Positions 1 through 48,274 of a stretch of 48,274 nucleotides of DNA are shown piece by piece. The stretch's first letter is position 1; each line of letters begins with the position of its first letter. Below the pieces are notes generated by a model. The model saw only the letters and a list, made by a program, of their open reading frames with translations, had not been told where the DNA came from and made no database searches. The stretch is from NCBI GenBank assembly GCA_018398765.1, contig JAHBMJ010000427.1:1-48274 (forward strand), written 5' to 3'. The DNA is from Chromera velia (Eukaryota). A program made the translations under genes and the position numbers.

Positions 1-432
<432 letters not shown>

Positions 433-967
433 TCGTGGAGGTTCTCAAATCCTGAAGCTCGATCAAGATAGCCCCTGTGCATGCATGCAGTCACTCTCAG
501 CTTGCCTTTCTGTTTCATCATGTCGAAGGCAGATCGAACAGAGAGAGGGGGAGCCGTGTGGAAGGGTTGGGCTGCACAGACAGACACACAAATATTATGA
601 GAATGCAATGCATGTGGACCGACGCGTGCAGGTATGCATGTATACACATTCATGTGTCCATGGATAAGTATGCTTATCCCAGGACAAAAAGCAAAGAAAG
701 GAGCGGCTGGGGAAGCGAGCCCCGCTCTCCCGCAACCATGCATAGACAAACGTCTGGATGGAGCACAAAATTATACCAGCGGTACTTTCGACAGAGACCG
801 AGGGATTGAGTTTTGCCAATAGGAACTTCTCAGCTACATGCGTCTCGCATGTTCGTCACTTATTTATTTGTGACCCTTTTCTTCTCCCCCAGATGTTTTG
901 GGTGAATGAATTGAACAGTCGGGCACTCACATGGGTCGATCCACTTGGTGCCTCTGGGAACTGCCAT
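433..967 (-). CDS. Possible first two coding exons (967-931, 474-433) of a gene continuing off the left edge; [26 protein letters not shown]
   Basis: ATG at 967, GTGAGT donor at 930, CACAG acceptor at 475, GT donor at 432; phases match (T+GG=Trp). No homology recognised. Confidence 0.4.
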
Positions 968-1224
968 CTTGCTCTCGGTCGTTTCAGAGCGTGCCAGAAG
1001 CAACTATGGTGGGAGAGTTGAATTTGTCCGAAACGTTCTTTGGTGAAGCGACCTGAAAGGCTCGCAGAGGATCACCCACGCGCACAACTCCTTCGATTCT
1101 AGTTATGCTTCGACGTTCTTTGCAGAAAACGCTTGTCGCACTTGTCCGGATCGACACAAATAGACGGATGATTGTGCTCCTTGACTGTCACGGTTTAAAG
1201 CTATTTAAAGCTATATATATATAT

Positions 1225-1533
1225 AATGATCGCCCATTTGGTTCGGACTGACATGCAGATTATAACTGCATGTCGATCAATATACATGCACGCGGAGCCG
1301 GTTGGGGACGCGTGCATGCATGCATGCATGGGGAGTCCGGATGCATGCGCATGACAGCCATGCAGCGCGCGCGTGCGCGGCCAGCATGCAATTCGATCGA
1401 ATGCAATTTAATTCGATGCCCGCGCGCGCGCCGTGCATGCATGAGGTCGCACCCCTGCCGTCTCCTAGCTGGCGAGATCGATCTGGGCCTCGCGAGACCA
1501 ATGATCTGGCAAGATCTGGCAAGCTGAGTTGAC
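1225..1533. repeat. GC-rich GCATGC/ATCGAT-rich repeat fragment, probable non-autonomous transposon sequence
   Basis: Dense (GCAT)n and palindromic motifs after a (TA)n run; similar texture and CTAGCTGGC motif at 19446-19790. Ends not defined. Confidence 0.45.
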
Positions 1534-1539
1534 ATTGAG

Positions 1540-1575
<36 letters not shown>

Positions 1576-2098
1576 TGCAATGTCCCTACGGGACATGCCG
1601 TGGCCCCCAGGGGTGAGATAGGGTGAGAGCACTGAGAGGTGCATCTATGATCGTGGTACATGTATGCAATAGGTTCCCCTTCTCATATTAATACATATGT
1701 AGTGTATGTAGTGTATGTGCCTATGTGCTGTATATGCCTATGTAGTGTATGTGCAGCGCGAAGACCCAACTCGAGATTTTAGCCACTTTCAGTTTAGAGT
1801 GATGGAAGGGGTGCTAGCTTGCTCCGGGGTGCATAATTGGTTTGGATGCCGCCACACTAAGTGTTCCAATACTAAGACCTATAGGGCGCCGCCATAGCTC
1901 GGTCACCATGTATAATGCATGCATGCATGCATACATGTACATACATATATACATCAGACTAAAAGAACACATGTCTTGAAAAACGGAATTTTGGAAGCTC
2001 TCAGAGCGCGATTTGGACGCCTCCCCTAAGACTCATATAAAACCCTGACTCTATATAAAAATTCAGCTGATTTCGTTGTCTCATCTTCTTGAATTTAG

Positions 2099-2537
2099 GA
2101 AAACATCGTCGTTGGCCCTTTTGAAGTTCCTGATTTGTCTTCTCTTTCAAAAAAAGAGAGAGAAGAAAAAATAAAGAATGAGTTGAACCTAGAGGCTAAA
2201 GAGCATATTATCTTTAGCCTCGGTAACACACTAGGGTAGCACATCCCCTTCTTGTGTAGAGTGTGGGAAGGGGTATAAGAGGGGGGAATATACAGTTTGA
2301 CGGAGAAAGGCGAAGGGCACATACAGAGTGCGGCACACTTTTCTTTGGTCTAATTTGGAGATGGACCATATAGTGCCCGTGAACAACACGGCCCATCCTT
2401 GGAGACTCTGCAAGCTGGACTTCAAGAAGTTCAGCATGGCTGTGTGACAAGAGAGGATGGATAGATTCATTGCAGAGGCCAATGGTACACATAGGCCGGT
2501 GCACCTTTTATGTAAAGACTGCCACACTGCAGTCTGA
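2099..2537 (+). pseudogene. HNH endonuclease remnant
   Basis: Frame from 2301 reads WSNLEMDHIVPVNNTAHPW...V*QERMDRFIAEANGTHRPVHLLCKDCHTAV*. DHIVP (2364-2378) and LCKDCH (2508-2525) are the HNH signature. 'TECG' lies in an adjacent frame just upstream. In-frame TGA at 2445, frameshifts upstream, possible TTTAG acceptor at 2098. Confidence 0.75.
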
Positions 2538-2987
2538 TAGGCTCGGGAACCCACAGGAAAGTCTCCCACTCTATCAGACTTGGTCAGTTGAATATATAAA
2601 AATATGTAGTCTTGTCTGACTCTATGTTTATTCATAGATGGACCTATTCTCATGTACACAATCTTGTATATCTTTTTTCAAATGATTCTCATCAATATGC
2701 ATTAATTTGCATGCATGTACTCTTTGTCAATATACATATATGCACTCATACAGATTCATACACATGAATACATTCAACCACACGTTTACTCACCCACTCA
2801 CACCCACTCTCCCGTCCCGACAGCCACAGTTACACTCTGGTTTCTTGAATGCTTCTTCCATAAGGCCTTCTTCTACCCTTTCATCAGCTTTATCATCTGC
2901 ATCTCCTCCAAAGTTCTTCGAACTGTTGGCCTTTAGAAATAAACACACCTTTCTCCCCCCCGACTCCCACTCACAGACCGTCTTGCA

Positions 2988-4047
2988 TCAATGGTGCCTA
3001 CTGACTTCCCGTAGAGCTTTTAAAAGCTCCCCAAAATTAAATTTCCCTCCTCCTGCTGCAAAAAGTTTCTTTTTTTACTTGAATTTCCATTCCTGCAAGT
3101 AGTAGTAGAGAGGGGGATTTCCCTTCTTATCCACTGTGCATTCAATTTGCTGCCTCTGCAAATTGTACAGATACAAGAAGAGACGGATCCGATTGAAAAG
3201 ACTCTCTATCTTGAGAGAACTCTTTGGATTGCCTTGCAAGTCTTTCTCATCTTTCTTTACATACTCACGTTTGCCATAATTACACTTCGTTGTCAAGATG
3301 TCTGCACGGGCCAGAATCTTTGGGCAGTAAGCCTTCAGAGCATCTGTGTACAGCTCTATACATATAGTACAGGTGTTGATGATGAATTCTATGATGTTTC
3401 CCTTTGTGCGTGCACCATTCGAACAAAAGCACCGTGAGGGTCCTTTGCCTGTCTCTACGCAGGATTCTTTCCAAAGAAGGCGTCTTTCAGATCAATGTAG
3501 GCAATTCTTTTTCCCTCTTGCTCTGCTAGGCCCCCCATCTGCTGAAAGGTGTTCTGGTTAAACTCATCCACCCATGCATGCACATAGCGGTAGAATGTCT
3601 GAATTTGCTTTACTGTAACAGTGAAACTCTACTTGCACTCTTTGTTCCTTTTGTCTATCAGTTTCTTAAGAGAAGAGAAAAGTGTCCACACTTTCAGAGG
3701 AGGCAGACTTTCTCCCCATGTGTAGGCAGCCAGACACTTGCTTCTGGAGAGAGATCGGAGAAGCGCGTGTCGATCAAAGTGCCAGTGGAGATGTTGTATT
3801 CCGTGTTCTTACATCCTGGGGTAGCGCATCTCCCAGTACAGGTCTCTATGGGGTCGCCTTCTATCGTGAAGTCAAGATAGATACAGAATGAATGCTTGCA
3901 TCTGTCACATTGTTTTTCAAGAGACAGCAGCCCCCACTGTAGCACCTGAATGACCAAAGGGACCGTACCTTGATTCAAGATATCTTTCAGCTCAAACACT
4001 GACGTAGGTACGTTTGTGAAATCGGCTATTGTGTGAAATGATATCAA
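2988..4047 (-). pseudogene. Merlin / IS1595 (ISXO2-like) DDE transposase remnant
   Basis: Collinear motifs across frames: Zn ribbon GLLSLEKQCDRC...RCATPGC...ISTGT; MGG..GKRIAYID (D ~3491); ELYTDALKAY (D ~3342); CNYGKREYVK (cf. VNHxKxEYV); KIESLFNRIR (E ~3204, cf. NxIESFWxxLK); LYYYLQEWKFK; FGELLKAL. Contains stops and frameshifts. Confidence 0.85.
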
Positions 4048-4654
4048 TGTAAACCTGTGTTCACTTGTGTGTGTATCTTTATATGTGCAGGTGCTGTGTG
4101 GGTCAGATGACAGAAGGAAAAGCGAAGACTGTGAGATTGACGTCGACGGTTAAAACCGATTTTAGCTCGGACTATTACTTTTTAAATCACCCCTTTAGTC
4201 CCCAACTCTAAAAATTCTACTTAAAGATGCTTTTAAATTTTAATATAATTTTAGATACTCACCCCTGTCAAATATTAACTTTAGAAATCTAAAAATCTCG
4301 ACTTAGGTCTTCAAGCCCATATTAATATATGGTGCATGACAAAACCCTCAATCACGGTTGTTGGCTATGCAAAAGCGTAGCCGCGGTATTTATAAATGCC
4401 GTAGAGGGCCGGAGACGGCTGGACGGGCTTCAAGACGGTTGAGAAGAAGAAATAAGAAGAGCTCTGCTATTAGATACGTTTGCTAATAAGAAAATTAATG
4501 ACGTACAAAGACTTTGCTAACACATAATATTAACGTGAATAAACGTGAAACCTTCCTGAACCTAAGTGCTACTTGAAAAAATATAATCAAGATCATCTCT
4601 ATCCATGGCATCTTTTTTCAAGAGACCGTCCACGCCTCAAGACACCGTCCAGAT

Positions 4655-5668
4655 CCTAGTTGCATGATGGCCGGGTAATTACCAGGTAACCGGTTACCTG
4701 GCCCAGCTAGACCAATTTTTTAACAATGGCCAGGTTACCGGTTTACCGGCCATATAATTAAAAAAAAAACAAAAATAAAAATCTAGAAAAAAAAATTAAA
4801 AAAAAATATAGAAAAAAAAATTATAGAAAAAAAATTTAAAAAAAATCTGGCCGCATTCGAAAGACGCGGAAACTTTTGAATCCTAAAACTGTTTTTCTTT
4901 CACGCATGAAACTCATATGCATGCACAACAAGCGAATAACATGCATGAAAATCGATGAAACACATTCATGCGGCATGAAAGCACACACACATACACAAAA
5001 CACGCGTGAAACACATGCACAGTCAACTCGACGCGATAGCTGTATCTGAACAAAAACCAGTTGAGGAATTTTGATCCATCAACTGATTTGCGCAGATACT
5101 TTCTATCTAGTGCCTCTTCTCAGACTCTTCTTGGCATTGACGACAGCCCGAGGCTGAGGCTGGACAAAATCGATGACTTCCTCCCCTCCCCCTCTTCTGA
5201 CTGCTTCTGTGGATACATCAGGCTCATTTGCTCTCTCCTCCCTGTAAAAGAAGAATGACAGCTGGAATCTGTGTGAACAGTTTGCCTTTCGACATCTTGA
5301 AACTTCTAAGTTTGGCTTCTTTGGGGAACAACTGCTCAATCAAGAGCAAAACCAACGTTTCAACAACACAGGGTCACGACGTTTCCACATAAGAAAGTGA
5401 CTGACCTTTGCATCACTGAACGATCACATTCAATTGCAACAAGAGACTGCATACAGGCGCGTACGGGTATCGCAAGCATGCCTGACGCGCCGGGCGCGGT
5501 CGCGGCGGCCCCCATTGCGCCAAGGCCGCGCGGCGGCTGCACGGACGTCGATCGGGCTGCGGCGCGGGCCCGTGGCGCCGCCGCGACTCGGCTGGCCAGG
5601 TTACCGGCCAACCTGGTAACCACCCCCCTATTTCTGGCTGACTACCAAGTTACCAGGATGCACCTAGG
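4655..5668. mobile_element. Non-autonomous hAT-like DNA transposon (1014 bp)
   Basis: Perfect 8-bp TSD GTCCAGAT (4647-4654, 5669-5676); 11-bp TIR CCTAGTTGCAT / ATGCACCTAGG (1 mismatch); subterminal GGTAACC/GGTTACC motifs at both ends; no ORF. Confidence 0.85.
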
Positions 5669-6339
5669 GTCCAGATATGCGGCTTTGGCTTTCAAAACAC
5701 CATAAATGATCCGCGCCTGCGGCGCGGACTTTCAAGCTTATCCAAAAATGTGGCATAAACTATCATTAACAAGTGGCAGTTATGTTCAGAGAGGTCAAAC
5801 GTGAAAGAGAAAATGAAATTGTAACCGTAGTAATACATTACTGATAAATCTTTAACAACTTATTTTTGCTTATAAAAAAAGAAATCACAGTGCTCCCTGC
5901 TTACATCTACTTACATTTTTACTTTTTATTTACGGAGTCAATATATAGGTCTTTTATATACAGACACACATGCTGTAATGTTTCTTTCATTTACTTTCAT
6001 TTATATTTTGGCCATTCTAGTAGTAGCATAGTAGTAGATGTAGTAGCCAAACATTATATATGCTTTCTATTATCAACTTGCTCTTTTAAATCATCTAGCT
6101 GTGACTGAGACTGTGAGCTAGTCTATAAAATGTTTGAACACAACGTTATATAAGTCCCAAACTACACGCTTGCTACGCTTGCTGTATTAGTTGCTGTAGT
6201 TGATTGTGCTCACGTACTCACTCACCAACATACTTAGTCACTGACTTACTGAGTCATTCTTGCTTTCCTCACTAATTCACTCACTCACTGTCTCACTTGC
6301 TCACTCACTTACTCCCTCATTTTCCCTGTCTCTCTTCAA

Positions 6340-7795
6340 TCACTCATCCATATGCCTAAAGTTAACGACTTCCATTAACACTCTCACATCCACATGCCTA
6401 AATGGCTTTTGTTCACACACTCGCTTTTTCTGTCTCTCTTTGTTTATTTCTATTTATCCACAGGCCCTAGCGGCTTGAAGTTCTATTTACACACTGAGTC
6501 TCATTCTCTCTTAGTGACAGACTGTCTCTATTCATTCAGGTACCCATACGCCCATGCAAATATCTTCTGCTGACATGTTTATGCGAGTCCTTGTTGCTCT
6601 TCATTCACCCACACGCCCAACCGGCTCCTGTTCACCTAGCCTGTTCACACCGGTTCATACACTCGCTTTCCCTATCTGTGTTTATGTACCCACACCGTCG
6701 TGATACCCCAAACGGCTTCTATTTATACACTTGCTCTCTATGTCTCTCTTTATTATTCTTCATTGATTCACTGCATGAGGCCCAAGTGGCTTCTGTTCAC
6801 ACACTTGCTCTCCTTGTATCTCCTTGTCTCTCTTCATTCACCCACACGCCCAAATGGCTTCTGTTCACATACTCATTCTCCATGTCTCTCTTAATTCATC
6901 AGTAGGCCCAAGCGACTTCTGTTTACACACTTGATATCTCTTCATTCATCCATACTGTCAGGCCTAGCCATAGGCCCGAGTAGCTTTTGTTCAATGACAT
7001 ACAATTGATCCCTTTTCATTCATCCATGGGCCCAAACGGCTCCTGTTCTTAGTTTCTGTTCACATACTTGTTTTTTTTGTCTTTCTTGCTTCACCTGCAC
7101 GCCCAATCAGCTTCTGTTCACACACTTGCTCTCCTTGTATCTCCTTGTCTCCTTTCATTCACCCACACGCCCAAGTGGCTTCTGTTCACACACTCGCTCT
7201 CCTTGTATCTCCTTGTCTGACTCCCTTCATTCACCCATACACCCAAGCGGCTTCTGTTCACACACTCGCTCTCCTTGTATCTCCTTGTCTCCCTTCATTC
7301 ACCCACATGCCCAAACGGCTTCTGTTCACACACTCGTTCTCCCTGTCTCTCTTCACTCATCCATAGGCCCAAGCGGCTTCTGTATCTTTCTGTTCACACA
7401 CTTGATCTTTTTTCATTCATCTACAAGCCTAACCAGCAGCTCAAGCAGTTTTTCTTCAATAAGACACAATTGATTTCTCTTCATTCATCCATGGGCCCAA
7501 ACAGCTTCTGTTCACATACTCGTTCTCCTTGTCTCGCCTGCACGCCCAAACGGCTTCTGTTTACAAACTCATATATACTCATAAACATGCTTGCTCTCTC
7601 TGTCTCTCTTCATTCATCCACCTGCAAGCCTAAGCGGATTCTGTTACTGCACATACTTCCTTTTCATACCCCTCTTTCTCCATACACCCGCACGCCCAAA
7701 CATTCACCCACATGCCCAAACGGCTTCTGTTCATACACTTGCTTACCTTGCTTTATCCACAGGCCCAAACGGCTTCTGTTCACATCTCTCCCTCT
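6340..7795. repeat. Degenerate tandem array, ~20 units of ~50-72 bp, core CCCAARYGGCTTCTGTTCACACACT...CTTCATTCAYCCA
   Basis: Cores at about 6397, 6465, 6616, 6707, 6781, 6849, 6907, 6975, 7031, 7102, 7170, 7242, 7310, 7368, 7496, 7545, 7629, 7715, 7764. Confidence 0.92.
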
Positions 7796-9071
7796 TGAAC
7801 TCACCAAGCGCTGGACCCATACGCGGTGAGCCTCTCCACAATATTTTAAAGCGAATACTACAGCATCTACAGCGATATACACTATATATAGACAGTATTT
7901 TGCGTCCCAAATCCTCAAGTGGAGGTAGAAGAAAGTCAAGAAACCAGGTGCTGAAGAACGATAAGAAAGGCCAAGTAGAGAGAAAGAAGACGGGTAAAAA
8001 GAGGTTCCTGCAGATCAAATTAACCGTTTTTCCTCTTTGTCAAGCGCACTCAGTCGTGGTATGGCTTACTCCTGACTCTGTAAGGCGGCATGTCTTAACT
8101 TGCCACTGAGCTTGGTAGTATAGTCAAACAACGGAGCAATTCAGAACAGCTTCACTTAGACGGTATGCTTTATCGCCTTCCTTGAAAACTACACAGATGA
8201 TCGAATCTACGTACAATTCCCCTCCATGTGTGTTTTTGCATATGTACCGATACATCAAGGTTAGATAAAAGGTGATGATATTGAGCTCACCGCCAGGCCT
8301 AGGCGCCAGCATAGGTGCATGTTCGCCATGCACGCGCTGTACATGTAGTTGCCGGAAAGCGCGGGTCCCAAAAGGCAACTGTAACCCGATTTATTGGTAA
8401 TTCGAATTTTTTTTTTCCATAGGTGCGGCTAAGGGCCTTAACAGATACCATGGCCGGGGGCCATGGCACCGGGGGCCACGGCATATATATATATATATAT
8501 ATATTGAGAATCGTCGTCGGATCCAGCAGACTATAACAGACTCTTCCAGGGGTCACTCAATGTTAATTCCTGTCTACATTGCGCTGCCGCATTGTCACAC
8601 CCAGACTCAGATGGCATGCCCGCAAGCATGTTATATGTTAAGTTGAAAGTTATCGCCCGTTTTATGTTTAGGATAGGATAGGACCCACTGCCTGCTTCGT
8701 TGCATCAGTACTCTGAGTTGGTCAGAGGACAAGTACTGGTGTGCAAAAAAGAAAAGTGGTCTTTGCAGCTAAGTGGAGATTGTTGTCCTGAAGCAGTACA
8801 CAGGGGGCAGAAATTTAAGGGGTCGGGCAAATAAATCTGACCACCTATATCTCGAAAGTCTACCAGACCCCGGCATGCTTGACTGCATATATATCCACTC
8901 GTAGACGTTTTCTGGAGCCTCAATAACGTCATAGCTACCGTCAGACCCTGCTCTCAAGAAGGCCTGCTAGACAAAAAACGCTTCTTTTTACGCCTTGTCG
9001 CCTGGACAGATCCAATTGAGTGGAGGGGAAAGATATCCGTCGGTGACATATCTCGGAGCGCTGGTGAGTCG

Positions 9072-9788
9072 TTGCAGACGATCACTGCTGCAGAGCTCCT
9101 GTCCTTTCCGGACTCTTTACAAAGGTTTCAGAAATTCTTTCCACCAGAGACAGAGCCCTGGAAGTGGATAACCTCGATTGAAGAAGCTCTACAGGAGTGG
9201 CAGGCCGAAGAGATGGGTGATGAAGAGGCGGAGATGAAGAAAGACATCCCGCCTGGGGTGTCCATTCAGGGGAAGGTGTTTGTGCACAAGTCGGTCAAGC
9301 TGCCGCCCTTTGCTGCGATCGAAGGCCCCACATGGATTGGTCCAGAAAGCGAAATTCGTCCGGGTGCCTACGTTCGGGGTCGTGTGATCGTTGGTCGTGG
9401 GTGTGTGTTAGGGAATTCGTGCGAGTTCAAAAATTGTCTCCTTCTCGACAATGTGGAAGTGCCGCACTTCAATTACGTTGGAGATTCCATACTTGGAGAG
9501 AGGGCACACCTCGGAGCAGGGGTCGTGTTAGCGAATTTGCGATTAGACAAAACGAATGTATATGTGCGGTTGCCGAATGGAAAGAAAGCAGACTCTGGGC
9601 TGCGAAAGTTCGGTACAATTTTTGGAGACCGGGCGGAGGCTGGATATAACAGCGTGATACAGCTTAGAACTATTTTGGGTCGGCAGTCTGTTGTGCTACC
9701 TGGACTTTCTTTTGGAGGGTTTCTCTTGGAAGGGAAAATGATGCGACAGGCAAATGTGGAATATGAAGTTGTAGACCGGAAATTTTAG
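9072..9788 (+). CDS. Intronless GlmU-like LbH hexapeptide acetyltransferase/UDP-GlcNAc diphosphorylase C-terminal-type protein, possibly a decaying copy
   Basis: IRPGAYVRGRVIVGRGCVLGNSCEFKNCLLLDNVEVPHFNYVGDSILGERAHLGAGVVLANLRLD...GLRKFG is the prokaryotic G1P-TT/GlmU LbH motif. No ATG start (frame open from 8883). Some normally conserved residues are altered. Confidence 0.8.
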   Translation: MQTITAAELLSFPDSLQRFQKFFPPETEPWKWITSIEEALQEWQAEEMGDEEAEMKKDIPPGVSIQGKVFVHKSVKLPPFAAIEGPTWIGPESEIRPGAYVRGRVIVGRGCVLGNSCEFKNCLLLDNVEVPHFNYVGDSILGERAHLGAGVVLANLRLDKTNVYVRLPNGKKADSGLRKFGTIFGDRAEAGYNSVIQLRTILGRQSVVLPGLSFGGFLLEGKMMRQANVEYEVVDRKF

Positions 9789-9844
9789 GGAGAGCGGCGC
9801 TGCGGCAGTGAACCTAATGGACGTGTGAAAGAAGCAGGAACGTG

Positions 9845-10478
9845 CGTGCAGTGAAATTTAAAAATTTTGTTCAATATGACAATATGATGAGCCTGTTTGT
9901 CGAATTTTAAAAAAGGATGAGAACTAGGATGAGAAAAGGTTCTTGGCTTGTAAATAAAGTTGTAAATTGGTTAAACAAAAAAAGTGTTTTCCAAGGTGTT
10001 TTCTAAACAAATCAATTAAATCTTAATCCTAATCCTATAAAAGAACTGGCTACTATTCTTATTTACTATAGAATCGACTCAACAAATCTATTGATCATAA
10101 ACATCTGCGCATCGCCGTTTAGATCGCCGTGCACTCCAGTTTACATTTCATACTCAAAAAAACAATAAATGTTCCTTTGGATGATGACATATTGTCTAGC
10201 ATATTGTCATAAATGCATGGGACGACTTAACCATTAAAGTCACTATTTATCCCTAAACTAGCCTAGCCAATTCAGAATTCAAAGTTATTCAAAGTTGAAT
10301 TCTAGGTTGAATTACTATTCTTAATTTTATAAAGATAATTTATTTGTGAATCAATACATAAATTCGACTAGAAATTCAATCAATCAATCAATCAACATTA
10401 TGCCTAGCATTATGTAATTGAAGAAAACATGCATACAATGAGTACATATTCTGTTGATTTACATTTATTTTTAAAATA
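9845..10478. repeat. AT-rich degenerate repeat-derived sequence
   Basis: Abrupt AT increase; inverted CAATATGACAATATG / CATATTGTC motifs at ~9872 and ~10188-10210. Confidence 0.4.
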
Positions 10479-10479
10479 A

Positions 10480-13400
10480 TCAAGTGAAATTGGCTGCCTC
10501 TCTGTGTCTCCGCCGTCTGCCTTCGCTGCCACTCGCGGCGCTTCTTGACGCAGACGCGGACCCACTCGCACTGCCTCCAGGAAGCGGCAGAGGCAACGAA
10601 ACGTCGTCAGACGACGAGTCGTGGAACGGCAAGCTCCCCACCCCCCCACCCCCTGGAGAAGCAGAAGCACCCCCTGGAGGTCCACCCCTCCCACTCGCAC
10701 TACCACTTCCCCCCCCTCCTGCCTTTTTGAAAGGATTCGACCCCCTTCTAGGAAAATCTGGAAGAGGAGGAAGCTCCGAAAGAATCCGAAGGGCCTCGGC
10801 CTCGTCTGCTGGGGCCGTGCCACTCCCACTAGTAGCAGAAGGGCGCCCCCCCACACCCGAACCGTCTCGGGGAGACGAGGCAGAGACGGAAGAGGAGAGA
10901 CCAACAGGGAGGGCGGGGGAATAGTGGTCACCCCTGCCAAGTCCGCTCCCCCCCCCCAGTGAGTCGGAGTCTCTCCTTCCCCCCGCCCCAGCCAGGAGCT
11001 TCCCAATCGAGCTCATTTCACTGCTCTCCTTCCTCACAGGTGCCCCCTGAGCCTGGGGTTCCTGCTCCCCTTCTGAGGACATTCCTCTTCCAACTGACGG
11101 CCCGGGCCTGCCGCTCGAAGGAGATGGGGAGAGAGACGCCGATGCCCCCCCCATGATATCGGGAGAGAGGCTACTTGACCCATCACTCTCCCCCTGACGT
11201 TGCTGCTGTGTCTGCTGGCCTGCGCCCTTCCCCCTGTGGGGATCCGTCACGCCGACAACAGCCAAAAGAGACTCGATGTCTGTGGGAGAAGAGTAGGAGC
11301 CTGTGTGGGAATCTGACGGTAGTTGGGGCAGAGAGCCTCCCTCTCTGTGTGAAGACGCGGCTGCAGCTGCGGCAATTGCAGCAGCCCCAGCGGTACCACC
11401 GGCACCGAACGAATACCGATCTGCACCTCCAAAACTAGTCCTCTCTTTCGCCTCTTCCTTTTCCTCTTCTCCTGTTGTCATTTCCATTTCATCTCCTGAA
11501 TTTTTCCATCTACTGTCACCTGCTGAACGCGTCGCCACAGACCCAAAAATGGCGTCGCCATCAACAGTCCGTCTCCCAAACCTTCCCGTGCTCCCGCTGC
11601 TATTCAACCCCCCCTCTGCATCTTCATTATCAGCTCTGCCTGCCTGTACATACCCATAGTCCGCCTCCACCCCCCCACTCTTTTCCGGCATGGGCGAATT
11701 GGAAGTGCCGAATCTGGCTGCTCCCGTTGTGACGTCTGCAGATGAAGACGGAAAAAGCATTTTGTTCGTCAACGTAAACGCTTCGTCGTTGGGACTTCCA
11801 TCAAATGTCGGAGATCCTGCCGAGCCCCATCTTTCTATCTCTATCTGTTGAACCTCTGAATCTCTGTGCTGTGGTTGTGGGTTTACAGTCACAGTGGGAG
11901 GTTGGGAGGCCACTGCTGCGCTTATCGCAAAGGCAGTGGCAGATGCGGGACGCGTATCCGGGCTCTGATTGACCCGAATGGAAGTCTGATCCCCACTCGT
12001 ACCGCTATTTTCTCTTCCTCCAGACTCCCCCCCCGTGACCCAGTGACGACTTTCTGCCTCCCCTGCTTGAGGAGAGGAGGAAGGTGAACCTCCAGCGTAG
12101 GGCGAGGTGAGGGAGACTCCTAAACCTAAGGCAGGGGTGAGAGAGCCACTGCCGTTTTCAGAGACGCTGGCTGGTTTCGGAGGAGACGTTTTGGCTTTTG
12201 GCTGAGTGAGCTGCTTCTTAGCAGAAGGAGATGCAGATGTGGCTGCTGCTCCTGCTGCCCCAATGTGTTTTGCTTTCGCTTTGGCCTTTCCTTTGGGGGA
12301 AGCTGCGGTTTTCTTCGGACTCGCACTTTTGTCGAGACTTGGGGTTTGAGCAGCGTCTTCATGGTTGTTTGGAAGGGATGCAATGGGGGCAGGAGAGAGG
12401 GAAACGGACCTGGAACCGTACAGCTCATCTCGCATCTTTTCCCTCTCCCTCTCGCGATCCCTCGCTGCTCCTTCCTCCTCCCCTGGAGTCCCTCCCCCCC
12501 CATACAGAGCTACTCTGTCTCTCTCCCGCTCCTCTTCAGTCTCGCTGGCCCGGAGTGTTGCGAATCTGGAGGCGGCCCCTGCCGACCGTGCAGGAGAGGT
12601 TGACAGTGGGACTGCAGGCCTCGAGTGGGAGGGTGAGAGGGAGGCGGGGGAGGTGGGGGAGGGAAAGGGTCCCTGGTTCGTCACGTACTCACGAAGTGCG
12701 CGTCTGCAAAATACAGGAAAGAACAGAAGAAGGCATGTCAAAGAACTGTATCGCACGCAACACAACGGCGAAAGACCGCCGACAAAAAAACTCTTAAGAA
12801 ATTGTTCCCTTCACAAGTTGCTTGGCTTTTTAAGGAGCCTCAAACGTGGACAGCCACACAACATCCCATTCCAAGAATTTCTTCTTAAATTGACTCGTGC
12901 CTCCCTCCTTCCTTGCCTCCTTTCTGAACCTCTCAACTGACGGACTTTTCCCTTCTCTTGGCAGCATAGAACCAGCCCCGTGCAGCCTCTCTCAACTGAC
13001 TGACTTTTCCCTTCTCTTGGCAGCATAGAACCAGCCCCGTGCAGCCTCTGCCGGAACTTCTGTCTTTTTCCTTCGTCCCGTCCGGTCTTTCCCCTTGAGG
13101 TCGTACATCTTCATCAGTTCATCCAAAATCTTCTCACTCGTGCCCCCCTGCCCCGTCTCAGGCCGCACCGCCTCATGCCCATGGGAGATGGGGTCCGCCT
13201 TCGCCAACGCTGTGCGGAGTCGTCTGATCTCGGCACAACACGCCAACAACTCAGCACGGTGCCTGCAGGCAGGCGCGCTCAAATCACACCGAGGCAGGCA
13301 GGGAGGCAGACTCACACTTATTGCAAGCTTAATCTGTCCATCTATCTGCATTTTCCTTTCTACCTTCTCAAATCTTCACTCTCTTTCTTCCTGCATTCCC

Positions 13401-16400
13401 GACGCAACCGATGAAAGATACACAAAGAAACAGAGAGATGAACAGACAGAAGGACTCTGTGTTGCTTTCTGTCCCCTAGTGGACAGAGTGGAAGGCAGAC
13501 AGACTAAATACAAGAGAGACAGGGCAGACACAGGGACGGAAAAATAAATCCATGGTGAAGGAAGGAGAGAGGCAAGACCGCTCACTGACTCACACTGCCG
13601 TCGAGTCATGCTGGCGCATCTGCATCTCCTCCACCAGCTCGGCATTCGTTGACAGCATCTTCACGTACCTGAAGGAAAAAAACAATAACAAAAGAGAGAA
13701 GAAGACTTACATAGATAAGAATCACATGGGCAGGCTCAAAAGAGAGAGTGCGTGGAGAAAAGTAAGTCTGGGAAAAAAGGGAGGAGGGAACAACGGAAGG
13801 AAAAGGCTTGATAACTGCCAGCGCTTTTCTGGTTCTGAAGGACACAACCGAAGATAAGCGTTTGGAAAAGACTGAGCCAAGCGGCAGGGGTGCTCTGGCT
13901 GACTGACTCCTTTTCTTCTCTCTCCCTCCTCCCAGCCACAGCGTCAACCCTCCCCTCAGCACTCTGGAGAGATGACCGGAGAGAACTGATCTCCTGCACC
14001 CGTTGCTGGAGCTCTGTCTCTGCGTGGGAGGCTCGGCGCTGTACAGATACATAGAGAGAAAGAGGGACGGTGAGTGAGTCTGAGAGAGAATGTGCGCGCG
14101 CACACACACATAGAGAGAGAAAGAGAGGGGGAGAATCTTCAATGGCGGGTGATTGAATCAACTGAATATCAACAGAAAGGAAGAGAGAGGGAGAAGGGAC
14201 GGAAAAAAGAAAGTCGAGACATCCTCAAAGAGTCTCATACGCACACCCTCCTCACCTGCTGAACGAAGAGAAAATGAATCGCAGGCAAACAGAGAGACGC
14301 ACCCACGCTAACGCTACTCTTTGCAGACAGGCACATACAAACAACCACCCACAGTAAACCCTCCTTCCAGCTGCCGACCTCTGCCTCCCGCTTCTCTCGA
14401 ACGCTCCTGTCAAGCACCGACTCCACTTCCTTCGTGCGCCTGCACTCATTCCCCCACACGCTCAAGACACAGACAGCAATAGAAGCATATGAACAGAAAG
14501 AGAATCCTGTGCCATCAAGAGAGGCTGGCACTCAGAGCGAAGTCGAGTGAGGAAAAAACAAGCGATAGAAGGCAAGCAATAAAACAAGCCAGAAGAAGAA
14601 AATACGAGGAGTTAGACAAAAGAAATCCATAAAGAAAGAAAGAAAGAAAGAAAAAAAGTCGTTTTCCTGCATGGCCTCACAGATCAATCGACCCACTCAC
14701 TAACTCACTCGATGAGTCTCTGGACTCCTGCCCTGTCCAGCAGCTGTTCTGTGCCCCCCAACGCTGGATTTTCTGTGACCCCGACGTAGTCCTTCAGTTT
14801 TCTTTGGAGGACCGCTTTCTCTCTCTCAACCCTCTCCCTCTCCCTCCGCTCTTTCTCCGCCTCCACCGCCAACAAACGGAGGGCTCGATCCTTTGCCTCC
14901 ACCTCCACACGCTGCCGCTTCACCTCAGCATCCAGAAGACCGGTCGCGTGGCCGCCTGTCAGACAGGGATGGGTTGTTTATACGGTGATATTTGGGCATG
15001 GACGTCTGCTTTCTCGTTTCGTTCGTTGGTTGGACAATGGCGTGTTGATTCTCTTGCGGAGTGAAGAGAAAGACAATCAGCTTTTTTCTTTTCCTACTTG
15101 TTCCGTATTGAGAAGAGAAGAGAAGAGAAGAGAAGAGAAAAGAAGTGAAGGCATTTCAATCCTGTCAGTCAGAGTGTCTAGGCAGGAGGAAGGGGAACGA
15201 CAGAGAGGTGTGCGAAGTGAAAGACCGGAGGGGGGTTCAAAGGGAGAAAGGGACGAACGAAGAGATGAGAAAGTAACAAACGAACAACAAGATGAAGCGA
15301 AACGCAGGACAGACTTGCAGAAGTGAGTGACATGTGCGTGCAGAAATTCGACGAGAAAGCCTGAGGCATCCGAATCCGATCATACTCACTAACTAACTAA
15401 CTAATTGACTAACTGATTGACTGACTTTCGAGTTCTGCCTGTGTCACGATAGAGGCTGCCAATTGCTGCTGTTGTCGGGAGACGAGCCACTCGAGTTCCT
15501 GGACCTTCGCTTCTCTTTCAGCGACCTTCCTGCACGTGGACGTTTGAACATGCTGACTTGTACGCATCTATCGATCCGGGTAAATTCGTTAAACTGGACA
15601 GAAACAAAGACGCACGCCAGAATCTCATGCGGATCCACACAGCCCCAACCTCCCCCCCACCCCCCATGCACACGGACCTCTCTAGTCTCTCATTCACTTC
15701 CAGCAGGCCCTCATTGCCCTTCACCCCAGGCCCGGCTCCTCTGTTCCTTGCTGCCAGCTCTCGGAGAGACGAAGCTCCTCCCTGAGAAGAATGTTATTTA
15801 TGAGGTTGACTGATCGCATGCAAAAGGAGAGTGACAGCATTCGAAGCAAAAGCAACGGAAACTAAAACTACCGCCGTGTCTGCCCGCAATTCCAACACAT
15901 CGACAGATGGCACCCTGTGGGCAAAAAGAAAAAGACGGAGCTACACGATTGGCAATGAAACCTTAAATAAAAGGAGGGAAATGAAAAAAAAAAAATCCCA
16001 CAGACCGTCAACGAAAAGAAAAGAACAACGCAAACACGCAGGGGGTCCGTCCACAGCAACGCAAAGCAGAGAACAGCAGCAGCAGCAGCAGAAGAAGAAG
16101 AAGAAGAAAAAGAAAGCAGAAGCAGAAGAAGAAGAAGAAGAAGATGATGAAATCTCACCTCTGAAGGCTGGTGACTCTGTGCGAGACCCGCAAACGCCCC
16201 TCCTCCCCCTGCGCCTCCCCTGGAGAGCCCTGGACCTCCCGCGTCTCTCGTTTCTGCCCCCTCCTTCAACTTGGCAACCTGATGATTGTTTTCTCCAAGC
16301 AGCGATCGAACAAGCAATTCACTTTCATTAAGGGCGGCAGAGGAGGGGCCATCCGATACAGTAGAGAGACAGACTATATGTTTCCTCTTCTCCCTTCTTT

Positions 16401-18218
16401 TCTACATGTAGAGAGACAGACAGACAGACTCCCTCAACATGTGAAATGACATTTATCCAGGACGCAGAGCAGGCAGAGAACTGGAGAGAGAAGAGGTGAG
16501 ATGCAGACAGACGAGGGAGTGAGAACGACGAAGAACTCATGGAAACAGAAACGAGAGAATCTCTTCTCTCCGCACGAAATGCATGAAGAAGAAGCCAACC
16601 CGAGAGAACGGATGAGACTTGACGTGACAAAGAAACTCACGACGAAGGGTGATTGGTCATCTTTCCTTCTCTTCCCGACAGAAAGAAAAGAAAGAAAGAA
16701 AGAAAGAAAGAAAAGACAGGCAGGAAGGCAAGTAGGCAGACAGTCTGACCTCGTGTTTGAGTTTCACGTTTTCCGTCTCCGCTTTTTGCCTTTCCTGTCT
16801 GGCCGTCTCCGCTTCTCTCTTCAACTCTCCCACCACTCTACGCAGACCATCTGTCTCCGCCTTCAACCGCAACTCCTCAGCAAGTCCCCCTCCAACCCCA
16901 CTGCCTGCCGACGCAGCCAAAGCGGCCAATTTTACCTCGAGTCCCGCCTTCTCTTCTTCCAGCGCCGTCCGCTCTTTTTCTTCCCGATGCAAACGGGCCC
17001 TCAGGTCGCTTAGCTCGGCATCCCGACGAGCCACACCCTCCTGGAACCATACCAAAACATGTACACGTACGTGGAAGCGTAAAGACAGACAGCGCATGCA
17101 GTACATCACTTTAGCTCGGAATTTCCAGACACGCCTCCTTTCTTAGCTCGAAATCTCTATGCCTACCCTCTCCCTTGAAGGTCAACAAAAAAATGAGAAT
17201 CATGGGGAGCTCACCGTGCTCCTCAAGTATGCCTTGTCCGTATTTTACGCGAGCACCCAGGCCAAATGCAAAAAAAAAACACAAAAAGAACGAAGACTCA
17301 GCTGGACCATGTGACAAACTCAAAACAAAAGACAGACAAACCTGCAAAGCGATGACGATGCCGGGATCGGATTGTTGTGACCTCGCGGTCATCTGCTGTG
17401 CTGCTTTTTGCTTTGCCGCGCTGATTCTCTCACGAGGGGACGAGCCTTCCTCCCCCCCCCCTTCCTCCTTATCCAAGAGCATGTCCGTCAAGTCATACAC
17501 TTCCTGTTCAAGTTTCTTCAAATTTTCCTGCAATTCCTCATTCTCGGCCTCCAACTGACGCACGCGCTCCGACGATCCCCCTCCACCCACAACTGCCCCT
17601 GCCGCTGCCCCCCCTCCTGCTGCAGCCCCCTTCTCTGCAGCGATCAGTCGGGTCTGCAGAGATTGAATCTGTTCCAGATGCTGCTGCCGCTGTCTCTCTC
17701 TGCAGGAAGAATATATGGAAGAAAGAAAGGAAGAGGAGCAAGACGTCAGGCAATGGTAAAGGCATGCAACAATCACGACAAGAACGCAAGGAAGAGACTG
17801 GACGGGTCGCATGTCGAGAGGAATCAGGGAGCGGCTCAACAGCTACGCCTAAGTCTTTCTTTCTCTCTCTCACCCACACACACTTCGACCGTCATTACCG
17901 ATTTCCCCAACCCCCACCCTCCCAGTCCTCCACAATATCTCCCTCCTATGCGCACCCCCAAACTACCGAGTGAAAGCAATAACGCCCCCCCAGCGGAGTC
18001 GCCTCCTCACTCACTCACTCGTCTGCCAATTTCTTTCTGTCCGCCTCGATGGTGCCCTTCAGCTGTTCCTTTTCGATCCTCAACATCTCAAGCTCTGAGT
18101 CTCTGCAGAGGCAGACACACACACTCACGGACAAACTGTATGTTTCTTCTTCTCCCTTACACACACACACACACTGACACTGGTACACACACATGCAATA
18201 CACGCCACATGCAAAGAG

Positions 18219-18264
<46 letters not shown>

Positions 18265-19133
18265 CAGACTCTCCATATCCCCCCTGACAAATCCGCTTGC
18301 AACCTTTCACACATTGAACCCCCTCCCGGAAAATTAGACACGGAAGACGGTGCAAATCCTCAAGTGATCGCGAGCGAAAAGCACTCAGAAGATGCCGTAG
18401 AGAAAGAATGGAACACATCTCTTGTCTGTCTGCGTGATGGCACATCCCCAAGCGGTCGGTGGACTGTCATGACTCTGACACGCAAGGTGAAGGTGTGCCT
18501 TTTCTCTTTTCTACCTCCCTCTGCCGGACTGCCTTTCTTCCCTCCTTCTTTCTTTCCGACTGACATTTCCGCCAACTTCCGTGCTTTCGGTCTCAAGCTC
18601 TCCACCTCTTTCTGGAGCTCATTGTTCCTCGTGATCTGCTCCTGCAGCGCTGCCTTGTTCCCTTCCGCTGTGCCCTGGAGACCCTGCAACTCCTCGTCGA
18701 GGGCCTCGTTTTCTGCCTCCAGCTGGTGGACTTTTTCTGCAGGCAGGCAGGCAGATAGACAGCCAGCCAGCCATTCTTCTGTGTATCAATGAGCAGGAGA
18801 AAGCTGTGCGTGGAAATGCATCCAGTGTCCGTTTCGCTTGCACGTGTTGATTGATTATCTATTTGTGTGGATGGAATGGTCGGGTGGATGGATGGATCTA
18901 CTCAGGGCAACAGACGCTCCTTCTCTCCTCAGGCCGTGGGGTCTCTACAGATCTCTTCTCCCTTCCTGTACGGAGTTCATGAGAATATTCCGACTCTCTT
19001 AGCTAGTGTGTTGACTGGAAGGTCAGTGCCACTGACTTCTCCATTCTTCGACAGTCTTCGGTTCGTCTTCCTTGTCCTTCTTCACCTTGTTTTTTCGCTT
19101 GGACACCCCAAGCATCCGACCGATCGAAGACAT
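10480..19133 (-). CDS. Multi-exon protein with N-terminal coiled coil and long Ser/Gly/Pro low-complexity tail. Approx. exons 19133-19037, 18736-18565, 18102-18019, 17699-17342, 17040-16750, 16278-16159, 15781-15678, 15529-15426, 14955-14709, 14439-14379, 14038-13908, 13668-13594, 13262-13005, 12703-10480
   Basis: ATG in ACCATG context (MSSIGRMLGVSKRKNKVKKD); GT..AG introns with matching phases at every junction checked; heptad-rich E/K/R/L/Q exons; 2.2-kb terminal exon. Confidence 0.85.
12930..13049. repeat. 59-bp tandem duplication spanning an exon 3' end and splice donor
   Basis: CTCAACTGAC(G/T)GACTTTTCCCTTCTCTTGGCAGCATAGAACCAGCCCCGTGCAGCCTCT at 12932 and 12991, one mismatch. Confidence 0.95.
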
Positions 19134-19374
19134 GGTTCCCCGATCGTTTGGCCTCTATCAGCTTACTTTGTGGATGTTCAGAGGACAAAAGCACTCCTGA
19201 GAAAAGACTGACAACCCACAAGACTTTGGTTGTTGCTTGGAAAAGGAGACGAGAGGGGTACAACAGATTTGACTCCAGAAGCAACAAGGCAAACACGGAT
19301 CCAACAAATCGGTATCTTCTTCTGCAGTGTGTGAGCACAGCTGCTATCAGTCCACACATGTCATGTGTCACTTG

Positions 19375-19405
19375 AGTGGCGCCATGTGGCGCCACAATGG
19401 CGCCA
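19375..19405. promoter_or_regulatory. Three TGGCGCCA palindromes in the divergent intergenic region
   Basis: GTGGCGCCATGTGGCGCCACAATGGCGCCAC lies between head-to-head genes; function inferred only. Confidence 0.3.
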
Positions 19406-19445
19406 CAAAGTCAGAGGATTCTTGCAAGGGGAGAATGAATATCCA

Positions 19446-19790
19446 GGCTAGCTGGCCCGGAGGCTGGGTGACGTACCCGCGGACGGGCGCGGGGGGTGCA
19501 TGCATGGGCCAGCATGGCGGGGGNNNNNNNNNNNNNNNNNNNNNNNNNNNNNNNNNNNNNNNNNNNNNNNNNNNNNNNNNNNNNNNNNNNNNNNNNNNNN
19601 NNNNNNNNNNNNNNNNNNNNNNNNNNNNNNNNNNNNCCGCCCGCCGCGGTCCGCCCCGCGGATCGAAAGCTTTCCGGGGCCATGCATGCATCTTGAGCCT
19701 AGCTGGCCGGGTGCCGCGGAGTCGCGGACCCCGGCTGAATTGCATGTCCTCCATGCACAACACGATCTCTCAAGGACCCCGGCATTTTAA
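19446..19790. repeat. Short GC-rich MITE-like repeat containing an assembly gap (N 19524-19636)
   Basis: GCATGCAT motifs and CTAGCTGGCC twice; similar to 1225-1533. Confidence 0.4.
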
Positions 19791-19994
19791 AGACAAACTT
19801 CTGTCTCCGGCATTCTCCAGCCTATACAAACCTTATCTAGACAAGAGTCAGAACAGCCCTGACACCCTGCAAACGAAACCTGAGCGCATCCCCTTGTGTA
19901 TCGAAAGGACAGGTAGAAGCATTTGCACGGTGGCAAACGGCCGTGAAGAGTGAGGCGAAGAGAAGGACGGTCCTCAGTAGTGTTCTGAGGCAGG

Positions 19995-21185
19995 ATGTGT
20001 TTGAGTCGCTGTCTCCTCCTCTGTGGAGTCCTGGCAAGCACTTCTGTGGGGTTCCTCTTGACTCCCTCAAGTGTGCGTGAAAGGTATAGGCCGTCTCCTG
20101 TCATCAGGAGACACGAGCGTGTCCAGTTGTCAGCAGGTGCAGTTGGGACGGCGGACGAGACGGCAACCGCGTCTCGTGAAGTGATTCCGAAGCGGACAGA
20201 GAAGAAGAACGTCCTCATTCTGGGCCACTTCAATGCAGTTGCCGATGAAGTTACGTGGCTTTTTTCGAAGGATCGATGGGTAAAGGACAGTGAGGAGACG
20301 GCGTATGAGTACAACGTCAAGGCCTTCTTCCACCTGAATATCGACATCCGCACTCCTGAACTTCCCAAAGCACTTCGCTCTCAGCCTCGTGCAGACGTGA
20401 AGTTCTATGACTTCCGAGCTGCCAAGTCGATGGGACAGATCATCAAGGGTGCTGTCGAGGAGGCGGACATCATTGTCTTTGCACCAGAGGACGGGACCGA
20501 ACCAGAGGCAGCCTTCGACGATGACGGGCTCCCCATCACGCAGGTAGACTTGAGGCGCAAGACCATGACCTTGGAGAACCTCCTCAACTTCCAATCAGAA
20601 GCAGACCCCAGAGCGGGCGAGAGCACCATCCCATTTTTTGATGGAAGTGATTACCTGAAGAAGGGAACAGAGGTCGGTCGGTCGGCTGTGGAGGAATTTG
20701 CTGCCTGGCATCAAATTCAGTTTCGGCTCTCCCCCTTGATTTTTCTTTTCTTTCTCCCTCGGGTGCCTTCCTTGTCTTGTGTCGTTGACTAAGTCGGCCT
20801 CCTTATTCTCCTGCCCAAACAATTTGTTGGTCTCACCCATCTCTCTGTCTCTTTCCCTCTTTCCACACAAACAAATGCCTTGATGCATGCATGAATGCAG
20901 CGTGCCAGGAACGCGGGCATTGACTGGAAGGAACTGATGGAAGAAATTTTGAACCCGATCGTGAGGGGGAATTCGAAATCGAAGGAGCCCCCCCTTGTTG
21001 TGCTTTCCCTCCTGCAACCTGAATTCTACAGGTGTGTGCACAGGCTGCGTGAGTGAATGAAACATTTGGCTGTGCGAGACGTTACGCGCATATGTAGGCA
21101 GCATGCGTTTCTCTGGTCGAATCAAGTCAATGCAACCCGGGAACCTTCATACTTTTTTGCAGAAAAATGGAAAGTCGCGCTCTTG

Positions 21186-21221
<36 letters not shown>

Positions 21222-21978
21222 TGTGTGTGTGTGTGTGTGTGTGTGTGAGTGTGTGTGTGAGTGTGTGTGTGTGTGTGTGTGTGTAGGTGTAGGGCTGTGT
21301 GTGTGTGTGACACCGGACATGACTCGCTCCGTGTTGCCACTTTCCTCTCAGTCCCCTCCTCTCCTCTGCTCTCCCTCTCCTCCTGTCTCCCTTTTATTGA
21401 CTGCAAGCTTCCTGTCAGGCTTGTGGTTTTTCTCCTTTATCGCATTGTTTGGATGGCACTTTCCATCCTTCCTTCCTTGCTTGCTTCCTTGCTTGTTCAT
21501 GCAGATTTGACTCCTCAGTGACTCCCCTGGACACTGCTCTCGAGCTGCTGCGGATTAAGAGCTCAGGCGGATCGTCATTCAAGACCCTCATCTTTCGACA
21601 CGGCAGGATGATCGGAGACACCCTCGGCCGAAAATTCCCGGCGTTCGTCTCCCCTCCTCTCAGACAGCCGGTCCTTGATGAGCAATACGGTCTCCAGGTC
21701 GGTGAAGGAAGTTTGGTCTGAATTAATGAAAATGAGGGTGTAAATGAATTCATTAAGTGAAACCACGTTTGCGTATTCATTTATGAGACAGAGGGAGATA
21801 GACAGGGGCCGGACCCCTGCTCCTCCAGGCAGAACGCACTGAGGGAGGCTTTCCTGACCGATCGATCGAAACGGTCGGGGGGGTCTGTGGAGGCCCTGAA
21901 AAGAGAAAATGCCAACTGAGAAGAGAGTCTTTGGCCTTGCTTCATCTCTGGGCCCTCGCACGTCTTCGTGTCGGTGAG

Positions 21979-22019
<41 letters not shown>

Positions 22020-24038
22020 ATGAGTGGAGAGCACTGAAGAAAGAGAACGATGAGTGAGTGCTGGTAAGTGTGGTCGGATTCTCCTGATGCTGTCTGTCTA
22101 GCATGTGACTCTGCTCAAAGGCCAGGGGAGCGTGCTTGCTTGTTTGGTACTTTCTCTCAGATGAGTGACAACGGATAGTTTGTGTGACGACTCTGTTTGC
22201 TGCTCGCTGAGTGCAGGGAGCCCGTATGACTTACAGAGGAACTGCCAGGGGTGACTTCGCCACTCGGAGAGATCACTTTGCAAGAGCGCTATTGGAGTCT
22301 CTTCACACAGACGTCAGTCAGCAGTCGAGGTTTCTTTCGTCTCACTTGGCGAGACTCGTTGGATTCTCCTTTGTGTGCTGGTAGGCACATCGGGTGTGTG
22401 CGTATGCAGCATTTCGGTGTCTGTGTGCTCATGTGCGTTTGTATCTGTATGGCTATCTGACTGCTCTCGCTCTCTCAGGTTCCATTTGACTCGGGCACAG
22501 ATGTGACGGTCGCGTCTGTGAAGGGCAAGGGCGCCAGGGTCTCGGATGCGGCTTGGAAGGAGATCGTGGCAAGTGTTGCGGAGAAAGCAAAAAACGATGT
22601 GAGTGAGTCAGTCAGTCGGCCAGTCCGTCCGTTCATTTGCTTTTTTCTGTCTCTTTTCTTGCTCAGCAACCTTCTGTCAGTCCCCGATAGAGACTGGAAA
22701 GATAGAATAGGACTAGAGTCTTTTTGGAAAAGCGATCGACATTTTTTCCCGATGAGAGAGAACTTGCACTTGGTTCTGTGGAAATGCTTTCGTTTTTCAA
22801 AGCTGGACACGGGCGCGCTTCCTGCTTTAGATGCTGCGAGGTGGAGGTGCGAATTTCCTTGTTTGCTTCAAGTGCGTGGACTTTTTTGATTTGTGTGTGT
22901 CCATTCAACGAACGAACGAACGAACAAACGAACGAACGAACTGCAGGAGAGTGGGGAGACCGAATGGGAATTCTCAGAGGCGCCGTCGAAGAGCTCGTTT
23001 TTTGGTCTGTTCGTCCGTCTGCCTGCCGGCCTGCCTGCCTGCCTACGGCCTTTGCCTGAGTCGCTGTGGGTCAGTGAGTTCGGTGGAGGGATGAGAAGGC
23101 AGAAAATCTTATTTTGAAGGTCTTGTTTCTTTTCGCTGACTGCAAGCAGGGGGCAGATGGGTAAGGGGGGCGAGAGAAGGCGATCAAACCTTGTGTTCTG
23201 CCGTGAAGAGAATCCACGTGTCGCGGGTCGGGAATGGGGTCTTCGTTCGTTTTGCGGTGTGTTACGGCAAACTGGATTGAAGTCCAATTTGAATGTTCCT
23301 TCCGCATAGATAACCGAATTTCTTTTCTTTCTTCTTTAATTTCTCTGTTCTCCTCCCTTCCTTTTGTCCTTCACTTTCTCCTGTTTCTCTGCAGCGTTTT
23401 TGAAGAAATTCGGAGCAGCCGCAGTGGGCGGAAATGTCAAGACGGCGTTGATGTCGTCACCATCTCGTTTTTCGCTTTTTGAGGTCACTCTCCTAACTTT
23501 TCCGTGCCTTGCTGTGCACTTCGGATCCTTTAGGAGCGTCATCTACAGTATGCCCGAAGCCTTTGTCTTTTCTTTTCTTTTTTTGTTTTGTATTTGCGGT
23601 GTACTAAGGGGCTCGTCACTTCTTGCAGAACCAAACGGCTGTCTCCTCTCTATTCGGTTCATTTTTCTGTTCATGTGCCTGCGCTTCCTTGCTGTCCACA
23701 AATTTGTTCTCTCTCCAAGTGAATCCGCATCTTTCAACTTTTATAGACGGGCCAAAAGAACAAAGAATGGAGGAACACGACAATAAAACTTGAAAGAAGA
23801 GTCTTTTCCTCCTGTCTATGCACGCCTCAGGATGCCAACACTGGTAGTTGGGGCATTCAGATTTTCTGGACGATCACCCCATTCACGCAAGAGGGGGAAG
23901 AGCGGCCTGTGGGGTCTTTGGCTGTGTACCTCGACAAAAAGAAGGGGGAGAAGGGAAAAGAGACTGAAGGAGAAGACGCCGGGGCTACGGAGGCAACCCT
24001 AACGTCAGTCTCTCTCTTTCTCTCTTGTGCTGCCTCTC

Positions 24039-24115
<77 letters not shown>

Positions 24116-25896
24116 AGGAGTGCTTTGGTTCTTGTTTTGAGAGACGTCAACGAGACTCATGCGGACACTGTCGCTTCCCAAAAATGACACGCTGGAGAAG
24201 CTTTTCTTTTCTTTTTTTTTCTCCGGTAGACGCTGCGTGGAGACAAGAAAAGTAAGATTTTTTTTTTTTGGTTAGACGCTGGGTGGAGACAAGAAACGTA
24301 AGAAAAGAATACTGGTTGGATCTGTGTGTGTACACAGTGAGGTAGAAGAAAAGGAGAGACTTGTTTGCATAGATGAATGCTTTCTTTCTTCGCGCTTTTA
24401 TCTCTGCGGCTTTCCATGTGTTCTGGTGTATGCATCTGGGTATCGCTCTCTTCATCTCTTTATGCGTATGTAACCGTGTGGGTACAGATTCCGGCGATTT
24501 ACTCCCGACGGACGGCCCCTGAAGGGGCGCCTCGCGGGTGAGCAGACGGTGATTCAAACGCTGGCAAAGCTACTTAATGAGGTGGGTCGGTTGAAGAAAG
24601 GAAGGAAGGTAGAGAAGGGATAAGGTTTCGGTGTTGACTAGTTTTCTGCCTTTCTCTTTTCTTTTATGTGCCCAGCACCACGCCTTGTACGCTTCGGTAC
24701 AATTCGGTTGGCATACAAAAGAGTGCCGCGATGGTACATAAAAAAAAAAAAGGCATACAAAAGAGTGCCGCGATGGTTGTGCATCAATTCATAGTAAGAA
24801 GATTAAATAATCATCGTTTCGCGCGATGTGTGCGCATGTGTGTGGCATACAAAAGAGTGCCGCGATGGTACATCAATTCGCTCACTTGGCGTCTGTCATT
24901 CCTCTCTTTCTTCTACAATCTTGCCACAGGCTTCAGTCACGTCACATGAGCAACGGAAAGAATAATGCATTCTACTTTCTGGTATTTTTTCTTCGTCTGA
25001 TCTCCGCTAGACCCGCCCTGCTCTTGAGCGGAAGAAGAAAGATGGGTATTCTCGCCTCTCCTGTTCTTGCCCAATTATTTCGGAACCCCTGATCATACTG
25101 TGTTCTTATCTTCATTCCTGAACATCCTCCGGCTGAGTGTGAATGCGATGCAGGCCGATTTTGAAAAAGATTCAAATTCAGTGGTCAGTCAGTCCGTGAG
25201 TGAGTGACAAAACAAAGCCACTGCGCGTAGAGTGTAGGTTTTGGATCTAGATGGGGTTGCTTTCGGCTGAATCGGTGTTGTTAGGCGAAGGAATGAAAGG
25301 ACTGATGCGGCAGACTGCGATAAAAACAGCAGCGCAACAAACCTTGGCAGGTTGACTCCTTGAGTGCATCTGTTAGAATCACCTTGAACGTTTCCTTTCA
25401 GCTTCAGCTTGCGTTGGTGTGCCTCTTTCAAACAATGCGACGCTCGTTCATTCATTCATTCCTTCTCATGTCTGAGTTGCAGCTCAAGGACCGGGCTGCG
25501 AAGCTTGCGTCGTCATCGGTGGGTGGGGGGGGTGCAGGTGTACAACTTCCTTGTCTTGAGAGCTTCCTTCTGATGCTCAAATTCCTGCTTCTGTTGCTGC
25601 GTATACAGCTTTTCTATTTTCTTTTTTTTTTCTTTTGCTCTGAAGTTTTCTTCAACTGGCTGCTTCTGTCCCAGCGTCCGCACACTTCTCTGTTGATGAA
25701 TGCAACAACGGAGTTCTCATAAGTGTCAACTTTTCCCTCCCGTGCATTCTGCCTATTCCCTACTTCGCTCAGCCCTGTGTATGCATCTGTTAATGTCGTT
25801 CCCTTGCCACTTTGTCTGTTTGCGTGTTTGCAGCGCGGCAAGTCCAAGAAGCTGAAGGGGAGAAAGCGAAAACAGCCCCGGAAAACTCCATCCTGA
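19995..25896 (+). CDS. Multi-exon, probably plastid-targeted protein, possible NAD(P)-binding Rossmann-like domain. Exons include 19995-20672, 20901-21031, 21505-21697, ~21829-21972, ~22479-22598, ~23395-23483, ~23831-24003, 24488-24581, ~25483-25518, 25834-25896
   Basis: Signal peptide MCLSRCLLLCGVLASTSVG followed by F and a basic/Ser-rich transit-like stretch; KNVLILG..AVADEV and ADIIVF motifs. First three and last few junctions are in phase; middle exons and 3' end uncertain. Confidence 0.7.
24710..24873 (+). repeat. Three copies of GGCATACAAAAGAGTGCCGCGATGGT(ACAT) in an intron
   Basis: Copies at 24710-24739 (followed by a poly-A run), 24752-24777 and 24844-24873. Confidence 0.9.
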
Positions 25897-26286
25897 TGTG
25901 TTGACATTATCAGTGACATACCAGTGCCGCTCTTTGACAGGGGCAAGGCATGTTCGGTTTTGACTATTGTTTGTTTCCTGTAAATGAAGGTATGGGATTT
26001 TCTTACTTGCGTTCTCTAGTGCGTTCCTATAGACACGTTCACTAACAGTCCTTCACAGTTCTACGTCGATAGCGCTGCTCAATGGGCCACTGCACTGTGT
26101 TTCTTCAACTTTAATTCCTAGTTTAATTCTTACCATAGCTAGTGCTAAGTGCCACCAGGCAGCTACCGTCTAGGCTGTCTTACAAAATTATATTTCAGTT
26201 GCTGCTAGATTATAGGTAGAAAATTCTCCGTGTTATAGGCTAGGTCATAGGCTGTATCATGAGTAATCATAAGCTTATAGGCTTAG

Positions 26287-26630
26287 CGTAACATAGTGAG
26301 GCAAGCCACGGGACCGGCCAATCCCGGGGTGAGCCGAACTAATGCGCACCGCCGCCGCACGGGACGCCCGCAGCTCAGAGACCAACACATGCACGCAGGC
26401 TCATGGAGGCGCCGCCATGCCAGTCTGTATTAGAAGAGAAATAAATAAAATAGAAATAAAATGGAATCAATTCAATCAGCTGCATATAGCCTGGATTGAG
26501 TAAACAACACTTGCTTGCAAAGCTTCTAGAAGCAGTTTGGAAGTGAACCTTGAACTGACAGACTTTCCGTAGTAGAGATCTAACCGAACTAAGTGTGCTT
26601 ACTTAGGAGAAGAGGAGTTACCTTCTTACG
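26287..26630 (+). repeat. 5' LTR of Gypsy element (CGTAA...TTACG)
   Basis: Colinear with 32800-33143; 17 substitutions by manual count. Confidence 0.95.
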
Positions 26631-26747
26631 TGATAGCAGCAAAGCCTGGTTGATCTCGCCAGGGCCTCTGTTGCTCAGTCTAATACTGTAACAGTCATCT
26701 TCTTTCTTGGCAAATAAATTCTTTTCTTCTCCCAAGACTCTCTCTCG

Positions 26748-27700
26748 ATGGAGCAGGTTCTGCAGCAATTGCTGGAGGGGCAGCAATTCATGCAGCAGCA
26801 GATAATTCAGGTGCAGCAGACGCAACAACTTCAGTAACAACAGATGGACGCTCTGGGAGCACAGCAGCAACAAACAGCCACCGACGGGGGCCCAATCTAT
26901 CAACAGCAGCAGCAGACACCAGAACAGCAGCAACAGCAGCGGATGAATCAACAGCCGACTTTTTCACCTCCCCAGCGGTCGAACTTTAAGGCGAAAGAGC
27001 CACCGGTGTTTCATGGGAACCAGAAGTTGCTTGAAGGTTGGGTCGCGGATATCAGGGAATACATACAGCTCCCAGATATTCAGGTGTCGAAGCAGTTGGG
27101 GTCGGTGCGTCAATACTTTTCCCGATTCCTCAAGCAATGGTATGATAAGACACAGAGGTCCGCCTCTCCTTTTGTCAACGTAGAAGATCTCTTCACCCGT
27201 CTGTCCGAGCGTTTCCCTGATCCCAACAAACAGACAGACTTGAGAGGAGAAGTCCAGAACGTCCGTTGTCAGGGCAATGAGGGGGTTCACAAGTACTCTG
27301 TCCGATTCAACGATATTGTAGAAGGAATCGTTGATGTGAGTGAGATCGATTTGATGTACGACTACATTCGGGGTCTTCCGGATGAGGTGAGGAAAGAAGT
27401 GAGGAGAAGGAAGCCTGACAGTCTCGATGCTGCGATGAAGGATGCAGAGGAAGCCAAGCAGCTGTTAAGTGGGGGGAGAAAGAAAGACTACGGGGGCTAG
27501 GATAGAGACGGGCGCAGTGATTCACACCCGCCTTTACGACCTCAGTCCCAATCGAACGATGGGCCCGTCCCGATGGATCTCAACCGAATCTCCTGAATTT
27601 ATTCCCTTTCCTAAGAAGAGATCAAGAGGCACATTTAGGAGAATAGGTGCTTCAATTGTCATACGGTGGAACACTCTGCATGCCAGTGCAGGAACCGCAA
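26748..27700 (+). pseudogene. Gypsy gag (Q-rich N-terminus, retrotransposon gag core, CCHC knuckle)
   Basis: ATG 26748, CAA>TAA stop, PPVFHG..W..YF..W, YIRGL, and CFNCHTVEHSACQC at ~27648 after stops. Confidence 0.9.
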
Positions 27701-27989
27701 GCCGCAACAGCAGCAACAGGGTCCTAGGGGTCATGGGGGTTAGAAAAATTTCTACGGAGGTTAAAGACGCATGCACAACCTACAGAGTGGGGTGCAGCAG
27801 CACTACGGTGGTTCGGTGCAGGGGCAGTGGGGGAATCCAGTCATCCCGCAGGGGCTTACGCTTCCTCCTGGACTGTGCCCACTACTGTAGTTCCAGGGGA
27901 ACCCTCCCCAGTGGTCACAGCGCCAGCAGCAGAATGCACCCCCGAGAGGGATGTACTTCACGACCGGGGGCAGGACAGGCAGGAGGGGG

Positions 27990-32697
<4,708 letters not shown>

Positions 32698-32799
32698 ATG
32701 GACAGGAATTGTACGGTCAATTTTAGTTGGCAGTTAACCGTAGAAAAGCCGAGAAGAAGGACAGAGCGCGTGGGACACACGCTCTAAGGGGGAGGGGCA

Positions 32800-33143
32800 C
32801 GTAACATAGTGAGGCGAGCCATGGGACCGGCCAATCCCGGGGTGAGCCGAACTAATGCGCACCACCGCCGCACGAGACGCCCGCAGCTCAGAGACCAACA
32901 CACGCACGCAGGCTTATGGAGGCGCCGCCATACCAGTCTGTATTAGAAGAAAAATAAATAAAATAGAAATAAAATGGAATTAATTCAGTCAGCTGTGTAT
33001 AGCCTGGATTGAGTAAACAATACTTGCTTGCAAAGCTTCTAGAAGCAGTTTGGAAGTGAACCTTGAACTGACAGACTTTCCGTAGTAGAGATCTAACCGA
33101 ACTAAGTGCGCTCACTTAGGAGAAGAGGAGTTACCTCATTACG
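32800..33143 (+). repeat. 3' LTR of Gypsy element
   Basis: Copy of 26287-26630, preceded by PPT. Confidence 0.95.
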
Positions 33144-33642
33144 CTTAGCGTTAGCCCTATGCTGCATAAATATTCAACTAAGTATATCATTAAGAGAATC
33201 AATAAAAAATACATCAATTAATAATTCTGATATTACTTCATAGATCGGTTGCATCTAGGGTTGCATGCATATAGAAAAAAAGAGAGGGAACCTCCCCTGG
33301 GAACGGAAGAAACTTAACAATGCTAAATTCAAAGGAACTTTGAAATAAACACTAGAATAGTAAACAGTAATTATACACTTTTTTCCCCATAATTGTTTCC
33401 GTATGGGCTCCATCTTTTTATTTATCGTCTGTAGAGTCATGCAATGAGGCTCCTCACTAATTCTCACCAACTTGAAGTACCATGCTCCATCCCAGGCACC
33501 ATCGCAGCTAGGTCTATACATCCACTGGCAGCCTGGCAGCCGATTTTGATCAAGAAGCCTGTCAACCATGTCGTGGGGTCACGATGTGACTCACCGATAA
33601 ACGGCTTAAGCAGTGCATACTCCCACCGATCACGACGACCAA

Positions 33643-36600
33643 TTATTCGACAACAATTTCAGATGCTTGCTCATTTCTGTTTGTAATGCGTGAACTTGTC
33701 ACTGGCAGTGAATCAACAACCTTCCTGTTCTCCTTCCTTCGAGAGAGGTCTGTGCCCGTGCTTCCAGAAAAGAGTCTCTGCGGCACTCTCCAGGAGTCAA
33801 TCCACGCCCCCCTTCTCCTATTCACCGGCTTTCCGCATTCCCACAAATCCTTCCCTCCAAACGCCTCCCTGCTCACTAACGCGAACCAATCTCCGGAAGC
33901 CGAAGATGAAGACCCGCAACCCGACTTCCAACCAAGGACCCCCCTCGGACGTGTTCCCATCGAAAACGCCCCATGAAGAACGGACGCGTCGCAAGGACTC
34001 ACGGTTCCCCCACTGCCCAGGAGATTCCTCCAGGCGGCACTCTGCGCATACGCATAGTTGAGTACCTGCATGCACCAAATGATGAGAACAGAGAGAGTTC
34101 CTTCATTCATTCTGCGAGAAGAAAAACTAAGGCCCACCCATATGCCGTGCAGACAGAATCTTGTATACACTGGCGGCTCGTGGAGGGAGTGTCTGCAGCC
34201 GTTTGTTTTCTTTGTGTTTTCCATCCCTTGTGCCCTTGCTCAGTCCAATTGTACCGCTTTCCCTCGAGCTAACAGTTCTCTTTCCCATGCAGTCAAACGG
34301 GGCGAGTCATCGTCAGAATTCTTCTGACAGATGGCTTGGTCGCACATGCAACGCGGACAAGAATTCGTTCACATACATATGGCCTATTTCGGCTTTTCTT
34401 GTCTTCTCAAGCCTGTCTGCCGAGTGGCTGCGTGGATGTCTAAACTAATGGAAATATTCAGCAAAGAGTCCTCTCACACCTTCCCTCTAGTTTTCTTCGT
34501 CCTTCCTCACATACTGCAATTTTCCTTCCATTCAACCCGAGCGGCACTTCTCTCCTCTCCTTCATTCTCCTTCATTCACTTCATTGCACTCACCTCAGGA
34601 GAAGACACGGGCTCCTGTTCGCATACTCCCGGCTTTGCCTGCTTGTTCCGAGGTTCGGAGTTCGGACAGAACCCATCCGACCAGACGAGCAGGGAGACAG
34701 AGTCACCCAAACCACTCGACACACTCGCCACATGCACGGAAGACCCTACATGGATCTTTCTCAAGAAAAGTCCGTGTGGGTCTGCAAGACGATCCCTGTC
34801 TGTCCCCGTGCATTCCTGGTTCAGAACAAGACTGAACGTCTCTTCAAAGGCGTCTTCAGGAGGCACAGATGTTGCCCTCTTTTGCCCACTTTGACTTTTG
34901 CATACAGCCAGAGAGATTGCAAAAATGTCCGAAGAGTCGCCCTCAAACGCAAGCAGCCCCTCCAGTACTGTAGGGGAACTACTGTTGCCAGACGGACCTG
35001 TGAGGGGGGACGAGTCTGGCCCTTCTACTTGTGCAAGACTCGCACTCGCACTCCCGCTCTTGACCCTCACAGACCCTGTGGAGGGCACTGCGCACACAGC
35101 CGGAGCGAGCAGCGTTCCTTTGCCTGACATGGGAAGTAGGTAGAGGGATAACTGCAGAGAGCAGTCAGGGGTGCGATCGAGGACAAGCACACATGTCGAC
35201 AGGTGAGCGCCTTGGGGACATGGTACAGGGACCGTAGCTTCGGTGTGGAAAGAGGAGGGTTGCGCGATTTTTTGATTGGGATTCTTGTGGGATAGATAGG
35301 GAGACAGAGACAGAGACGGAAAGGCCGTGTCACTGTCGGGGTTCTTTTGGGGATCCAAAGTGAAATCCACGACCTCCCACTGGACACACGGTCTGGCGGC
35401 GGTTCCGGGCTCTTCTCCTGTCTCTGTCTGGGTGCATAGAGAGAGACTCAAACGATGGTCCAATAAGGTCATAAAGCGGATGTCGGCCCCGGAAGGCAGA
35501 GTGTGCAGGGGAATATTCGTGACTCCCCCCGTCTGTGTATCCTCCGTCCTCTCCCCAACATCACGGCATGCGTCACCCAGTCGACGAATTCGGAGAAGAG
35601 GACTATTGTTTTCCTGAGGAGACGAAAAAACTTCAAGCAAAATTGTCTGACTCACAGAAGCAGACACAGACTTGGACCCCCCCCCATGACCACCATCACT
35701 CCCCTGAGTCCCCCAGGACTCTGAAGGCGGCGACGAGCTCAGCCTCCCTTCGTGAACATACCCCACTGCAAGCAGCGCACTCCTCCCTCCTGCAAGCTTT
35801 GGCTCTGACATATTTGTCTCCACTCTCTCATCCTCTTCTAGCAACAGATTATTCTCTTCTCCCAGCAACAAATTTTCATTCCAGGGGGAAGCAAAGACCT
35901 CTAGTTGGACAGGGTCGCTGTTGGTGGCAAAGCGGAGCCCTGACGTATGGTTGGTCGCAGTAGCAAGGTACAGGGCAGAGAGGGCGGCTATCTGCGCCTC
36001 GTCTCTGGGCTCCCAAATTTGAATACTCAGAGGTGAGTGTGCGAACTTCCCGAAGCCTGCAAGAGCGCTGACAGGAAACATCTTGACAGGCTCGTTGAGA
36101 ATTGCAAATCGGTCGAAACCCTTCGAAGGATCGTCGGAGGTGAACGCAGCACTAGGGCTTCCTCCGGATATGTATACGGACTTCCACGGGCGCCATCTGT
36201 CTTTTTTGCACCCCACAGGATCACCCCCTCCGTCCAAGACAAAGTCAATCTTCACCCCTGTCTCCTGCACCAACTTTTGTGCACGATCGAAAAATGAGTC
36301 GACCGCCTCGAGCCACTCGGAGGCGGCAGGCGAACCATCGCACCCCCCTCCGGGCACTTGTTTGAAACAGAGGGCGATGTATCGCTGAACGTCCTTCAGT
36401 GCCTCTGAGTGTGTGGCAATCCAATCAAGCAGATGGTCTGTTGTGTTGTACGTCAAGCGATCAAACGAGGGGGTGTCGTGTGTGAGCAGAAAGCAGGCCG
36501 AGGAGACGGCACTTCCCTCCCGCTGTCTGTAGAGATGGCAGGGACTCTCTTGTCCTCCAGGGACAAAAAAGGGATCAATCTTCATGTGCGTCCATCCCTT

Positions 36601-36729
36601 TACCAACAGAGACTCCCACTGACGCAGGTCGTTGAAGGAATGCAGCTGGGCACCGATAGGCCCTTGGGGCCTGGCAGCCCTGCAGATTGCACTGAGAAGT
36701 GCCAACGAAAACAGGAAGTGCCTCATCAT
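33643..36729 (-). CDS. Secreted protein with N-terminal PLC-like phosphodiesterase domain; exons 36729-34594 and 34065-33643
   Basis: Signal peptide MMRHFLFSLALLSAICRA; QLHSFND..KG...KID..LLTHD motif order typical of PLC-like phosphodiesterases; GTGAGT/TGCAG phase-0 intron. Confidence 0.75.
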
Positions 36730-37204
36730 CGCGACCTCGGAAACGGGTCAATTTGAACGCAGAGTGACTGCGTTGGAAGCAAATTCTGACAAGGGATTGG
36801 GGAGAAGATTCTTACCACTGAGCAATCGCTATGTATATATGTGTCTGAGTATGGTGTTGGTCGGAGATGGAGTTGGATTTGGGGGGGGGGTTAAATCTGT
36901 TTTGGAGACGGCTGCATGGAGACGGCTCACGGTCCTGCGAGGGGAATTAAAAAGTTCGGTGTGATGGGCCTGATGGAGACGGCAAATTCCTTCGATGGAT
37001 ACATTTGCACAAAGAAATTTTAGGTTTGGATCTTCCGATCGACTGCGAAGGTTTTCTTTTTGCCGGTAGTGCATGACCCCTGTGTGACTTAATTTTTGGT
37101 TTATTGGCTCACCTCTGACTGATCAACCAAAGGTTCCATCCACGCTTTGAATCCCACATACAGTCAGTTGAAATCCTGATCTGGTTGTTGCCTGATTCCT
37201 TCCC

Positions 37205-39683
37205 ATGCTGAACAAGAAGATGCGAAACAAAATAGCCAGCGTCATTGGTCTTCGGCTGTCTTTTTTTCTGTTTTGTCTGATTGGTCACAGGGGAGCTGTG
37301 AGAAACCACACAGACCTTCCATTTCTCCAAACATTCGATTCTTCCTCGGAGACGGCAGACTCACGTCCCGTCTCTGTTTACTGGATCAACTTGGACCAGT
37401 CTGTCGAAAGACGGCAGCAGTTTGAGAAGACTAACTTCCCGATTATGGAGAGAATTGGGGGTCTGCGGCCCGTGCGGGTCCCTGGCTGGCCAGGCACAGA
37501 CCCCGAGTTTGCACGTCAACGGAAATCCGGGGGGTCCCAGATCGTCTTGGATTGTTCGTCTCTGGGTGGGGCGGGGGGTGAAAGTCCGGGATCGAATACC
37601 ACCGAAGGCTTTATGCGGGGTGTAGAGAGGGAGGATGGTCTGTTGGATATTTTGCAAGAGAAAGGGGAAGTGGATGTCAGCGCACTGTCGGGCAGAGTGA
37701 GAGAAGGGGGGAACGATACCAAAGCGAATGATGACAACGAAATCCTTCGCAGTTTCTGCGACGGTTACAATCGGCTGGCTGGGCCCTCGGGGGCGCTGCA
37801 CAAAGTGACGGTCGATATGTCTTTGGGCGGTGAGGCTTGTCCGCATGTTACAGATAGTGAGATAGGGTGCTTTGTCTCTCACTTGCTAGCTATGAGACTC
37901 GCGTACCTTCGAGGGGATGAGTGGGCGTTGTTCATGGAAGACGACATCAGTCTAGAACCTCTTGAAGCGATTGTGGACGCGCGGCGGGAAGCGTGTGGAG
38001 ATTTGAGACCGTCTTCTGAGTCTGCGGAAGATGAAGTGTTTGTAGAGGGAAGGGGGGGGGATGGGGGGCAGCGGAGGCAAGTGCACGTGAGTGGTCGGTC
38101 CGTGCTTGAAGAATTGATGGACAGAGCGGAGAAACACGCTCAGAAGATGGCCGAGGGACCCCCTGCAAATTTCTCCGACGTTGCTGACCGTCAGCGCATG
38201 CTGTGGGGTGCCGACTGGGGGACTGTGAAGGACAGTCAGCAGAGGTGGAGGTACACTCAGGCTACCGGGGTGCTTNNNNNNNNNNNNNNNNNNNNNNNNN
38301 NNNNNNNNNNNNNNNNNNNNNNNNNNNNNNNNNNNNNNNNNNNNNNNNNNNNNNNNNNNNNNNNNNNNNNNNNNNNNNNNNNNNNNNNNNNNNNNNNNNN
38401 NNNNNNNNNNNNNNNNNNNNNNNNNNNNNNNNNNNNNNNNNNNNNNNNNNNNNNGGGGGGGGGGGCGCGCATTGGGGGTACAGTTAGTCTCCATTAACCC
38501 TGAGCTTTATGGGGATGATTTGGATGCAGCTCTGCAGAATCATTCCGAAATTTTGGCAGCAATGAAAGAGACAGACCATCAGGCAGACGTGCAGACCCAC
38601 AGTTCTCGAGTGTATGGGAACACGACTGAAGTCTCTCGTCCGTCTGATTCTTATTGTCCTTGTCAAAGAAAGGAAAGTCGTTCGATGTGTGAGGCCGAGC
38701 AAGGCATTGTGAAAGAATGTGAGTCAGAACAGACCGAAGAGGACTTGGGGGTGTGTGGGGGTTCAGCGGGGGGGGTGGGGGGGGAGGCTGCATCACAGCG
38801 AGGGTCTCCTGAGGAAAACGGCAATTTGCAGATGATCCCCGTTTTCTTCCATGCTCTTTTGACCCTCTCATTGAAGGGCACCCACAGAAGACCTCCCAGA
38901 AAGAGCACGATGCCTTGGGGGACAGGCGCGTTCCTGTTCAACAGGGCGGCCCTGAAGTACTTACTCACACTCTTCTCTCCCAGCCGAGATTGGAAACACG
39001 TTTGGTCTGCCATCACCGGACCAGAGTGTGCCTCCAAGCCAGATTCCCCCGAGGTCTGTACTTGTAGCAAATCATCCGGTCCCGACTGTGACAAAGCAGC
39101 AGAGTTAGACCAAACCTCCAACTCGGACCCTGGTCACGATGTGAGTAGTCCGTCTGACAGCTCCAAACCCTCCGCTGATGCTCATAAGAGGTCGGCTCCT
39201 CCTGATTCGGGGATGAAGGCCTCTGAGTCAACAGATGTGCCCCCGCAAAGTTGGAGGGATGCAGGGTCATGGACGGTTGGGGCAAACGAGAAGACAAAAG
39301 AGCAACAAGACCTAGAATCCGATTTTTCTGTTGAGCCCCCCACTCCTGTCCACAGCATGACCATCGCCCTCCCTCGCGAACTCCCCACTGCACCCAGCTC
39401 GGTTGTCTCGAGAGCCTCCGGGCGTCCGAAAAAGAAACCCCGATTGAGGAAGTTTCTAAGATGCGCGGCAGACTACCTTTTGTGGCTCCTCCCCCCGGAC
39501 CCTCAGAAGGCAGTCATGGTCCGCTCGTCCGTTCCCTTCGCGACCGTCGTGCCCCATACAGCCGCTGCTAGTTTTGTACAGCTCGACGCAAATCGAAGGG
39601 TGTTCAAAGATGCACTTGATTATGATGCACTTCGTCAGCTGCATTGGAAGAAGGTCGATCTCTATGTAGAATCTATTCGGTGA
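37205..39683 (+). CDS. Glycosyltransferase family 25-like type II membrane protein (spans assembly gap 38276-38454)
   Basis: N-terminal hydrophobic anchor; YWINLDQSVERR, EIGCFVSHL, ALFMEDD, later WGTGAFLFNRAA and AADYLL motifs; long ORFs on both sides of the gap. Confidence 0.82.
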
Positions 39684-39712
39684 TCGCAAAAACATTCAAA
39701 TCAAATGAATCG

Positions 39713-39897
39713 TTTCTTTTGTTTTGCTTCGTCTCTTTTTGTTTTTTTGTTTTATTCTCTCTCTTCCTCTGTCCCTTTCTTTCTTCCTTCCTTCCTTCCT
39801 TTCTTCCTTAATTTGCTTATTTATTTTTCTCCCATTTTTTTTCCGACTCCTCTCTCCCTGAGCCCCTCTCTCTCTCCCTCTCGCTCTCCATCTCTCA

Positions 39898-39936
<39 letters not shown>

Positions 39937-39975
39937 TGTGAGTGAGTGTCTGTGTGACTGTGTCTGTGTCTGTGT
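39713..39975. repeat. Pyrimidine-rich / (CT)n(GT)n microsatellite tract
   Basis: Seen directly. Confidence 0.85.
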
Positions 39976-40191
39976 ATAACCTCTCCCCACATTCCCCCTC
40001 TAGTCCCCCCTTCAATGCGCCTCCATCCTAGCGAACGCCCTCTTAAAGAGTTTGAACAAGTTTGCCCCCTTCGCTAGCCCCTTTGCAATATCATTCGTAA
40101 TATTCTAAACGACACAAAGGAGGACTGTGAGGTAGTGTGAGCTAGGAGATCGCTGCTGCTTTGTATGACTTTTAACAGCCTCAGTTAAATT

Positions 40192-40618
40192 TGTGAATGT
40201 GATGGTCGGGGCGGGGCTGACGTGCGCGGCACGATCAGATACCGCGGCATGAATTCCTGGGGGGCCACGGCATGCGCGAGCGTGCGGGGGCTACGTGCTT
40301 TGCTGAGGAGACGGAGTTGATTCAGACTGATTGATCTGATGGTTGTATGATTGAGAGTTGTCAGTCTGTTGTCGTGCGTCAGACAGTGCAGATCGTAAGA
40401 TAAACGGACACCGCGCATTTTAGACACACGTTCTCGTAGGCAGCTTGTGTGCGCGTCTCGTCTCCAGCCTGAATTAATTGAGGCTTCTAGATCGATCAGC
40501 AAAGGAACCTCTCGGAAAGGGAGCAATACATACGGTGAGTTTGAACAGACCCTTATATATCGTGTGCGTTGAGTAGCGGCAGCCTTCTAGACGTCTAGAG
40601 AACATTCACACCGTCATA
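40192..40618 (+). repeat. 5' LTR of Copia element (TGTGA...TCATA)
   Basis: Matches 45866-46292 with 9 substitutions by manual count. Confidence 0.95.
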
Positions 40619-40621
40619 ATT

Positions 40622-40645
40622 TGGTGCTCCCAGGCGGGCTCAAAC
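40622..40645 (+). promoter_or_regulatory. Primer-binding site, tRNA-Ile(UAU)-like
   Basis: TGGTGCTCCCAGGCGGGCTCAAAC, 3 nt after the LTR; the reverse complement ends ...GGGAGCACCA like eukaryotic tRNA-Ile(UAU). tRNA identity recalled, not searched. Confidence 0.65.
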
Positions 40646-40678
40646 GTTTCGTTTTCTTTTTGTTGCAGACGTCTTGAA

Positions 40679-41752
40679 ATGCCAGGAGACAACTCCCAGG
40701 TTCCTGCAGCTGCCGGTGCTTCCCCTTCTCCTCCCAAGCCCCATGACTTCAACTGGGTGAACGAACTGAACTCCATAGAAGGTTTCGACCTTTGGAGGAG
40801 AGAGTTCCTGAAGTTTGCCAAGTTCCAGCTCAAGGCCAAGTTCATTCCGGATGATGATGAGAGGAAAGAGCTCTGGACCCTGGCGTTATTACGTGCTTTT
40901 AAGAAGTTCGACGACCTCAAAGACAGCACGCTCACCATCAAAGAGCAGGAGCAGAAGTTTGGGGAGGATCTTCTCGCCGCTGTCGCCGCTACGATTCTTG
41001 ATCCCAAGGAATCGGAGCGCAGACAGTTCGAGGAGAGGTACATTGCGATGAAGAGAGAGAGGGGAGACAACCTTTTCCAGGCCCTGGTGAAGGAGGACAA
41101 GCTCCTTGCCAAGGCAAAGGTGAAAGGCTACAAGCCTGATCCTTCCACTCAAAAGCGCACTCTTGAGAAGATGTGCTTGGACAAGGAGTGGCTGGATGGA
41201 GTGAGGAGGGCAGCCAGTGAATTAAAGAAGGAGTCCGATGCTCTGACGTATGCCGAGATCCGTCCCCGTCTCGTCGAGGATGCCAAGATCCTCCATGGGA
41301 AGAGGGTTGGCAGGCAGGTGGAGGAATCGTCCAAGCCCAAGATGACCCCACCTCCCAAGCACCAGGAGTTTTCTGGGGCGGCAGAGGGACGTGCGAAGAA
41401 GGGAAAGAAAGGAAAGGGGAAGAAGGGCAAGAGGGAAGTGACTCCCTCCCATGATGCCAATGCTGCTTCGTCCAGCAGCTCCCCATCCGGTCCCTCCGGT
41501 TCTCGCTGCTCCAGCTGCGGGTTTGTGCACAGGGGAGATAAGTGCCCTGCCAAGAACGCCACCTGCGGCATGAAAGACACGCCTGGGTGTGGGGAGAAGG
41601 GGCATTTTGTGAGCTGCTGCCCGAAGAAGAGACAGCGGGGGAGAGAGGCCGCCGGGGCAGCGATTCCACGAGTGCCCGGTACCACTTTTGACATGAGAAA
41701 GGGGGATGAATGGGACGAGATGTCCTCCTCCTCTGCCAGTTCGGGTTTGTGA
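40679..41752 (+). CDS. gag: Gag-like protein of the Copia element
   Basis: 357-aa ORF after the PBS with basic region and CSSCGFVH..KCPAKNATC...CGEKGHFVSCC knuckles. Confidence 0.88.
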   Translation: MPGDNSQVPAAAGASPSPPKPHDFNWVNELNSIEGFDLWRREFLKFAKFQLKAKFIPDDDERKELWTLALLRAFKKFDDLKDSTLTIKEQEQKFGEDLLAAVAATILDPKESERRQFEERYIAMKRERGDNLFQALVKEDKLLAKAKVKGYKPDPSTQKRTLEKMCLDKEWLDGVRRAASELKKESDALTYAEIRPRLVEDAKILHGKRVGRQVEESSKPKMTPPPKHQEFSGAAEGRAKKGKKGKGKKGKREVTPSHDANAASSSSSPSGPSGSRCSSCGFVHRGDKCPAKNATCGMKDTPGCGEKGHFVSCCPKKRQRGREAAGAAIPRVPGTTFDMRKGDEWDEMSSSSASSGL

Positions 41753-41841
41753 GTATCCCTGCCTCCGGGGGGCAAAGCAGCTCCTCCCCGGAACGCAGGG
41801 CAAATTCCAGAAGAGCTGCAAGGCGGGGGGGGTTCATTTGA

Positions 41842-44800
41842 GCCACCCTCCATAACGCTGAGAAGTTTGCTAATGATGAGTTTGATGAAGTGGTGGAGAA
41901 TAGACCAGTGCATCCTGTTGAGGCTTTTCTTATCGCTTTCGTAGGAGAAGAGGAAGACAACTGTCGGTCGGGATTGACTGACAGTGGTTGTTCTTTATCT
42001 CTTTTGTCTCCTTGCTGTGAGAAGTTTGTTGTGTCGGAAGAGAGTAGAACAGTGCAGTTCCGTCTCGCCTCTGACGTTGCAGGCCTCCAGAGTGATAAGG
42101 TAAAGACGTGTCACCTCCCCGTTAAAGACAAAACGGGAAGGGTGCGTCTGGTGCCTGAAAAAGCCGTCATTCACTCGTCCGTTGGTCGTACTCTTTTCGC
42201 GTGTGCAAAGAAAGAGCTTTATCTTGGGGGGGAAAGTGGGAGGCCGAGTTGGCTGAAACTTATTGACATCGATGGCAATCGTTTTGTTGCGCCTGTTGAT
42301 CAGTCTGGTTCCGTTCCCTTTGTTCTCTTTTTTAAGACTGAGGTGAAAGACCGATGGGGGGTGGCATCGGCGTACTTGAGGAGGAGTGCAGACATGGCAG
42401 TCCAGCTAGCCAAGTCTCTTCATTCTTATTTTTTCTCTGCGTGTGCGGGGGAAGGAAAAGATGAGACGTCTCTTTCTGCAGAAAATAGAAAGCATCTCCT
42501 GTATGTGCTGCATTCTCGTCTTGCGCACACAACGGGGGAGCGACTCCTTTTGATGTTGAGAGAGAAGGGGGTCGGTCTCTCGTACAGCCTGCAAGAGTGC
42601 AGGGATGTGCGGAGGGAGTGTAGAGCATGTCGGGAAGTCAACTTCCGCCGTCAGCGTTTGAAGCGTCGGGGGTGGAAGGCCAAGAAGCGTGGAAAGAGAA
42701 AGAGGGCTGGGGCAGAGAAGGCGCCCTCCGGAGTGGGGGGTGACGATGAGAGCAAGGGGAGTGATGAAGAGTCGTCTTCGGGGGATTGGCGTCCCTCGGA
42801 GAAGTTCAACAGGATCATTTACCACGACATCAAGGACATGAAGAAGAAGGGTTACGGGGGGTTCAGATACGTCTGCGTGATTGTTGATTGGAAGTTCCGT
42901 CGCGTCTCTCTGAAGGCCCTTCGGTCGAAGGACTATGCAGAGAGGCACCTTCTTTCGTGGATCCGCCGTTGGGAGGTTGCTGGTTTCGGAAAGCCTCTGA
43001 TTGTTCGGTCAGACAACGGTGGGGAGTTTTCGGGAGAGGAAGGGTATTTTTCGGTGTGTGAAAATGAGGGGGTTGATAATGAATTTGGCCCGCCAGGCAC
43101 TCCTGAGGTTCAGGCATTCGTAAAGAGAGCCAATTTGACCTTCATTTCTCTTTTGAACAAATTTTTATTGCAAGCACGCATTCCATTTTTCATGTGGCCG
43201 GCTGTCTTGCCGGGTGTTGCCAATGCACTGAATGATGTGGTGCACAATTCGATCGGCCGTTCTCCGAATGCGTGTATGTTTGGTCGGCCGTCTGGCGTTC
43301 CCTCCATTTCTTGCGGTGATGTTGTGCGCATCACTGACCCTTCTTTTCGTCGTTCCTCGCCCTCCGAAAAGAGTGAGCGTGTTCTTTTCGGGCGGGTAAT
43401 AGGGCCGAGGGTCGTTTCGGTTCTTTTCTGCCGGGGAGGGAGATGGAAGGCACTGCGGGTCCATCCATTTCACATCGTTCTAGAAGAGTGGGTTGGCGTA
43501 GGAACAAGAGACTTCGATGCCGACCGAAGGGGAATAGATGGAAGGAAGGAGCAGGAGATTCCCAGCAGAGAGTCAGATGGAGACTTCTGGGTTGGGTGGG
43601 ATGCCGATGATGACCGCACAGATGGGGTGGTCGGGTCTGATGATGCGTTGTCAGACCATGTGGATGCAGAGGGTGAGTTGCCTCCTGTAGATCTACCCAG
43701 AGGTGTTCGTTCCTCTGTGCTGAAGGGCGTTCTCGCGAGAGAGTCCAACGGTGCCCTCTTCCCTGCTCAGATAGTTAGGGAGGGGGAATAGCAGTTGAGG
43801 GGGGCGAGAATTGCGAGACTGAAGAAGCAGGAGGATGGTTCTTTTCGTCTTGCCGAGTTTGATCGAATCGCACAGAAAGACATCGTGGAGCCTTTTGATC
43901 TGCCTGCTGAGGGCAGACTCCCCGAGTCTATTCTGCAGCGCCTTGCAGAGGAGGCTCCACATCCAGAGCCCCCAGTCCCTCAGCCTGTCGCTAAGAACTC
44001 CGATCCCGTTGATGTTGACTTTCCATCCCCCCTTGATGGGGTGGTAGAGCAAGTTGCCGAAGAAGCGAGAGCAGCTGAGTTTGTTCGTTGGTCACAGATG
44101 ACAAAGAAACAAAGGAAAGCAGCAGTGAGAGAGAACAGAGAGAAGCGATGCAAGTTGACAGAGGAGCGGATAAGCAAGGCAATGGACACACACTTTGAAG
44201 TCGCATGTGCCGTCCTGAAAGCAGAGAGAGCGAGAAAGCTTTTGCAGAGAGAGAACAAAGCGAAAGGACACATTTTGGCCACCGAAGAGGAGATAGAGCA
44301 AGGTCTCTTCAAAGAGGCAGATCGGAAAGAGCTGGCCCGATGGTGTGTTTGTTCTGTTTTTGATTTGTCTTCGCAGACCTTGACTCCCCAGCCGGGGGTG
44401 AAGGGTATCACCCTCCGTTGGGTCCGGACGTGGAAGCTAAAGGAGAGGAAGAGAGTTGCAAAGTCGAGGCTCGTTGCCCGGGGGTTTCAGGACCCTCGAG
44501 ATTCAGAGCTTCTCGAAACCTACTCCAGGACTGCAGATGCAGGCCTGGCAAGGGTTGCGTTTGTTTGGGCCCTCAGTCGGGGGTGGCAAGCAGTGAAGGT
44601 CGATGTGTCGACTGCCTTCCTGCAGGCTCCGATCGGTGAAGGTGTGTGGCTTCATTTGCCTAATGACCTGCCGATTGAGGTCTATCCTGGCTTGCGTTGT
44701 GGGGTGTACATCAAGATTGTGAAGGCCGTCTACGGACTGGCCGATGCTCCCAAGTGTTACACCGATTTCTTCAAGAAGAAGGTTCATGGGCTGGGGTGGA

Positions 44801-45792
44801 CAGAGGTTTGTGAGTCGATTCTCGTGAAGAGAAACAGGAAGGGGGAGGCGATTGGTCTGATGGTGATGCACGTAGACGACCTGTTTGTGTTTTCTCCATC
44901 TGTCGATGACGACATAGCAGTAGTACGTACGATGTTCAACACAGATGAGCCTGAGCGCATGGACAACGGAGAGATGCACACCTATGTCGGCATGTCGGTG
45001 CGCATGAGGGATGGTGAGATGCTCCTTGATCAGAGCGTCTACATCATGAACATGGCAGAGTCTGTCAGTGCAGAAGCGAAGAAGCCGATCACAGACAAAG
45101 ACCTCCTTCTCCCGACCGAGAAGGATGTCGATCCTTCATTGCAGAAGGAGCAGCACAGAAATGTGGGAGCATTGGGATGGGCGGTTCGCACCCAGCCTAG
45201 CCTCTCATTTTTGTTTTCCCACCTGTCCCGCTCGAACACCCGTCCGTCTCTTGCCTCTGTGCTGGCTACTGAAAAAGCACTGTGGCACGCAAAGGTGACG
45301 GCCAAGCCTTTGAAGCTGAAAAAGGTGAGAGGGGTGCCCGTACTTGTTGTGTGGGTCGATGCGTCCTACCAATTAAGTTTGAGAGAGGGGAGATTGGGAT
45401 GGGAGATGCAGATCCTCGATCAAGAGGAGGTGGGTGATTTGGAGAGAGTGAGTAAGGACAACACCGTTGTGTGGGCGAGCAAGAAGTGCACTCGAAAGCT
45501 CGGGTCCACCACCACTGCAGAGTTGTTTGCGATGCGTGATGGTGTCAAGCTTTCCTTCAGTGTGTTCAACTTGATCAAGAAACTTTGGGGGGTGTTTCCC
45601 AAGGTTCTCGTTGTGAGTGATTCGCAGCCCTTAATAAATCAGTTGGCCAGCAGGCAGTGCAAGAGTGAGCCTCATCAGCAGGCTAAGCTTGAGTATGTCT
45701 TGCAGGAGTTGGCAGATTTGGGGGCAACGGTCAAGTGGGTGCCCACTGGTCAGCAGAGAGCTGATCGTCAGACCAAATTTTTGAAAGTCTGA
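41842..45792 (+). pseudogene. pol: Copia pol (protease, integrase, RT, RNase H) with one in-frame TAG at 43789-43791
   Basis: LTDSGCS; HSRLAH..CRAC, YHDI, RSDNGGEF; KSRLVARGF, DVSTAFLQ, KAVYGLADAP, HVDDL; VDAS, STTTAE, SDS, QRAD. ORFs 41890-43791 and 43795-45792 are in the same frame. Confidence 0.93.
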
Positions 45793-45865
45793 ACATTCTG
45801 GTGTTGGCGTTGCGTGCAGTCACATTCTGTGCGTGCGTGCATGAATGGAATTCATGGGGGGTGAT

Positions 45866-46292
45866 TGTGAATGTGATGGTCGGGGCGGGGCTGACGTGCG
45901 CGGCGCGATCAGATACCGCGGCGTGAATTCCTGGGGGGCTACGGCATGCGCGAGCGTGCGGGGGCCACGTGCTTTGCTGAGGAGACGGAGTTGATTCAGA
46001 CTGATTGATCTGATGGTTGTATGATTGAGAGTTGTCAGTCTGTTGTCGTACGTCAGACAGTGCAGATCGTAAGATAAACGGACATCGCGCATTTTAGACA
46101 CACGTTCTCGTAGGCAGCTTATGTGCGCATCTCGTCTCCAGCCTGAATTAATTGAGGCTTCTAGATCGATCAGCAAAGGAACCTCTCGGAAAGGGAGCAA
46201 TACATACGGTGAGTTTGAACAGACCCTTATATATCGTGTGCGTTGAGTAGCGGCAGCCTTCTAGACGTCTAGAGAACATTCATACCGTCATA
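45866..46292 (+). repeat. 3' LTR of Copia element
   Basis: Copy of 40192-40618. Confidence 0.95.
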
Positions 46293-46579
46293 AAATTTCC
46301 TAGTAAATTTCTGAGTTAATCTGCAAACTAATGTGCAAATTAAGGGCGTTAATTTCTTGAATTCTTCTAAATTGTTCTTTTGTTTTTGAAGTTGTGCTAT
46401 AGTTGTGCTGATCAATATGTTTTCTCTTCTGACAATTCACTGTTTAATTTCTAGTTTGATTTATTAAAATTCAATGGTATTTAATTTAGTAAGAAAAGGT
46501 TATGCTCTGAGATCTAGTCTGAGATTCGCTAGCCCCAAATCAAACCCATCATCAGAGCCTAATAATTCAAACGTGTAGG

Positions 46580-46990
46580 CTATGGTTCCTGGCTACCGTT
46601 CAGGACTCAGGCTTTCAAAGTTTCAATTAAGAGCCCTGTTCATCACTGAGTACATCACCGTCTGTTACACATCTATGAACCGGTAAAATAAAAAAACAGT
46701 CACTATTTTGACTATTCCTACGTTTCGATAGTAAACAGTAAAATAGTGGACTACTAGTATTTACTATTTGATACAAAAGAAATAATCCACTATTTTGACT
46801 ATTTTTACAAATGAGTCAGCACAGAAAATCTTGTTATAAAATAGAAAACTATTTTACTATTTTCACTATTTTTATATCCATTTTATACTTTCATTCAGTC
46901 ACTATGCAGTGTCACCAGAAATAGTCAAAATAGTTGATTATTTTCACTATTTTTACTATAAATTTTACATCTATTTTACACTTTCACATC
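46580..46990. mobile_element. Decayed DNA-transposon end with repeated ACTATTTT/AAAATAGT motifs
   Basis: Begins CTATGGTTCCTG, like the 29474 element end; about ten or more ACTATTT motifs in both orientations. Confidence 0.5.
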
Positions 46991-47269
46991 GATTTTCCCA
47001 TTTTTTTTGACCTTAAAATTTTTTAAATTCAATCAATCCTGTAATGATCTGTCCCCTTTTTTTCTTTCGCCTTTCCCTCATCCTCTCTCTACTAATTTAA
47101 AGCCAGTCAGACAGGCTGGGAGAGGCACCAAACAAAGTTGAATTCAAGTTGAGTGCCTGCTTCAGTGCTGCCAGTGCATGATAATCAGCTATACATAGTG
47201 GCGAAAGGCATGGAGAGAGGAAGAATGGGAAAAGTGGAAAAGTTTAACGGGACAGGAAAAGGAGAGAGA

Positions 47270-47650
47270 ATCGAAGGATGGAATGAAAGGAGGAAAAAAG
47301 GAAGGAAGGAAGGAAGGAAAGAAGGAAGGAAGGAAGGAAGGAAGAAAGAAAGAAAGAAAGGAAGAAAGGAAGAAAGGAAGAAAGGACGGAAGGAAGGAAG
47401 GAAGGAAGGAAGGAAGGAACCAGGGGAAAGAAGGAAGGAAGGAACCAGGGGAAGGAAGGAAGGAAGGAAAGAAGCAGTGGAAGGAAGGAAAAAACTGAAG
47501 AAAGGAAGAAAGGGATTAAGGAAGGAAGGAAGGAAGGAAGGAAGGAACTAGATAAAGGAAAGAAGGAACGAAGGAAGTAAAGAAGAAAGGAAGGAAAGAA
47601 GGAATGAAGGAAGTAAGGAAGAAAGGAAGGAAAGAAAGAAGGAAAGAAGA
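47270..47650. repeat. (GGAA)n/(GAAA)n microsatellite
   Basis: Seen directly. Confidence 0.95.
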
Positions 47651-48004
47651 TAGAACTGCAGAAGAGTCTCCTTTTTGTAAGAACAAGGGTCTGTGTCGCC
47701 AAGAAAAATGTCTGACATGCTGTTGTGTGGATGGGGACAGAGGAAAGAAAGAGAGGCCTCGACTGGGGGGAGGATACACTCACAGTGACTGCTCATGCGG
47801 TGGAACTGCTGAGGAGTCTCCTTCCTGTCAGCACGACGGCCCGTCTCGCCAAGGAAAAATGTCTGACATGCTTATGCACTTCCGCTTTGGCTTGTCGGTC
47901 GCTTTGTTCTGTGTGGAAGCGTCCTTGCGGTGAGTCCTTATTGTGTCGCTTGATCCCGTCCCATTTGACTGTCGAAGATCCCTTGATTCTTAGGGTAGGA
48001 AAGG

Positions 48005-48054
48005 CTCTCTCTCTCTCTCTCTGTCTGTCTGTCTGTCTCTCTCTCTCTTCTCTC

Positions 48055-48102
<48 letters not shown>

Positions 48103-48131
48103 CCTCTCTTCTCCTCTCCCTCTCCCTCTCT

Positions 48132-48166
<35 letters not shown>

Positions 48167-48274
48167 CCTTTTTCCCTCTTCATCTTTCTTCCTCTCCCTC
48201 TCTTCTCCTCTTCTTCTCTCTCTCCCATCATTCCCTCCCTCCCTCACCTAGTCCCTCACTCCCTCCCCCCCCCC
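48005..48274. repeat. (CT)n/(CTGT)n microsatellite
   Basis: Seen directly. Confidence 0.95.

What the first reader, a model, noticed from the sequence alone, without database searches (positions are those of the whole stretch)
1760..4312. Merlin/IS1595-like eukaryotic transposon carrying a phage-like HNH endonuclease passenger
Seen: a minus-strand transposase remnant with the full IS1595/Merlin motif series converges on a plus-strand remnant with LEMDHIVP...FIAEA...LLCKDCH. Both lie inside a 21-bp inverted repeat (19/21). Neither is apparent as an intact ORF in the track. Established: eukaryotic Merlins are usually described as transposase-only, while transposon-borne nucleases (IscB, TnpB, Fanzor) promote element retention or homing. 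Inference: this may be an undescribed two-gene Merlin-HNH system in which the nuclease cuts empty donor sites or targets. No RuvC motif was seen, so it is not IscB as far as visible.
Basis: partly seen in the sequence, partly recalled or inferred. Interest (0 to 1): 0.9.

Follow-up and report, generated by a model that had tools for sequence, protein, structure and literature searches.

The report
Transposon-plus-nuclease unit amplified head-to-tail
This is a decayed copy of a 2.7-kb jumping gene of the alga Chromera that carries a phage-type DNA-cutting gene; most copies in sequencing data are joined end to start, likely as long arrays or circles, and the nuclease is predicted to drive that amplification.

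Summary
The window has a broken copy of a two-gene element of Chromera velia: a divergent Merlin/IS1595 transposase (4029-2790, minus) converging on a 139-aa HNH nuclease gene (2105-2537, plus) inside inverted repeats. An intact HNH and an open 303-aa transposase part exist in databases, and one contig carries both genes at equal depth. New here: in 4 of 4 runs examined, the element's left end is preceded by its own right end across a 17-bp spacer. Where depth can be compared, this junction is about as deep as the body. The dominant form, roughly 100 copies by depth, is therefore head-to-tail (array or circle). A metagenome contig pairs the same HNH family with an unrelated Tc1-type transposase, again as a head-to-tail 2.1-kb unit. 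The closest known system is KolobokP of animals (DDE transposase, convergent His-Me nuclease, multimers), but the transposase, nuclease type and end structure differ. Cutting of empty donor sites is unlikely; nuclease-induced multimerisation is the better model and is untested. Arrays and circles could not be told apart.

The parts
1583..1698 (.). Left half of a multicopy host repeat into which the unit inserted
   Evidence: Contigs join this stretch directly to 4316-4583 (X12 1681>4316; X1 1687>4327) and X11 reads 1647-1698 straight into the right flank
1694..1698 (+). Candidate 5-bp target duplication (CATAT; second copy 4318-4322); not the 8-9 bp of Merlin
   Evidence: Inferred from the X11 empty allele and the window. 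Against the X12 empty allele the duplication would be about 15 bp with 2 mismatches, so the length is ambiguous
1696..1738 (+). Extra copies of the junction spacer (two more 17-mers plus 9 bp), seen only in this copy
   Evidence: TRF period 17, 2.9 copies at 1705-1754; no contig cover at 1708-1729 in 4 of 4 runs, which a filter could also cause
1739..1755 (+). 17-bp spacer that lies between right and left inverted repeats in the head-to-tail majority form
   Evidence: Joint 4314>1736 with 3 letters fitting either side; right-end sequence precedes 1736 in X1, X11, X2, X6
1755..1780 (+). Left terminal inverted repeat (core 1760-1780); first base A here, G in one other chromosomal copy
   Evidence: 21 of 26 match to right end; unique flank ending in G before 1756 in X1 and X11
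1907..1954 (.). TGCATGCA-rich tract about 150 bp upstream of the HNH start; a similar tract lies upstream of the HNH in L001 (1061-1088)
   Evidence: The motif also occurs elsewhere in the window (17 times). That it is an ApiAP2 binding motif is recalled, not from a call
2105..2537 (+). HNH (His-Me finger) nuclease gene, 139 aa when intact; here start codon lost, 13-bp insertion near 2222, two TGA stops
   Evidence: tblastn of P0002: 2105-2230 and 2193-2534; 2107 C>G and 13 letters left out in the majority; Atlas 28 of 30 hits in the PF01844 set
2790..4029 (-). Divergent Merlin/IS1595 DDE transposase gene, about 465 aa inferred for the majority form; here start lost, 1-bp loss at 3737, 169-bp deletion at 3414, 6-bp insertions at 3141 and 3612, several stops
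   Evidence: NCBIfam NF033547 E=7.4e-5, under cut-off; Atlas 30 of 30 PF12762, TM 0.64
4292..4317 (-). Right terminal inverted repeat, beginning GG as in Merlin; the insertion ends exactly here
   Evidence: GG termini per PMC8101967
4318..4583 (.). Right half of the host repeat
   Evidence: X12 record 9 covers 4316-4583 and 1583-1681 on one contig

Best explanation
The window holds a mutation-worn single copy of a 2.7-kb Chromera element encoding a Merlin/IS1595-type transposase and a convergent HNH nuclease, and most copies in the sequencing runs are joined head-to-tail, likely as long chromosomal arrays that the nuclease is predicted to expand by cutting at or near the junction. Shown: the two genes, their co-occurrence, the dominant junction, and the decay of this copy. 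Inferred steps: (1) the abutted inverted repeats form a roughly 68-bp imperfect palindrome that a dimeric HNH could cut or nick; (2) repair off a sister unit (unequal crossover or rolling replication) adds units and sheds circles, keeping the majority uniform and intact; (3) the transposase cuts at the right GG end and moves single units, spacer included, to new sites; (4) such lone copies are silenced and decay by C-to-T change, as here. This is the KolobokP model reached independently with other parts.
For: Junction in 4 of 4 runs. Junction depth against body depth: X2 13.8 vs 16.9-17.8, X6 19.3 vs 17.1. X11 body contig 2366x against 24x for a unique-flank contig; X1 majority letters 6,800-10,000 where 2-3 contigs are summed, against 32-50x for unique or window-identical contigs. 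Only two unique-flank left ends appear among the 12 loose-end rows (1739, 1756). Intact HNH proteins P0002-P0004, one named as an MMETSP transcript. Conserved L-E-x-D/H-H and C-x-x-C/H-H motifs in 7 of 7 family members. L001 pairs the same HNH family (43% to P0002, E=2.5e-10) with a DDE_3/Tc1-type transposase on the opposite strand, and its 123-nt terminal repeat shows a head-to-tail 2130-bp unit. KolobokP precedent (PMC9587614). Two of three known chromosomal left ends start at the spacer (this copy; X11 1739). Decay: 9 of 10 HNH and 23 of 29 transposase residue differences fit one C>T or G>A change in the window.
Against: No nuclease activity or target was tested. HNH support from curated models is weak (Pfam E=0.045; PHROG best 0.02). 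Only contigs were laid, so arrays and circles look alike, and the tool warns that depth is not copy number. X2 and X6 may hold the same strain's DNA, so they are not independent biology. The recurrent break at the right end is also where the transposase alone would cut, so it does not need the HNH. In L001 the inverted repeats separate the two genes instead of enclosing both, and both its genes have a frame break. Genomic context is known for only 2 of the 8 HNH family members aligned.
Confidence: 0.5

Rival explanations
1. The majority form is a free 2.7-kb circle (a nuclear plasmid built from a transposon) at about 100 copies per genome. The HNH would nick it to start rolling-circle or recombination-dependent replication, and the transposase would occasionally integrate an opened circle.
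For: The same junction data. Very few chromosomal ends, and this one is a monomer. The majority is uniform enough to assemble as one 2467-bp contig and keeps an intact HNH while this chromosomal copy shows heavy C>T decay. Two of three left ends begin where a circle opened at the right end would begin. L001 closes on itself.
Against: No replication protein is encoded. Annotated genomic gene models match the majority state (P0005, P0007), one run on into another gene's sequence. One or two large arrays explain the data equally well. No Chromera plasmid surfaced in my search ('plasmid' 0 times in PMC4501334). Eukaryotic nuclear plasmids are rare (recalled).
Confidence: 0.25
2. The HNH is a passenger with no part in amplification. 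Two ordinary insertions 17 bp apart made a dimer, and host unequal crossover expanded it into a macrosatellite.
For: The spacer is two related 9- and 8-bp units, the size of Merlin target duplications (PMC8101967). One chromosomal copy has a canonical GG left end. Tandem arrays of DNA transposons without nucleases are known (Bari1; recalled; a Bari review was listed, not read).
Against: The same nuclease family recurs with an unrelated transposase in a second head-to-tail unit (L001), and the HNH frame is intact with conserved catalytic-type residues in three database copies.
Confidence: 0.17
3. The nuclease cuts empty donor or allelic sites and restores the element by gene conversion, as TnpB/Fanzor do.
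For: This copy sits in a multicopy host repeat with empty alleles, so a fixed target is conceivable.
Against: The three known left flanks are unrelated to each other. No RuvC domain and no convincing Rfam match for a guide RNA. PMC13565253 section 6.3 argues protein-guided nucleases cannot track new sites. It does not explain the dominant junction.
Confidence: 0.05
4. The junction is an assembly artefact, or the element belongs to a co-cultured microbe or phage.
For: Only contigs were available. Atlas neighbours are phage and bacterial proteins. Chromera reads held bacterial DNA (PMC4501334 passage).
Against: The junction has the same sequence in four runs. The window copy is embedded in Chromera repeats, with window-identical contigs at single-copy depth in X1. 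Scans of viral and prokaryote genome collections found no relative.
Confidence: 0.03

Closest known systems
KolobokP (Kojima and Bao 2022, PMC9587614; parts 1-4 of 6 of the text read, supplements not read)
   Same: [quoted passage not shown]
   Different: Kolobok transposase vs Merlin/IS1595 here (Tc1-type in L001). I-PpoI-like His-Cys box vs a phage-type HNH with two Cys/His pairs. 450/660-bp terminal direct repeats vs none; units here are separated by 17 bp. Multimers are a minority there and the majority here. Animals only vs an alveolate alga.
Merlin superfamily / IS1595 family (Lopes et al. 2021, PMC8101967; passages, section 11, two supplement searches)
   Same: DDE_Tnp_IS1595-type transposase, short imperfect TIRs starting GG. 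Divergent alveolate Merlins with weak domain scores are described (Sy.m_F1). Chromera is listed as having Merlin hits on short contigs, not curated.
   Different: Second gene (HNH; the word does not occur in that paper's main text), head-to-tail majority, no 8-9-bp duplication at this copy. A 16-nt stretch of this TIR was not found in its 11 held supplement files.
OMEGA systems (TnpB, IscB, Fanzor) (PMC13565253; outline, passages, section 6 part 1)
   Same: An accessory nuclease found with unrelated transposases.
   Different: 139-aa HNH only, no RuvC, no guide RNA detected; restorative homing fits poorly.
Bacterial IS1595 transporter elements with methylase-HNH cargo
   Same: IS1595-family transposase with an HNH-containing passenger.
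   Different: Bacterial, HNH fused to a methylase, canonical 8-bp duplications, no multimers noted.

Membership tests
Merlin/IS1595 | DDE_Tnp_IS1595 domain | tested here: met
   Atlas 30 of 30 feature hits PF12762, structure TM 0.64; NCBIfam NF033547 E=7.4e-5 but 22.7 bits against cut-off 75; no Pfam hit
Merlin/IS1595 | D-D-E triad | tested here: inconclusive
   Candidates D45, D122, E168 in P0005 by motif position (motif pattern recalled, no reference alignment obtained). First block deleted in the window copy
Merlin/IS1595 | TIRs of 24-462 bp starting 5'-GG | tested here: inconclusive
   26-bp ends match 21 of 26; right end GG; left end AG here and in the junction contigs, GG in one other copy
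Merlin/IS1595 | 8-9-bp target-site duplication | tested here: not met
   None at this copy (about 5 bp against the X11 empty allele). Right flanks of other copies were not seen, so the family as a whole is untested
Merlin/IS1595 | Single transposase gene | tested here: not met
   Second intact gene on the same contig at the same depth
KolobokP | Kolobok-type transposase | tested here: not met
   Transposase is IS1595-type
KolobokP | Long terminal direct repeats (450/660 bp) with their own TIRs | tested here: not met
   No second copy of any long part of 1581-4640 in the window; the junction joins TIR to TIR over 17 bp
KolobokP | His-Me nuclease on the complementary strand, downstream of the transposase | tested here: met
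KolobokP | Nuclease of the I-PpoI His-Cys box group (eight conserved C/H) | tested here: inconclusive
   Invariant C/H in the family are C46, H84, C132, H136 only; Atlas neighbours are phage PF01844; no direct alignment with KolobokP proteins was made
KolobokP | Chromosomal multimers | tested here: inconclusive
   Head-to-tail junction dominant; array vs circle not resolved
HNH / His-Me finger nucleases | Family resemblance and catalytic His with metal ligands | tested here: met
   Atlas 0.93, 175 shared features, 28 of 30 hits in the PF01844 set, carried by 11-44% of cluster members; H84 and H136 in 7 of 7, D83 in 6 of 7; Pfam E=0.045. The usual Asn position holds an invariant Glu (E120)
HNH / His-Me finger nucleases | beta-beta-alpha-metal fold | tested here: inconclusive
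   Model pLDDT 78, pTM 0.67 from 7 sequences; no clear match in Foldseek or VIA-align
HNH / His-Me finger nucleases | Nuclease activity | not testable with these tools
   Needs purified protein
OMEGA (IscB/TnpB/Fanzor) | RuvC domain and guide RNA | tested here: not met
   139-aa protein with no RuvC hit; Rfam matches all far below gathering score

The most novel reading that the evidence does not exclude
A family of small selfish circles in protist nuclei, each made of one phage-type HNH nuclease and whichever DDE transposase it has joined (Merlin in Chromera, Tc1-type in L001), that replicates off the chromosome at about 100 copies and uses the transposase only to seed chromosomal copies: a transposon-derived eukaryotic plasmid.
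Probability: 0.25. Interest if true: 0.9.

Novelty: new variant of a known kind. Interest (0 to 1): 0.72.

Why it matters
KolobokP's nuclease-induced multimerisation is an untested model from animal genomes. Here the same design (DDE transposase, opposed small His-Me nuclease, head-to-tail units) appears twice more with different parts, which suggests a recurring strategy and not a one-off. The Chromera case is extreme, since the junction is about as abundant as the element, and it lives in a culturable alga with a 139-aa nuclease and a defined 68-bp candidate target, so the model becomes directly testable. If the units are circles, it would be a new kind of nuclear plasmid in the closest photosynthetic relative of apicomplexans.

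Tried and rejected
No own genome was held, so copies could not be aligned, target duplications catalogued or dN/dS computed. Pfam found no transposase domain in window pieces or P0005. Protein searches found only Chromera copies of the transposase; tblastn in plasmids and phages gave nothing, and the HNH gave only chance-level phage hits. Single-sequence folding of P0005 failed (pLDDT 34) and was not searched. Locus scans: viral contigs 0 of 6, prokaryote genomes 0 of 2, metagenomes 1 locus in 2 scans. No IS1595 reference set could be fetched. No RNA holder was listed on record; X12 is RNA only by guess, so its cover of both genes is not used as expression evidence. I first read the block near P0005 residue 15 as a degenerate first Asp; the block at 43-46 fits better and lies in the deleted part. 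I considered TGA read-through of the HNH stops and rejected it: intact copies have R and W there, each one C>T or G>A step away. A separate HNH insertion was rejected for Chromera: no own inverted repeats stood out and depth is equal over both genes in X2 and X6. Different copy number between X1 and X11 was not claimed because summed contig depths are not comparable. Earlier-findings look-ups by sequence, place and Chromera words were blank.

Full report
Observation. The region holds a 21-bp inverted repeat at 1760-1780 and 4292-4312, 19 of 21 matching and found nowhere else in the window. The host is Chromera velia by the name attached to the nearest transposase protein. No whole genome was available.

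The nuclease. A search with the stop-read-through remnant found one intact 139-aa protein, P0002, 89% identical. Its cluster has 3 members, one named as an MMETSP transcript. It maps to 2105-2537. An exhaustive search found 6 further relatives at 33-42% identity among 1.84 billion representatives, from metagenome, Logan and transcriptome sources on contigs of 0.7-2.5 kb. All 7 keep C46, L80-E81, H84, C132 and H136. Curated models see it only faintly (Pfam HNH E=0.045; HNH PHROGs 0.02-0.42). The Atlas places 28 of 30 hits in phage clusters that carry PF01844. The fold search gave no clear match. I take it as a divergent phage-type HNH; activity is untested.

The transposase. P0005 (303 aa, annotated from a downstream Met) is 85% identical to the window's C-terminal part. 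NCBIfam gives IS1595 at E=7.4e-5, below cut-off; the Atlas gives PF12762 for 30 of 30 feature hits and TM 0.64 by structure. Candidate catalytic residues are D45, D122 and E168 (motif recalled). The window copy has lost the first through a 169-bp deletion at 3414, seen as extra bases in X2 and X6 contigs. Adding the indels listed gives 466 codons from 4029 to 2790, consistent with one frame in the majority form; I did not see that whole sequence. The majority also restores both start codons (2107, 4027).

State of this copy. It differs from the majority mostly by T for C and A for G. Of residue differences, 9 of 10 in the HNH segment and 23 of 29 in the transposase fit a single C>T or G>A change. 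Among 26 listed sites the contexts were CA 13, CG 5, CC 5, CT 3; these are only the rows the tool printed. Methylation-driven decay is my inference. X1 holds contigs identical to the window at 38-50x, so this copy is real and single.

The majority form. Five runs were laid: X1, X2, X6, X12 over 1400-4700 and X1, X11, X2, X6 over 1620-1920, out of 16 listed. One X6 contig of 2467 bp spans both genes at 17.1x. One X2 contig joins 4314 to 1736 at 13.8x against a body of 16.9-17.8x; the matching X6 contig is 19.3x. In one search all 4 runs show the right-end sequence before 1736. X12 showed no junction row. Only two left ends have unique flanks: one at 1756 (X1, X11), which gives a GG terminus, and one at 1739 (X11), the start of the spacer. 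In X11 the body is 2366x and the unique-flank contig 24x. The tool warns that depth is not copy number, so 'about 100 copies' is an estimate. The unit is about 2724 bp. The conclusion that most copies are head-to-tail follows from junction depth matching body depth. Contigs cannot tell arrays from circles. The right end was not examined at fine scale, and X2 and X6 may be the same strain's DNA.

This insertion. It lies in a multicopy host repeat whose empty alleles were seen. It ends exactly at the right GG (4317) but starts with about three and a half copies of the 17-bp spacer. There is no 8-9-bp duplication; about 5 bp fits one empty allele. This looks like a unit opened at the right end, with the other end joined by repair (inference).

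A second case. A metagenome scan with three HNH relatives found one locus, L001 (1 of 192 pattern matches). It has a 123-nt terminal repeat, so a 2130-bp head-to-tail unit, with 34-bp inverted repeats at 973-1006 and 1716-1749. It carries the same HNH family on plus and a DDE_3/Tc3-HTH transposase on minus. A TGCATGCA tract precedes the HNH in both units. Differences: its repeats lie one in each intergenic gap, so the HNH sits between tandem Tc1-sized units and not inside one repeat pair with the transposase, and both genes have a frame break. Its host is unknown. It is one contig, and the context of the other six relatives could not be fetched.

Mechanism. I favour nuclease-driven amplification of chromosomal head-to-tail arrays with transposase-mediated seeding (0.5), then a free circle (0.25), a passive passenger (0.17), empty-site homing (0.05) and artefact or contaminant (0.03). 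The anatomy, co-occurrence, junction and decay are shown; every step involving cutting is inferred.

Comparison. KolobokP (PMC9587614, parts 1-4 of 6 and a term search) has the same gene logic and multimers, and its authors proposed both induced unequal crossover and circular intermediates. This element is not a member: other transposase, no long direct repeats, apparently another nuclease group. It works like a Merlin by its transposase and right end, but fails the single-gene and target-duplication tests at this copy (PMC8101967, passages, section 11, two supplement searches). PMC13565253 (outline, passages, section 6 part 1) names KolobokP as its example of a transposon with a protein-guided nuclease and explains why empty-site homing is unlikely for one. 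PMC4501334 (passages) reports about 30 Mb of transposable elements in Chromera and does not use the word plasmid. Ten literature searches (listings only unless named above) showed no Merlin-HNH or Tc1-HNH multimer; the library lacks most subscription journals and Repbase.

Verdict. A real element, a new variant of a rare known kind, with a testable mechanism and a one-in-four chance of being a nuclear plasmid. Interest 0.72.

Noticed in passing
window 2222-2242: The 13-bp insertion in the HNH gene looks like a duplicated 8-mer with a 5-bp filler, as left by another transposon's excision. L001's HNH has an apparent 10-bp duplication-plus-filler at the same place in the protein (about L001 1366-1380).
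   Followed up: partly
window 2192-2221: An 11-bp-stem hairpin inside the HNH coding region.
   Followed up: no
window 2580 and 4090 (run X12): Contigs run from these places into the segment deleted at 3414, implying internally deleted forms or library chimeras; no GT-AG ends seen by eye.
   Followed up: no
L001 470-620 (minus): The frame break in the Tc1-type transposase contains possible GT...AG ends and may be an intron, which would make the host a eukaryote.
   Followed up: partly
P0008 cluster: An HNH relative occurs almost unchanged in transcript sets labelled Karenia brevis and Alexandrium andersonii, suggesting a shared contaminant or a high-copy element.
   Followed up: no
window 8883-9788 (+): An uninterrupted 301-aa frame with hexapeptide repeats (Pfam E=7.5e-14) that reads like a bacterial sugar-nucleotide transferase; possible horizontal transfer or misassembled contaminant.
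   Followed up: partly
window 26838-32586 (+) and 40577-45792 (+): A Ty3/Gypsy-type and a Copia-type retrotransposon (gag, RT, RNase H, integrase hits).
   Followed up: partly
window 6588-7786: About 13 diverged copies of a 50-70-bp repeat unit.
   Followed up: no
window 4549-4637: A short separate multicopy repeat with many different flanks in X2 and X6, possibly a miniature element.
   Followed up: no
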